Made by a program: the position numbers and the translations under genes. This document shows, one piece after another, positions 1 through 64,000 of a stretch of DNA of 64,000 nucleotides (position 1 is the stretch's first letter; every line of letters begins with the position of its first letter). The stretch is taken from NCBI GenBank assembly GCA_965217895.1, contig CBDCJV010000002.1:2112001-2176000 (forward strand), written 5' to 3'. The notes below the pieces were generated by a model, which did no database searches, was not told the origin of the DNA, and saw only the letters and a program-made list of their open reading frames with translations. Origin of the DNA: Waterburya sp. (GTDB lineage Bacteria; Cyanobacteriota; Cyanobacteriia; Cyanobacteriales; Xenococcaceae).

Positions 1-1242
1 TGTCAAACCTAAAGCATCTTGAATAATCTCAAAACTAGGAATGGCAAAGGTACTTTTACTCGTTTTTATTTGAAAAATCAAATCATTTAATATTTTGCTG
101 TTGATTAATTTATCTATCTGAATTCTTTCTATTATAGCTGTATTTTTATTAAAGATTTCTAGTTGATTATTATCTATCAATAAAAACTCTAAGTTTATAT
201 TTTTTCCAGTAACTTTTGTTACATTAAAATAATTATTTGTTGGATTAAGATTTTCGTCTGCAAGTATTATTTTCCGTTCAACTAAAATTCTGATAAAAGT
301 TAGCAATTCTGACCACTCGCCTTTATTTTTAGTTTTCTTCATTATTGTTTGGTTATCATTTAAACTATTCATATAAGCAATAATATTTTTACCTACAGCT
401 TTTACTGCATTAACTGCAACACTATTACCAAGTTGTTTGATGGCTTGAGTGGGACTAACAGGAAATTCAAAATTATCAGGAAAACCCTGCATTTTTTTTG
501 CTTCAATGTAACTTAGCTTCTTAACTTCGCCATCAACCAAATATGAATCCCAATTACGGCGATCCTTAATATCTGAACCACGACCACCAATTCTTAAAGT
601 GAATCCTATTTCTCTGCTACAAACACCACCCCATACATCACTCATCTTAAATTCCAAGGGCTGTTTAACAGGAAAATTGAATCCTTTAAAAAACGATTCA
701 TCACGAAAACCCACCATGAAAGTTCTAGGTCTTAATTGAGGTAAACCATAATCTGATGCTTTGATAATTTGAAAATAAAATGAATAGCCCAAATCTATCT
801 CTAAAATTTCACGAATTAGTTTAAAAGTTTTACCTCGATCGTGATTAACTAACCCTCTAACATTTTCTAAAAAGTATGCTTTTGGACGTTTGGCTTCCAA
901 AATATCGGCAATATTAAAAAATAAATTGCCTCTCTCAGAATTATGAATATCATTAAAGCCTCTCTTATATCCTGCTTGGCTAAAAGGCTGACAAGGAAAA
1001 CCGGCACACAAAATATCAAAGTCAGGAATTTCATCAGGAACAACCTGTCTTATATCTTGGTTAAATAAACCAGATTCAAATAGTTGAGGCGAGATTTTTT
1101 GGAAATTATGAATATAGGTTTTTCTGGCATATTGGTCAATTTCCGATGCAAAAACGCATTTACCTCCTAAAGTGTGCATCGCCAAATGAAATCCGCCTAT
1201 TCCTGCAAACAGATCGATGAATTTAAATCTTTCTTGTTTCAT
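1..1242 (-). CDS. C5 DNA cytosine methyltransferase fused in-frame to an HpaII-family restriction endonuclease domain (runs off the left edge)
   Basis: Manual translation from ATG at 1242: FIDLFAGIGG (motif I), AGFPCQPFS (IV), LENVRGL (VI), PQLRPR (VIII), MQGFP and KQLGNSVAV (IX/X). It continues with no stop into MKKTKNKGEWSELL (ATG at 342), resembling the HpaII-family N-terminus. No stop codon in this frame from 1242 to 1. Confidence 0.85.
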   Translation of the reverse strand, partial: MKQERFKFIDLFAGIGGFHLAMHTLGGKCVFASEIDQYARKTYIHNFQKISPQLFESGLFNQDIRQVVPDEIPDFDILCAGFPCQPFSQAGYKRGFNDIHNSERGNLFFNIADILEAKRPKAYFLENVRGLVNHDRGKTFKLIREILEIDLGYSFYFQIIKASDYGLPQLRPRTFMVGFRDESFFKGFNFPVKQPLEFKMSDVWGGVCSREIGFTLRIGGRGSDIKDRRNWDSYLVDGEVKKLSYIEAKKMQGFPDNFEFPVSPTQAIKQLGNSVAVNAVKAVGKNIIAYMNSLNDNQTIMKKTKNKGEWSELLTFIRILVERKIILADENLNPTNNYFNVTKVTGKNINLEFLLIDNNQLEIFNKNTAIIERIQIDKLINSKILNDLIFQIKTSKSTFAIPSFEIIQDALGLT

Positions 1243-1342
1243 ACCAAATTTGATATTACACAAACTATTTATAACAGTATCAATTGTATTTAGGACAATA
1301 TTAACCTTGGAGATATTGCTTTATTTCAACTTTTACAAGAAA

Positions 1343-2437
1343 TTATCCATCGCTAATTATCAATTTAAGCAGTACCTCACCCATCTCTTTACAGCCTACC
1401 GCCTTCATCCCTGGTGACATAATATCTCCTGTACGGTAGCCACGATCCAAAACTCGGTTAACTACGTTCTCAATTTCGGTTGCGGCATCGGGGACATTTA
1501 AACCGTAACGCAACATCATCGCTGCACTAAGCACCTGTGCCAGAGGATTTGCTTTATCTTGTCCTGCAATGTCGGGTGCCGATCCGTGAACAGGCTCAAA
1601 TACTCCAGGTGTACCCGCACTGCCTAAGCTAGCAGAGGGTAACATTCCAATACTGCCCGTTAGCATCGCCGCAGCATCAGAAAGAATATCCCCAAATAAA
1701 TTACCTGTAACGATGGTATCAAACTGTTTGGGAGCGCGAACTAGCTGCATTGCTGCATTGTCTACGTATAAATGGCTTAACTCTACATCATTATAATCCT
1801 TTGCCATTGCCGTAACGCGATCGCGCCACAGTTGAGAAACGTCTAGTACATTAGCTTTATCAACCGAGCATAATTTACCGCTGCGTTTTTGAGCAGTTTC
1901 AAAACCGACTTTGGCAATGCGATCTATTTCACTAACGCTATACGCCATCGTATTAACGCCCCGTTTTTCTCCTGTTTCAGTTTCAAAAATCCCTTTCGGC
2001 TGTCCAAAATATATACCGCCAGTCAACTCTCGCACCACCATAATGTCTACTCCCTCTACTATTTCTCGCTTGAGAGAAGAAGCGTCAATTAGCTGAGGTA
2101 AAATAGTTGCTGGTCGAAGATTAGCAAACAATCTTAGTCCAGCACGCATTGCCAACAAGCCAGTTTCAGGACGTTTATTGCGGGGTAAGCTATCCCATTT
2201 ATAACCACCAATTGCCGCTAGCAAGACTGCATCACTTTGACGACAGGCTGTCAATGTTTGTTTGGGTAAAGGTTCTCCTGTCTCATCGATCGCAGCACCG
2301 CCAATCAAAGCCTCCGTAAAGGTAAACTTTAAATTATGTTTAGGTGCGATCGCCTTTAATACTTCCACCGCCACAGAAATAATTTCAGGGCCAATACCAT
2401 CCCCAGGAAGTAAAGTAATGTGGTGGTTTTTAGTCAT
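1343..2437 (-). CDS. leuB: 3-isopropylmalate dehydrogenase
   Basis: [37 protein letters not shown]; start moved to ATG 2437 (MTKNHHIT). Confidence 0.97.
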
Positions 2438-2538
2438 AATAGCTGTTGAACTTTTCTGAGAAATGCAATTTGGCAATAGCTATTAATTTACCATTTAGCA
2501 GTGACTCAAAAAGATAGAGTTAATTATTTTTGAAGTTG

Positions 2539-3210
2539 TCATACATCTACCCATTTGCGGAGAAGATTAGCAATACTCTTAGAAACTAGGTCAAATTCAG
2601 GAGTTTTGCCAGATTTAGCAAAGATAGCGCGACGAGCCGTATCTAAATCAAAGAGAATTTCGCGATCGCCCGCATCCCGAATTGTACTCTGTACCCAACC
2701 AACAGCAACTAACCTTATTCCCTGAGTCACAGAATTAACACGGTGCAGGGTAGTAGAAGGATAAACTATAGCCGAACCAGCTTCAAGTTTATAGCTTTGT
2801 TCTTCCTGCACTCCTTCAATGACTAGCTCTCCTCCTTCATAGTCTTGGGGCGAATTCAGAAATAAGGTAAAGGAAACATCAGAGCGACATAAGCTAGAGT
2901 TGCCCTTCATCAGCGCATTATCTATATGGGTGTCGTAAGACATTCCCTCGCTATAGCGACTAAAAAGCAATGAATGAACCGCTTTGGGACGAACTGTTGA
3001 TTGGAATAAAACATTGTCGGCTAAAGCAATACCAATCTTTCTTTGAAGTTCTTTTTGAAATGTTCCTGTTTTTAGTTGCTGATTGTTTTTAACTAACTTA
3101 GCGTGCCAACCTGCCGTCAGCTTACCATCAACAAATTCTGCTTGTTCTAAAACTTGTCTAATTTCGGCTAAATCTTCAGGAGAAAGAATTTGCTCAATTG
3201 AGAAAATCAT
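2539..3210 (-). CDS. Fe(II)/2-oxoglutarate-dependent oxygenase, PiuC/YbiX (PKHD-type)
   Basis: FVDGKLTAG, HxD (HIDN), YEGGELVI, YPSTTLHRV, RLVAVGWVQS. Confidence 0.9.
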   Translation of the reverse strand: MIFSIEQILSPEDLAEIRQVLEQAEFVDGKLTAGWHAKLVKNNQQLKTGTFQKELQRKIGIALADNVLFQSTVRPKAVHSLLFSRYSEGMSYDTHIDNALMKGNSSLCRSDVSFTLFLNSPQDYEGGELVIEGVQEEQSYKLEAGSAIVYPSTTLHRVNSVTQGIRLVAVGWVQSTIRDAGDREILFDLDTARRAIFAKSGKTPEFDLVSKSIANLLRKWVDV

Positions 3211-3260
3211 AACTTTTGACTTTTTAACTCTTGAAACTAAGTTGCTTTCATAGAGATAAT

Positions 3261-3292
3261 ATTATCTCGCGCAAAGGCGCAAAGGCGCAAAG
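3261..3292. repeat. ATTATCTCG followed by about 3 CGCAAAGG octamers; diverged copy at 29314-29346
   Basis: attatctcgcgcaaaggcgcaaaggcgcaaag versus attatctcgcccagaggcgcaccaggtgcaaag. Confidence 0.7.
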
Positions 3293-3445
3293 AAAAACGC
3301 TGATAGTAAAGTTATAAGTTTAAATGCACATCAGCCTAGCTTGATGTCCTACACCTGAAGGACAAAGAATGCCAAAATGTATCATAGCAATGATCGATAA
3401 GCGGAGAATGATTTGTAGTTAATAACATTCTCCTGCACATCGAAC

Positions 3446-4285
3446 TTATTTGTTAAATTCGATCTGAGTTACTAGAGCAGAAATTTCACCAGGCTGTTTA
3501 ATCGGTTTTGCGGGTGGCTCAATAGATGGCCAAGCTGTTTTTAATTCTGCCAAACTATCGGTAATTATTTTATGTCCTTCTGGATCTGCCTGGCTTTTTT
3601 GGTCAGCTACGGTTTGATATAGCTCGTCGGCATAATAGACAAATCCTCTGGAATCTTGATACTCTACAACTTCGACAAACTGATTGTTGGCGATCGCTGC
3701 CTTGTATTCAGCATCTGCATTTTTCAGCATTTCTACCATCACCTCTAGCACAAATTCTGGAGAGTTGCGTTGTTCTTGGGGGACAGCAGCGATCGCTTCA
3801 TCAATAGAAGCCTCAGACTTAGCGAACAATGTTTTCATTTCAGGAGAATCAGGAGCAGATATTGCTAAATCATGTAGTTGATTTAAGGTTGGCTTAAAGT
3901 CGTTCACCCCCTTCTGCGGTAATACAGTTTCAATATCGCTATAAAGTTCTTCTACAGGATGACCAATATGAGGTTCAGCTTCTTCATAGTTTTTTTTAGC
4001 GATCAATTCTTTGGCTGCGAGCAAATGTCCTTTCATCAAACCTAGAGAAGTCATATAGTCTACATTGGGATCTCCAGTAGCAGTTCCATCTTCACCACCG
4101 CCCTCTGCACCCTCACCGCCTTCACCGCCTTCTGCACCTTGTGCCAAGAGTAAATAAGTTTGGGAAGTAGATGCCTCTAGCATATCATCAGTTTCATGAG
4201 CATTTGAGGGTAGAGCTTGAGTCCCCACTGCTGTTACAAAACCACAGGCTAAAAATAATTCTATAGTTTTAATTCGAGTAGACAT
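3446..4285 (-). CDS. Secreted putative metal (iron)-binding protein with GEGGEG linker
   Basis: Signal peptide, GAEGGEGGEGAEGG tract, KGHL, HIGHPVEELY and EYQDSRGF motifs; lies between an MCO and a PiuC-like gene. Confidence 0.6.
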   Translation of the reverse strand: MSTRIKTIELFLACGFVTAVGTQALPSNAHETDDMLEASTSQTYLLLAQGAEGGEGGEGAEGGGEDGTATGDPNVDYMTSLGLMKGHLLAAKELIAKKNYEEAEPHIGHPVEELYSDIETVLPQKGVNDFKPTLNQLHDLAISAPDSPEMKTLFAKSEASIDEAIAAVPQEQRNSPEFVLEVMVEMLKNADAEYKAAIANNQFVEVVEYQDSRGFVYYADELYQTVADQKSQADPEGHKIITDSLAELKTAWPSIEPPAKPIKQPGEISALVTQIEFNK

Positions 4286-4335
4286 AAATTTGAATTTGGC
4301 ATTTATACGTAATTGTTCTGAATTAGTAATTTACT

Positions 4336-4360
4336 ATTATTGCGAATTTAAGTCAATAAT
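4336..4360. promoter_or_regulatory. Possible Fur-like operator
   Basis: Dyad ATTATTG-cgaatttaagt-CAATAAT about 50 bp upstream of the 4285 start; a similar AT dyad at 5623-5644 precedes the MCO. Confidence 0.4.
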
Positions 4361-4405
4361 TTTAAAAATAGTAAATTTATTTTTAGGTTGAGCCAAATTA
4401 TGTAT

Positions 4406-4568
4406 CTGATGTTACGCATTTATCGATCTGTGAAGACTGGGTAGTGAGGTGTTTGGGGTAATGAGGTATTTGTGGTGGTGAGGTGTTTGAGGTAATTACT
4501 CCAAAGATCGACCCTATCTTCTATACTCATTACTCACTACTCCATGACCCCATGCTGCGTAATATCAG
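4406..4568. mobile_element. MITE-like element with 13-bp TIRs enclosing 17-bp tandem repeats
   Basis: Left ctgatgttacgca, right tgcgtaatatcag (12/13 inverted match); three internal GGTRRTGAGGTRTTTG-type units from 4439. Confidence 0.6.
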
Positions 4569-5573
4569 TTATGTATCTTCAGGAATTACGTCAAAATAAC
4601 CCATACAGCCATATTCAGCAATATAGTCTTGATGGGGATGAAACATATATTTGCCAGGATACTTATAAGCAAATTCTAGAATGTGTCGCTCGGCTGTCCC
4701 CATCGTAATTACGTCACTTTCTTCATTGGGTTCTAGACTTCTGCCAGTACGATAAACCTGAAACATATTGGCATGAATATGAAAAGTGATAGCTGGATCG
4801 AACTCAATCATGTTGAGTACATAGAGACGAATCAATTGATTTTGATAAATGGGAATTGGATAATCGCGATAATAGTTAGGAATCCCATTAAAAGCGTATA
4901 GTTCGTTTTTGCCATCAGTATCAAGATCGTAAGCACCCATCACCATCACCATTTCATCTGCGGGAGGACGACCTTCGGGGGGATCGACAATAAACAAGCC
5001 ATATAAACCTTTACTTACATGACGAGTAACAGGAGCAACATGACAATGATAGGGATAAACACCATAAAGTTCGGCATCAAATTCATAGATCATTGTTTTG
5101 CCCCTACGTACAGATGTGACTCCATCCATTTCAACTGGGTGAGTGCCATGAAAATGCAGGCTATGAGAATGCCCATCTTCGTTATGGAAAATAATGCGAA
5201 CGCGATCGCCTTCTGTGGCTCTCAGGGTAGGGGCGGGAACGCGATTGTTTAAATTCCAGCTTACAAAAGTAATGGCACTATTAAGCTGTAAGGTCGTACT
5301 GTGAGCAGCAAGTTCAAATTCTCGGATGGTACGCCCAGCTTCTTCTTTGACTGTGCCATAGTTAAAATCTCGCAAAACTGCCATCGGCTCAAAACTTTGA
5401 GCTAATGAACTATTGGTTTGGGGAAGGGGAGGAATTTTGACTGGTTCAGCAGCCTTAACCTCGCTACTACAAAGCTTTAATGCCGTAGCAGAAATGCCTG
5501 CTGCTAATAAACCCCAGCGAATAACCTGCCGACGACTTCTCAGTTGACGGTCTAATGGGAATATATCTGACAT
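4569..5573 (-). CDS. Tat-exported two-domain multicopper oxidase
   Basis: SRRQVI Tat-like signal; HSLHFH, YHCHVAPVTRH, FHIHA and MFHPH copper motifs; 334 aa. Confidence 0.88.
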   Translation of the reverse strand: MSDIFPLDRQLRSRRQVIRWGLLAAGISATALKLCSSEVKAAEPVKIPPLPQTNSSLAQSFEPMAVLRDFNYGTVKEEAGRTIREFELAAHSTTLQLNSAITFVSWNLNNRVPAPTLRATEGDRVRIIFHNEDGHSHSLHFHGTHPVEMDGVTSVRRGKTMIYEFDAELYGVYPYHCHVAPVTRHVSKGLYGLFIVDPPEGRPPADEMVMVMGAYDLDTDGKNELYAFNGIPNYYRDYPIPIYQNQLIRLYVLNMIEFDPAITFHIHANMFQVYRTGRSLEPNEESDVITMGTAERHILEFAYKYPGKYMFHPHQDYIAEYGCMGYFDVIPEDT

Positions 5574-5812
5574 AAAAAATTATTTTATACGTGAACAAAT
5601 CTATAGAAAAGTGCTAATTAAATAATTGCATATTTTTCTTATTAAGGAAAATTTGGTTTACCGACCTCACTATAAATACGTAAACAGAAATTAATTTACC
5701 CTGACTACGATCGAATTAAGTATATTTTCGATTAGACTAATCGATATATCGGGAGTAAATTAGATCCGACTCAGATAAAGCTACGCAAATTTCTTCGGAG
5801 AAATAAATCAAA

Positions 5813-6853
5813 GTGGGTTTTCTTAATCGTTTTAATCTTTCGCGGGACATGGGTATCGATCTAGGTACTGCTAATACACTAATTTACGTATCCGGTAAGG
5901 GAATCGTCTTAGAAGAACCTTCTGTGGTGGCAATAGATCGCAAAACGGAAATCCCACAGGCATTTGGTAAAGAAGCAAAATTGTTGTTAGGTCGCTCTCC
6001 CGAACATATTCAGGCTTTGCGTCCGCTCAAAGATGGTGTAATTGCTGATTTTGATGCGACAGAAGCCATGATTCATGAGTTTGTCAAACGAGCTTATGAA
6101 GGCAAGCCCTTAGTTCATCCCCGCATGGTTATTGGTATTCCTAGCGGAGTTACCAAATTAGAGCGTCGTGCTGTAATTGAAGCAGCCTCTAATGCAGGGG
6201 CAAGAGAGGTAGATTTGATTGAAGAACCCCTCGCAGCAGCTATTGGCGCAGGATTACCTATTAGTGAACCCACAGGTAACATGATTGTCGATATTGGTGG
6301 TGGCACAACGGAGGTGGCGGTAATTAGCTCTCAGGGCAAAGTAATTAGCGAATCAATCCGCATTGCTGGAGATGAATTGAGCGAAGTAATTGCTAATCAG
6401 ATCAAAAGAGAGCATAAGCTAGCTATTGGCGAAAATACAGCCGAAGCGATCAAGTTCAAGCTAGGTTCAGCTTATCCTGTGGATGAAACTAACAATCGCA
6501 CCATAGAAGTAAGAGGTTTACACCTATTATCAGGCTTACCTCGCACTATTGAAGTTAGTGAATCAGAAATTCGCCAATGTTTACAAGAACCAGTCAAAAG
6601 TATTATTGAAACGATTAAACTTACCCTTGAGCAAACTCCCCCAGATTTAGCTGCGGATATTATTGACCGTGGCATTATGTTGGCTGGTGGAGGAGCATTA
6701 TTAAGGGGGTTAGACGTTTTAATTAGCCATGAAACAGGAATTGTCACTCATATTGCTGCTGAACCTTTAAAATGCGTCGTTTTAGGGACAGGTAGAGTAT
6801 TGGAAGATAAAACCTTAGATCGAGTATTTAGCGATCGCTCCATACTTATTTAA
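5813..6853 (+). CDS. mreB: Rod shape-determining protein MreB
   Basis: GIDLGTANT, EPLAAAIGAG, DIGGGTTEVA, LAGGGALL. Confidence 0.97.
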   Translation: MGFLNRFNLSRDMGIDLGTANTLIYVSGKGIVLEEPSVVAIDRKTEIPQAFGKEAKLLLGRSPEHIQALRPLKDGVIADFDATEAMIHEFVKRAYEGKPLVHPRMVIGIPSGVTKLERRAVIEAASNAGAREVDLIEEPLAAAIGAGLPISEPTGNMIVDIGGGTTEVAVISSQGKVISESIRIAGDELSEVIANQIKREHKLAIGENTAEAIKFKLGSAYPVDETNNRTIEVRGLHLLSGLPRTIEVSESEIRQCLQEPVKSIIETIKLTLEQTPPDLAADIIDRGIMLAGGGALLRGLDVLISHETGIVTHIAAEPLKCVVLGTGRVLEDKTLDRVFSDRSILI

Positions 6854-6878
6854 ATCGTCATTACCAATTGGATGAAAT

Positions 6879-7625
6879 ATGGGTCGCTGGTGGGATAAAT
6901 TTGGTTTTCGCACAACAATAGTTATAGTGGCTTTAATTATTGCCCTCTTGATTAGACAAACTCAGGCTGCAATTTTATCAGAGATGTATTATTTTGTGGT
7001 CAGTCCTTTTCAGTCCCAAAAGCAGCTAACTCTAGAAGATAGACTAACCAACGCTCGTATTTTAGAGTTAGAACAGCGGGTAACAGAATTAGAACAGCAA
7101 AATAAGCAGCTAAAACAGTTGCTAAATTACAGTTCGACTCAAACAAGCAAAACTATAGCTGCACCAGTAATTAGCCGTAGTCGCGATCGCTGGTGGGAGC
7201 AAGTTACCCTAGGTAAAGGTAGCCAAGATAATATTAAACCAGGTTTTATCGTGTCGGGAATTGGCGGTTTGGTAGGTAGAGTTACCAGCGTTACTCCTCA
7301 CACTAGTAAAGTACTGCTAATTAGCGATGATACTAGTCGAGTTGGCGCAGTTATCAGCCGTAGTCGTCAATTGGGCTATGTTCAAGGTGAAAAAGCATCT
7401 AGTGTGGTGATGCACTTTTTTGAAGAGGTTACAGGCATTAAACCTGGAGATCAAATAGTCACTTCAAATCTGAGTAAGCTATATCCCCCTGGTTTACCTA
7501 TTGGCAAAGTAAAAGCTCAAGAACTAAAAGAAGAAGCCGTTTCGGAAATAGAAATAGAATTAACTGCACCTATTGATGTTTTGGAATGGGTTATTGTTCA
7601 GCCTTTTGAACCTAAAATTAAGTAA
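6879..7625 (+). CDS. mreC: Rod shape-determining protein MreC
   Basis: TM plus coiled coil, GLVGRV, VTSNLSKLYPPGLPIG; follows mreB. Confidence 0.93.
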   Translation: MGRWWDKFGFRTTIVIVALIIALLIRQTQAAILSEMYYFVVSPFQSQKQLTLEDRLTNARILELEQRVTELEQQNKQLKQLLNYSSTQTSKTIAAPVISRSRDRWWEQVTLGKGSQDNIKPGFIVSGIGGLVGRVTSVTPHTSKVLLISDDTSRVGAVISRSRQLGYVQGEKASSVVMHFFEEVTGIKPGDQIVTSNLSKLYPPGLPIGKVKAQELKEEAVSEIEIELTAPIDVLEWVIVQPFEPKIK

Positions 7626-7639
7626 TAGGTAATCAGTAA

Positions 7640-7671
7640 TCAGTTAGGGGCGAACGGCCGTTCGCTCGTAC
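7640..7671. repeat. REP-like GC palindrome (uninterrupted copy)
   Basis: tcagttaggggcgaacggccgttcgctcgtac; an interrupted reverse-strand copy lies at 58628-58764. Confidence 0.75.
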
Positions 7672-7675
7672 AGTA

Positions 7676-8224
7676 ATGCCTAGTAAAAAAACACCATCAA
7701 TAGACGTATTAAAAATTTTAAATGTCCTGTTTATTTTTGCTTCTGTAGTTATATGTTCTTTTTTAATGCTGTTGCATATTCCTGGAATGGAACTGTTAGG
7801 CACAAATCCTAATTGGCTGTTAATTTGGGTAGTTGCTTGGAGTATCAAGCGTAATATTTGGCAAGGTGCGATCGCAGGCTTAATGATCGGCTGTATCTAT
7901 GACGGTATAGTTGTTAGCACCCCTTCTTATATACTTAGTTTTGTTTTGGTTGGGGTGTTAACCTCTAGTCTGCAAAAGCAAAAATATATTGGAGAAGACT
8001 TTATCTCTGTAGCTTTTATTGTCTTTTTTATGACGATTCTGGCTGAAACAGTCTATGGATTGCAATATGCAAGATATCATTTTTTTAGTATCTCAGAAAT
8101 TATCGATAAGTATCAGCAGATAGCTATCATCTCGGCAATTATAAATAGTCTCTGGAGTCCAGCTTTTTATTATCCTTTTAATCTTTGGAATAATAGAATG
8201 ACCAAGAGAGCAAGTCAGTTTTGA
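7676..8224 (+). CDS. mreD: Rod shape-determining protein MreD
   Basis: Hydrophobic, PNWLLIWVVAWS; third gene of mreBCD. Confidence 0.9.
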   Translation: MPSKKTPSIDVLKILNVLFIFASVVICSFLMLLHIPGMELLGTNPNWLLIWVVAWSIKRNIWQGAIAGLMIGCIYDGIVVSTPSYILSFVLVGVLTSSLQKQKYIGEDFISVAFIVFFMTILAETVYGLQYARYHFFSISEIIDKYQQIAIISAIINSLWSPAFYYPFNLWNNRMTKRASQF

Positions 8225-8467
8225 GCTAACAAATGAAAAAGCAAAATGTAAAATAAAGCTGAAGTTAATAGCGATGTAAGAAATGGATATTGGATAACTA
8301 TAACCTATTTAAAATATTAAAATTAATCAGGCAAAAGTTGATTTAAGGCGATCGCAATCTTCGGAAAAGCTAGAGGCGAAATCGCACCTGTTTTGTATTC
8401 GGAAATTTGCCTATAACCGTCAGCTTGAGGTTCAGTATGAACTATTAGTTTTTGATTAACTAAGTCA

Positions 8468-8566
8468 CAGATTACTCCGCCCTAAACGGACGGAGCCTGT
8501 CTTGGACAGCGTTCCCTTGCGCCTGACGGCGACGCGGGGTCTGTCCGCTGCTGTGACCGTTGGTCA
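8468..8566. mobile_element. 99-nt nested hairpin insertion with GTCA direct repeat
   Basis: gtca at 8464 and 8563; inverted gtcacag...ctgtgac; removal restores VID/LVNQK. Confidence 0.75.
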
Positions 8567-8625
8567 ATTACCCAATATTCAGGAATGCTATTGCAAGCAT
8601 AAATAATTGTTTTCTGTTCCAAGTC

Positions 8626-8727
8626 CTTCTTGAAACAATCGCTGCACAACGCGAAGCGTTGAGTCGCGTCTAGCGACGCTCTGGGCGCATAGCCCTGCGG
8701 GGAAACCCCCAAGACCGCGTTGTTTCG
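8626..8727. mobile_element. 102-nt nested hairpin insertion (GGGGAAACCCCC family)
   Basis: cttcttgaaacaa...ggggaaacccccaagaccgcgttgtttcg; removal restores ETLRK/DLEQK. Confidence 0.8.
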
Positions 8728-9298
8728 CTTCCTCAAGGTTTCCTTAGAAACTTCTATTAGCCAATAGATATTCTCTGGATAGGGATGATGAGCATCATAA
8801 ATGCTCTCTGGTAACTGAACAATGGCGATATCTGGTTCTGGTTCGCTTGCTCTCGAATAGGGGGAGTTGTTTAAAGTAATCGGGTGGGATTCATAGACTT
8901 CCGCTAATCCATCTAAAAGCTTTCTCAAGTATTTAACAGCCCTATGATTGGTATTGCGGTGAGGGACTCCTTCGTGACTCATGGCAGTTATTTCTCCCTC
9001 TAAAAATTCGACTTTTTTACCAGCCAAAACTCCTGAATCAACTAGATCGTGCCATTCTTCAATTGACCATTTATAAGTAGTTATAGTCATATTATTGTTT
9101 ATGCTTGATCGATAAAGGATTTAAGATCTATCTCTAACTTTCTCCATAATTTTGATAGCTTCTACCACGACATTTTATAGGTTTTTCGGACAATTGTAAT
9201 GTGAATATCGATAAAGATGAGTCTGAATGGAGATTATTGCACTTAATTGGGGAAAAGTAAGAAGAGTTAGGTAAAGCATGAATATTAGATGACAACTA

Positions 9299-9838
9299 AT
9301 GAACTACAAATCGAAAAAAGAGATTGCTCAAAGTAAAACTACTATTTTTTGGATTGTTTTAATCTTATTATCTCTATGGTTGGGTTGGAAGGCTCAGAAT
9401 CAAGAACCTGCTTATTCTTTTGAACAATATCCAACTGAGAACAATATCATCAAAACCAAAGAACAAGAAATTAAAGTAAGCCGAGTTTACATAACCAAAT
9501 CATTTGTAGCAGGTTTGACAAACGAAGTTCGCACTGCGAAAGGAAAATATTTAGTTTTAGAGGTAGATGTTACTAACACTAGTAAAAAAACAGATTCAAT
9601 AGAAGACCATAGTTTAAAGCTTAAAGATAACCAAGGAAGAACTTATCAACAAGATTTTTCAGTTGAAAGTGATTTGATTTGGAATAATAAAAATAAGTTT
9701 GACGAAGGTTTAATTTTGCCTGGAATGACCAATAGAGATCTATTAGCTTATGATGTTCTCGAAGATGCTCAAGGAGTGACATTAAATTACAGAGACTCGT
9801 TAGGAATGGAAGAATATACTATTCCAATTACTCAATGA
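9299..9838 (+). CDS. DUF4352-like membrane-anchored protein
   Basis: N-terminal TM; GKYLVLEVDVTN, LKDNQGRTY, LPG...LAYDV. Confidence 0.7.
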   Translation: MNYKSKKEIAQSKTTIFWIVLILLSLWLGWKAQNQEPAYSFEQYPTENNIIKTKEQEIKVSRVYITKSFVAGLTNEVRTAKGKYLVLEVDVTNTSKKTDSIEDHSLKLKDNQGRTYQQDFSVESDLIWNNKNKFDEGLILPGMTNRDLLAYDVLEDAQGVTLNYRDSLGMEEYTIPITQ

Positions 9839-9898
9839 AAATTGATAAAATGTTTAGTCCGCTTAATAAACGATTTGTCCTTGGTCAATGAGTTAAAC

Positions 9899-10474
9899 CT
9901 ATTTAAATTCAATATTTTCATACAGATCGGCAATTTTGAACTGTACGTCCACTGAACTCAAGGTTAAAGTCATTTCGGAGTCGGTATATTCCGATAATAA
10001 CCATTGATGAGCATTCGTTTTAACGTAATGTTCGACCTGAATTTTATATTGATCGATCAAAAGATATTCTTGAAAAGTCTCAATCGTGCGGTATGCCACA
10101 AACTTTTCACTGCGATCATAATCTTTAGTTGATTTTGATAGTACTTCCGCTATTAAACAGGGATTCATCACCGTATCAGTTCGACTTTCCTGAAGCTGAA
10201 TTGGTTTTTCCAGAACCATAATATCGGGATAAGTATAGAGATTGCGATTGGAAATCCAAAGACGCTGATCTGTAAAAAAAGTTTCATAAGGTTGTTCTTT
10301 GAAAGCGAGTTCAAGAGCAATCAGTAAATTACGGCAAATTCTATTGTGGTTGGGCGTACCTCCTGTCATTAATCTAATTTCTCCATCGTCATATTCATGA
10401 CGTTCTTCTGAGAGTATTTCCCAGTTTAAATACTCTTCAGAGGTGTAAGTTTTCTTCTCAAGTGCCTGTGTCAT
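9899..10474 (-). CDS. Uma2-family endonuclease
   Basis: MTGGTPNH, TYPDIMV, AEVLSKSTKDYDR, FQEYLLIDQ. Confidence 0.9.
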   Translation of the reverse strand: MTQALEKKTYTSEEYLNWEILSEERHEYDDGEIRLMTGGTPNHNRICRNLLIALELAFKEQPYETFFTDQRLWISNRNLYTYPDIMVLEKPIQLQESRTDTVMNPCLIAEVLSKSTKDYDRSEKFVAYRTIETFQEYLLIDQYKIQVEHYVKTNAHQWLLSEYTDSEMTLTLSSVDVQFKIADLYENIEFK

Positions 10475-10523
10475 TTCACCTAATATTCAATATTTATCGC
10501 TGAAGAAAACCATGTTTGCATAG

Positions 10524-10841
10524 TTAAACCAAAGTATCTAAATGCTGAATCAACTGTTGCGCTTGCAACACGCCTTCTATTCTCTCTGCGGGTTGACCAT
10601 CTTTGAATAAAACTAAAGTAGGTAAAGCTTCTATTTGATACTTAGTAGCCAGATTAGGATACTTATCGGTATCAATTTTGACTACCTGAAGGCGATCGCG
10701 TAAATTAGCCCCTACCTGTTCTAAAATTGGGGTCATCATCTGACAAGGACCACACCAAGTTGCGTAAAAATCTACTAAAACAGGAAGCTCTGAACCTTTC
10801 AATAGATCTTCAAAACTGGAGAATTGTTTTTTAACTGCCAT
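10524..10841 (-). CDS. Thioredoxin (probably y-type)
   Basis: VLVDFYATWCGPC. Confidence 0.93.
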   Translation of the reverse strand: MAVKKQFSSFEDLLKGSELPVLVDFYATWCGPCQMMTPILEQVGANLRDRLQVVKIDTDKYPNLATKYQIEALPTLVLFKDGQPAERIEGVLQAQQLIQHLDTLV

Positions 10842-10914
10842 AGCGATCGCCTTATATACAAGTAATTGAGTCGCGAACTAGTCTAAGGGACTAATAAGCC
10901 TATATGATAGCTAA

Positions 10915-11739
<825 letters not shown>

Positions 11740-12039
11740 AATCGCTGCTGTTCTTTCGGTTTAAATTCTCAGTGATATGACTCGTAGCTATCAGCTATTA
11801 GCCATTGGTGACAAGTTAAGAAAATATACAGCTCAAGTCTATAGAAGTGGTGTAATCTTACAAAAATATCAAATAACAAATGCGATCGTACTAGATGATT
11901 TTGATTTGAAACAAGTTAATTGCGATCGCATTTTTCAATATTCAATTGCGTTAATTTAGTAGTATAGTTGTTGTCAAATACTTCCATCGAAAAAGCGAAC
12001 TCGAATGAGAAGAATATATTAAACAATAAGCATTACTCT

Positions 12040-12879
12040 TTAACTTGAAGTACGTGGAATGAAGGCGATGACTTCTATTGCTTGATTTTCCGCAGGACGC
12101 AGAATTGTATAATCGTAATCAAGGTAGCCAAGTGATGGATGATCAAATTCTTTACGCCCATTATCGCGTCCAGTAACATCTGTTTCCCTCCACCATTTGC
12201 TAAATTGAGTGCTAATATTACTTAACCGTTCTATCAACGAGACAAATATTGGATTGCCAATTTCTGTCGCATAAATTGCTCTAAATTGTCGTATGGCAAT
12301 CTTTGCGTGCCACTCCCACTGTCTTAAATATTGCGTAAAAATTGGATCGGTAAAAAATAGATAAAGTAGGTTTCTGTCGTTATCCTCAAGGTAAGACCAA
12401 GTATTAAAGAATTTATTAGCAGAGTTATTCTGCGCGAGTATTTGCCAATCTTTTCTGAGAATAAGTGCGGGTGCTTTTGACAAATGTGAAATCATGCGCT
12501 GCATAAGCTGAATGTCTGCATCTAATACTTCAGTTGGAATAGGAGTATAGTCGGCAAGAGAATAGAGGTGTCTTCGTTCTGGTTCGTTTAATTGAAAAAC
12601 TTTTGCTAATTGATTCAATACATCAGTTGAAGGACAAATGTTGCGACCTTGTTCCAACCAAGTGTACCAGTCTACGCTCATTCCAGCGAGATTAGCGACT
12701 TCGGCTCTGGATAAACCAGGATTTCGTCTGCGCGGTCGTTCGGGCAATCCCAAAATTTCTGGATTGGTACGCTGGCGACAAGATTTGAGAAATTCCGATA
12801 GCTGCGTAAGACGTTCAGAGTTGATGCGATCGATTTTATCGCGATGATTAGGATTCGTACTCCTAGGTTTAATGCTCAT
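12040..12879 (-). CDS. XRE-HTH / MmyB-like transcriptional regulator
   Basis: RRRNPGLSRAEVA, WYTWLEQGR, RNLLYLFF. Confidence 0.88.
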   Translation of the reverse strand: MSIKPRSTNPNHRDKIDRINSERLTQLSEFLKSCRQRTNPEILGLPERPRRRNPGLSRAEVANLAGMSVDWYTWLEQGRNICPSTDVLNQLAKVFQLNEPERRHLYSLADYTPIPTEVLDADIQLMQRMISHLSKAPALILRKDWQILAQNNSANKFFNTWSYLEDNDRNLLYLFFTDPIFTQYLRQWEWHAKIAIRQFRAIYATEIGNPIFVSLIERLSNISTQFSKWWRETDVTGRDNGRKEFDHPSLGYLDYDYTILRPAENQAIEVIAFIPRTSS

Positions 12880-12981
12880 CTTGTCCCCTTACTTTTTACA
12901 AGATATTGTTAAACAGTAATAGTTGTCATAAACACTATCACAGTATGACAACGGAGCGACTGAAACCAAGGAGGTAAGCAA

Positions 12982-13338
12982 ATGAAATTAATTGAATACC
13001 AGAACATCGTGATGCCCATTAACCAATATGCGCGAGGAGCGATGGAAGGCAACAGCATCGTTATGAAACAGGGCTTTCACACATCAGCTTTGATTCACGG
13101 CTATTTGGATGGCAGCTTATTAGCAGATCCGATTCAAGTTCTCTATGACTACGTGGACACTCATCCACCAGCTAGCAATCTTAAATATGTAATACGTTCA
13201 GTTGACTGGGAAGGAAATGCAGCATCAGCAAGAGTAGAAATCGAAAACTGGCACGACCATACATACACAGATTTATTCACGCTTTTGAAAATTGAAGAAC
13301 GGTGGCAAATTACTGGCAAGATCTTCGTACAACATTGA
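12982..13338 (+). CDS. NTF2/SnoaL-like (putative lumazine-binding) protein
   Basis: YTDLFTLLK...WQITGKIF; AGGAGG RBS; divergent from the MmyB-like regulator. Confidence 0.8.
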   Translation: MKLIEYQNIVMPINQYARGAMEGNSIVMKQGFHTSALIHGYLDGSLLADPIQVLYDYVDTHPPASNLKYVIRSVDWEGNAASARVEIENWHDHTYTDLFTLLKIEERWQITGKIFVQH

Positions 13339-13574
13339 TGAAATTAAGTGGAGTTTGTATTTTAAAGATGAATAATCCTTGACGAATGAAGTTCTCAAAG
13401 ACGATCGCATTATACATCTTCAACTTTCTCCAGAACCGTTACAGCAATTAAAAAAGATAGCTGGTAGTGATGAGTATATTTTATTATGATGCAACTGCAA
13501 AAACGTACAAGAAATATAATCCTAGTTTCTCTACTCTTAAGTTTAGGTTAATTTCTACATATTGAGGAGTAAAA

Positions 13575-14288
13575 TTGAATCAGAGTCAGGTTGATCGTTA
13601 TTCACCTTTAACCGAATTTATTGCTGGCACAAAAGCTATTGTACCTTTAGTCATTGGCGCAATTCCCTTTGGTATTATTTTCGGCACTTTAGCTCAAAGT
13701 AGCGGTTTGTCTTTCGGTGGTGCGATCGCTATGTCGGCATTAGTTTTTGCTGGCTCGGCTCAGTTTATTGCTTTGGGGTTATTGGCGACAGGAACAGCTT
13801 TGCCAATAATTATCCTGACTACTTTTGTGGTCAATTTACGTCACCTGCTGTACTCTCTCAGTCTAGTTACTCACGTTCAACGCTTGTCACCAGTTTGGAA
13901 AGTTATTTTGGCTTTTTGGCTGACTGATGAAGTATTTGCAGTGGTAATCAATCGCTATAATCAAAGCGATCGCTCTATCTATAAGCACTGGTATTATTTT
14001 GGTGCAGCTATTTTTATGTATACTAACTGGCAGGTTTGCACCGTAATAGGTTTAAGCATTGGACATCTTATCCCAGATGCAACTAGTTGGGGTTTGGATT
14101 TTGCCATGTCGGTTACTTTTATCGGGATGATTATGCCGTATATCCGAAATAAACCGATGGTTGTCACCGTAATTATCTCAGGAATTATGGCTTTATTGAC
14201 TCAGAATTTTCCCTATCAGTCAGGTTTGATGGTGGCAGCTACAGCAGGAATCATGGCTGGTATGGTTGCCAAAAAAATAAACGTCTAA
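13575..14288 (+). CDS. azlC: AzlC-family branched-chain amino acid exporter, large subunit
   Basis: [22 protein letters not shown]. Confidence 0.9.
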
Positions 14289-14295
14289 AAAATTT

Positions 14296-14643
14296 ATGTC
14301 CGAACAAGAATTTTACTTAATTGGGGCGATGGCGGTAGTTACATTTTTGATTCGCTATCCTCTCTTGGCTTTTAGCAATCGAATTAAACTTCCTTCTCGG
14401 CTAGTCGAAGCACTAAATTATCTTCCCCCTGCTATTCTCACGGCAATTATTGTCTCTGCGGTATTGATGCCAACGGGAGATAAAATTCTACTGAGTTATA
14501 CCAATGCTAAACTAATTGGCGCGATCGCAGCTATTTTCATTAGCTGGCGCACCAAAAATCTTCTCGCTACTATTATTGGTGGGATGCTCACGTTTTTTAT
14601 TTGGCAATGGTTGTTGACCATGTTTTATAGTCATTCCAATTAA
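14296..14643 (+). CDS. azlD: AzlD-family small subunit
   Basis: VTFLIRYP, LNYLPPAILTA; follows azlC. Confidence 0.88.
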   Translation: MSEQEFYLIGAMAVVTFLIRYPLLAFSNRIKLPSRLVEALNYLPPAILTAIIVSAVLMPTGDKILLSYTNAKLIGAIAAIFISWRTKNLLATIIGGMLTFFIWQWLLTMFYSHSN

Positions 14644-14756
14644 TTTCCTTATGGTAGTTTTGTATTGATTGTAAGGTTAAATATTATTTGCTACTTGCTA
14701 CTTGCTACTTTTTTCAAAGATAATCTGGTTGCTATTTAAAACGACTATAGTTTGGC

Positions 14757-15275
14757 TCAAGATTGAGATTGTACTGCTACTACTTCAATCTCTACCAACC
14801 AGCCTGGGTTAACTAAACCAGCAATCTGCATTGCCGATCGCGCTGGTAAATTTGGCTGTGTTTCTGTCCCGAAAAATTGCGTATAACCTTCCATAAATCC
14901 ACCAAAGTCCATTTGTCCCCCATTATCAGGATCGCCGACTAAAAAAGCCTGCATTTTTACCACATCACCCATAGTCAAATCGAGACTTTCGAGGATGCTT
15001 TGAATTTCTTCTAAAACATTAACAGTTTGAGTCTTCGTATCGCCAAAGGCTGCAATTGAGTCTGGTTTAGCACTGTCATCAACTATGGAAGGGACTTGAC
15101 CGCTTACATACACTAAAGTGCTTTCAGGTGGTACTGACACGGATTGAGAGATCGGAAAATCTGAATCAGGAATGGGATTTCGGATGACTTGAGCTAAAGT
15201 ACCTTTGAGACTACCAATTAGCAATCCTACTGCCAGAAGCGAAATTAAAGCTATTTTTTGCCAAAATCGAAACAT
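14757..15275 (-). CDS. RidA/YjgF-family imine deaminase with signal peptide
   Basis: LVYVSGQV, PARSA (catalytic Arg position), LVEIEVVA; Sec-type N-terminus. Confidence 0.87.
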   Translation of the reverse strand: MFRFWQKIALISLLAVGLLIGSLKGTLAQVIRNPIPDSDFPISQSVSVPPESTLVYVSGQVPSIVDDSAKPDSIAAFGDTKTQTVNVLEEIQSILESLDLTMGDVVKMQAFLVGDPDNGGQMDFGGFMEGYTQFFGTETQPNLPARSAMQIAGLVNPGWLVEIEVVAVQSQS

Positions 15276-15409
15276 TTATTTTTTCCTTACATAATATTAT
15301 ACCAATTCCTCAAATCACCACTACACATAAATCCCCGTGTCTCCCCGTCCCCCAGTCTTTGAGTCAATCATAGTCACGCCAATTTAAAGAGAAACGGTAT
15401 TATGCTATT

Positions 15410-16993
15410 TTATGCTTGAGTCGCTTTTACTTTTTCAGTAATCTTGGCGATCGCTTGATATGCCGAAAGTATTGCTCCTTCTTGCCAACCCGTTAAATAG
15501 CTTAAATGTTCTCCAGCTAAGTAAATCGATCCTTCGACCTGATTAAGTGTACGATAAGCGCGATCGCGATCTTCTTCTGACCATTCTGCCCAACCACCCA
15601 GGCTATAGGGCATTTTCTCCCAAGCGATAGTTACACCCATTGCAGGATCGATAAACTCTCGGTAATTGGGGTGAACTTTTGAGCCATTGGCGATCGCTTT
15701 GGCAATTCGCTGGGCTGGCATCATTTTCCCCCAAGGATTACCAATCGAATTATCCCAGATATATGCACCGACGATAATACCTTTTTCCTGATGAAATCCG
15801 CTTGAAGGATACCAAATTTGCGTAATATCTCGATCTGTCCAGGAAATTCCGCCATAAATGTGGTCTTGTTGTTCCCAAAAGCGTTGGTTAGCTTGAAAAC
15901 CGACTTTAACTGCATTAGTGTAATTCGTCCCTTGAGTGATCGCCTGCTTTACCTGTAGTGAAAAGTTGGTATCGATCTTGTTTAAGACAGGTAAGGGAAA
16001 AGTGCAGATGGCATAATCTGCGGTCAACTCCTGTTGTCCATCTTTGTCTTGATAGACGACGCTGACTCCATTTCCAGTTTGGCGCATCTGCTTAACCACA
16101 GCCTTGTATTGAATGCGATCGCCTACTTGAGTTTCAAACGCTTTAGCAATTCGATCCATGCCGCCGACAGGTTCAAGCATTGTTGCTGCTTGATGATACC
16201 CTTCCGCGAAATTTAATTTGTATGCCCAAAAATCTGACTTGAGTAGCTCGGAAAATTCCAGTGGTTCGTAAAGTTTTCCTGGGGTTAAGCCTGCCCCTGG
16301 AGGTGAACTATATCCAGCATAATCCGTTCCTTGGTAGCGATAATCTTCACTAAGACCACCATAGCTACTAACAAATTCTAACAGTCGTTCTCGATCTTCA
16401 GCCTGTATCTCTGTATCTAAAGCTTTTTGGTTAATTGCCTTTGCCAACAACTCCGCTATATATCCCCGACTGTCATTGACGACGCGCCGATTTAGAATAG
16501 CTTGACCGCCAAAAGCCTTATCGTCCTGAAAATAAGTAGCTCTGTTTTCATTGATCCGCACCTGCAAAGGCACGCCAAATTCCCGACAATAACCTAAAAT
16601 TTCTCGATGGTGGTAGGGAATTCGGGCAGGGCCAGGATTAAAATACAAATCTTCTTCAGAATCGAAAGGACAGGCCTGTTTACTGGCTAGTTCTGCAATT
16701 TCTGTACCAGCACGAATTGTCCAGCATCTACCACCAGGGCGATCGCGTGCTTCGAGAATTGTACAATCATATCCAGCTTTGCCTAACTCATAAGCAGCTG
16801 TCATTCCCGCAATTCCTGACCCTAGAATTGCCACCTTCACTCCACCTCCTACATCAGCAGCTAATTTGGGCTTAGTTATTGCTTGCGCTGGTGAATTAAG
16901 CAAATTTAAAGTTTTCATGGTGCTGTAAACCGCTGCTACACCACCTACTCTACCAACTAATTTTAGCAGCTTGCGTCGCGTAAACTGATTCAC
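15410..16993 (-). CDS. Tat-exported flavin amine/L-amino acid oxidase
   Basis: TRRKLL signal, GSGIAG, EARDRPGGR, NPGPARIP, AGEH...WQEGA; GTG start. Confidence 0.9.
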   Translation of the reverse strand: MNQFTRRKLLKLVGRVGGVAAVYSTMKTLNLLNSPAQAITKPKLAADVGGGVKVAILGSGIAGMTAAYELGKAGYDCTILEARDRPGGRCWTIRAGTEIAELASKQACPFDSEEDLYFNPGPARIPYHHREILGYCREFGVPLQVRINENRATYFQDDKAFGGQAILNRRVVNDSRGYIAELLAKAINQKALDTEIQAEDRERLLEFVSSYGGLSEDYRYQGTDYAGYSSPPGAGLTPGKLYEPLEFSELLKSDFWAYKLNFAEGYHQAATMLEPVGGMDRIAKAFETQVGDRIQYKAVVKQMRQTGNGVSVVYQDKDGQQELTADYAICTFPLPVLNKIDTNFSLQVKQAITQGTNYTNAVKVGFQANQRFWEQQDHIYGGISWTDRDITQIWYPSSGFHQEKGIIVGAYIWDNSIGNPWGKMMPAQRIAKAIANGSKVHPNYREFIDPAMGVTIAWEKMPYSLGGWAEWSEEDRDRAYRTLNQVEGSIYLAGEHLSYLTGWQEGAILSAYQAIAKITEKVKATQA

Positions 16994-17068
16994 AACAACC
17001 TCTTTAAAATGCGCTTAAGCTTTACTGATTTGATCGACAAGATATTTCAGTAATTTTTCTTAAGTAAG

Positions 17069-17110
17069 AAATTAGCTTTTATACCAAAAGTAGAATGTAT
17101 TGCCCTATAC
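17069..17110 (-). promoter_or_regulatory. NtcA-type promoter for the LAAO-Rid pair
   Basis: GTA-N8-TAC at 17097-17110, then 22 nt and TAATTT (TAN3T) on the minus strand. Confidence 0.6.
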
Positions 17111-17300
17111 TATAATTCTTATCAAAAATTTGATGTTGCTATATTAGCCTTTGTTCGGCAGTGGATAAGGCTTGGCAAAGGTGAAAGATTTAGGCGAATC
17201 TCCGTGCAATGTCAGATATTCTAGTTTAGAGAATTATTTAAAACTTAAGAATTTTTAAAATAGGGCAAACAAGCAATAAAAGACGAGGAGACGGAAAGAC

Positions 17301-17597
17301 ATGGAAGAAAGTAATCATGCCATAGCTTTGACAGAAAAAGCGCAGCGCAAACTTCAAGAAGTAACTCTCGACTTCGGTAGTCAGTTTGCTGGTTATTATT
17401 GTCGTCGCACTAATGTATTATGTAAAGCAATTTTCCAAAGTCTCGAACAAAATGGTAAACCAAGTTTGAATAGGTCAGAAGCTGGCTTACAAAATACTCT
17501 GTTTGAACTAGACCGCGAAGTAAGACTGTGCAATATGAAGATGAAGAAGACGATGACTTCCTGGGCTTCCTATTTGAGCGGTAATGACGATAAGTGA
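17301..17597 (+). CDS. Hypothetical protein (98 aa)
   Basis: ATG ORF with purine-rich leader; no recognised motif. Confidence 0.5.
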   Translation: MEESNHAIALTEKAQRKLQEVTLDFGSQFAGYYCRRTNVLCKAIFQSLEQNGKPSLNRSEAGLQNTLFELDREVRLCNMKMKKTMTSWASYLSGNDDK

Positions 17598-17641
17598 TAA
17601 GCGATCTACCTATCACTTCTGACTTCTAACTTCTGACTTCA

Positions 17642-19609
17642 TTAATGACACTTACCATGACCATTACTTGACGGTGGTACATCCATAGCTGGGTTAGCAT
17701 CAAAGAAGCCAATCGGTTTGAGCTTAAAGCCAATATATGCCACGGGCATGACGGGCCAATCTTCGGGACGAGTAACATGATGCTGTCCAAAGGTGTACCA
17801 GACAACAACATCGGTATCTTCAATAGAGCGATCGCCTTGAGTCCATTTGGTTATACCTTCATCTCCTGGATGCTGATTGGGATAGTCCCCCGTACTGTAC
17901 ATTTCATCTGGGCTGTAGGGAGTTATCCAGAGATGCTTATTCATAAAGCCAGCCCGTTTCATTACGCTTGCTTCGGGGTGGGCAAAAGGCAGAATATTAT
18001 CCCCTGGCATTAGTTTGTAGCCGACGGGCTGTCCCAAACCATTTAAGCTAGAGGGATTGGTAATTTTCCAGTAACGACCAGAAAAGGGGTTGGTAATTCG
18101 CTGTGCTGCTAACTCACTAGTTAAGGGAGTAGATTTAGCAAAAAAGGCATTACCGTAAGGGTTAGTTTCTCCTAGGGGTTCGGCTTCGGTATTTACTTCA
18201 TAAACTGTATTATCCTTGCCATCAACGCACATATCTAAGCGAACATTAAAAAAGTGCTGGTGAATTGGCGCATTAAGCTGGGGTGCTACTAGTGTGCCGT
18301 ATTTGGGGTCTTCTCCTGGTATTGCCGACGCAGTATTAACAATGCCCGTTAGCTTGATTTCGTACTGAATTGTGCCATCCTGATAAAAATACCAGAAAAA
18401 GCCGTATTCATAATTACCTACCGTAGAAATAAAAGAAACCACCAAGCGACGCGATCGCCTTACCTCTGCCTGTTCTGTGCGCCAGTCTACGTGCTTCCAG
18501 AGAATGCCAAAGTCTTCTTCGTGCATACATACTGCGTTCTCAATGGTGAAGACATCCCCTCGGCTATTGGTCATAAAGGCATCGAAGTAGCGAATTACTC
18601 CCAAACAGTCGCAGCCTAGCTTTAGGGAATTAGCTAATGTCCCAACTCCATATTCCCCTACATCAAAAGCGTTTTTACGGTAATGCTGAGGTCGAGGATC
18701 GCCGTAGGGAACGACCATATCTGATAAAGAAGCGCGATAAATAATTGGTCGTAATCGTCCGCCATCTTCATAACCAACGGTATAGAGAATTAAGCCTTCG
18801 CGAGGAGTAAAGCCGATGCGAAACTGCCACTTTTGCCAGCGCACAAAATGCCCCTCTATTTCAAAGCTAGTTCCTTGAGGCTGAGTAATGTCTAAAGGTT
18901 TGAGATCTTTGCGAAATTCATCGATAAATTCTTTGGCATAGTTTCCCGACTGGGGCGGTAAGGGAACAACTCCGTGATCTTCGACGCGAATTACCTCCAT
19001 CGTGTTCAAATCCACTACGGGAATTACTCCCTCAATAGGTCGGGCGTAACCGTTATCTGTGGGACTAGATCGCACCCAGCATAAAGCCCTTGATAGTCGT
19101 TGTCCTTTCTCCTCTTCGATCTCGTAGTAGCCAGCCGACCAAGGATCGACCATTACTAAGTCAGGGTCTTCAATGCCTCGCTTTTTAATTGCTGCTTGGA
19201 ACTCAGGGCTAGCTTTAACCGCAGCCTCACACTCTTCAAATTCATCGAGCATAATTGAAGGCTGTACGTCTGGTATATGTTCCCAGGATGTCACGGTTTC
19301 TGAGGTTAAGGATACTACCGCTTCATAGGTTGCCCCGTCGGCATTATCGAGAATAATAATAAAAACTTCGCGCTCGATTTTATCATCCTCTTCAAAGTTA
19401 AAGACAGCCTGCTTATCAGGTTCTTTTAACGTAACAGTGGGAAATCTAATTGTTTTACCTAACTGTTTCTCTCGTTTGAGAATACTAACGGCCGTTTTAA
19501 TCTCCTTTGGTGTTAATGGTTCGAGAGGGTGTTGAGGAGAAGCGAGATTGCGGAAAGTTTGCGATTGGGCTGACGCCCAGCCTTCGGATCGTGTTGTGGT
19601 TGTAGTCAT
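17642..19609 (-). CDS. tynA: Copper-containing primary amine oxidase (TPQ)
   Basis: HPLEPL, AFDVGEYG, LGCDC, TVGNYEY (TPQ consensus), HQH, HVTRPEDWPVMP; start moved to ATG 19609. Confidence 0.93.
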   Translation of the reverse strand: MTTTTTRSEGWASAQSQTFRNLASPQHPLEPLTPKEIKTAVSILKREKQLGKTIRFPTVTLKEPDKQAVFNFEEDDKIEREVFIIILDNADGATYEAVVSLTSETVTSWEHIPDVQPSIMLDEFEECEAAVKASPEFQAAIKKRGIEDPDLVMVDPWSAGYYEIEEEKGQRLSRALCWVRSSPTDNGYARPIEGVIPVVDLNTMEVIRVEDHGVVPLPPQSGNYAKEFIDEFRKDLKPLDITQPQGTSFEIEGHFVRWQKWQFRIGFTPREGLILYTVGYEDGGRLRPIIYRASLSDMVVPYGDPRPQHYRKNAFDVGEYGVGTLANSLKLGCDCLGVIRYFDAFMTNSRGDVFTIENAVCMHEEDFGILWKHVDWRTEQAEVRRSRRLVVSFISTVGNYEYGFFWYFYQDGTIQYEIKLTGIVNTASAIPGEDPKYGTLVAPQLNAPIHQHFFNVRLDMCVDGKDNTVYEVNTEAEPLGETNPYGNAFFAKSTPLTSELAAQRITNPFSGRYWKITNPSSLNGLGQPVGYKLMPGDNILPFAHPEASVMKRAGFMNKHLWITPYSPDEMYSTGDYPNQHPGDEGITKWTQGDRSIEDTDVVVWYTFGQHHVTRPEDWPVMPVAYIGFKLKPIGFFDANPAMDVPPSSNGHGKCH

Positions 19610-19657
19610 GGCAATAAATTTGTGTGGCAAACAATAGAATAAATATTTAAATTCACT

Positions 19658-19768
19658 TTAATCTTGGAAAAGGTCGAGACAAGCGATACCAGCCCAACCG
19701 ATTAAAACTATACCGCCCAAGAAAGAAGCAATATAAACAATCGGACCCCAGCCGAAGTCTGTAGTCAT
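19658..19768 (-). CDS. Small single-TM protein (36 aa)
   Basis: MTTDFGWGPIVYIASFLGGIVLIGWAGIACLDLFQD*; co-oriented between the CLC-like and amine oxidase genes. Confidence 0.55.
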   Translation of the reverse strand: MTTDFGWGPIVYIASFLGGIVLIGWAGIACLDLFQD

Positions 19769-19838
19769 GATTAGGCAAAAGAAGCAAGTTGAAACTAATA
19801 GTACAAAGATTGCCATCAAAAAATTCATAAATTCTAGC

Positions 19839-21266
19839 CTAAGTACTCACTAATTTTTTCAGTTTATTTAAACTAGAAATTACAGTTTGTTGTTCTCCAA
19901 CTAAGGTCACTTCTGTAAGAATTAGATTAGAAGAGTCAACTTCTCCTAAGTCTCGACTTCTTTGAGTTTTAATCATGGTAATTTGGCTAGTCAAGACAAA
20001 ACTGACAAAAGAGGCGATCGCAATTACTGGTAACATTGCCGTACCTGATAGTACGCTAAGGATAATGCTGGTACTGACAGGAGTTTTGGTAACAGCTACA
20101 TTGATTGCTGCCATCAAGCAGACCATGCCAACAGTAGGATGAACTTGTGGTACTGCTAAAGATATGGCATAACCAACATTGGCACCGATAAAGAACAAGG
20201 GGAAAATAAAGCCACCTAAAAAGCCAGAATGAAGAGTAAAGCTTATAGTAAACATCTTAGCTACAGCGATCGCCAGCAACAAACCAACACCCAAACCAGC
20301 CCCCGTTTCAATTACGGTTTGAATTTGTGCCTCGCTAAAGAAGAGGGTTTGGGGAAAAGCAAAAGCAATTAGACCGATGGATAAGCCACCTAAAGTTGCT
20401 AAGACAATCGGATAGTGTTCTAAAGGTTTCAAGAGCTTACCAATGATGCGAAAGATGATAATAAACATAACTGCTAATCCAGCACCAATTACGCCCAAAA
20501 CTAAGCCTTCAGCTAAGTTCTGAGGAGATAATGCAGGAACTTCTTCAAAGTGATAAAAACCACCGATAGTTATGCCCGTATTGAGTCGGAAGACAGCAAA
20601 AGAAAAAATTGCAGAAATAATAGCCGGTGCGATCGCTTCAAAATATTGTAGACCTCGACGATGGGGAATTTCTAGGGCAAACAAAGCTGCGCCAATCGGT
20701 GCGCCAAAAAAAGCTCCCAGAGCTGCACTCATCCCGCAAAAAGTGAGAATTCTGACTGAAGTTTTGGCAAGCTTCAAGCGATCGCCCAACCAGCTACCAA
20801 AGCTACCATTAACCTGAACTAAAGGTGCTTCAGGTCCCGCGCTACCACCAGAGGTAATGGCAATTAGAGAAGCAACAATCATCGCTGGAGTTTTGCGGAT
20901 ATCAATTTTGCCTGGATCGTGAATTTTATCGACTACCTGAGCCATTTCCCCAGGAAGCCCAAAGAAATAAAGAGCTAAACCGACAAAAAATCCTCCAATA
21001 GTAGTGGCAATCCAGACATAGTTACTAACCCCAAGCCAGCTTGGAAAATAAGGCTTGACTATTTCAGGCAGCGTGTGCCACATACCGTGCATCATGGTTT
21101 CTAGCACGAAGTAGTAAATAGTAGCCACCATACCGCCAAAGATACCTATAACTATGGCGCAAAGATAAAGCTGTGAGTAAGTTAGCTGTTTATTATTGCT
21201 AGTGTTTTCTATGCTATTGCCATTTTCGTGGCGATCGCTTATTTCAATCTGACCATTCGACGACAT
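19839..21266 (-). CDS. CLC-family channel/transporter-like protein
   Basis: GGSAGPEAP, FGAPIGAALFALE, SGFLGGFIFP; AGGAG RBS. Confidence 0.85.
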   Translation of the reverse strand: MSSNGQIEISDRHENGNSIENTSNNKQLTYSQLYLCAIVIGIFGGMVATIYYFVLETMMHGMWHTLPEIVKPYFPSWLGVSNYVWIATTIGGFFVGLALYFFGLPGEMAQVVDKIHDPGKIDIRKTPAMIVASLIAITSGGSAGPEAPLVQVNGSFGSWLGDRLKLAKTSVRILTFCGMSAALGAFFGAPIGAALFALEIPHRRGLQYFEAIAPAIISAIFSFAVFRLNTGITIGGFYHFEEVPALSPQNLAEGLVLGVIGAGLAVMFIIIFRIIGKLLKPLEHYPIVLATLGGLSIGLIAFAFPQTLFFSEAQIQTVIETGAGLGVGLLLAIAVAKMFTISFTLHSGFLGGFIFPLFFIGANVGYAISLAVPQVHPTVGMVCLMAAINVAVTKTPVSTSIILSVLSGTAMLPVIAIASFVSFVLTSQITMIKTQRSRDLGEVDSSNLILTEVTLVGEQQTVISSLNKLKKLVST

Positions 21267-21324
21267 AATGACTCCTAATATCTAAATAAAATCTGTCAAT
21301 TTCTTTACTCTTTTTGCAAAAAAA

Positions 21325-21338
21325 GTAACAATGGCTAC
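21325..21338. promoter_or_regulatory. NtcA-like site between the CLC gene and a divergent small ORF
   Basis: GTAACAATGGCTAC; no canonical -10 at 22 nt. Confidence 0.4.
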
Positions 21339-21439
21339 CTTTTTTGCGATATTCTTTCTACAATTGAAATGTATGCTCTTAACGAATAGAGCGATCGCAC
21401 AATTGCTAAAAACTTGTTAACCGAGTAAAAGAGGTTGAA

Positions 21440-21664
21440 ATGAAATCCCGAAGAATGTCCCGCGATGTGTTGTATGTTCCCTTTTACTTAAGACATTTCA
21501 ACGTTAGCGAAAAAATAATCATAGCTTCGTTGGTTTTTATCTCTTCAATTACTGTGGGTTTGATTCCGATTATTTATGCTTTGACTAACACAACAGAACC
21601 AACCAAAACACCGATTTACAGGGGCGAAGTTCAACTTTGGAAAGTGCTTGGAGAAGCGGATTAG
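21440..21664 (+). CDS. Small hypothetical membrane protein
   Basis: GAGG RBS, one TM segment. Confidence 0.5.
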   Translation: MKSRRMSRDVLYVPFYLRHFNVSEKIIIASLVFISSITVGLIPIIYALTNTTEPTKTPIYRGEVQLWKVLGEAD

Positions 21665-21768
21665 AGTTATCTAATCATTCTAAAATCAGGCAGAGTAAAT
21701 AATCGGTACTTAATGAACAGATCGAAGAGTTTCTTGGTAAATTTAATTGTGAATTAGGCTTAACTCTG

Positions 21769-23274
21769 TTATCGCTCGTTCGGCAATTTACTAGATACTG
21801 CTGGCGTTGGCAGTTCCAATTCTTCCTCCTCATGAGAGCCTGTAGGTTCTTTGAGAAAGAACCAAAGCAGGAAAAACATAATCAAGCTACTAATTCCCAT
21901 CGTCGAGAAGAAAATCTTGTTGCCAGCATCAGTCTTAGGTAAGAAACTGAAGAGAAGTAAGAAACTCACCCCGCCTACGTTGCCCCAAGCACCAACACTT
22001 CCCGCAATTTGACCAGTAATTTGTGGCTTAATCAGAGGGACTATTGCATAGGTCGCGCCCTCCGCTGCTTGGACAGCAAAAGAGGCAAACATAGTCACGC
22101 CAATTGCCAAAGGAAGCAACCAACCACCGTTGAGCGACCCCATTGTTAGATAGCCAACTCCTGTCACAGCCTGCAAGATAACCAATGTCCATTTTCGGCT
22201 GCCGATTGTATCAGAGATCAAACCACCTCCAGGACGGGCAACTAAATTCATAAAGGCATAGCTAGAAGCCACCGCTCCCGCTAACGCTAGAGGTAAGTTA
22301 AAGGTCGCTCGAAAAAATAGCGGTATCATCGAGACAACGGCTAGCTCTGAGCCAAAACAAACAAAGTAGGTCAGATTTAGCAAGACTACTTGGGAAAAAT
22401 CGTAGCGTTCCTCGGGGGCATAACGCTTTTGACCTGCCATTAACTGTCGGTTTACTTTCCAGTTCCAGTAAGTTTGGAATAGGTATAAAGCGAGTAACGC
22501 TACACAGGTAATGACTACCGCCGTTGAATTTAAGGCTTCAACTACGTTGAATCGCCAAGCTACGATGCCTAAAGCAGCATATAGAGGCAAATTCGAGAGC
22601 GTCATCAGCCAGAAGTCCTTTTTAGTCGTTACTTCGATCGCGCCTGGATTCTTAGCTCGCTTGAATTCCTTATCGGGTGGTGAATTTTCAACGTTGAAGA
22701 AATAAAACACCCCATAAACAGCAGCAACGACACCGCTAAGGGCGATTGTATATCGCCAGCTACTTTGACCACCCACAAAAAAGCTTGCCCCAGTCGCAAC
22801 CAGAGGTAGAGCGATCGCAGCCACACCAGAGCCAAAGTTCCCCCAGCCACCGTAAATTCCTTCTGCAAAGCCAATTTCTTGAGAAGGAAACCAATTCGCC
22901 ACCATCCGAATGCCAACGACAAATCCTGCTGCAACCACTCCAATAGCTAGGCGGCTCCAAAGCAACTGGTTATAGTTCTGGGCGAAGGCAAATGCGAAGC
23001 AGGGAATGGCAGCATAAACTAAGACACCTGAAAAAACGATGCGAGGACCGATGCGGTCTACCAACATACCAAAGATAATCCGAAACGGAATCGCCAAAGT
23101 TAAATTGCACAGAAGCATCGTCCGATATTGCAGCTCGCTTAGTCCAAACTCTTCTATGATCGGTTCAGCTAGAGGAGCTGCGTTAAATATGACTACGAAA
23201 GATAATAAGAAGGCAAACCATGATAGGTGTAAGATGCGGTATCGACCACTAAATGACCATAATCTTTTGAGCAT
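21769..23274 (-). CDS. nrtP: NarK/NrtP-family MFS nitrate/nitrite transporter
   Basis: LHLSWFAF, AEGIYGGWGNFG, FGSELAVVS, ARPGGG, GAWGNVG. Confidence 0.9.
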   Translation of the reverse strand: MLKRLWSFSGRYRILHLSWFAFLLSFVVIFNAAPLAEPIIEEFGLSELQYRTMLLCNLTLAIPFRIIFGMLVDRIGPRIVFSGVLVYAAIPCFAFAFAQNYNQLLWSRLAIGVVAAGFVVGIRMVANWFPSQEIGFAEGIYGGWGNFGSGVAAIALPLVATGASFFVGGQSSWRYTIALSGVVAAVYGVFYFFNVENSPPDKEFKRAKNPGAIEVTTKKDFWLMTLSNLPLYAALGIVAWRFNVVEALNSTAVVITCVALLALYLFQTYWNWKVNRQLMAGQKRYAPEERYDFSQVVLLNLTYFVCFGSELAVVSMIPLFFRATFNLPLALAGAVASSYAFMNLVARPGGGLISDTIGSRKWTLVILQAVTGVGYLTMGSLNGGWLLPLAIGVTMFASFAVQAAEGATYAIVPLIKPQITGQIAGSVGAWGNVGGVSFLLLFSFLPKTDAGNKIFFSTMGISSLIMFFLLWFFLKEPTGSHEEEELELPTPAVSSKLPNER

Positions 23275-23609
23275 ATTAAAACTTTCTAACCAATGAATTT
23301 AGGTAGAATAAATGAGGACACATCATCAATAAAATAAAAAGTATAATTATGCTATTGATAGTAGTATCAAAATTGTGAAATTTATTATTTTTAAATCAAA
23401 AATAAATTAATTATTAACTGAACCTAATATTAATTGGTCTATGCTAGATGTAGCTATAGACACACATTTTCCTGGCTTAATTCTTTTTTAATGTTTCTGT
23501 TTTCTGCCAACAATTATTGGTTTTAATGTCATGAATTGTTTACAAAACGAGCTTGTAAATTATAAAAGAGATGAGTTTAGAAGATTCAGCTAAAAAGTCT
23601 TATTGATTA

Positions 23610-23651
23610 GTAAAAATCGATACTAAAAAGCCGAGTCAATTTATTTATTAT
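23610..23651 (+). promoter_or_regulatory. NtcA-type promoter upstream of the nrtA-like gene
   Basis: GTAAAAATCGATAC, 22 nt, TATTAT. A near-consensus site (GTAGCTATAGACAC, 23450-23463) could serve nrtP. Confidence 0.65.
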
Positions 23652-23714
23652 TAAGTGTTAAGTGTTTAAGCACTATTGCTTAATTTATCGGATATTTAAA
23701 TAACACATTTATTA

Positions 23715-25025
23715 ATGTCGCAATTTTCCAGAAGGCGATTTGTCGGTTCGGCAGGAGCGATCGCTGCTAGCCTTCTCGGTTATGGCTGTGCGTCTAGAAC
23801 TCCTGAGAAAACCACTCAATCTATTAGCTATGCAGTTTCTAGTAGCAATGGGCTGGAAGTGAAGCAAATTCGCTTGGGATTTATTGCCCTGACTGATGCT
23901 GCCCCTTTAATAATTGCTCTAGAAAAAGGATATTTTCGCAAATACGGTCTGACTCAAGTTGAAGTTGTGCGACAAGCTTCATGGGCAAGTACCCGCGATA
24001 ATCTAGTGCGAGGTTCAGCAGCAGGTGGCATAGATGGAGCGCATATTCTCAGCCCCATGCCTTATTTAATGGCTGCGGGAACAATTACATCAGATCGGCC
24101 ACTGGCGATGAATATTTTGGCACGTTTAAATGTTAACGGTCAGGGAATTTCCTTAGCAAATATCTACAGGTCAGTTGGTTTAAAAAGCGAAAAACTCAAA
24201 GAAGAAGCAGAACAAGCCAAAAGCAAAGGTCCAGGCAGAAAACTCAAGGTAGCAATGACCTTTCCAGGAGGGACTCACGATTTATGGATTCGCTACTGGC
24301 TAGCAGCGGGAGGAATTAATCCCGATACAGATGTATCGATGTTTGTCGTCCCACCGCCACAAATGCTGGCAAACCTTAAAACAGGAACGATGAATATGCT
24401 CTGTGTGGGAGAGCCTTGGAATGCCCAGATAATCAGGCGTAATGTCGGACATTCTGCTTTAACTACAGGGCAACTATGGCAAGATCACCCCGAAAAAGCC
24501 CTGGCAATGCGTGCCGATTGGGTTGAGCGTTCTCCTCGTGCTAGTAAAGCAATGTTGATGGCGGTTTTAGAAGCGCAAATATGGTGTGAGGCTCTGGCTA
24601 ATAAAGAAGAAATGTGTCAGATAGTCTCGGCTCGAAAGTATTTTAACGTCCCTGTCAAAGATATTTTGGCGCGAAGTAAAGGTAACTTTGATTTTGGTAA
24701 CGGAGAAATTCTAACTAATAGTCCGTATCGGATGAAATTTTGGCAAAATTCGGCTTCTTATCCCTATCAAAGCCACGATCTTTGGTTTTTGATGGAAAAC
24801 ATTCGCTGGGGCTACTTACCAGCCGATACCAATACTCAAGATTTGATCAAGCAAGTTAATCGCGAAGATTTATGGCGAGAAGCAGCGCAAGCCATTGGTC
24901 AAGAGCAAGCAATCCCTAAAAGCACATCTAGAGGAATTGAAACTTTTTACGACGGCGTGCGGTTTGACCCTGAAAACCCCTCAGCTTATTTGAATAGCTT
25001 ACCAATTAAAAAGCAGCGAATATGA
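23715..25025 (+). CDS. nrtA: NrtA/CmpA-family substrate-binding lipoprotein (NrtA-like)
   Basis: SRRRF Tat signal plus Cys, LGFIALTDAAP, TFPGGTHDLW, CVGEPW, DHPEKA. Confidence 0.85.
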   Translation: MSQFSRRRFVGSAGAIAASLLGYGCASRTPEKTTQSISYAVSSSNGLEVKQIRLGFIALTDAAPLIIALEKGYFRKYGLTQVEVVRQASWASTRDNLVRGSAAGGIDGAHILSPMPYLMAAGTITSDRPLAMNILARLNVNGQGISLANIYRSVGLKSEKLKEEAEQAKSKGPGRKLKVAMTFPGGTHDLWIRYWLAAGGINPDTDVSMFVVPPPQMLANLKTGTMNMLCVGEPWNAQIIRRNVGHSALTTGQLWQDHPEKALAMRADWVERSPRASKAMLMAVLEAQIWCEALANKEEMCQIVSARKYFNVPVKDILARSKGNFDFGNGEILTNSPYRMKFWQNSASYPYQSHDLWFLMENIRWGYLPADTNTQDLIKQVNREDLWREAAQAIGQEQAIPKSTSRGIETFYDGVRFDPENPSAYLNSLPIKKQRI

Positions 25026-25876
25026 CTAAGACTAAACCACCTTCAGGATATCGCGATCGCCTCTCAAGACGTAAAAATACCAGAATAAACCGTTTAAAGT
25101 GCTTTATTTTCAAAATGTTAGAGGTCACTCACCACGATGACCTGTTGGGCAAAGCTTTCGATAACTTTATGATTGTGCTGATTTCCTTAAACGTCATTGC
25201 TTTCGCCTTTGAGACTGTGTATTCAATCTCTATTCCTTATAAAAGCTATTTTAATAACTTTGAAACGTTTTCCGTTATTATTTTCACTATAGAATACTGC
25301 CTGCGGTTATGGACTTGTACCCTAGAGCAGCAATATCGTCATCCTCTTTGGGGCAGAGTCAAGTTTATCTTCAAACCTTTATCGGCGATCGATTTACTGT
25401 CAATATTGCCCTATTATTTATTTATCTTTTTTCCTAATTTAGTTTTTATTCCCGAACTTCACCTGCTGCGACTGGCACGATTATTAAAAATAGGTCGTTA
25501 TTCCGAGTCCATGAGAACTTTAGGCAATGTTGTTGCTGCTAAACGTCATGACTTGCTTTCGGCTACCTTCACAGTATTTATCTTACTCATGTTTTCTGCC
25601 AGTTTGGTCTATTTCGCCGAACAAGCTTCTCAACCAGAACTCTTTTCTAGCATTCCCGCTTCAATGTGGTGGTCTGTCGTCACCTTAACCAGTGTTGGTT
25701 ATGGAGATGTCTATCCTGTCACGCCGATGGGCAAATTATTAGGCGGAGTTATTGCAGTATTGGGATTAGGGTTGGTAGCACTACCCACGGGGATTTTAGC
25801 TTCTGGCTTTGCTGAAGAAGTACAGCGTAAGCGCACTAATCCTACTTGTCCCCACTGTGGAAAACAGCTTGAATAG
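25022..25876 (+). CDS. Voltage-gated K+ channel-type ion transporter
   Basis: LLRLARLLK S4-like segment, WWSVVTLTSVGYGD pore, C-terminal CPHCG; ATGA overlap with nrtA. Confidence 0.88.
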   Translation: MTKTKPPSGYRDRLSRRKNTRINRLKCFIFKMLEVTHHDDLLGKAFDNFMIVLISLNVIAFAFETVYSISIPYKSYFNNFETFSVIIFTIEYCLRLWTCTLEQQYRHPLWGRVKFIFKPLSAIDLLSILPYYLFIFFPNLVFIPELHLLRLARLLKIGRYSESMRTLGNVVAAKRHDLLSATFTVFILLMFSASLVYFAEQASQPELFSSIPASMWWSVVTLTSVGYGDVYPVTPMGKLLGGVIAVLGLGLVALPTGILASGFAEEVQRKRTNPTCPHCGKQLE

Positions 25877-25902
25877 CTAAATTAACTTGAGAATTGCGAT
25901 CG

Positions 25903-25954
25903 CACCCTCGACAGTTCCTACAACAGGGGAAACCCCCGCAACGGACTGTCTCGC
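25903..25954. mobile_element. 52-nt hairpin mini-element (copy A)
   Basis: caccctcgacag...gggggaaaccccc...ctgtctcg; removal restores the palindrome GAATTGCGATCGCAATTC. Confidence 0.8.
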
Positions 25955-26145
25955 AATTCAGATTCCTCCTCTTGGCTAATTAGATGATTAAAGAAAAAAA
26001 AGAGATTCTGGTTTGCGATGTCCTGCATAAACAGCTTTTCCATCTGATTCAGCGAGGAAAGTTACTACCAAGAAAATCTCTCTTTAGGATCGTGTTTATC
26101 TTTCTTTTAACTGTAAAACTAGATGATAAATACAAAATAAAGACT

Positions 26146-26433
26146 ATGGAAAAGACGTTGTTCGATAAAATCTTCCGTGACAGTAATGGTAATATTGTGA
26201 TTGCTCAACCACCAAACTTGCCTATTATTGTCTGGGGTGTAGCTAGTTTGCTCAAACTAATTTTTACAAGTGGCTTGATTAATATAGGATTAGACCTAAT
26301 AGCTTTTGGCTCTTTATTTACTTGGGGGTGGCTTGAATTGTTTCAAGGCGTTAATTATTTTCGCAGGATGCTAGGTTTAGTTGTATTGGTTGGATTTGTT
26401 GGGTTAAGAATTTTCAGTAATAACACAATTTAA
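26146..26433 (+). CDS. Small hypothetical membrane protein
   Basis: MEKTLFDKIFRDSNGNIVIAQPPNLP...ELFQGVNYFRR; internal ATG preferred over 25984. Confidence 0.65.
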   Translation: MEKTLFDKIFRDSNGNIVIAQPPNLPIIVWGVASLLKLIFTSGLINIGLDLIAFGSLFTWGWLELFQGVNYFRRMLGLVVLVGFVGLRIFSNNTI

Positions 26434-26670
26434 ACTTTGATCGCTGTTGCTGCTTAAGTCGCCTTACTACCAGAAAAATCGCCTGTGAAAACGCGCATTG
26501 ATCGCGAATATTTCCACGGGCGATCGCTCTAAAACGAGATTTCTTAGAAGTGCGATCGCCATCAATGATTATAGTAAGCCAGTTACCTGTTTGATTGATT
26601 CTTTTTTACTATTGGGTGCTTTTTGCTCGATAAATAAGGTAATGATGTATTTCAGCAGGATTTAGTACAA

Positions 26671-26783
26671 TAGGACTTACGCAGTTTAACTAGTTTTGCC
26701 CCCCTAGCCCCCCAAATCTGGGGGAACAAGAATTAAAAGTCCCCCAAATTTGGGGGATTTAGGGGGCGAGTGCATAAGACCTT
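26671..26783. mobile_element. MITE-like element wrapping paired C/G-run hairpins
   Basis: TIRs taggacttacgca / tgcataagacctt; inner cccctagccccccaaatctggggg...cccccaaatttgggggatttagggg. Confidence 0.65.
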
Positions 26784-26796
26784 AATTCATTTTTAT

Positions 26797-28485
26797 TTAT
26801 AGCTGCAAAAATTCTTGAGCTTTATTGACCACATTAGCCAGAGAGTCAGATTTAAACGGAGAAACCAAGTTAGCCGAGCTTACCAACTCCTGAAACGGAG
26901 CTTTGCCACCCCGTTGACATAGGGCAATATAGTCAGTTAAGGTTTGTTCAAAATCAGATTCCGCTTTGACCCAAAACTGCATCGCGCAGCACAAAGCAAG
27001 GGTGTAATCGATGTAGTAAAAGGGATAGCAATAAATATGCTGTTTTTCTTGCCACAAACCACCTTGAGCAGGATATGCTAAATCGCCATACTGTCGCCAG
27101 GGAAGATAACGCGACTCCATTTGCTGCCACATTTGGTTTCTTGCTTGGGGAGTGGCTTCGGGGTTGGCATAGACTAAATGCTGAAAATGGTCAACCGCAC
27201 AGCCATAAGGCAGAAATAAAATTGATTGTGCCAAATGAATTTCCCGAAAACGATCTGCATCATTATCAAAGAACTTATCCATCTGTGACCAAGTTAAAAA
27301 CTCTAAACTCATAGAATGGATTTCGCAGGATTCATAGGTAGGCCAAAGATAGTCAGTCGGGAGATTACGGCTTTTCCAAGCCTGAAAAGCATGACCCATT
27401 TCGTGAGTGAAAACTTCAACATCCCCTTGTGTGCCATTAAAATTAGCAAAGATGTAGGGAATACCCTCTTGAGGAAAACCAGTACAGAAGCCTCCACCAG
27501 CTTTACCAGGGCGAGTTTTAAGATCGAGAAAGTTGCCTTTGTTCATCATCTCAAAAAAGCTGCCTAACTCTGGATGCAGGTTATCAAACATCGATTGTGC
27601 CTGGTTTAGCATCCAGTCATGATCTCCCTGGGGTTTGGGGTTTCCCTGTAGATCGAATACCGACTCATCCCAAAAGTTAACCGCATCTAAGTTGAGCTTT
27701 TGGGCTTTTTTGGCAATAATTTTTTGCGCTAAGGGAACGACATTATCTACTACTCCTTGACGATAATTTTCCACGTCGGCTTCCGTATAGTCGATGCGCT
27801 GCATCCGCTTGTAGCCCAAACCAATGTAGTTGTCGTAACCTAACTTTTGCGCCATACCGTGACGTAATTTAACTAACCGATCGAAAATACTGTCTAGCTG
27901 GGACTGATGCTGAGTAAAGAAATTCCAGCGTGCTTTTTCTGCTTGATAACGGACATGGCGATCGCTGTCTTGAGTATATTTACGAATCCCCGACAGGTTT
28001 ACTTTCTCTCCTTGGAACTCGATTTCGGCCGAGGCTAAAAGTTCTACATACTGATTAACAAGCTTAGACTCTTGCACCAAATCTTCTTCAATTGCAGGTT
28101 CAAAAGTGGTAACATCTGCCGACCAGAGACTAAAGGCTTGTTTGCCTAAGATTGACTCAAATTCTTCTCGATCGGGGCTATCTAACAATCTTTGCTTCAT
28201 AGCGATCGCCAGTGCAGTCAGTTTTGGCTGTAGCTCATCACTATATTCCTGCGCCCGTTTATAATCTTTGTTAGTGGTATCTTGACTAAAATGAAGGGAG
28301 GTTAAGGCAGACCAATTATCTAAGCGACGACGCAAATTATCCCACTGTTGTAAAGCCTGTTTTTTTGCCTCGGTAGTATCTGCCTCATCTAAAGCAGCAT
28401 TAATACTCTCATACTCTGCGGTAACGTCTTCTATAGTAGGCTTTTCTGCTTTTATATCGGCAAAATTAATTGTAGTCTGGCTCAT
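26797..28485 (-). CDS. M3-family oligoendopeptidase
   Basis: GKAGGGFC, HEMGHAFQ, ESCEIHSM, PFYYIDY. Confidence 0.92.
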   Translation of the reverse strand: MSQTTINFADIKAEKPTIEDVTAEYESINAALDEADTTEAKKQALQQWDNLRRRLDNWSALTSLHFSQDTTNKDYKRAQEYSDELQPKLTALAIAMKQRLLDSPDREEFESILGKQAFSLWSADVTTFEPAIEEDLVQESKLVNQYVELLASAEIEFQGEKVNLSGIRKYTQDSDRHVRYQAEKARWNFFTQHQSQLDSIFDRLVKLRHGMAQKLGYDNYIGLGYKRMQRIDYTEADVENYRQGVVDNVVPLAQKIIAKKAQKLNLDAVNFWDESVFDLQGNPKPQGDHDWMLNQAQSMFDNLHPELGSFFEMMNKGNFLDLKTRPGKAGGGFCTGFPQEGIPYIFANFNGTQGDVEVFTHEMGHAFQAWKSRNLPTDYLWPTYESCEIHSMSLEFLTWSQMDKFFDNDADRFREIHLAQSILFLPYGCAVDHFQHLVYANPEATPQARNQMWQQMESRYLPWRQYGDLAYPAQGGLWQEKQHIYCYPFYYIDYTLALCCAMQFWVKAESDFEQTLTDYIALCQRGGKAPFQELVSSANLVSPFKSDSLANVVNKAQEFLQL

Positions 28486-28542
28486 GATCGATGGAGATAG
28501 ATAGTTACACCTAAAATTTTAACGAAGTTTGCTATTGCAAAT

Positions 28543-29154
28543 ATGGATCGAACATTTATTGCTAATATACATAAGTTAATTCAGCGCGATCGCGATTTGG
28601 CGAAGATAATTGAAGCTTATGGCTATCCGCCTCAGTGGCAAAGAGATCCTGGCTTTGCGACTTTAATTCAGATTATCTTAGAACAACAGGTTTCACTCGC
28701 TTCGGCTAAGGCAGCTTTTGAACGTCTGAAGAACTTTGTAGGAGAATTGACTCCAGCTAGCTTTTTGGCTTTAGATGATGCTGAACTTAAAACAATTGGC
28801 TTTAGTCGCCAGAAAACCAGATATGGTCGTGAATTGGCTCAAGCGATCGCCGATCGCACTATAGATTTAGCAAGTTTGCACGAACTAGATGATGCAGCTA
28901 TTAGAAAGAAACTAACCGCAATCAAAGGCATTGGTGACTGGACTGTAGATATGTACCTGATGATGGCTTTGCAACGCCTAGATGTATTCCCCTCTAAGGA
29001 TTTAGCTGTGGCGATCGCCATCAAAGAAATTAAAAACCTCACAACTCGTCCCAAAGTAGCAGAATTAGAGTCAATTACTCAATCTTGGCAACCTTATAGA
29101 GCCGTGGCTACGCAAATTCTTTGGCACTATTATCTTAATCGCCAAGCACACTGA
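28543..29154 (+). CDS. DNA-3-methyladenine glycosylase II (AlkA/HhH-GPD family)
   Basis: ILEQQVS, IKGIGDWT, WQPYR. Confidence 0.9.
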   Translation: MDRTFIANIHKLIQRDRDLAKIIEAYGYPPQWQRDPGFATLIQIILEQQVSLASAKAAFERLKNFVGELTPASFLALDDAELKTIGFSRQKTRYGRELAQAIADRTIDLASLHELDDAAIRKKLTAIKGIGDWTVDMYLMMALQRLDVFPSKDLAVAIAIKEIKNLTTRPKVAELESITQSWQPYRAVATQILWHYYLNRQAH

Positions 29155-29372
29155 ATCAGTACTTCGTGGCGGTAGTCATGACGTTTTTGAAATGACTGCT
29201 CTCAATTAATTTTATTTTTGAAATTGATTAATTATCGGCGCGAGGCATAACTAGATTTTTGGTAAAATGCGATCGCGCTTTTTGCTGACAATATATAATT
29301 TTTGCAATAAGCAATTATCTCGCCCAGAGGCGCACCAGGTGCAAAGAGATACAGAAAACTATAATTTTATCT

Positions 29373-29401
29373 AAAAAAAAGGCAGCTTGTTAAGCTACCT
29401 T
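29373..29401 (-). terminator. Rho-independent terminator after typA
   Basis: aaggcagctt-gtt-aagctacctt stem with an 8-T tail on the minus strand. Confidence 0.65.
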
Positions 29402-29471
29402 CTCAATTTAATTAAACATTTAAGCTTAATTTATTAGCTAAATTTTAATTAGCAATCAACTATTAACAATC

Positions 29472-31262
29472 TTACCTATTTGCTAGTTTCTTAGTTTTCA
29501 ACTTACGCAGACGGATAGATTCGGGAGTTACTTCTACAAGTTCATCAGAACCAATATATTCTAAAGCCCTTTCTAAACTCATTTCTGTGGGTGCTTGAAG
29601 TTGAACTAGCTCGTCTCCGCTAGCTGCACGGTGGTTAGTTAGCTGCTTGGCTTTGCAGACATTGAGGTCTAAATCTTGAGAACGATTGTGTTCACCAACA
29701 ATCATACCCTTATATACTTTAGTACCAGGAGTGATAAAGAATACTCCTCGATCTTCAGCGTTTTTAAGCGCGTAAAATGTTGCCACACCTTCTTCAAAAG
29801 CAATAATTACGCCATTGAAGCGAGTTTCTAGTTCTCCAGAAAAGTGGCGATACTCTAAGAAACTATGGTTCATAATTCCTTCGCCACGAGTTATCCGTAC
29901 AAAATCCCCACGGAAACCAATTAAACCCCTAGCTGGAATAACAAACTCTAGCTGAGTACGTCCACTGCTATTCTGCATATCCTTCATCTCGCCTTTACGC
30001 TGCCCAAGACGCTCAATACAGCTACCAACAGCAGCTTCAGGGACATCTAATACAAGATACTCAAAAGGCTCACAAGGCTTACCGTTGATTTCGCGATAGA
30101 TCACCTGGGGTTGAGATACCTGAAACTCATATCCCTCACGGCGCATGGTTTCAATTAAAATACCTAAATGTAGTTCACCTCTACCTGATACGAGAAATTG
30201 CTCGGCTGATTCTCCGTCTTCGACACGCAGAGCCACATTAGTTTCCAATTCTCGCATCAGGCGATCGCGAATTTGTCTAGAAGTTACAAAATCTCCTTCT
30301 TGTCCTGCAAAAGGTGAATTATTAACCGAGAAAGTCATTTGTAAAGTTGGTTCATCTACCTTAATCAAAGGCAATGCCTGAGGTTCGCTAGGACAAGTAA
30401 TTGTCTCGCCGATATTGGCATCGGCAAAGCCTGCCACAGCGACAATGTTACCAGCACTAGCTTCATCTAATTCCACTCTGGCTAGTCCTTTAAAGCCCAT
30501 GAGCTTAGAAATTTTTGATTTAACAATCTTGCCGTCTTCTTTAATCAGCGCAGCTTGTTGTCCAGCTTTCAAGACTCCGTTGTGGATTCTACCAATAACA
30601 ATCCGACCTAAATAGTCAGAATAGTCGAGAGTAGTAACCTGTAGCTGTAAAGGCTTGTCTGCGTCTCCTGCTGGTGGTGGAACATGATTGAGAATCGCTT
30701 CAAATAAAGGCTTCATATCTACCCCTTCTTCTTCCAGGGTTTCTTTGACGTAACCTTCCAATCCAGAAGCATAAAGGGTGGTAAAGTCGCACTGATCGTC
30801 ATCTGCACCCAACTCCACAAATAGATCGAATACTTTATCTACTGCACCATCGGGGTGAGCGCGAGGGCGATCAATTTTATTGACCACTACAATGGGACGC
30901 AAGCCCTTTTCTAAGGCTTTTTTGAGTACAAAGCGAGTTTGAGGCATTGGTCCTTCGTTGGCATCGACGATTAGTACACAGCCATCCACCATACCCAAGA
31001 CTCGTTCCACTTCTCCACCGAAGTCAGCGTGTCCAGGAGTATCAACAATATTAATTAAGGTATCTTGATAGCTAACAGCGGTATTTTTAGACAGAATTGT
31101 GATTCCTCGCTCTCTTTCGAGGTCATTGGAGTCCATGACACAATCTGGTACGTCTTCCCCCTCGCGGAAAATCCCCGACTGTTTTAGTAATGCGTCTACG
31201 AGAGTGGTTTTACCGTGATCGACGTGGGCAATGATTGCAATGTTACGAATGGGAAGAGACAT
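29472..31262 (-). CDS. typA: Translational GTPase TypA/BipA
   Basis: [35 protein letters not shown]. Confidence 0.98.
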
Positions 31263-31349
31263 AAAGGTAGTCTATAGACTTTTGTATCGTCAGCTCAAAG
31301 TTTCTTAATAATTATAACTCAGTTCCGTTTTTATTTATATTTAAATGTT

Positions 31350-31847
31350 ATGAGCAGTAAATTTATTAGACGAAAACGCGGCTTTTGGCTAGTTGCTATT
31401 TTGGGTATTATTTTTGATCAAATAACTAAATATTTAGTAGTCCAGAATTTTACTAATGTCCGTGACACTATTCCCTTATGGGAAGGCGTATTTCATTTAA
31501 CTTATGTAATTAATACAGGAGCAGCTTTTAGCTTTTTTACAGGACAGGTAGATATATTACGCTGGGTTTCGCTAATTGTTAGCTTATTATTAGTTATTTT
31601 TGTTTGGTATACTCCAAAATTAACTTTGATTGAGCAACTGGGCTATGGATTTATTTTGTCTGGGGCGGTGGGCAACGGTATTGACCGCTTTTTATTTGGT
31701 TATGTAGTCGATTTTATAGATTTTCGTTTAATCAACTTTCCCGTATTTAATATCGCTGATGTAGCAATCAATATTGGAGTATTACTATTGCTAATTGCCA
31801 GTTTCACTCCACCTCCCAGACCTCAAACAAAGGTCGAGCGAAAATAA
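31350..31847 (+). CDS. lspA: Lipoprotein signal peptidase II
   Basis: DQITK, NTGAAFS, GNGIDR, VVDFI, FNIAD. Confidence 0.96.
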   Translation: MSSKFIRRKRGFWLVAILGIIFDQITKYLVVQNFTNVRDTIPLWEGVFHLTYVINTGAAFSFFTGQVDILRWVSLIVSLLLVIFVWYTPKLTLIEQLGYGFILSGAVGNGIDRFLFGYVVDFIDFRLINFPVFNIADVAINIGVLLLLIASFTPPPRPQTKVERK

Positions 31848-32208
31848 TCCCTGGACTAAAGCTGACTGCACTATTTTCTATATCGACCTCCTTTTAGTCT
31901 CAGTTGAAGGCTAGTATATTTTTATTCCTAGTTTGTGAACGGCAAGCTCATGACATCTCTTGCAAAATTATTTTATGAATATTTGCTCCTGATAATATCA
32001 CCATAGATAAGGATGTCAGATTTAGCAGCAATAGCCTTTTGGCAAACCAAGGAGACATCAATACGGTTCACTAACAAACTTAGTGTTTTGCACCTTGGTC
32101 AAATAAAGAATATCAAGATCAGTTAAAATTCAACCTGGGGTAGTTAATGGACAATAAGCAATTGATAGTTAATTACCTTTTTTAACTTCAAACAGTAAAT
32201 ACCTTTTA

Positions 32209-33033
32209 ATGATCTGGCCGTTTAACAAAACTAAAAAACAAATTGCGCGCATTGAAATCACTGGTGCGATCGCTTCAGAGACTCGTAAACACGTTCTTAA
32301 AGCTTTTAAAACCATTGAGGAAAAGAAATTTCCAGCCCTGCTGTTACGCATCGATTCTCCTGGGGGGACAGTGGCAGATTCTCAAGAAATCTTTGCTGCC
32401 CTTCAACGATTGCAGTCTGAAAAAGACGTTAAGGTTGTCGCTAGCTTTGGCAATATTTCAGCTTCAGGAGGAGTTTATATTGGCGTAGGTGCAAAGCACA
32501 TTGTTTCTAATCCAGGCACAATCACAGGCAGCATTGGGGTAATTCTGCGCGGTAATAATTTAGAACGGTTATTGGACAAAGTAGGAGTTTCTTTTAAGGT
32601 GATTAAATCTGGACCCTACAAAGATATTCTGGCGTTCGACCGCCAATTGACCAGGGAAGAAGAAGTTATTCTCCAACAGTTAATTGATGTTAGTTATAGT
32701 CAGTTTGTCGCCACCGTAGCTAAAGGTCGTGGCTTAGACGAAGAGACAGTCAGAACCTTCGCTGATGGTCGAGTATTTACTGGTGAACAGGCTCTGGAAT
32801 TAGGTTTGGTAGATCGCTTGGGTACAGAAGAAGATGCCCGACGTTGGGCAGCAGAATTAGTCGGGCTAGATTCTGAAAAAACCGAATGCTTTAATATCGA
32901 AGAACCAAAACCGTTTATTAATCGCTTTATTCCTGGTAGAAGCCAAGCTAAGTCTGGCATTGGCATGGCGATAGATTCACTACAGTTCGATCTTACTACT
33001 AGTGGTTTACCTCTGTGGCTATATCGCCCCTAA
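32209..33033 (+). CDS. sppA: Signal peptide peptidase SppA (short form)
   Basis: RIDSPGG, SASGGVY, GSIGV, KSGPYKD. Confidence 0.93.
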   Translation: MIWPFNKTKKQIARIEITGAIASETRKHVLKAFKTIEEKKFPALLLRIDSPGGTVADSQEIFAALQRLQSEKDVKVVASFGNISASGGVYIGVGAKHIVSNPGTITGSIGVILRGNNLERLLDKVGVSFKVIKSGPYKDILAFDRQLTREEEVILQQLIDVSYSQFVATVAKGRGLDEETVRTFADGRVFTGEQALELGLVDRLGTEEDARRWAAELVGLDSEKTECFNIEEPKPFINRFIPGRSQAKSGIGMAIDSLQFDLTTSGLPLWLYRP

Positions 33034-33100
33034 AACTAATTTCAAAAGCTAATAGCTAATAGCTACCTCAACAGACTAATCTTGTTAACCCGAACTTGGG

Positions 33101-34321
33101 TTACATAGCCTTAATTGCTGCTTCTATGGCGATCGCAATATGTGTCCAGTGCGTTCCTCCTTGACAAAAGGCAATATAAGGCTCGCGCAATGGACCATCG
33201 GCTGAGAACTCAGAAGTACTGCCATCTATAAATGTTCCTCCAGCCATTACTAATTTACTCTCATACCCAGGCATCTGGGCAGGAACAGGTTCTAGATAAG
33301 AATCTATAGGGGAGTGTTGTTGAATTGCTTTACAAAAGGCAATCAGCTTTTGAGGAGAACCTAATTGAACAGCTTGAATAATATCTCGACGAGTCACAAG
33401 CGGTAGAGGATTAACTGGATATCCGAGTTTATCAAACACGTAGGCAATTAAATGGCTACCCTTAACCGCTTCGCCTACCATTTGGGGTGCAAGAAACAAT
33501 CCTTGAAACATCAGTCGGTTTTGGTCTAAGGTTGCTCCTCCGCTGCTACCAATTCCTGGTGCGGTCAGACGACAAGTCGCTGCTTCGACTAGTTCTGCTT
33601 TTCCTGCTATGTATCCCCCCGCAGTTACGATAGTTCCTCCAGGATTTTTAATTAATGACCCTGCTATTAAATCTGCACCCACCGCCGTTGGTTCGATATC
33701 TGCCACAAATTCTCCATAACAGTTATCCACTAGGCAAACAGTATTTGAGTTTTGCTGTTTAACTAATTCAACTATTTTTTTGATTTCTTCAATCGATAAA
33801 CTCTCTCGCCAAGAATATCCGCAAGACCTTTGAATCAAAACTAGGCGAGTTTTCTTAGTAACGGCAGTGCTTAACCCTTCCCAATCTATCGTTCCTACTT
33901 CGGTTAAATTTAGTTGGCGATAGTCAATCTGAAAGTCTTTTAAAGAACCCTGATTGTTACCACGCAAACCGATTACTTCTTCTAGGGTATCGTAGGGCGC
34001 ACCAGCCACCGCTAGCATTTCATCACCTGGACGTAGCACGCCATATAGTCCGCAGGCAATCGCTTGAGTGCCAGAAACAAACTGAACTCGCACCGCAGCA
34101 GCTTCTGCATCCATAATTTGCGCAAAAACTTTGTCTAAAGTATCTCGCCCTAAATCATCGTGTCCGTAACCGCTAACGCTAGCAAAATGCTGCACTCCAA
34201 CTCGATGATCGCGAAAAGCTGACAAAACTTTTTTGAGATTTTCCTTGACCTGAGCGTCAATACCAGAAAAAATCGGTATTAGTGCTTTTTCTGCTTCTAG
34301 AAGCAGATTTTCAGTCTTCAT
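33101..34321 (-). CDS. PLP-dependent methionine gamma-lyase-like (YnbB/aluminium-resistance) protein
   Basis: GYGHDDLGRD, DNCYGEF, GSLIKNPGG. Confidence 0.9.
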   Translation of the reverse strand: MKTENLLLEAEKALIPIFSGIDAQVKENLKKVLSAFRDHRVGVQHFASVSGYGHDDLGRDTLDKVFAQIMDAEAAAVRVQFVSGTQAIACGLYGVLRPGDEMLAVAGAPYDTLEEVIGLRGNNQGSLKDFQIDYRQLNLTEVGTIDWEGLSTAVTKKTRLVLIQRSCGYSWRESLSIEEIKKIVELVKQQNSNTVCLVDNCYGEFVADIEPTAVGADLIAGSLIKNPGGTIVTAGGYIAGKAELVEAATCRLTAPGIGSSGGATLDQNRLMFQGLFLAPQMVGEAVKGSHLIAYVFDKLGYPVNPLPLVTRRDIIQAVQLGSPQKLIAFCKAIQQHSPIDSYLEPVPAQMPGYESKLVMAGGTFIDGSTSEFSADGPLREPYIAFCQGGTHWTHIAIAIEAAIKAM

Positions 34322-34344
34322 ACAATTAAAAATTAAATTATTAA

Positions 34345-35172
34345 ATGACAGTTGCTACATCAGAAAAAATCCCACCCGCCTGGGGAACAATCATCTACAT
34401 GGGCATAATTCACTTTATGGCATTATTTGCCCTTGTTCCCAGCAATTTTAGCTGGGGGGCATTAGGAATAGCATTTTTGCTTTACTGTATTACCGCAGGA
34501 GTAGGTATAACTTTAGGATTTCATCGCCTTGTTGCCCATCGCAGCTTTGAAGTTCCCAAATTACTAGAATATATTTTAATTTTTTGTGGCACTTTAGCAG
34601 GTCAAGGCAGCCCTATAGATTGGATCGGCTTACATCGTATCCATCATCAATATTCTGACATGGATTTCGACCCTCATAACTCTCTCAAAGGTTTTTATTG
34701 GAGTCATCTGGGCTGGATGTTGTGCAAAAATCCCGCTAATGAAAAGATCGCTCGCTACACCAATGACATTTCAGGCGATCGCTTTTATCGATTTTGTCAC
34801 TATGGCATGATTCCAATTCAACTTGTCTTAGCTGCCTTGCTCTATTACTTAGGCGGTACTTCCTTTGTAGTTTGGGGTATATTTGTCCGCTTAGTTGTAG
34901 TCTTTCACTGCACTTGGTTTGTTAACAGTGCAACCCATAAATTTGGCTATAAAACCTATGACTCTGGAGATACTTCTCTAAACTGTTGGTGGGTAGCTTT
35001 ATTAACCTTTGGTGAAGGCTGGCACAATAATCATCATGCTTTTCAGTATTCGGCACGGCATGGTTTAAAGCGTTCGGAAATTGACCTAACCTGGATTATG
35101 ATCCAAACTCTAGCCTTTTTTGGTTTGGCGAAGAAGGTTAAACTACCGCCCAAAAAGGCTATTCGAGCCTAA
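34345..35172 (+). CDS. desC: Delta-9 acyl-lipid desaturase
   Basis: HRLVAH, HRIHH and GEGWHNNHH histidine boxes. Confidence 0.92.
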   Translation: MTVATSEKIPPAWGTIIYMGIIHFMALFALVPSNFSWGALGIAFLLYCITAGVGITLGFHRLVAHRSFEVPKLLEYILIFCGTLAGQGSPIDWIGLHRIHHQYSDMDFDPHNSLKGFYWSHLGWMLCKNPANEKIARYTNDISGDRFYRFCHYGMIPIQLVLAALLYYLGGTSFVVWGIFVRLVVVFHCTWFVNSATHKFGYKTYDSGDTSLNCWWVALLTFGEGWHNNHHAFQYSARHGLKRSEIDLTWIMIQTLAFFGLAKKVKLPPKKAIRA

Positions 35173-35179
35173 AATTATT

Positions 35180-35216
35180 AGCGATCGCCTGATACTAGTA
35201 ATATTAGGCGATCGCT
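35180..35216. terminator. Hairpin built from two HIP1 sites between convergent genes
   Basis: agcgatcgcctgatactagtaatattaggcgatcgct. Confidence 0.5.
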
Positions 35217-35250
35217 TTGAAAATATACAAAAGTTGAGCTTTGTTTGAAG

Positions 35251-36777
35251 TTAGACTGCAACTTCGGCAGCTAATGTCTCCAGAGCAAGGTCACTGATAA
35301 GAGCCTGGCCTGCTTCAGTAGGATGAAGAGTATCAAAAAACAAGTATTCATCGGGATTAGCACCAACAGTTGGAGCCATTGTTATGGGGTCTAAGAAAGA
35401 TTCAGTAACGTTAGTCAAACCATATTCTTGAGGATTAGCCACAACATCATCAAATAAAGAATTTACGTCTACAACCGTAACATCAGCACCATTTAAAGTA
35501 TTTTCTAGCTCCTGGACAGTTGAGTCCAAAAGCGAATTATGAGTGTTAGATAATTGAGTCAATTCTTCTGGAGAGCGTCCAAGATTTGGGTTGTCAGCTT
35601 CAGGAATCGCTCCTAAATCTGGTAAATTGAATACCAAAAATTCACGCGCGCCCGAATCGTAAAGTGATTCTACCTCTGTTTCAATGTTATCAACTACTTG
35701 TTCGGGATTGGCATCAGTACCTAAATAGTCATTACTGCCCCCCCACAAAGTATAAAGAGCATTAGGATCTGCTGCTTGGTTAGCCTGTAAATGATCCTGT
35801 ACGAAAAAATCGACCTGTTTTTCCATTCCAGGAATCAAGCTACCTAATTCACCTGTACCGTTAGCTCCAGTAGTTGCCAAACCATAGGCAAAATTGACGC
35901 TTTGATTAGTTGTATTGCCATTGAAGAAAGGACTAACAGCAGGATTTCCTTCAACTACAGTAACTGGACTGAGAACGTCTGAACCTGGACTCACAACTGA
36001 CAACTCAGTAGCAGGAGTTAAGTCGATATTCAGTTCATCTGCTAGGTTATCAATCCAAATTTCCCCATTGGAAAAACGCCCTTCAAAGTAGGGGGGACTG
36101 GGGGGCAGTACAGGAATATCTAACCCCAATGATGCTGAAGTTTCTTGGACAGCAGTTGTGACATTGAAAATATTTCCTGTATCTACTAGGCTATCGCCAA
36201 AAGCATAAATCTTGCTATAGGTATTAGCTTGAGCAGGGTCAAAATCAATCCCTGTCACTGCACCACTACCAGTTAAATCAATATCCAGGCTGGCTACATT
36301 ATTAACATCAAAGTCTATTTCTTGAAAACTGTTATCACCTAAATTCTCAATTTCTACTGTTTCAATCGGGTTAGAATTGTCATCGTAAAACGTAATTGAA
36401 CTCCCAGGCTCGTCAATATCTAGTAACCCGATACTATTGACTGTAGCAACTTCATCAAGCTCAAGACTAATAGTTCCTCCTGCTGCATTGTCGTCAGGAT
36501 CGCTAGCGTTCCCATCCTCGGAAATAATTAGGACATTTCCTAAATCTGTAGCTGAAAGATCCCAATCCTCTCCTGTTATATTGTTGGTATCAAATAACAT
36601 TACCCCAAACTCAGAAGAGCTAGAAAATTCAACGCCATCAAACTGATCTGTAACGATAGTTCCCGCTGCCAAATTATTTTCGTCAAAGTTGACCAAATCC
36701 GATGCTTGCTCTGAGTTGGAATTTGAGCCGATTGGTTCTTCTGAAGTAACATTGAAGTCTGATATTGAATTCATCAT
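35251..36777 (-). CDS. SGNH/GDSL hydrolase with acidic N-terminal domain
   Basis: FGDSLVDTGN, GRFSNG, GSNDY, FDTLHPT. Confidence 0.88.
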   Translation of the reverse strand: MMNSISDFNVTSEEPIGSNSNSEQASDLVNFDENNLAAGTIVTDQFDGVEFSSSSEFGVMLFDTNNITGEDWDLSATDLGNVLIISEDGNASDPDDNAAGGTISLELDEVATVNSIGLLDIDEPGSSITFYDDNSNPIETVEIENLGDNSFQEIDFDVNNVASLDIDLTGSGAVTGIDFDPAQANTYSKIYAFGDSLVDTGNIFNVTTAVQETSASLGLDIPVLPPSPPYFEGRFSNGEIWIDNLADELNIDLTPATELSVVSPGSDVLSPVTVVEGNPAVSPFFNGNTTNQSVNFAYGLATTGANGTGELGSLIPGMEKQVDFFVQDHLQANQAADPNALYTLWGGSNDYLGTDANPEQVVDNIETEVESLYDSGAREFLVFNLPDLGAIPEADNPNLGRSPEELTQLSNTHNSLLDSTVQELENTLNGADVTVVDVNSLFDDVVANPQEYGLTNVTESFLDPITMAPTVGANPDEYLFFDTLHPTEAGQALISDLALETLAAEVAV

Positions 36778-37102
36778 AAATATTTTTTATTTAGCAGTAT
36801 GATTTCGTATCTAATCAATAGACTTAATCATCACTTTTTAATAGCAATTACGGATATAATAATTGCTATTAAATACGCTCAATGTAAATTAAAGATAATT
36901 GTTTGAAATCTTTACCTGAGCTAAATATCGACATATTTATTAAACTCAAACACGGCTTGGTGCCTCAACTCTAAGGACTAAGAGCTAAAAACTAGTAAGT
37001 TAACCTGTGTTCGAGACAAGCTCAAACCATTGTTCTTTCCCTAGCTGAAAATATTATTACTCGGTAAAATTTTCTGCAAAATCGTCTCAACCCGAACTAA
37101 TG

Positions 37103-37687
37103 TTAATTAGAAACTTCTGCCATTTCGATCGTGCGATTTTCGAGATCTTTAACCAAAAAATTCAAAGGGCGATCGCGACGGATCTTATACTTCAAACGTC
37201 TTGACTGAACGCGCATTAATAAAGCTTCCAAACAATCACGGTCGAAGCATACATGACGCTGACGCTCTTTATAGCCACCGCTTGCACCCGCAATAACGTG
37301 GAGTTGAGTGTTTTTTCTCAGTTGATACCACAATCCTTCTGAGCCGTTTTGTTCTGTACTGGTAGGAGTCGCCGACATATATAAAGGATCTAGTCCGCTT
37401 GCTCCCATTGCCTGCTCATAATTGTAGTAATAGTGAAGTGGCACATCAGCAGCAGAAAGCTCCAGCAGCCCTTCATAAAATCTTTGGGCAGTTTGTAGAT
37501 CCGAAACCATTACCGTATATACTTTAGGCGCACTGCTGAGAAACATCCACATTGCTCCTGCATAAGCAACCAGAAGCATGACCATAACGCCTTGGGTAGA
37601 AAATAAACTATCTAAAGCAATTGGCGGTAAAAATGCACCAAGATAATTTGTCATTACTTTACCTGAAAAAACAATATTAGCTATCAT
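37103..37687 (-). CDS. Glyoxalase/VOC-like conserved cyanobacterial protein
   Basis: STQGVMVML, GLWYQL, RHVCFDRDCL. Confidence 0.75.
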   Translation of the reverse strand: MIANIVFSGKVMTNYLGAFLPPIALDSLFSTQGVMVMLLVAYAGAMWMFLSSAPKVYTVMVSDLQTAQRFYEGLLELSAADVPLHYYYNYEQAMGASGLDPLYMSATPTSTEQNGSEGLWYQLRKNTQLHVIAGASGGYKERQRHVCFDRDCLEALLMRVQSRRLKYKIRRDRPLNFLVKDLENRTIEMAEVSN

Positions 37688-37764
37688 TTTGAACCAAAAT
37701 CTTTTAAAACTTATTTTTTATAATCTGATTTAATAATTGTCAATTGTCCATTTTAAATTGTCAA

Positions 37765-38472
37765 TTATTGAGTCAAGCCATGTTGCAGGGCAAATCTCAC
37801 TAGTTCAGTACGGCTATTTGTACCTGTTTTGCCAAAAAGACGACTAACGTATTTTTCGACATTTCTGACGCTGGTTTGCAATTCCCTGGCAATTTCTTTA
37901 TTCATTAAACCTTTCGCCACCAGATCCAAAACACTTTGTTCCCTAGGGGTTAAATCGATTTTAATCGGTGGAGGAGTTACGGTAATTCCACCGCTTCCGC
38001 CTATTTTATCGTCTAGCTTAGCTTTAATCTCTACTAATTCTTTGGCAATTTTTTCTAGTTCAACGCTACTGTCACCACCGCCAGTATTTACTTTGGTTTT
38101 AGACAAGAGGTTTTTAACTATTGCTTCTAATTCCTCTGGATCAAAAGGCTTAGAAAGATAGGCATCACAGCCAGATTCATAACCCTGAATGCGATCGCTT
38201 GTCATGCCTCTGGCAGTTAGAAAAACAACAGGTATAGAACGATAGCGGGGATCTTCTCTAATCTTTGCCAAAAATTCATAGCCATTAACCTCTGGCATCA
38301 TAATATCGGAAATAATCAAGTCAGGAATCTGGGCTTCAATTGTTTGCCAGGCTTCTTCGGCATTACTGGCTACAGTTACTTTCCAGGCTTCATTATCTTC
38401 TAAATATGCTTGCACTGATTCTCTAATACCAGGCTCATCGTCTACAAGTAGCAATTGTTGTTTTTCTGACAT
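37765..38472 (-). CDS. NarL/LuxR-family response regulator (Rre1/Ycf29-like)
   Basis: LVDDEPG, SDIMMP, LTPREQSVL, VRNVEKYVSRL. Confidence 0.9.
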   Translation of the reverse strand: MSEKQQLLLVDDEPGIRESVQAYLEDNEAWKVTVASNAEEAWQTIEAQIPDLIISDIMMPEVNGYEFLAKIREDPRYRSIPVVFLTARGMTSDRIQGYESGCDAYLSKPFDPEELEAIVKNLLSKTKVNTGGGDSSVELEKIAKELVEIKAKLDDKIGGSGGITVTPPPIKIDLTPREQSVLDLVAKGLMNKEIARELQTSVRNVEKYVSRLFGKTGTNSRTELVRFALQHGLTQ

Positions 38473-38777
38473 AGGTTTCTAAATTATGTATTTAGCCATA
38501 TAAAGTCCATGACTATATACATAATAAGACTTATAAGTAAAATTAGAAGCCACATAGCATAATTCCCCATCATTGTTGACAGGGAATTGAGGTATTAAGC
38601 GGTTGTTAGTTATTAACGATCTACTTTTAAAAAGACAATTGATCCTAAATTTGATTGGTAAAAGTATCTTAAATATTAAGTCTGTAGTTCGCCGTCATAA
38701 AAAACTACAAACGACTAACTACCTACTACCTACTACCTACAAGTCAAGTAACCGATACCAAGAGGATTTAGGTTGAT

Positions 38778-39875
38778 TTACTTGGCTTGAATTGTATCTA
38801 GCTTTGCCTGAACCTTCTGTACTACGTTAGCAGGTAAAGGAACATAGCCTAATTCTTTAGCATATTGTTGTCCGTCAGTTAGTGACCAGTTGATTACGTC
38901 CTTCAAACCTTGCAATTTATTAGGATCATCATAATTTTGATATGCCAAAATCCAAGTATAGGTAACAATGGGATAAGAACTTTCTCCTTCGGGATCGGTG
39001 ACAAAAGCCCGTAAATTTTCTGGCAGAGTTGTAGCACTTAAAGCTCCAGCAGCAGACTCATCAGAAGCGGTAACATATTTTCCCGATTTGTTTTCTAAAG
39101 TGGCAAAAGGAATATCCTGCTGTTTGGCATAACCATATTCAACGTAGCCAAGCGAGCCTTCGGTTTGCAGAATTTGAGCCGTTACCCCTTCATTTCCTTT
39201 GGCACCTATACCTGTAGGCCATTCTACGGTTTTACCGTCGCCAACTTTTTGTTCCCATTCAGGACTAATTGCGCTTAGATGTTTGGTAAATACTCCAGTA
39301 GTCCCACTACCGTCAGAACGATGAACTACGGTAATTTTGCTGTCGGGAAGCTTGGCATCAGGGTTAAGAGAGGCGATCGCGGGATCGTTCCATTTGGTAA
39401 TCTTACCCAGTAAAATATTTACATAATCTTGACGAGATAATTTTAATTGGGTCACATCTGGCAAATTATACGCTAGTACAATACTGCCAGCAGTCATAGG
39501 CAACAAAGCTACTCCTCGCTGTACCGCGGCAATTTCTTCATCGGTCATCGCCACGTCACTGGCACCAAAATCCACTGTTCCTTGACTAAACTGCTCAACT
39601 CCAGCACCACTACCAACAGACTGATAAGATACCTGAACATTAGGATTCTGCTTATTGTATTCAGAAAACCAGCGTTGATACAGAGGTGCAGGAAAACTCG
39701 CCCCCGCCCCTGTTAAGGATACGGACTGCCCTCCAGAATTGTTGCTATTAGCATCAGGGGTCGAATTAGTCGGCGGAGCTTGAGTTTGAGTACCACCACA
39801 AGATGTCAGACCTAAGGTAAGAGCTAATACGGGGACTAACCAAACTTTTCGCTTAAGAGAAACTGTAGAAATCAT
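38778..39875 (-). CDS. pstS: Phosphate ABC transporter substrate-binding lipoprotein
   Basis: LTSC lipobox, GAGASFP, SVGSGAG, HRSDGSGTT. Confidence 0.96.
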   Translation of the reverse strand: MISTVSLKRKVWLVPVLALTLGLTSCGGTQTQAPPTNSTPDANSNNSGGQSVSLTGAGASFPAPLYQRWFSEYNKQNPNVQVSYQSVGSGAGVEQFSQGTVDFGASDVAMTDEEIAAVQRGVALLPMTAGSIVLAYNLPDVTQLKLSRQDYVNILLGKITKWNDPAIASLNPDAKLPDSKITVVHRSDGSGTTGVFTKHLSAISPEWEQKVGDGKTVEWPTGIGAKGNEGVTAQILQTEGSLGYVEYGYAKQQDIPFATLENKSGKYVTASDESAAGALSATTLPENLRAFVTDPEGESSYPIVTYTWILAYQNYDDPNKLQGLKDVINWSLTDGQQYAKELGYVPLPANVVQKVQAKLDTIQAK

Positions 39876-40019
39876 ATATATTATATATTGTCTTGCTAAT
39901 TTATTCTGAGTAGTTTTAGATGAGTTAACAATCTGATTTGCTATTACTAGAGGAAAACAAGCGATAAATGCGCTTTTGTTTTCGTAGTTACATTAATTTA
40001 TCTTGTTTCTATTACTCAC

Positions 40020-40049
40020 AGATAAAGAAAAGGTTAACGAAAAATTAAC
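40020..40049 (-). promoter_or_regulatory. Pho box upstream of pstS
   Basis: GTTAATTT-N3-GTTAACCT-N3-CTTTATCT, three units at 11-bp period. Confidence 0.7.
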
Positions 40050-40069
40050 AAAAAATTATTTCAAGTAAT

Positions 40070-40103
40070 AAAAAAGCAAGGTTGGATTTATCAACCTTGC
40101 TTT
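40070..40103 (-). terminator. Rho-independent terminator after the porin gene
   Basis: aaagcaaggttg...caaccttgcttt stem with T tail. Confidence 0.75.
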
Positions 40104-40129
40104 ATATAAGTATTAATTAAATCAGTAGT

Positions 40130-41788
40130 CTAGAAACTGAAGTAACCACGTAGAACACCTGCATAGACAGTATCATTATTGGTGTTGCCGTTAGCGTTGA
40201 ATATTGCGTAAGCACCAGGGGTGATCGAAATATTATCGTTGAGCGGGAATTTGTACTGTGCCTCAACTAAATAGGATCTGTCAACGTCTCCGACGACACC
40301 GGCTGCTGTTGCGTCAGCATTAGTAGGAGCAAATCTAGGTACTTGACCACCAGCAAAAGATAGTTGAGAACCTTCTTTAACTAGGTCTAAGAAAGAAATG
40401 CTACCTTGCCAAGTCCAGAGTTCGCCAGATGGATTATTGCCGTTTCCAGGTGCTAATGCTGAGACATCGGAATAACCACCAAAACCAGCTAAGACAATTC
40501 TTTCACCCAGGTTGTAGCTAGCGTTGACACCAATATTATTAGAAGTGGTGCTAAGCCCAAGACCTCCGTTAAGTGCATTAAAAGGATTAGCTGCCAAATC
40601 ACTACCAGTACTGCCAGTTAAATTGACGCTATCAGCAGTTTGGAAACCGCGAAGATAACTTGCACTGACTTTTAAAGCGTCAAAAGGCGTAAAGTCTATT
40701 TGTCCACCTGCACTGTAGGAACCGTTAAATAAACCTTGTCCGTTAGTAGGATCTTCTGCATTATCTGTCAGATACAGCCCTGTAACCGCTATTTTATCGG
40801 GAACAATGTCAAGTTTGACACCAGCCCCAGCATTAGCAGTACTACGATAAATCAAAGGATTAAAGCGGTTGAAACGAGCTAGCGCACCATCACCACTGTT
40901 TTCTAGGGCAGGGTTGCCAGGATCGAAAACCTTATCCACTGACAAGCCAGTCGTTCCCACATAACCAGTAATTCTATCGTTAAAAAGAGGAAACCGGTAG
41001 GATAACTCACTAAGCTCAATATTGTTACCATTGTTGGATTCAAAATTGAGACGTGCTGAATCTGTGCCAGTTACATCACCATAATTAGGTACGTTGCCTG
41101 CTTCTAATCTAGCTCTCAAACGGTCTTTACCGTAGAAACTACTGTCAAAGTTTAAACGAATGCGATCGCTAAATGTAGTCTGTGTGCTATTACTAACGTC
41201 GTTGATCGCGTCAACTGTTCCACCATAGGCATCGGTAACAGCGAAGACTGCTTCAGCATTTAGCTTGGTGGTAGTAGAAAACTGGTTATCTTCTAAAGTA
41301 GCAGTACGGCTTTCAAGCTCATCCACTCTGCCACCGAGGGTAGCTAATTCTGCCTCGAACTCTTGTTGGAGACGATTGATAGTATCAAGGTCTTCTTGAC
41401 TAACCGATCCTTGAGAAGCAATCAAGCGTTCAATTTGGTTTAAGCAGGAGTTTAAACCAGCCGCAAACTCATAACGAGTCAGAGGCTGATTACCACGGAA
41501 AGTTTGATTAGGATAACCAGCAATACAGCCATAACGATCGACTAAACTACGTAAAGCTTCATAAGCCCAGTCTGTAGGCGATACGTCTCTTAATTGGTTG
41601 ACGTTAGTTACCTGAGATAAAGGCTGATCTTGACCTAATTTTTGATAGTTATTTATTTGTTCTAGAGTTTTGTTAACTCCTTCATCTTCAGCACCAGCAG
41701 TTTGCGCGCTAGCACCGCTAGCAGCAAATAAAGAAGCTGCGAATAAGAGAGGAGCGACTTTCAATGTTTGCCAAAATAATTTAATCAT
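40130..41788 (-). CDS. Cyanobacterial SLH-domain outer-membrane porin (OprB-type)
   Basis: DVSPTDWAYEAL SLH, TRYEFAAGL, FSTTTKL, C-terminal Phe. Confidence 0.93.
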   Translation of the reverse strand: MIKLFWQTLKVAPLLFAASLFAASGASAQTAGAEDEGVNKTLEQINNYQKLGQDQPLSQVTNVNQLRDVSPTDWAYEALRSLVDRYGCIAGYPNQTFRGNQPLTRYEFAAGLNSCLNQIERLIASQGSVSQEDLDTINRLQQEFEAELATLGGRVDELESRTATLEDNQFSTTTKLNAEAVFAVTDAYGGTVDAINDVSNSTQTTFSDRIRLNFDSSFYGKDRLRARLEAGNVPNYGDVTGTDSARLNFESNNGNNIELSELSYRFPLFNDRITGYVGTTGLSVDKVFDPGNPALENSGDGALARFNRFNPLIYRSTANAGAGVKLDIVPDKIAVTGLYLTDNAEDPTNGQGLFNGSYSAGGQIDFTPFDALKVSASYLRGFQTADSVNLTGSTGSDLAANPFNALNGGLGLSTTSNNIGVNASYNLGERIVLAGFGGYSDVSALAPGNGNNPSGELWTWQGSISFLDLVKEGSQLSFAGGQVPRFAPTNADATAAGVVGDVDRSYLVEAQYKFPLNDNISITPGAYAIFNANGNTNNDTVYAGVLRGYFSF

Positions 41789-42021
41789 TTATTATGTATC
41801 CTCACACACCTAAAATATGAATTAACTACAAAACCGTAGTATTAGTTACAACAAAGATTTTTATTCAATGGTAGCTAATATCCCAATAGTATAATCAACC
41901 CTTAACTGGATTAATTAAAACATGGTGACATTTTATTTTCCGCACACTAGAGAAAATATTCTTGATAAAATTTCTCTAGTTTTTCAAGTCATATTGATAC
42001 TATAGTAACAAGCTAATCACG

Positions 42022-42051
42022 TAGTTAAGATTCTGTAAAGCTTAAATTAAT
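42022..42051 (-). promoter_or_regulatory. Pho box upstream of the porin gene
   Basis: ATTAATTT-N3-CTTTACAG-N3-CTTAACTA at 11-bp period. Confidence 0.55.
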
Positions 42052-42096
42052 ATCTACATAGACTCTAGCTAATAAAAATTTACAGGCTGTTGCAGC

Positions 42097-42765
42097 TTAT
42101 TTTCTTTCACCCGTGACGATATAAGAGACTCGCTGACCAATATTAGTAGCATGATCCGCCATTCTTTCTAGGTGACGAATAGTTAAACCCAAAAGCAAGA
42201 TGGGTTCGACTACCCCTGGAACATCTTTTTGGAAAGCAATGATATTGTAAAGGCGATCGTAAGCGTCATCAACTACATCGTCTAGTTCTTTGACTCTACT
42301 CCCTGCGCTAACATCTAAATCAGCCAAAGCAACTAAACTAGTCGCTAACATCAACTGAGCGTGTTCAGACATCAAAGCAATCTCAGATAAAGCCTCGTGG
42401 GGAGCATATTTCATTAGCTTAACTGCCATTTCTGTCAGATCTTGAGCATAGTCACCAATACGCTCTAAATCTCTAACTAGCTGCATTATGGCACTAAGCA
42501 AACGTAAATCCCGAGCAACGGGTGCTTGTAGAGTCATAAGGGTAGAGCAGTCTGATTCAATCTGACGATAGTATATATCGATCTGTTTTTCGATAGTGAT
42601 TATCTTGCGGGTTGCCTCCAAATCACGCTCAAACAGTGATTGATGACTTAGACGAAAAGATTGTTCGACCAAAGTTCCCATGCGTAGAACTTCCTGCTGA
42701 ACTTTTCTAATCGATCTTTCTAGCTGATTTGACTCTGAGGGGCTAGCTTTGGAAGATAAGGTCAC
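42097..42765 (-). CDS. phoU: Phosphate signalling regulator PhoU (SphU)
   Basis: QAPVARDLR, DLERIGDY, LERMADHATNI. Confidence 0.95.
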   Translation of the reverse strand: MTLSSKASPSESNQLERSIRKVQQEVLRMGTLVEQSFRLSHQSLFERDLEATRKIITIEKQIDIYYRQIESDCSTLMTLQAPVARDLRLLSAIMQLVRDLERIGDYAQDLTEMAVKLMKYAPHEALSEIALMSEHAQLMLATSLVALADLDVSAGSRVKELDDVVDDAYDRLYNIIAFQKDVPGVVEPILLLGLTIRHLERMADHATNIGQRVSYIVTGERK

Positions 42766-42869
42766 TGATTTGATAAATAATTAATTAAATATTTTTCTAT
42801 TAGGCTACATACAATAGATAACAACAAAAGTTTAAATTTTGATTACAATTTGTATATAATCTAACTAAG

Positions 42870-44195
42870 TTATTGTTTATTATCAAGAGGTAGAACAATT
42901 TCTAGCCATGCTCCACCAAAAGTAGGATGGTTTTTAGCAGCGATCGCACCTCCATGAGCCTGAATTATTTGCTCGACAATTGCTAAACCCAAACCACTAC
43001 CATCAACCAAAGCAGAATTGTCTGCCTGTTGTCTGGTACGAGATCTGTCTCCTCGGTAAAGCCGTTCAAATATATAGGGTAAGTCCCTCGCTTCAAAACC
43101 CGTTCCCGAATCAATAATATCAATCTTAACCTGTTTCACAGTCGCAGAATCTTCTGTAACAGATGATAACTGGACTAAAATTTCCTTGTTTGACGGATTA
43201 TGCTTAATCGCATTATCCAAAAGATTAAGAAAAACTTGAATCAAGCGAGAGCGATCGCCATCAATAGTAAGATCGAGATTGCCAGCATAAGCTAAAGTTA
43301 TCTCTTTTCTGGCGGCAACTGGTTCTAAGGTATGCCAAACCGACTGGATCAGATCGTGTAGCTGAATCGGTTCATATTTCAGGGTTTTATTAGGTGCAGC
43401 CTCTAGCTGAGTTAGATCTAGCCATTCCTGAACTAATTCGATCAAACGATTGGTTTCCTTGAGCATTTGTTCTACCCAACGACGCTCAGGGTTTTGCAGT
43501 CGCGATTGTAAAGTTTCTGCTACTAAAGAAATAGCGGTTAGGGGAGTACGAAGTTCGTGAGTCAGATCGGCAAAAGTGCGATCTCGCGATTGAGATAGAT
43601 CGAATAAAAGCTGTCGGTTTTCGAGAAAGACGGCGATCTGTCCTCCAGACAAAGGAAAACCATAACCCTTAATAGCGTGGGACTCTACTATTCTCCTGGG
43701 CGGTGAAGAGGTGTCTGCTTCGACAGGACTATCTTCAGGAGGGACGTAGCGAGTATAGTAAAAAACCCATTCCTTTTCTTGGGGATGCCCAGAGCTACGG
43801 GTGACTTCGATCAGGCTATCCAAATCGTAGGAACGTACCAATTCTAATAGTAAACGAACTCGTTGCGATCGCCAAGAATCAATTTTCAGTAATTCTTTAG
43901 CAGTTCGGTTACAGCCTAAAAGCTGATTTTCAGCGTCTACTTGCAAATAACCAATCGGTGCTTGTTCGATTAATTCTTGCCAAGTTTGCTTATTTTTTTC
44001 TAGCTTCTGACGTTGACGATCTAAATCAAGCAATTCGCGACGAATTAAAGAATGCACTGGTAAAGAAACATCACCGTCAGCATTAACACCATAAGAACTA
44101 AGAGTTTTCTTTAACTTTTTTTTAAACCGATATTGTTGCCCAGCATAAATTCCCAGACCGACTGCCAGTCCCATGAAAAAATCTATAGCTGCCAT
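42870..44195 (-). CDS. sphS: Phosphate-sensing histidine kinase SphS/PhoR
   Basis: LLLELVRSYDLD, HELRTPL, NLLDNAIK, GSGLGLAI; between sphR and phoU. Confidence 0.88.
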   Translation of the reverse strand: MAAIDFFMGLAVGLGIYAGQQYRFKKKLKKTLSSYGVNADGDVSLPVHSLIRRELLDLDRQRQKLEKNKQTWQELIEQAPIGYLQVDAENQLLGCNRTAKELLKIDSWRSQRVRLLLELVRSYDLDSLIEVTRSSGHPQEKEWVFYYTRYVPPEDSPVEADTSSPPRRIVESHAIKGYGFPLSGGQIAVFLENRQLLFDLSQSRDRTFADLTHELRTPLTAISLVAETLQSRLQNPERRWVEQMLKETNRLIELVQEWLDLTQLEAAPNKTLKYEPIQLHDLIQSVWHTLEPVAARKEITLAYAGNLDLTIDGDRSRLIQVFLNLLDNAIKHNPSNKEILVQLSSVTEDSATVKQVKIDIIDSGTGFEARDLPYIFERLYRGDRSRTRQQADNSALVDGSGLGLAIVEQIIQAHGGAIAAKNHPTFGGAWLEIVLPLDNKQ

Positions 44196-44281
44196 AGGTT
44201 AGTTATTACTTCTGAATGAACTAACTCTAGCAAATGCCTCTAGCTTTTGAAAGCTAGCTTTCAAAATCTCAAATTACTTTT

Positions 44282-44326
44282 TATAGTAGGTAGTAGGTAG
44301 TTTTAAAAACTACCTACTACCTACTA
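44282..44326. repeat. Inverted pair of TAGTAGG/CTACCTA heptamer arrays forming a long hairpin
   Basis: tagtaggtagtaggtagttttaaaaactacctactacctacta; the same heptamer occurs near 38715-38740. Confidence 0.75.
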
Positions 44327-44381
44327 CGAACTTACCTCTTGGCAAAGTAATCTATGGTAATTTGTGCGCACAAGTCTAATA

Positions 44382-45137
44382 TTAACCAAAACGATAGCCA
44401 AAACCTCTGACCGTAATCAAATATTCAGGCTGACTGGGTTCTTCTTCTAGTTTTTCTCGTAACCAACGAATATGAACATCCACGGTTTTAGTATCTCCCA
44501 AGAAGTCTGGACCCCAAACTTGGTCGATTAATTGTTCTCTAGACCAAACTCGACGGGGATAACTCATAAACAATTCTAATAAGCGAAATTCTTTAGGGGA
44601 CAAATTTACTTCTGAACCCCTGACCACAACCCGACACTCTTCAGCAAAGAGATTTATATCACGATACTTCTGAACCGAACTAGGACTAGAAGATGGGTTA
44701 GTGTATCTTTGGCGACGTAACAAGGCACGACAGCGAGCTACGAGTTCTCTCATGCTAAAAGGTTTGGTCAGATAGTCATCCGCTCCTACCTCTAAACCCA
44801 ATACGCGGTCTGTTTCACTGCTTTTAGCACTAATTACTAAAATAGGCGTAATATCCTCTTCATAGCGTAATAAACGGCAGATATCTAAGCCATTAACTTC
44901 AGGCAGCATCAAGTCTAAGATAATTAAATCTGGAGCTAATTTTGCTTGGCTCAGGTTAGGGTTTTGCAACATATTTAGTGCTGTTCTACCATTGCTGGCG
45001 GTGTGAACCTCAAAACCTTCTTCTTCTAAAGCAATTACAACCATCTCTCTAATTAAGTCTTCATCTTCAACTAGCAAGATGCGATTTGTTTGAGTCAATT
45101 TAGATTCGACTGGAGGCTGGATTTCTGAACACAGCAT
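44382..45137 (-). CDS. sphR: OmpR-family response regulator SphR/PhoB
   Basis: LDLMLPEVNG, WSREQLI, KTVDVHIRWLREK. Confidence 0.9.
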   Translation of the reverse strand: MLCSEIQPPVESKLTQTNRILLVEDEDLIREMVVIALEEEGFEVHTASNGRTALNMLQNPNLSQAKLAPDLIILDLMLPEVNGLDICRLLRYEEDITPILVISAKSSETDRVLGLEVGADDYLTKPFSMRELVARCRALLRRQRYTNPSSSPSSVQKYRDINLFAEECRVVVRGSEVNLSPKEFRLLELFMSYPRRVWSREQLIDQVWGPDFLGDTKTVDVHIRWLREKLEEEPSQPEYLITVRGFGYRFG

Positions 45138-45232
45138 AAATAAATACTTTAAATTATCGGTAATATTACATATACATTAAAATTGGCACTTAGTGACATT
45201 CTAAGCAAATTATTAATGTTGTTAAGGTTTGG

Positions 45233-45829
45233 TTATCTTCCTGCATAGCGTTCTTCTGCCCATGGTTCTCCCCGTCGATGATAGCCATTTCGTTCCCAAA
45301 AACCAGATTCATCATGGTCTAAAAATTCGATGCCGTTAATCCATTTAGCACTTTTCCAAGCATATAAATGAGGCACAACTAATCTCATTGGACCACCATG
45401 TTCGGCGGGCAGAGGTTCACCGTCAAGGGTATGAGCAAAAAAGTTTTCGGCGTGGGCAAAGTCCTCTAAGGGCAAATTAGTCGTGTAACCACCATAGGAA
45501 TGTTGCAAAATATGAGTTGCTTTGGAGTCAATCTCAATTGCCTGAAGAAAATCTGTAACCCTGACTCCTCTCCACTTTACATCTAGCTTTGACCAACGAG
45601 TTACGCAGTGAAAATCAGCGATAATGTCCTGCTGGGGCAAACTCATAAAATCTGACCAGTCAAAGGCTTTAGGTGTAACCAAACCCCATACTTTAAACAG
45701 CCAATTGTCGGTGGAAATTTGCGGTGTTTCTCCATAGGTGAGAACAGGAAACCCCTTAGCTAAATACTGACCAGGAGGGACTCTTTCTTTTTGGTCTGCT
45801 TCTGGTTTAGTAAAAAATTTTCTCGCCAT
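45233..45829 (-). CDS. Sulfite oxidase-like molybdopterin oxidoreductase
   Basis: RVPPGQY, DFHCVTRWS, HGGPMRL, WKSAKW. Confidence 0.9.
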   Translation of the reverse strand: MARKFFTKPEADQKERVPPGQYLAKGFPVLTYGETPQISTDNWLFKVWGLVTPKAFDWSDFMSLPQQDIIADFHCVTRWSKLDVKWRGVRVTDFLQAIEIDSKATHILQHSYGGYTTNLPLEDFAHAENFFAHTLDGEPLPAEHGGPMRLVVPHLYAWKSAKWINGIEFLDHDESGFWERNGYHRRGEPWAEERYAGR

Positions 45830-45990
45830 AGTTTCAGTTTAATAAACTTCTCGCTCAAATTAATTCTACTAAAAAACAAAGGTGCGTCACCTTAAGGCAC
45901 ACACCATTACTTTTCCAATCTAACCTATAAACAGTTCGTCGTTAGTAGTTGGTAGTTAGTAGGTAATAAGTAGTTTATACCCGACTACAA

Positions 45991-46036
45991 CAAGTCGATT
46001 GGACTTGCGCCCTTCGGCGACGCGTCCCTCGACTTC
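45991..46036. mobile_element. Nested hairpin insertion within a heptamer array
   Basis: aagtcga...tcgactt outer stem; inner ttgcgcccttcggcgacgc matches ttgcgcctgacggcgacgc in the Uma2 99-nt insert. Confidence 0.6.
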
Positions 46037-46078
46037 AAACGACAGACAACAAACTACAAACTCTTAGATAGACAAAAC

Positions 46079-46255
46079 CTATTCTTCGTCATCCTCTTCA
46101 TCATCTTGAGGATAGACAAAGCTATTAGAACGTCCAGACAAGACGGATTTACCCAGAGATAAAGCTTTCTCAGCTTCCACTGCTGCCTTGTGCTTCCAGA
46201 CTGCTTTGCGACTATCACGTTTCGATTTAGATGTTTTCTTCTTTGGTACTGCCAT
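46079..46255 (-). CDS. rpmF: 50S ribosomal protein L32 (58 aa, below ORF-track cutoff)
   Basis: [21 protein letters not shown]...ALSLGKSVL...DDEE*. Confidence 0.95.
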
Positions 46256-46310
46256 AATTATTTAATTTAAGAGGACAACCTTACTATTGTAATGGTTATG
46301 TCCCAAAAAG

Positions 46311-47084
46311 CTAGAGAGTTTGACCAGGAAAAAGGCTAGTCTCACCAATAGATTGCTCGGCATTGCCAACATCAGAGTCTAAAAACTTGTGATTAACTAT
46401 GTCTCTAAATTCTGCTAAATCATTTTTCCAGTGATCTAAAAAGCTTTGTACTTGGGCTAATCTCTTCTCCTGGCTTCCTTCTGGATTAACGCTGTAGTTA
46501 AAGTTGCCAGCAAACAAAATTGCCGTTATGGATTGTTGTTCAGGTTGCTGTAGTCGAGCTTCAGAAACACTGATGCTCAATTGGCATCTATCCAAAAGAT
46601 ACATCAAATTAATGCTTGCCTGTACAGGAGCTTGACCAATTTTTTTCCAAGAGCCAGCACCAAGTAGGCTACTAGTAATAAATTCACGCACAGTTGCGGG
46701 GTTATCAGGAAAAGGCATCAAAATTTTAGGACTCATTCCCAAGCCCATATAGTCTGCATGAGGCAGTTTTTCAATGTACTTGGCTGCTACAGTTGCGATC
46801 GCTAGTTCTTCTGTTCTATTTCCCAAAGATTCTCGTACTGTGATGGTATGAGGCTGGGCAGTTATGCCGACACCATTGGTAAAGTTTAACTGCGCCAAAT
46901 TAGGATTTAGTACTGGCTGCTGGGAGAGTTCCCATTCTTTGGGGATGATGCCACTAAATTTGAGAAAATCTTGGCTCATCATGGTAGGAGTTAAGTCTTG
47001 TGCGGCGATAATGATGGACAATTCTTCAATAGAATCAGTAAGAGTCGAGGGATTAACGGCAGATGCCACGTTAGATGTAGTCAT
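46311..47084 (-). CDS. Conserved hypothetical protein
   Basis: 257-aa ORF, FLKFSGIIPKEWEL; function not recognised. Confidence 0.7.
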   Translation of the reverse strand: MTTSNVASAVNPSTLTDSIEELSIIIAAQDLTPTMMSQDFLKFSGIIPKEWELSQQPVLNPNLAQLNFTNGVGITAQPHTITVRESLGNRTEELAIATVAAKYIEKLPHADYMGLGMSPKILMPFPDNPATVREFITSSLLGAGSWKKIGQAPVQASINLMYLLDRCQLSISVSEARLQQPEQQSITAILFAGNFNYSVNPEGSQEKRLAQVQSFLDHWKNDLAEFRDIVNHKFLDSDVGNAEQSIGETSLFPGQTL

Positions 47085-47250
47085 AATCTAATCAGCCAAA
47101 AATTGTTTTATATAATATGTATCTATAAGTACTTTGCCCAAAAAAAGTAGCAAACTCCCATAAGGCTAAAAATAATTTTGACTCTTAACTCTTGACTTTT
47201 GACTTCAATATTTGCGAGTCTGCAATAACATTCCAACTTAAACCACGCTC

Positions 47251-48756
47251 ATGACTTTAAACGTATACAATACTCTTACCCGCACCAAGTCAACGTTTCA
47301 AACCATTGAAGAGAATAAAGTGCGGATGTATTGCTGTGGCATAACTGTCTATGATTATTGTCACCTTGGTCATGCTAGAACTTGTCTAGTATGGGACGTG
47401 GTGCGTCGTTACCTACGGTGGAGTGGTTATAAAGTAAATTACATTCAGAATTTTACTGACATTGACGATAAAATCCTCAAGCGCGCCAGACAAGAAGGAA
47501 CTTCAATGGAGGCAGTTTCCGAAAAGTATATTGAGGCATACTTTGAAGACATGGAACAGTTAGGAGTTGGCAAAGCCGATGCCTATCCCCGCGCTACCCA
47601 TACCTTAGATGGCATTAAGCGTTTAGTTTATGAATTAGAACAAAAAGGTTTTGCCTATCCTGCCGAGGGAGATGTTTATTATTCTGTACAAAAGTTTCCT
47701 GAATACGGCAAGCTATCAGGCAGAAAGTTAGAAGATATGCAGGCTGGTGCTAGTGGCAGAGTTAGAGTTGAAGATCCCGAAGCTAGTAAGAAGCGCGCCA
47801 GCACTGCGGACGATGTTCTCGACCCAGGTGACTGGCGTAAGAAGCAGTATGCCTTCGATTTCGCCCTTTGGAAAGCTGCCAAAGAAGGTGAACCTGCTTG
47901 GGAATCTCCTTGGGGAAATGGTCGTCCTGGCTGGCATATTGAGTGTTCGGCAATGGTCAGAGAAAGACTAGGAGAAACCATCGATCTTCATGTCGGCGGT
48001 GGAGACTTGATTTTTCCCCATCATGAAAACGAAATTGCTCAATCTGAAGCAGTAACGGGTAAACCCCTGGCTAACTATTGGCTGCACAACGGCATGATCA
48101 TTGTGGAAGGGAAAAAGATGTCTAAGTCTTTAGGTAACTTTATTACTATCCGCGAGTTGTTAGATAAATATGAGCCAATGGCAGTACGTTTGTTTATTTT
48201 GCAGACTCAATATCGTAAGCCTGTAGACTTTACTGAATCAGCCTTAGCTACAGCTACTAATAGCTGGGAGACTTTGAAAGAAGGATTGCTGTTTGGTTAT
48301 CAATATGGCAAAAAATTAGCTTTTTCAGCCTCTAGCGATCGCGCTATTCGCAACCAAGAATTAGTTAAGCGATTTAAAGAAGCGGTTGACGATGATTTTA
48401 ACTTTGCCGGTGGTTTAGCGATTTTATTTGAAATTGCTAAGAATCTAAGTAAAGAAGGTAATATTCTAGTCCATCAAGGAACAACCAAAACAACAACAGA
48501 AGAGTTGGCTGCACAATGGCATACTTTAATTGAGCTTGCAGGAATCTTGGGTTTTGCAGTGCAGATTGAAGATGTTGATGACAATAGTAACCAAGGCTTA
48601 AGTGATGGAGAGATAGATGCTTTGGTGCAGCAGCGTAATGATGCTAGAGCTAATAAAAACTATGGCCAAAGCGATCGCCTTAGAGACGAACTACAGGCAC
48701 AAGGTATTACTCTAATTGATAAACCAGGAGGCATTACTATTTGGAATCGAGGTTAA
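47251..48756 (+). CDS. cysS: Cysteine--tRNA ligase (with a 17-aa insertion)
   Basis: CGITVYD, HLGH, GRPGWHIECS, KMSKS. Confidence 0.97.
   Translation: MTLNVYNTLTRTKSTFQTIEENKVRMYCCGITVYDYCHLGHARTCLVWDVVRRYLRWSGYKVNYIQNFTDIDDKILKRARQEGTSMEAVSEKYIEAYFEDMEQLGVGKADAYPRATHTLDGIKRLVYELEQKGFAYPAEGDVYYSVQKFPEYGKLSGRKLEDMQAGASGRVRVEDPEASKKRASTADDVLDPGDWRKKQYAFDFALWKAAKEGEPAWESPWGNGRPGWHIECSAMVRERLGETIDLHVGGGDLIFPHHENEIAQSEAVTGKPLANYWLHNGMIIVEGKKMSKSLGNFITIRELLDKYEPMAVRLFILQTQYRKPVDFTESALATATNSWETLKEGLLFGYQYGKKLAFSASSDRAIRNQELVKRFKEAVDDDFNFAGGLAILFEIAKNLSKEGNILVHQGTTKTTTEELAAQWHTLIELAGILGFAVQIEDVDDNSNQGLSDGEIDALVQQRNDARANKNYGQSDRLRDELQAQGITLIDKPGGITIWNRG
47795..47845. mobile_element. 51-nt in-frame hairpin insertion in cysS
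   Basis: taagaagc direct repeats at 47787 and 47838; cgccag...ctggcg stem. Confidence 0.75.
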
Positions 48757-48784
48757 ATTTTAATTACACTCACTTATTAATTTG

Positions 48785-49033
48785 ATGACCACTGAACAAC
48801 AATTAGAACTAGAAGAAATTAAAAAGCAGATCGGCGATCGCTTTGATAAACAAGATGAAAAGATTAATGCTCGCTTTGATAAGCAAGATGAAAAAATTAG
48901 CGATATTAGAATTGAACTTGCTGAAATCAAAGTTGATACTACATGGATTAAATGGTTATTTGGTGGATTATTGAGCTTTATTTTGATTCTGTTAAGTGTG
49001 ATCATCACGATGATTTTCAAGTTAGTTAGTTGA
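48785..49033 (+). CDS. Small coiled-coil protein with C-terminal TM
   Basis: Two RFDKQDEKI repeats (33-nt period), WIKWLFG then a hydrophobic tail. Confidence 0.65.
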   Translation: MTTEQQLELEEIKKQIGDRFDKQDEKINARFDKQDEKISDIRIELAEIKVDTTWIKWLFGGLLSFILILLSVIITMIFKLVS

Positions 49034-49040
49034 ATAATGA

Positions 49041-49197
49041 TGCAGTAGCGTAATGATGCTCAAGCTAATAAACATCATTCAAAAAGCGATGCCTACGGCT
49101 AGCTCCGCAATCGCCTGAGAAACGAATTACAGGTACAAGGTACTACTTTAATCAATGAACCAGGAGGAGTAACTATTTGGAATCGAAGTTAGATTTT
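49041..49197 (+). repeat. Degenerate duplicate of the cysS 3' end (48626-48761) with a 21-nt insertion in its HIP1
   Basis: Colinear match tgcag.agcgtaatgatgct...ttggaatcga.gtt.a.atttt; 157 nt = 136 + 21. Confidence 0.9.
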
Positions 49198-49371
49198 GTT
49201 TTAAACAAGCTGACTAAAGTAAAGCTTAATAATTAGAAAAGAAAACTTTTGGTCAAGAATTGAATACGAATCTAAACACAAAATGTTTTTTGTAATTTAT
49301 TTTGCTGTTAATTACAGTTTTGAAAGCGATATTCCCAACATTTTGCAATATATTGAAAAGTTATTTTAACT

Positions 49372-49647
49372 ATGAAGCAAGTAAAAATAATAGTCTCAGG
49401 AAAAGTGCAGGGTGTAGGATTTAGGTATTACACTCGCAAAAAAGCAGAGCAATTAGGCGTTCGGGGATATGTGCGAAATTTGAAAAATGGCAATGTAGAA
49501 ATTGTTACCGTCGGAGAAACAAAACAAGTGGATACACTAATTGAATGGGCTAGATCTGGTTCTCCTGCTGCTGTAGTAAATGATCTGAAGATAAAAGCTA
49601 TTGATGAGCTTGAAGAAAAATATCAAGACTTTGAAATTCTCAGGTAA
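49372..49647 (+). CDS. Acylphosphatase
   Basis: VSGKVQGVGFR, GYVRNLKNGNVE. Confidence 0.93.
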   Translation: MKQVKIIVSGKVQGVGFRYYTRKKAEQLGVRGYVRNLKNGNVEIVTVGETKQVDTLIEWARSGSPAAVVNDLKIKAIDELEEKYQDFEILR

Positions 49648-49733
49648 GTATAAATGTTCAAACTCTATCAGCCAACTTTGCTTAAATCTATAACGACCGA
49701 TTTAGAAAAGTTAATTGAGTCAAACGCCAAGAC

Positions 49734-49800
49734 AGAGATGAACTACACAAAGATATTACTCTAATTGATAAACCAAGAGGAGTAACTGTTTAAAATTGAG
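49734..49800 (+). repeat. Second, shorter degenerate copy of the cysS 3' end
   Basis: agagatgaactaca...tattactctaattgataaacca.gagg matches 48682-48751. Confidence 0.8.
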
Positions 49801-49829
49801 GACAAACCAAAGCAATGATGCTTGACTTT

Positions 49830-50951
49830 TTAAATGTTCTTTAATAGATAATCTTGGGCAATTTTAACAATTCTCGCTGAAGCCTGACCATCACCGAAAG
49901 GATTAATCGCTGTTGCCATTTGTTGATAAATAGCTTGGTTTTCTAGCAGTTCGGTAGTGTAATCTAAAATTGCTTGGGGATCTGTACCAATTAGCTTTGC
50001 AGTACCAGCTTCAACAGCTTCTGGTCTTTCTGTAGTTTCTCGTAAAACTAATACAGGCTTGCCTAAACTTGGAGCTTCTTCTTGTAGTCCTCCTGAATCT
50101 GTCAGTAGCATATAACAGCCAGAAATTGCTCCCACTAATTCTGTATAGTCTAAAGGTTCGGTCAAAAATACTCTAGGGCGATCGCCTAATGCAGCTTTAA
50201 TTGGCTCTCGCACGGTAGGATTACGATGCAAAGGTAGAAGTAATGCTGTATCGGGAAAACGATCTAAGATAGCGTTAAATCCCTGCAAAATGTCTTGTAA
50301 AGGTTTGCCCCAATTTTCTCGACGGTGTACCGTTGCTAGTAAAACTCGATATTTAGACCAGTCTAAGTTGGGTATTCGACATTCAGGTTTATTATTTGCC
50401 ACAGTCAAAAGAGTATCTATTACGGTGTTTCCTGTATGGTGAATTTCTCCTGTCACCCCAGATTTTTGTAAATTTTTGACTGCTAATTCAGTTGGCGCAA
50501 AGTGAAATTGAGCAATTTGTGAGATTAAACGACGATTAGCTTCTTCTGGATATGGATTATACAGATCATCAGTCCGCAAACCAGCCTCAACATGACCTAC
50601 AGGAATCTGATGGTAGAATGCTGCCAAAGCAGCCGAAAAAGCAGTAGTTGTATCTCCCTGTACAAAGATTAGTTTAGGTTGGACTGTCGCAAAAATTTTT
50701 TCTAATCCCAGCAGACTGTCACAAGTAATACTAGTTAATGTTTGTTTTGGCTTCATGATTGCTAAATCGTGGTCTGCACTCAAGTCAAATAACTCCATGA
50801 CTCGATCTACCATTTCTCTATGTTGTCCCGTAAGAATAAGATGAGTCTTAATTTGAACAACAGAATTAAGCTGTTTGATAACTGGTGCTAGTTTGATAGC
50901 TTCGGGACGAGTTCCTAAAATTACCCCGACAGAAATAGTTGATGTAGTCAT
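49830..50951 (-). CDS. wecB: UDP-N-acetylglucosamine 2-epimerase
   Basis: GTRPEAIK, GQHREM, HVEAGLR, DSGGLQEEA. Confidence 0.95.
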   Translation of the reverse strand: MTTSTISVGVILGTRPEAIKLAPVIKQLNSVVQIKTHLILTGQHREMVDRVMELFDLSADHDLAIMKPKQTLTSITCDSLLGLEKIFATVQPKLIFVQGDTTTAFSAALAAFYHQIPVGHVEAGLRTDDLYNPYPEEANRRLISQIAQFHFAPTELAVKNLQKSGVTGEIHHTGNTVIDTLLTVANNKPECRIPNLDWSKYRVLLATVHRRENWGKPLQDILQGFNAILDRFPDTALLLPLHRNPTVREPIKAALGDRPRVFLTEPLDYTELVGAISGCYMLLTDSGGLQEEAPSLGKPVLVLRETTERPEAVEAGTAKLIGTDPQAILDYTTELLENQAIYQQMATAINPFGDGQASARIVKIAQDYLLKNI

Positions 50952-50971
50952 ATTTATTTAACTTAACTAAA

Positions 50972-51150
50972 CTAATGTTACGCGCTAATTGAGCGGTGAG
51001 GATTGGCAAAAGCAATTGTCTTGAATGTTAAGTCTAATTCTTAGATTCAGGCGATCGCTTTTTTTAAGATACAAGCTTAAAGGGTAGGTAGGTTATTCTA
51101 TTTTCATTTCTCATTGGAAGCTGATTGCTTGTCATACTGCGTAACGTCAG
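50972..51150. mobile_element. Possible MITE-like element with the same TIR family as 4406-4568
   Basis: ctaatgttacgcg ... tgcgtaacgtcag. Confidence 0.45.
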
Positions 51151-51256
51151 TGATTTAATTGCCTAAGCGTAAAGTTTTGCACAAGCTGCCTCCTTTGCCC
51201 GACAATATTTTGTTACAATTACGTTCGGTAAAATTAAGTTGTGAAAAATTCGTTCA

Positions 51257-51778
51257 TTGAGCCAACAACCATTAGACACCGTAACTATTAGCGATCCTAG
51301 CCTCGATACATTGACCCAGGAGTTAGCTGCTATTCAGCAGATTGATTCTAAACGAATCGCTTTACTAGGTTCTCGTCATGTACCTCTGATGCACCAACAG
51401 CTAATCGAAATGATGAGCTATGCTCTAGTGTTAGCAGGTAATCGCCTAGTAACTTCAGGAGCAATTGGGACAAACTCAGCAGCTATTAAAGGTGCAATGC
51501 GCGCCGATGCTAACTCACTTACGGTAATTCTTCCCCAGAGTTTATCCCGTCAGCCTAGAGAATCAAAAAAGCAATTAGAAAAAGTTATTCACCTAATCGA
51601 AAACTCCAGTAACGATCATTTATCTTTAGGTGAGGCGAGTGCTATGTGCAATAGTGAAATTATTGCCCGCAGCGATCAATTAATTTGCTTTGCTTTCCAC
51701 GATAGCGGTACTCTTTTAAAGACCTGTCAAGAAGCAGAAGAACAACGTAAAATAGTTACCCTATTTTATTTTGATTAG
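51257..51778 (+). CDS. DprA/Smf-like Rossmann-fold protein
   Basis: IALLGSRHV, TSGAIGTN, ICFAFHDS; TTG start. Confidence 0.75.
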   Translation: MSQQPLDTVTISDPSLDTLTQELAAIQQIDSKRIALLGSRHVPLMHQQLIEMMSYALVLAGNRLVTSGAIGTNSAAIKGAMRADANSLTVILPQSLSRQPRESKKQLEKVIHLIENSSNDHLSLGEASAMCNSEIIARSDQLICFAFHDSGTLLKTCQEAEEQRKIVTLFYFD

Positions 51779-51795
51779 ATAGCTTAAATAAACTT

Positions 51796-52206
51796 ATGGA
51801 TTTATCTGTTGATGTAATTCTGCTTTATTCTATAGTTGGAGCAGTGATTTTGGTCTATGCACCATTTTTGGTTGTGGCTTGGGGACGTTTACGCTCAGGA
51901 TATGACCAGTCTGCACCTCGTGCGATGTTTGATAAACTACCTGCCTTTGCTCAAAGAGCAACCTGGGCGCATCAAAATAGCTTTGAGGCTTTAACTATTT
52001 ATGGCTTGGCTGCTTTGATGGCTTACGCTACGGGAGTAGAATCAGATTGGGCAAAAATGGCGGCGATCGCTTTTTTGGTAGCCCGTTTACTTTATTCTGT
52101 ATTTTACATTCTCAATATTCCAATCGGGCGATCGCTAATGTTCGCGCTCGGCTCTTTATGCGGTTGGACTTTGTTTGCCCTCAGCATCATCCAGGCAATG
52201 AATTAA
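51796..52206 (+). CDS. MAPEG-family membrane protein
   Basis: RATWAHQNSFE, ARLLY. Confidence 0.88.
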   Translation: MDLSVDVILLYSIVGAVILVYAPFLVVAWGRLRSGYDQSAPRAMFDKLPAFAQRATWAHQNSFEALTIYGLAALMAYATGVESDWAKMAAIAFLVARLLYSVFYILNIPIGRSLMFALGSLCGWTLFALSIIQAMN

Positions 52207-52209
52207 AAG

Positions 52210-52758
52210 CTATCGCTTGACCTGGGTAATTTTAACTGTTTTTGCCTGCTTTTTCTGCAAACGTCTTTTGTGACGCGAACTAATTAAATCGCTGATGCTA
52301 TGGCTCATAGCACCCAATTCTAAGCCGAGAAGTAGAGCCATAGTTTCCTTCAAATATTTGTGAGTTAGTAAATGTGACTTGTCCAGCGCAAATTTATGCC
52401 AATTCCAGGGAAAACCCCAAAACAACTGAGCAATTCCCACCAGAAAAATAGCTAGCCAAGCGATAACAACAAATAGATACAAAACTCGAACACAAGTACC
52501 AATTATCGGACCATGAGAAAATAAAGAGCGGTGGCGGAAAAACATACGGTAAGGTATCCAGATCCCTTTCAAAAAGCCCCAGCGTTTGTATTGTATAGAG
52601 CGAATATCTAAATCGGGGCCAAACATCAGACCGCTAAACAAATATCCTCCAGAAAGAATTAGGGTCAATTCACTGCTACGGGTTAAACCGTAGGTAATTC
52701 CAACTATCCAAGGAAGAGTCCAAAGAGTAATTCGATCGTGGGTGTTACCAGAAGGCAT
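52210..52758 (-). CDS. DUF2227-like metal-binding membrane protein
   Basis: MPSGNTHD, PDLD, HRSLFSHG, SHSISD. Confidence 0.82.
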   Translation of the reverse strand: MPSGNTHDRITLWTLPWIVGITYGLTRSSELTLILSGGYLFSGLMFGPDLDIRSIQYKRWGFLKGIWIPYRMFFRHRSLFSHGPIIGTCVRVLYLFVVIAWLAIFLVGIAQLFWGFPWNWHKFALDKSHLLTHKYLKETMALLLGLELGAMSHSISDLISSRHKRRLQKKQAKTVKITQVKR

Positions 52759-52892
52759 AGGTTAATTCATCGATCAATGTAGCTAGGATAAAGTATTTTG
52801 AAAAGAATGAAAAATAATTAATCCTCAAAATATCAAAATAAAACACCTTTTTAGCAAGAAGGAAGCCCGCGTCCCCCATTCTTCAAAGCCTG

Positions 52893-54155
52893 TTAGCGTT
52901 GAGCTAGTTTTGGTGTTTTGCCTAGTAAACCTGTCATGAGTTTTAAAGCAAAAATTTTTAGTGGCTTTAAATAGCTGATTAACCATAATCCTAAACGACG
53001 AAATACCACCATAGGCAGCCAATCGTTAGAAAACATTCGGTCTAATAAATCTGTAAAGCCCAGGATAGCTAGATTTTCTATTTTCCGCCAGCCTTCATAG
53101 CGTTGCAAAACTTTGAGATCGCCAATGTCTTGTCCTTGCTGATGAGCAGTCTGCAATACCTCAGCTAAACTAGCAGCGTCGCGAATACCTAAGTTTAAGC
53201 CCTGTCCACCAACGGGATGACAACAGTGAGCAGCATCTCCCACTAAAGCAAGGCGAGAACGAATATAGCGATCGCACTGCATTAACTGTACAGGAAAAAC
53301 AAGGCGATCGCTTACTAGCTCCAAATCTCCTAAAACCCCTCCTGTATAGGTTTGTAGTTTCGCTAAAAAATCAGTTTCGTTCAATTCTGCCAAAGCCTTT
53401 GCTTCTGCATGAGGATGTGTCCAGACAATTTGACAGCGATTTCCTGGTAAGGGCAATACTCCCATTGGGCCACTGGGCCAAAAACGTTCAAAGGCAGTAT
53501 TATTTTCTAAGGCAGTATGCTTAATTGTAAACGCCACGCAGGATTGCCAGTACTTCCAGCCACGGGCTTTAATTGCTGCTAAACTGCGAATGTGCGATCG
53601 CGCTCCATCTGCTCCTACTACTAGTTTAGTTTTGATTAAACGTTTTGACTGGTTTACTTTGACCTCTATAAGCGAAAAAGTTTTCTCCGTTACGACGTTT
53701 GTTACTTCTCCAGGACAAAGCCAGGTAAGGTTAGGGCAATCTGCAAGGTGCTTTTGGAGGGCGGTTAAAACTATGTTGTGTTGAGCTACGTAGCCTAAAT
53801 ACTCTCCTGGAAAATCTTGCGCGCCGAACCTTACCTGTTGAGGATAATTCCCATCAGATAGGCTGATATTGCTGTATTTGCCAATGTAAGGCACTATTTT
53901 GTCCCAAATACCAATGCCCTGATAAATACGACTAGATAAGGGAGAAAAAGCATAAGCTTGGGTTTTTGCTGCTGCCAGCTCTAATGGTCGAGCTTCAATA
54001 ATAATTATCCTCAAGCCAGAATCTTTTAAGGCTGCTGCTAAAGTTGCACCGACAATGCCACCACCGACAATTGCTAAATCGCAGTTTAAATCTGCTGAAT
54101 CTGCCGAACTAATTTCTGGTTGCTTTTTGACTAACATTCTTAAAGGATTGTCCAA
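52893..54155 (-). CDS. UbiH/COQ6-family FAD-dependent hydroxylase
   Basis: GGGIVG, GADG, GDAAHCCHPVGGQGLNLG; exact start uncertain. Confidence 0.9.
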   Translation of the reverse strand: MDNPLRMLVKKQPEISSADSADLNCDLAIVGGGIVGATLAAALKDSGLRIIIIEARPLELAAAKTQAYAFSPLSSRIYQGIGIWDKIVPYIGKYSNISLSDGNYPQQVRFGAQDFPGEYLGYVAQHNIVLTALQKHLADCPNLTWLCPGEVTNVVTEKTFSLIEVKVNQSKRLIKTKLVVGADGARSHIRSLAAIKARGWKYWQSCVAFTIKHTALENNTAFERFWPSGPMGVLPLPGNRCQIVWTHPHAEAKALAELNETDFLAKLQTYTGGVLGDLELVSDRLVFPVQLMQCDRYIRSRLALVGDAAHCCHPVGGQGLNLGIRDAASLAEVLQTAHQQGQDIGDLKVLQRYEGWRKIENLAILGFTDLLDRMFSNDWLPMVVFRRLGLWLISYLKPLKIFALKLMTGLLGKTPKLAQR

Positions 54156-54267
54156 GAAAATAATATATGAGTATATATACTTCTCTTTATTGTGACGCGA
54201 TCGGCATTTAAGAACAAGTTTTGAAGGGTTAAGAGATGAAAGATAAAGGATGAGGAAAAATCAAAAG

Positions 54268-54453
54268 CTATTGTCCAAACTCGACTCTAGCTTGTTCTAC
54301 AATCTCGGCAGTAACTTCTTCTAATTCTGCTGCTCGTGCGAGCGCTTCAATTTTTTGGCGTGCTTGGGGACGAGCAAAAAAGGGAATCATTTTTAGTTTT
54401 GTCTGTGCTTGAAGTGTCCAGGATAAGTCATCGGTTAAATTAAAGTTATTCAT
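54268..54453 (-). CDS. PCP-reductase-domain small protein
   Basis: WT..A..KL..IPFFAR..AR..IE. Confidence 0.8.
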
Positions 54454-54668
54454 TGCTAACCTCTTAATTTTCGCTATAAATTTATTTTTATTGTAAATTC
54501 TGATTTTTACTCAGGCTTAACTAACTTAGCTAAAGTTAACTTCCAATTTTGGCTATGTTGGTAGTTTTTAATACAAAACATAAGTCTAATACTGAGATTA
54601 GATGAATAGCAGTCCGTTCTTGTTCTATTTCCCATGTAGTCAAGACTTCTCAAGACAGCAAGTAGAGT

Positions 54669-55727
54669 ATGCAGGAGTCATTTAAGCGCGTTTTTACGGG
54701 AACAATTATTTTTGTTCTCACTTTAATCATTGCAGTAATTGGTTATGTCTTATTTGGTTGGTCGTTATTAGACTCCATTTACATGGTAGTAATTACCATT
54801 TTTGGTGTTGGTTATGGGGAAGTGCATCCTTTAACAACTCCACCAGAAAAGATTTTTACCATGATGGTAATTTTGGCGGGAACAACATCGGCAGTATATA
54901 TCGTAGGGGGTTTTATACAGATGGTTGCAGAAGGAGAAATTCATAAGGCGTTAGATACTCATCGTCTGGATAAACATATAAAAAGCTTAGAAAATCACGC
55001 TATTATCTGTGGTTTTGGGCGCATGGGGCAAATAATGGCTCAACAACTTCTTAAGGATCACCAGAAGTTTGTTATCCTCGACCGAGAAAGCGATCGCGTT
55101 GCTAAAGCAGAACGAATGGGCTACTTAGCTACAATGGGAAATGCTACAGACGAAAACTTGCTGATATCCGTCGGCATCGAAAAAGCCAGAGTTTTAGCTA
55201 CAGTCTTACCAGATGATGCTGCTAACGTATTTATTACTTTAACAGCCCGTGGCTTGAACCAACGTTTAATTATCCTCGCACGAGGAGAGTTACCCACCAC
55301 AGAAAAGAAATTGAAGTTAGCAGGGGCAGATCGGGTGGTTTTACCTGCTATTATTGGCGGGATGCGGATGGCAAATTTAATTACCCGTCCCACTGCTACA
55401 GATTTTCTCAAAAGTAAAAGCGATCGCCATTATCTTGATGAACTATTGGGTCAAATCAATGTGCAGATTGATGAATTAGTGATTAACAAAAGTTCGCCTT
55501 TAGCAAATAAAAGTGTTGGTCAACTTGAAGTACAAGGTAAGGGAACTTTTATTATTGTTGCTATCCGTCGCGAGGATAAAACCGTAATTAAAAATCCCGA
55601 TCGCAGCGTTATGCTAAGAACAGGAGATACAGTTATTGTCATGGGACATGAGGGTGATATTCCTAAATTTGCCAAATTTAATGAGCTAAAAAGCAAAATG
55701 CGCTATCGAGGTTCGAGCATTGGGTAA
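54669..55727 (+). CDS. Potassium channel with TrkA-N/TrkA-C (RCK) domains
   Basis: TIFGVGYGE, CGFGRMG, DAANVFI. Confidence 0.9.
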   Translation: MQESFKRVFTGTIIFVLTLIIAVIGYVLFGWSLLDSIYMVVITIFGVGYGEVHPLTTPPEKIFTMMVILAGTTSAVYIVGGFIQMVAEGEIHKALDTHRLDKHIKSLENHAIICGFGRMGQIMAQQLLKDHQKFVILDRESDRVAKAERMGYLATMGNATDENLLISVGIEKARVLATVLPDDAANVFITLTARGLNQRLIILARGELPTTEKKLKLAGADRVVLPAIIGGMRMANLITRPTATDFLKSKSDRHYLDELLGQINVQIDELVINKSSPLANKSVGQLEVQGKGTFIIVAIRREDKTVIKNPDRSVMLRTGDTVIVMGHEGDIPKFAKFNELKSKMRYRGSSIG

Positions 55728-55740
55728 ACATTGAACATTG

Positions 55741-55792
55741 CGAGACAAAACCGTTGCGGGGGTTTCCCCCGTTGAGGTTATTGTCGAGGGTG
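55741..55792. mobile_element. 52-nt hairpin mini-element (copy B)
   Basis: cgagac...gcgggggtttccccc...tgtcgagggtg; reverse-strand homologue of 25903-25954 inside an A(A/G)CATTG heptamer array. Confidence 0.8.
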
Positions 55793-55896
55793 AGCATTGA
55801 GCATTGAGAAATTATTGCTTTTGGTAGATTAGCTAGAAATAAAAGTTATTTACGATTAAAACAGTAAATATAAAATATTTCCAGGAAATACTAATT

Positions 55897-56067
55897 ATGA
55901 GTACTGAAGACAAATCCAAAAAAATGGCTGACGAGTATGGCATGAAGGCTAAAGAAGCTATGGATAAAGTTACTGACGAACAACCTCCCGAGGTCGCCGA
56001 AAGAGTGGATAAAGTACAAAATGCTGTAGAGAAAACAATTGATTCGACAAAAGACGCTGTTAGCTAA
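55897..56067 (+). CDS. CsbD-like small hydrophilic protein (56 aa)
   Basis: MSTEDKSKKMADEYGMKAKEAMDKVTD...TKDAVS*; more plausible than the antisense 64-aa ORF. Confidence 0.6.
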   Translation: MSTEDKSKKMADEYGMKAKEAMDKVTDEQPPEVAERVDKVQNAVEKTIDSTKDAVS

Positions 56068-56085
56068 AGCGGATATTTGTCTCAA

Positions 56086-56115
56086 GTTAGAGAGAATTAT
56101 TAATTCTCTCTAACT
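56086..56115. terminator. Palindromic hairpin between convergent genes
   Basis: agttagagagaattattaattctctctaact. Confidence 0.6.
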
Positions 56116-56131
56116 CTCTAGCTGTTGATTA

Positions 56132-56830
56132 TCAATTGATAAAATTAAAATAAATAGATAAAGGTAAGATTATAAAACCAGTCGCAATTAGAATAGCTAA
56201 GATAAGGGCGATCGCATATACAAAAGGACTTATTTTAGAGTTAAGCAGCCCAATAGATTGCCAAGCACTCCAAATACCGTGACGCAGATGGAAAGCTAGC
56301 ATAATCATCACTCCTGTATAACCAAAGGCATAGGCTGGATTACGGAATTTTTCAATTACTAAACGAGACAGGTTGCGCATCTCAACCCCATTAATGATGG
56401 TTGTGTAATATGTCCCAAACTTAAAAGTTGCTAGATGCAGTACCAAAAACCCTAGCAATACAACCCCAGTAATAAGCATACTGCGCGAACTCAAAGACTG
56501 TTTGCTAGGCTCACCTACGCTTTTGATTTGGCTATAGCCAATTGGTCTTGCTTGCAAAGTATTTAATCTAATTTTAATTCCAACTAATATGTGTAATATT
56601 GCCAACCCTAATAAGCTAAACTCAATGACATATAGTAGAATGCCCAAACTTTCGAGAAAATGCGCTAGCTGATTATACGCCTTACTACCAGCTAACAAAG
56701 TCAAATTTCCCGCCATGTGAACTAGGACAAACAAAGACAAACTCAAGCCTGTAATGCCTGTAATAATTTTTTTACCGATGGGAGAAGTATAAAAGTTAAT
56801 TAGCTTTGGGCGATCGCTACTTATAGTCAT
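56132..56830 (-). CDS. sdhC: Succinate dehydrogenase cytochrome b subunit
   Basis: SPIGKKIIT, HMAGNL, HLRHG.WSA.QS.G. Confidence 0.88.
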   Translation of the reverse strand: MTISSDRPKLINFYTSPIGKKIITGITGLSLSLFVLVHMAGNLTLLAGSKAYNQLAHFLESLGILLYVIEFSLLGLAILHILVGIKIRLNTLQARPIGYSQIKSVGEPSKQSLSSRSMLITGVVLLGFLVLHLATFKFGTYYTTIINGVEMRNLSRLVIEKFRNPAYAFGYTGVMIMLAFHLRHGIWSAWQSIGLLNSKISPFVYAIALILAILIATGFIILPLSIYFNFIN

Positions 56831-56955
56831 AACAATTTTAGTAATCCGTACGATTCATTGTAAGCCTTGTTTCTAAGGTTCTGCCAACGGTTCAATTTAA
56901 AAACCCAACGATATTTAAATTATTACTCATTACTTGTTACCTAAGCATAGCGATA

Positions 56956-58512
56956 CTAAACTCCACTACCCAAAACAAACAAACTAATTAACGTGCCACT
57001 ATTCCAGAGGCTATGAAGTAACATTGGAGCTAAGAGATTACGCGATCGCGTGTAGACCACTCCTAAGACAATACCTAAAGTAGCTAAAGGTAAAACTTCT
57101 GATAAGCTCAAGTGAGCGATCGCAAAAATAAAGCCACTCAGAACAATTGCACTCCACACTGGCATATAGCGAGTCAAAGAAGGTAACAAAAAACCTCTAA
57201 ACATTATCTCTTCAAAAATCGGTGCGGCGATCGAGGCTGTACTAAAAAATACTGCTAACGCTACTTTATCTTGTGCTTGCAAAGCTAAAAATAGCAATGG
57301 GTTACTTCCTCCTTGTCCGTGCCATATTTGCTGATTAATCAAAGACACCAATAAGACTAAAGGTACAGCAGCTAAATAGCCTCCAAACCCCCAAATAAAC
57401 CAGTTACTTTTCAGCTTAAATTTAAACCAGTCTTCAGGTAAGGGAAGAAAAGACTTAATTGAAAAATAAAGTACTGAAATACCTCCTGCGGCCATCAAGA
57501 AATAAGTCGCCAAAACATATAAAGCCTTAATTCTGAGAGAGAAAACGGCAGGGTTAAGCTTAAAAATGCCTAATAATAAAGGCAGTACAAAAATAGGTAA
57601 GACAACTTGACTAATAAAGAAAAAGCCGACAATTAAAACCTGCCAGGTTATTTCCCAATCCCAAGGAGTTTCCCATCTGTTGTTATTGTTTATAGCCAGA
57701 ATCGCCGTCTCTTTTTTGGTCAACCGTTGCACAATTAAGAAGACCAATAAAATTACTCCACCTGTGCCACCAAAAACAGGAATACCACTAATTACGGCTA
57801 GCTTGATGACTGAATTGGTAGCAATTTGTATTTCTTTGTTTTCTAGCGCAGCTAAATCATCTGTCAGATTGTTAACCCGATCCAATTTTGCCAAAGCCTG
57901 ATAGCGAAACCAACTATCTAAATTGTTTTCTATAGTTGCCATGCTTGCATCTAATTCTGGAGATTTACCTTGCCATAGTTGCTTGAGTAGCGTTGCCGTT
58001 TGCACATAATTATCTTCAGGGTTGTCGATTTGCTTAATTTCCCGCTCCCAAATTGTAACTGCCTCTTCTGGCTTACCCTGTACCGCCATTAAGATTCCTT
58101 GTTTTAGACCTAATTCATTAATAAAGCGATCTAATTCGTTTATCTGCTGCTTTAGCTGTCTTTTTTGAGCATTTGCTTCAGGGTTATTGCTGTCTATATT
58201 AGTTTTTTCTAACTGCTGTAGCTTAGATCTAAAAGTCTTACGACTAGCTGCTGATTCTTGGCGAACTTTTTGATACTGCTTGCTGGCTGAGGAGTAAGGA
58301 TCTTCGCCCACTAAGGAATCGACTGCACTGTTAAGATCGAACTCATCTGTGGGATTAGATTTAAATTCTGCTACCTGGAGGACTAAATTAGTTTGATATA
58401 GCTCTAAACGGCTTTGAATCTGTGGTTGGGAAAGACTGTTGTTTAGAGAAAAGCCAATCATGGCGATCGCAAATATGGTCAGTAAAGCTAGAATTATTCG
58501 CTTAAGTGTCAT
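56956..58512 (-). CDS. CPBP (CAAX/Abi) intramembrane metalloprotease
   Basis: APIFEEIMFRG, FAIAH, HSLWN. Confidence 0.9.
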   Translation of the reverse strand: MTLKRIILALLTIFAIAMIGFSLNNSLSQPQIQSRLELYQTNLVLQVAEFKSNPTDEFDLNSAVDSLVGEDPYSSASKQYQKVRQESAASRKTFRSKLQQLEKTNIDSNNPEANAQKRQLKQQINELDRFINELGLKQGILMAVQGKPEEAVTIWEREIKQIDNPEDNYVQTATLLKQLWQGKSPELDASMATIENNLDSWFRYQALAKLDRVNNLTDDLAALENKEIQIATNSVIKLAVISGIPVFGGTGGVILLVFLIVQRLTKKETAILAINNNNRWETPWDWEITWQVLIVGFFFISQVVLPIFVLPLLLGIFKLNPAVFSLRIKALYVLATYFLMAAGGISVLYFSIKSFLPLPEDWFKFKLKSNWFIWGFGGYLAAVPLVLLVSLINQQIWHGQGGSNPLLFLALQAQDKVALAVFFSTASIAAPIFEEIMFRGFLLPSLTRYMPVWSAIVLSGFIFAIAHLSLSEVLPLATLGIVLGVVYTRSRNLLAPMLLHSLWNSGTLISLFVLGSGV

Positions 58513-58627
58513 TAGATAGGGAAATTAATAATCATTATTTTCTTATATGCCTTTGGCATTATCCCCTTTCCGAGAATACTTATCAATCTTTTGACAACTC
58601 AATACCTTTTTCTGACTTCTGACTTTT

Positions 58628-58764
58628 GTACGGGCGAACAGCCCTAAAGGGTGCGGTAGTCGCTCTTTGCTGGAAACCAACACCGCAAGCGTGGAATAAG
58701 CTGCTTACGAAGCAGCATTTCCGCTTGCAAAGACCAAGCTACCTTACCGTTCGCCCCTAACTGA
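58628..58764. mobile_element. REP-like palindrome split by a 105-nt multi-level nested insertion
   Basis: gtacgggcgaacag | insert 58642-58746 | ccgttcgcccctaactga; compare 7640-7671. Confidence 0.8.
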
Positions 58765-58869
58765 TTTCTGACTTTTTTTGGCAACTAATGAATAAAAACT
58801 TACGATCCAGGAGATTCGTCGGTTTGTGGATACAATAACGGAGGTGAATCAATTTGGAGGATTAAAAGA

Positions 58870-60210
58870 TTGGCTACTCGTGTAATTATCGTTCGTCATG
58901 GAAAAAGCACCTTTAACGCTCAGAAGATAATTCAGGGTCGTTGTAATGAATCTGTCTTAACTGACAAAGGGATTGCTGACGCGCAACAGGTAGGACAAGC
59001 TCTCAGTGACATAAAGATTGATGCCTTTTATTGTAGTCCCTTACAGCGAGCAAAACAGACGGCAGAGACGATCCATGCAGGTTTGGTCAATCTTCCCGAT
59101 CTAGAGCCTACAGACAAATTGATGGAAATTGATTTACCTTTGTGGGAAAAACTAAAAAAAGACGAAGTAATGTCGAGATTTGCTGATGATTATCGTCAGT
59201 GGAAAGAAAATCCGCAAGAATTTAAGATGATTCTCGAAGATGGTACAGAACACTACCCTGTACTAGCTCTCTATCAACAGGCACAAGACTTCTGGCGTGA
59301 AACTATTGCCCAGCATTTTGGCAAAACAATTTTGATTGTGGCTCATAACGGCATCAATCGTTGTCTAATCATGAGTGCAATTGGCATCATGAGCGATCGC
59401 TATCACTCGATTCAGCAGTCTAATTGCTGTATTAATATTCTTAACTTTACTGGGAGTTTTGGCGACCCTGTACAGCTAGAATCCCTCAATCAAACATCCC
59501 ACCTGGGTATTCCTATTCCCCCGACTCGTCCATTTCACCAAGGACCTCGTTTGTTACTGGTGCGTCATGGAGAAACTAATTGGAACAAAGAATCCCGCTT
59601 TCAGGGCGTTAGAGATATTCCCCTTAATGATAACGGGCGATCGCAAAGTCGTAAAGCTGGCACGTTTTTACAAAATGTATCCATTGATTTTGCCATCTCA
59701 AGCCCGATGATGCGTCCTAAAGAGACCGCAGAGATCATCTTGGAAGAACATCCAGATGTCAGACTAGAGACAACTTCTGGATTGATTGAAATTTGTCATG
59801 GCTTATGGGAAGGGATGTTAGAGACAGAAATAAAGGCAGAGTATCCTGACTTGCTGCAACGATGGAAAGATAAACCTGAAACAGTACAAATGCCAGAAGG
59901 CGAAAACTTACAGCAGGTTTGGGATCGAGGTGTAGCAGCCTGGAACAAAATTGCCGCTGATTACAGTAATACAGACACACCTAAAACCCTTCTGGTAGTA
60001 GCTCACGATGCCATCAACAAAGTAATTCTTTGCTATTTACTTGGCTTAAAGCCAGATAACTTTTGGAACATTAAACAGGGTAACTGTGCAGTTAGCGTCA
60101 TCGATTATCCTAACGGTGCATCGGGTAAACCAGTAATGCAAGCCATCAACATCACTACTCACTTAAGCGGTGGCAGCATCATAGACAAAACCGCAGCAGG
60201 AGCATTATAA
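58870..60210 (+). CDS. Tandem-domain histidine phosphatase (phosphoglycerate mutase family)
   Basis: Two RHG motifs (VRHGKS, VRHGET) and two VAH motifs. Confidence 0.9.
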   Translation: MATRVIIVRHGKSTFNAQKIIQGRCNESVLTDKGIADAQQVGQALSDIKIDAFYCSPLQRAKQTAETIHAGLVNLPDLEPTDKLMEIDLPLWEKLKKDEVMSRFADDYRQWKENPQEFKMILEDGTEHYPVLALYQQAQDFWRETIAQHFGKTILIVAHNGINRCLIMSAIGIMSDRYHSIQQSNCCINILNFTGSFGDPVQLESLNQTSHLGIPIPPTRPFHQGPRLLLVRHGETNWNKESRFQGVRDIPLNDNGRSQSRKAGTFLQNVSIDFAISSPMMRPKETAEIILEEHPDVRLETTSGLIEICHGLWEGMLETEIKAEYPDLLQRWKDKPETVQMPEGENLQQVWDRGVAAWNKIAADYSNTDTPKTLLVVAHDAINKVILCYLLGLKPDNFWNIKQGNCAVSVIDYPNGASGKPVMQAINITTHLSGGSIIDKTAAGAL

Positions 60211-60294
60211 AAGGATGGGGTACGAGGAAAAGATATGGAAATAACGACCACATAATTCATAGTGACGATGCTATTAAGATTTTGCGATCGCAAG

Positions 60295-61497
60295 TCAATA
60301 ATGATTTTGTCTAATAGAATTTAGTAATCCTTGTGAATAGGCTTGATGAACGGCTTGAATGCGAGTTTTTGCGTTTAATTTGGTTACTGCATTATTGATG
60401 TGAAACTTAACGGTGCGATCGCTAATAAACAACTTCTTCGCAATTTCGCGATCGCGCATTCCCTCAGCTAAAAGTTGAATTATTTCTTGTTCTCTATAGG
60501 AAAGATAAATATTTTGTTTTAGGTTATGTCGATCGGGGAGAGACAACTTAATTTTAATTATATTGTTGTCTAAAACATCGGTATTGAATTTACCGCCTAT
60601 ATTACTAATAACAAAACTAAGATCCTTAAAAAGAGCTTCTATTTTTAGATTTGAATTTAAGACTAACATTGATTCTAGATCGAGGCGATCGCTTTGGTAA
60701 GTAAGACGACAATAATTACAGTTGTTTGTTTTAAGAATCTCTGCGGTTTTTAATAATATATAGTTGCCAGAAATATTTAAGGGTTTTTCCGTCCCGACTA
60801 GAATCAAACGAACGTTAGTTAAAATATTTGCTATTTGCTCAGAAAGAGGCGTATTAGCTGATAATTCTGAATTATAATGCTGTAATCGTGCTTCAGATTC
60901 TTGCTGATATAGTTGAGCATTGTTTAAAGCTACCGCTACCGAACTACAGAGTATTCTTAATGCTTCTAAAAACTCGGCTGACATTGGCTGATAACTAAAA
61001 ACTACTAGCACTCCAATTGTTTGACCTGCAATAGCTAGAGGCAAACCTGCAAAGCCACAAATCTGGTTATCAATTGCCCATTGGCGATCCTTTACCCAAG
61101 ACTCTTCTGCTAGCTGGTTACTCAAAAAAGGAATACAATTCTGGGCTATTTTTCCCACTTTATAAGCACCCATAGATACTCTGGCAAAATCGCCATCTAG
61201 ACGAGTATACAATCCCGATGAGGCAACCAAGGTGAGTGCAGTGCGATCGCTTTCTACTAGCCAAAGACGCACAAAAGAACAGTCAAAGCGATCTACCAAA
61301 CCCTCTGTTATCTTAGTTGCGATCGCTTTTGGTTCGATGCAGCCAGACAAACTTTGATTCAGGCAATTAATATTTTGTAGCTCAAATAACAGCCGAGTCG
61401 GGTTGATTAGGTCATTATTATCATCAGACACAATACGAGAAACAAATAAGCTAATACATCTATTGAGATGCAAGTTACAAATTTCTCCTGTATTCAA
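60295..61497 (-). CDS. GAF + LuxR-HTH transcriptional regulator
   Basis: GAF (VASSGLYTR, FAGLPL); LSYREQEII...ISDRTVKFH; start uncertain. Confidence 0.85.
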   Translation of the reverse strand: MNTGEICNLHLNRCISLFVSRIVSDDNNDLINPTRLLFELQNINCLNQSLSGCIEPKAIATKITEGLVDRFDCSFVRLWLVESDRTALTLVASSGLYTRLDGDFARVSMGAYKVGKIAQNCIPFLSNQLAEESWVKDRQWAIDNQICGFAGLPLAIAGQTIGVLVVFSYQPMSAEFLEALRILCSSVAVALNNAQLYQQESEARLQHYNSELSANTPLSEQIANILTNVRLILVGTEKPLNISGNYILLKTAEILKTNNCNYCRLTYQSDRLDLESMLVLNSNLKIEALFKDLSFVISNIGGKFNTDVLDNNIIKIKLSLPDRHNLKQNIYLSYREQEIIQLLAEGMRDREIAKKLFISDRTVKFHINNAVTKLNAKTRIQAVHQAYSQGLLNSIRQNHY

Positions 61498-61562
61498 AGT
61501 TACAAATGTAGCTTAAGTTCTAATCTTGCAATTTTACTTTGGAAGTAAGATCTGATAACTTT

Positions 61563-62972
61563 TTAAGTATGCTTGGCGATCGCCATATTTTTTTTGGCTT
61601 GACTGCGTTTGCCGTTTAAGATTAAAGGAACGCCATTATTAGGAGCAATTGTAGCACCGCGACGTTTAGGAAGAATAGGGCGATCGCTCGTTAAGCTCAA
61701 ATCCCATCCTGTTAGGATCTTGGCTAGGACTAATTTCATTTCCAGTAAAGCTAAAGCATAGCCAATACAACGACGATTACCGCCACCAAAAGGCAAAAAC
61801 TCATAGGTTGAATAGCGGTGAGACCCCGAATGCTCACCAAGACGTTGATGCTCTAAAAACCGTTCTGGCTTGAATTGCTTAGGTTCAGGATATAAATCTT
61901 GCCGATGATGAGTTAAGTAAATAGCAGGTGCAAGCATTTCTTCTGGGTCAAACTGATGCCCCATAACTTTAATCGGCGATTTGGCAAACCGTAAAAAAGC
62001 AATAAATGCCACTGGATAAATCCTTAGAGTTTCATTGCAGACAGCAGTTAAATAGGGCAAGCGAGAAATTGTCAAAGGATCGGCATCAGAATCCAAACTA
62101 TCCAATTCTGCTAGTAATTTTTGTTTGACCTCTGGGAGTTTATGAACCCAATACAAAGCCCAAGATAAAGCAGTAGCAGTAGTTTCATGTCCTGCTACCA
62201 ACAGAGTCATCATCTGATCCTTTAGCTCAATGTTGCTTAAGCCTTCTCCCTGTTCATCGCGGGCAGACATCAATAAACTGAGAACGTCGTTACCTAATAA
62301 TTCTGAATTAGCTCGTCTCTCATCGATTTCAGCTTGTAATAACTCGTAAATTTTGCGCTTGCGTCTTACTACCTTACCCCAAGGACTCCATTCGCCCAAA
62401 TCCTGCTGTAAGAAAGGTAAAAAGATGACGCTAGCTTTAATTGGCGAGCCTGTTAGGTCTAACAACTCAATTAGCGGGGGTTTTATCTGTTGATAACGTT
62501 CTCCTTCACTTAACCCAAAAACAACGTGCAGAATTGTTTCTAAAGTAATATCCTGCATTGCTTTTTGAGCCACAAAAGTTGATTTTTCTTGCCATCGATT
62601 TGCTACTTGTTCAGTGATCTGACAAATAGTTTCGGCGTAAGACTTGACCTTTTCGCCATGAAAAGGAGGCATCATTAACTTGCGCTGTCGGCGATGCTGC
62701 ACACCGTCTAGCAGAACTAAAGAGTTATCTCCCAGCAAACTGGCAGCTAAATTGTTAGTACGTCCCACATCAAATTGTTTAGCATCTACGCTCAAGATTT
62801 CTTCAATTCCTTGAGGATCGCTGACAACGGTAAAAGGTGGCAAGCCCATTAAGTTTAAATTAAATGTATCTCCGTACTTTCTGGCGCATTCTTCTAAGAA
62901 ATCAAGGGGTCTAAAAATCCAGTTCATTAACTGCACAAATGGCGAACTTTGAGGTCCATTTAAAGATTTCAT
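61563..62972 (-). CDS. Cytochrome P450 (CYP110-like) with a 10-aa insertion
   Basis: AGHETT, ETLR, PERF, FGGGNRRCIG. Confidence 0.95.
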   Translation of the reverse strand: MKSLNGPQSSPFVQLMNWIFRPLDFLEECARKYGDTFNLNLMGLPPFTVVSDPQGIEEILSVDAKQFDVGRTNNLAASLLGDNSLVLLDGVQHRRQRKLMMPPFHGEKVKSYAETICQITEQVANRWQEKSTFVAQKAMQDITLETILHVVFGLSEGERYQQIKPPLIELLDLTGSPIKASVIFLPFLQQDLGEWSPWGKVVRRKRKIYELLQAEIDERRANSELLGNDVLSLLMSARDEQGEGLSNIELKDQMMTLLVAGHETTATALSWALYWVHKLPEVKQKLLAELDSLDSDADPLTISRLPYLTAVCNETLRIYPVAFIAFLRFAKSPIKVMGHQFDPEEMLAPAIYLTHHRQDLYPEPKQFKPERFLEHQRLGEHSGSHRYSTYEFLPFGGGNRRCIGYALALLEMKLVLAKILTGWDLSLTSDRPILPKRRGATIAPNNGVPLILNGKRSQAKKNMAIAKHT

Positions 62973-63081
62973 GCTTAAATTTAGAATAAGTTTCAGGTTA
63001 GAAAATTTGCTTTTTAGGGAAGTTTAGTTTTAGTGTAAATGCGATCGCAACGAAAAAACAAAATTGTAACTGAGTCCCGTA

Positions 63082-63999
63082 ATGAAAATTGCCTTATTTA
63101 CCTACTCAACGAAACCTAGAGGCGGAGTGATTCATACTCTAGAATTAGGAGAAGCACTGCAAGCAGAAGGTCACCAAGTTTGCATCTATGCTTTGGATAA
63201 AGATAATATTGGCTTTCATCGTTCTGTGAATTGTTTTAGTAAGTTAATTCCGACTCAACCAGCAGCAGATCGCCAATTGTTGTTGCATAGGGAACAAGAC
63301 TATTCCCAGGGAAAGGCAGAAAAGCAGAATTTAGATTTAGTAGACGAACTAATTAAACAAAGAATACAAGAGTTTATTAATTATTTAACTCAGGAAACTG
63401 AGGAATACGATATTTATCACTCTCAAGACTGTATTAGTGCTAATGCTTTGAAAGTTATGCGAGACGAAGGAACGATTCCTTATTTTATTCGTACCGTACA
63501 CCATATTGATGAGTTTAATAGTCCATATTTACAAGCGTGCCACGATCGCTCTATTTTAGAACCAGATTTATGTTTGTGTGTGTCTCAGTATTGGCAGCAG
63601 CAATTACAACAACAGTATCAAATAGACGCGCCAGTAATTATTAACGGTGTTGATACCAAAAGATTTTCTAACAAGGTTAATGGTGAAGAAGCTAAGTTGA
63701 AACAGCAATTAAATATTCAAGGCAATCCTGTTTATTTAACTATCGGAGGAATTGAACCTCGTAAAAATTCCTTGAAACTATTACAAGCTTTTACTGAGAT
63801 ATTAAAAACTCATTCTCAAGCACAGCTAATTATCGCTGGTGGAGAGACTCTATTTGATTATGAACCTTATCGCCTCCAGTTTTTTAACCTTGCAAAACAA
63901 AATAAGATTAAGATTGGAGAGTCTCTAATTCTACCTGGAGTGATGGCAGATAAAGACATCTCAGTTTTATATCGCTGTGCTGATGCCTTTGTCTTTCCT
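63082..63999 (+). CDS. GT4 glycosyltransferase, MSMEG_0565-like (runs off the right edge)
   Basis: Manual translation: MKIALFTYSTKPRGGVIHTLEL, HSQDCISANAL, RTVHHID, GGIEPRKN. Confidence 0.85.
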   Translation, partial: MKIALFTYSTKPRGGVIHTLELGEALQAEGHQVCIYALDKDNIGFHRSVNCFSKLIPTQPAADRQLLLHREQDYSQGKAEKQNLDLVDELIKQRIQEFINYLTQETEEYDIYHSQDCISANALKVMRDEGTIPYFIRTVHHIDEFNSPYLQACHDRSILEPDLCLCVSQYWQQQLQQQYQIDAPVIINGVDTKRFSNKVNGEEAKLKQQLNIQGNPVYLTIGGIEPRKNSLKLLQAFTEILKTHSQAQLIIAGGETLFDYEPYRLQFFNLAKQNKIKIGESLILPGVMADKDISVLYRCADAFVFP

Positions 64000-64000
64000 T

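Follow-up and report, generated by a model that had tools for sequence, protein, structure and literature searches.

The window analysed here, a 64,000-nt stretch of the nearly closed, 5.29-Mb, 39% GC genome of a Waterburya strain (G000), carries two copies of a short element with defined ends, together with nested or decayed sister forms (Table 1). Among the 50 open reading frames (ORFs) of the window that were scanned, there were two Uma2-family nuclease genes and no transposase, recombinase or reverse transcriptase (RT) genes, in line with the original prediction that no cognate enzyme lies nearby. An Rfam scan of the window returned no match. With a covariance model (CM) of the element, only copies 1 and 2 were recovered in the window (E value of about 1e-18), the next best match having an E value of 1.5.

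Table 1. Copies of the A-ended element, their targets, and sister forms in the window
Feature	Position	Strand	Remarks
Copy 1	25903..25953	-	A-ended element, 51 nt; CM match, fold, empty sites
Copy 1 target TTG, directly 5' of element	25954..25956	-	
Copy 2	55741..55792	+	A-ended element, 52 nt; CM match; absent at orthologous sites
Copy 2 target TTG, 5' of element, in heptamer run	55738..55740	+	
Sister form, B/H ends (after AAG; tail TCAAGAAG)	8626..8727	-	102 nt via nested repeats; bounds assigned by analogy
Sister form, B/H ends, decayed core	47794..47844	+	51 nt, in frame in cysS, 17 extra residues
Sister form, C-type ends (lead TAA, tail ending ACCCTTTAGGG)	58642..58746	-	Nested repeats

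Read from the CGAGAC end, elements of this family, here termed A-ended, have a 3-nt lead and an outer stem of 7 to 8 bp that contains a bulged A. GTT faces TGA or TGNA in the internal loop, beyond which come a 7-bp hairpin and a tail of 7 nt whose usual sequence is GAGGGTG. Copy 1 has the lead CGA, an outer stem with the bulged A, a GTT x TGTA internal loop, the 7-bp hairpin, and the tail GAGGGTG; copy 2 has an 8-bp outer stem and a GTT x TGA internal loop. The ends and core that the two copies were predicted to share, and the ATTG that both follow, are seen in both sequences. Both had been given as 52 nt long, which is correct for copy 2 only, as base 25954 is the G of the target and lies outside copy 1. 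Deletion of 25903-25953 restores the predicted palindrome of 18 nt, and deletion of 25903-25954 does not. The cut at copy 1 was made after the first G of a HIP1 octamer, of which there are 5,798 in the main contig of G000, and inside the palindrome, whose halves lie at 25891-25902 and 25954-25959. Deletion of 55741-55792 likewise leaves the unbroken heptamer run that had been predicted. The length of A-ended elements was 51 or 52 nt in all 59 contexts measured.

RNA folding of the CGAGAC strand gave z scores of about -3.8 to -4.0 for both copies, and DNA folding of the same strand gave -2.0 and -3.5 for the two. Among 22 intact copies from G000, 94.8% of cells in the stems were paired, against 71.8% after shuffling, and two-sided (compensatory) change was found in 11/14 pairs, a level reached in 0/500 shuffles. 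The structure was derived from the same sequences, which makes the slide control lenient, and related copies inflate such tests. Positions 8-10 show three to five pair types and zero unpaired cells. The compensatory change is thus far stronger than the partly compensatory stem differences between the two copies from which it had been proposed, and the covariation that was to be tested holds.

Insertion contexts were collected in a table from which 46 rows were left out as unclassified or register duplicates. TTG occupies positions -3 to -1 in 73/80 distinct contexts, and in 19/22 after merging similar hosts; its share of intergenic trimers is about 2%. Position -4 is free, as is the right flank except for CG in 7/22 contexts against a background of 3.1%, an excess whose source may be GC-rich host repeats. 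Targeting specific to HIP1 was rejected, since HIP1 is restored in only 4/80 contexts and is therefore a minor target. The element also inserts into itself, because TTG stands on both sides of its inner hairpin. A match of 2 to 8 nt between the leader and the adjacent target had been predicted. It stands only for the 3' tail of the CGAGAC strand compared with the bases 5' of the cut, where it amounts to 1-2 nt in the A-ended family and 8 nt in cysS; between the 5' lead and the right flank it is 0 nt in 54/80 contexts and never more than 3, and homology of this kind was rejected as a rule. Tails end in TG, like the target, in 47/80 contexts, and in CG or A in 33/80. A self-guiding base was also rejected in the A-ended family, the best permutation count for element-target covariation being 17/500 among 396 tests, and the T at -3 of the target mismatches the usual G of the tail. 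Simple guide pairing therefore does not explain TTG. The A-ended family inserts 3' of TTG without duplication.

Empty sites, proposed as a further check, exist in both orthologous and paralogous form. The site of copy 1 is empty in G190, G185 and G191, whose sequences are gap-free across the junction and show exact restoration; G189 diverges before the junction, and no joint at copy 1 was found in contigs from sequencing runs. Copy 2 is absent from six relatives. In three of the six the site is, in addition, shorter by 14 nt, and in one metagenome contig 66 nt are missing, the last of them being 55792, so the heptamer run at copy 2 grew by two units too. In the reverse direction, two foreign copies have an exact empty site in G000 when compared by element-removed flanks (L138, 87.6% over 596 nt; L185, 92.7% over 599 nt); L191, L208 and L174 also have empty sites in G000, but with indels nearby. 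Duplication of a heptamer target was ruled out at L185. For one copy, 28 paralogous empty sites were found. In a repeated transposase-like gene, which we take to be of IS982 type, filled copies carry an element whose tail has A as its last base; three empty copies have an uninterrupted sequence, showing that the G preceding the element is part of the target. No duplication or loss and no truncated ends were found at verified junctions. G000 and G191 carry copies at non-shared sites, and several elements lie in frame in long ORFs. Copies 1 and 2 are copies of a real, recently mobile micro-element. Collectively, the empty sites and the covariation sustain the description of a mobile family that is non-coding, keeps its structure, has precise boundaries, and is about twice the size of small dispersed repeats (SDRs).

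A similar plan had been noted at 8626, at 58655 and in cysS. The plan is indeed shared; these forms have other ends and nested or decayed cores. The form at 8626 lies in frame in a Uma2-family gene (8482-9090, minus strand). That gene runs on into a further repeat cluster at 8470-8560, which resembles an IS605-type end. The form at 58642 lies in the centre of a REP-like palindrome, a region that orthologous contigs skip or replace. In cysS the boundary can slide within an 8-nt repeat; the site is empty in 5/5 relatives, and the element-removed flanks align without a gap.

Four types of ends occur on the same core, and a separate target motif goes with each: TTG, NAG, mostly YGG, and a loose WGNN. 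A ends keep TTG with every type of internal loop (63/69, 6/6, 3/3 and 1/2). B/H ends, with a tail ending in AAGAAG, follow NAG in 11/12 cases. C ends have the lead TGA and a tail closed by a small hairpin, ACCC..GGG; NG precedes them in 29/30 cases, of which 20 are YGG. The minimal form, 45-46 nt long with a 2-nt lead and tail, is preceded by a loose W-G-N-N (94 contexts). Furthermore, one core sequence occurs with both A and B/H ends. In the A, B/H and C classes the tail terminates in bases similar to those that close the target, which is the predicted match of 2 to 8 nt viewed from the opposite strand. In these comparisons it is the ends, and not the core, with which the target changes, and the ends likely set the landing site, a link that is a correlation across classes with non-independent hosts. 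When the ends were left free, 88/107 metagenome copies had RA before and G after the stem, a set used in place of the D class, which is defined by RA..G and whose GNRA count is therefore circular. The joined ends of the minimal form would thus read as a GNRA loop, which suggests a circular intermediate.

Other members of the family and its sister forms were also seen. A different high-copy repeat at 26670-26785, with AGGACTTACGCA-like inverted ends and C/G-run hairpins, hosts nested members elsewhere in the genome. In-frame members or nested clusters lie in contig G000:C2 at 549542, 563006, 1425441, 2761110, 3081693, 3090749, 3561681, 4759720, 4886454 and 5089082, in ORFs of 381-974 aa. The only match on a viral contig (L332:1480-1540) has the core after TTTG and CGA, but a GT tail, and so mixes an A lead with the tail of the minimal form. 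A 631-nt contig (L102, G003:C346:1-631) consists of six copies in alternating orientation within a larger inverted repeat whose period is about 221 nt, and may be a collapsed repeat.

G000 holds 34 listed A-ended copies, some swollen by nested repeats, and 82 CM matches including sister forms. Range was assessed in 39 genomes of the genus, in a phylum draw of 151 genomes, and by a scan of a genome collection. The left-end pattern of the A class was present in 27/39 genus genomes, with 0 to 56 occurrences each, and no control matched. In the phylum draw, a CM match was found in 29/151 genomes, all of one order; by family, these included 22/24 genomes in f7, which we infer to be Nostocaceae, and 0/65 in f28. 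The collection scan gave about 170 stretches; among the 100 listed, 64 were real copies and 36 were chance pattern matches (35 GC-rich loci and L167). Within the first 80 loci, real holders were labelled Pleurocapsa, Waterburya, Xenococcaceae, Hyellaceae, Pleurocapsales, Chroococcales and unclassified cyanobacteria. The A-ended family is one end-class of a wider superfamily of 45-57 nt that is common in one cyanobacterial order.

The closest comparison is with the SDRs. SDR1-8 of Nostocaceae, described in 2008 by Elhai et al., are reportedly about 21-27 nt long, keep their structure by compensatory change and nest in themselves and in heptamer arrays, with a mobiliser that is said to be unknown. 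On this description, the families have in common that they are tiny gene-less cyanobacterial repeats with a compensatory fold and the same nesting habits. They differ in length, the A-ended family having 51-52 nt and the minimal sister form 45-46 nt, compared with about 20. Iterated sequences of the Nostoc tRNA-Leu intron are said to measure about 24, 45 and 48 nt, and the minimal form, common in the family inferred to be Nostocaceae, may be that intron unit. SDR5 is given as 21 nt, with its function called unknown, in an excerpt of PMC13756078, and is described in part of PMC4390886 as inserting between bases 3 and 4 of HIP1; the A-ended family, in contrast, enters HIP1 after base 1. The portion of PMC5861425 consulted states that SDR-like repeats were not found outside Nostocaceae, whereas holders of the A-ended family, by their Pleurocapsa, Waterburya, Xenococcaceae and Hyellaceae labels, lie beyond it. 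The A-ended family thus behaves like an SDR but departs from SDRs in length, position in HIP1 and range. The consulted parts of PMC4476775 and PMC2884548 gave no sequences, and the inner hairpin may itself be a described SDR.

Also close are terminal-only PATEs of IS200/IS605 elements, namely the 52-bp HqIRS46 and ISHwa23 core deletions described in an excerpt of PMC3119063. The A-ended family resembles PATEs in size, in its hairpin, in the short target motif adjoining it, and in having neither terminal inverted repeats nor a target duplication. It differs in its covariation-kept fold with a bulge and an internal loop, in ends that are interchangeable between classes, and in that Y1 TnpA does not co-occur; moreover, a search of G000 within 4 kb, and of the surroundings of 33 Y1/RAYT loci (29 Y1 and 4 RAYT), revealed no parent IS with ends of this kind. 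The polarity of the element would agree with that of IS200/IS605, depending on the working strand, but its motif has 3 nt (TTG, with -4 free) rather than the fixed 4-6 nt. REP/REPIN sequences, likewise short repeats that form hairpins, are held to depend for their movement on an HUH enzyme supplied in trans, the RAYT (PMC3116915, PMC3733652 and PMC6006769, each in part); unlike these, the A-ended family occurs as single units without a GTAG or CGTC foot and without a flanking RAYT, and REP-like palindromes are instead insertion targets of sister forms. A MITE was rejected, the ends of the element being unpaired and unlike each other, with no target duplication. The features of an IS110 bridge-recombinase substrate do not fit either, TG being shared in 47/80 contexts only and no matching guide being seen by eye among those of 28 loci. 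No description of the A-ended family was found in the open-access literature searched. The strongest of the new findings are two: the exact TTG rule, together with the empty sites at orthologous positions, and the association of each end type with a target motif.

To our knowledge, how cyanobacterial micro-repeats move has been an open question since 2008. The reading that we favour, with a probability of roughly 0.45, is that of a non-autonomous element that moves as a folded single-stranded circle, opened and pasted by an enzyme acting in trans. Such an enzyme would recognise the shape of the stem, including the bulged base and the internal loop, on binding, and would cut after the 3' end of the element and after a similar motif in the target. 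The strands would then be swapped in the manner of IS200/IS605 peel-and-paste transposition, the circle being opened at its joined ends and pasted into the target, and the choice of motif would lie with the short lead and tail that flank the stem. A one-sided motif, the lack of duplication, a fold conserved over sequence, and a target-like 3' end follow the logic of IS200/IS605. IS608 passes through an ssDNA circle and enters on the 3' side of a short motif (PMC5027513, in part), and the 52-bp terminal-only PATE is a precedent for the size (PMC3119063, excerpt). Outer stems are almost all Watson-Crick paired (9 G-T among 1080 cells); the small number of G-T pairs fits DNA, which is weakly favoured over RNA. 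No head-to-tail junctions or dimers were found in G000, the fetched loci or the 39 genus genomes, and an exact-stem search for a gene-carrying parent recovered only nested repeats of up to 166 nt. Among 174 neighbouring ORFs in G000, judged without annotation, no recurrent gene family was seen beyond small paralog groups. The GC skew of G000 is too flat to place the replichores for a look at lagging-strand bias.

A standard Y1 TnpA or RAYT is probably not the enzyme involved. To look for candidates, the count of A left ends was correlated with enzyme counts across the 39 genus genomes, which are non-independent by kinship and for which p values are uncorrected; the A pattern misses sister forms, G182 having 56 CM matches. 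The values were rho -0.31 (p 0.05) for PF01797 (Y1), +0.33 (p 0.04) for RT, +0.31 (p 0.06) for IS110 and +0.18 for a divergent IS110 family. Of the candidate mobilisers, Y1 HUH, IS607 and IS110 enzymes do not track with copy number. G191, a single contig with 38 A left ends and 106 CM matches, the highest CM count among the closed genomes tested, lacks any match to Y1 or IS607 and any homologue of RAYT. The only Y1 match in G000 is a frameshifted RAYT-like gene (L001:1462-1993, G000:C2:2354797 onward), followed by its own GTAG-footed palindrome. No IS607 match over the cut-off was found in G000, G185, G191, G190, G010 or G175. IS91 Y2 matched in 0/5 genomes, an uninformative result since the control also lacked any match, and Rep_1 in 1/5.

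Movement as RNA, a route reportedly proposed for SDRs, is less likely. Transcripts of the strand with the GGAAACC loop would be processed or circularised, and an RT of the group II intron type would copy them into nicks or breaks through end homology of 1-3 nt. The apical GNRA loop and cUUCGg are RNA-type motifs and are read on that strand, opposite to the CGAGAC strand, in the apical loop and the C tail, respectively. RT genes occur in 37/39 genus genomes, and their count shows the weak correlation given above; however, this count is confounded by assembly quality, and G169, with 22 RT matches, has only 8 CM matches. Similarly, the GGAAACC strand runs with transcription in 18/24 informative cases in G000 (p 0.02), but this orientation bias was not replicated in other genomes (19 versus 22). 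Wobble pairs are few, and the verified junctions, free of truncated ends and duplications, also speak against an RNA route. Genes for group II intron RTs are present in L108 and L109-L111; three have the same score and an open frame of 516 aa. In L108 the RT match is preceded, at a distance of about 1.2 kb, by an A copy.

Mobilisation by an IS110-type DEDD recombinase is unlikely. In that reading, recombination would take place at a dinucleotide core common to element and target (TG for the A-ended family), and the scaffold would be either a bridge RNA or the element. The lack of duplication beyond the shared end and the tails ending in TG fit such a route, as does the count correlation (rho 0.31); G000 has two intact-looking divergent IS110 genes with two-loop upstream RNAs, and ISPpu9 mobilises a gene-less module (PMC12288879, in part). 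On the other hand, the tails ending in CG or A do not share the core, the 3-nt target is far shorter than the guides in IS110 loci, and no donor-loop guide of the 28 loci matches an element junction by eye. The divergent family does not track (rho 0.18); it is present in 4/7 element-free f11 genomes and was not found in G010, G009 and G168.

The divergent IS110-like genes of G000 lie at about 2.845 Mb and 3.923 Mb of G000:C2 (L116:300-1821, plus strand; L117:1345-2870, minus strand), with relatives in L362-L409, and encode proteins of about 406 aa with DEDD and serine motifs by eye and weak Pfam scores. The guides of the upstream two-loop bridge-like RNA match the right end and flank of the IS110 element. 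In most of the 28 loci a hammerhead-like core (CUGAUGA..GAAAC..GUC) precedes the bridge-like RNA; its RF03152 score of 29.8 bits is below threshold. In the literature, one preprint names IS110, bridge RNA and hammerhead, and the part of its text consulted does not link them.

In an equally improbable reading, the family is a core-deleted PATE that owes its spread to a standard IS200/IS605 TnpA or RAYT, an enzyme that has meanwhile disappeared or that passes through on plasmids. The insertion polarity and lack of duplication would fit, and recent PATE insertions are described in a strain whose TnpA genes are all pseudogenes (PMC3119063, excerpt); RAYT-like open frames occur in G185 (186 aa) and G010 (191 aa). 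Against this, G000 and G191 have copies at non-shared sites and both lack an intact Y1 match, and the parent element was not found. The Y1-rich genomes G181, G169 and G184 have few CM matches (1, 8 and 17), but G182, also Y1-rich, has 56. Least probable of all is the absence of any dedicated mobility, with spread by recombination, repair, gene conversion between repeats, or hitch-hiking in larger repeats: many copies do lie inside other repeats, some sharing one host event, and deletions between internal repeats occur, but such processes would hardly yield a fixed target motif, strong covariation, and exact insertions in unique DNA whose flanks are unrelated, and the empty sites largely refute it.

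Returning to the folded single-stranded circle, its furthest extension is one that we regard as rather unlikely, namely, a superfamily of 45-57-nt ssDNA dumbbells in which a shape core recruits a new strand-transfer enzyme, unrelated to TnpA, RAYT, IS607, IS110 and intron RTs, and swappable ends of 2-13 nt program the target. Exact ends, a target rule and natural end swaps make the question of mobility directly testable. If the ends do program the target, this would be a very compact, scarless insertion system. Within the genomes that carry them, these elements add 17 or more in-frame residues to proteins such as CysS and thereby shape coding sequence.
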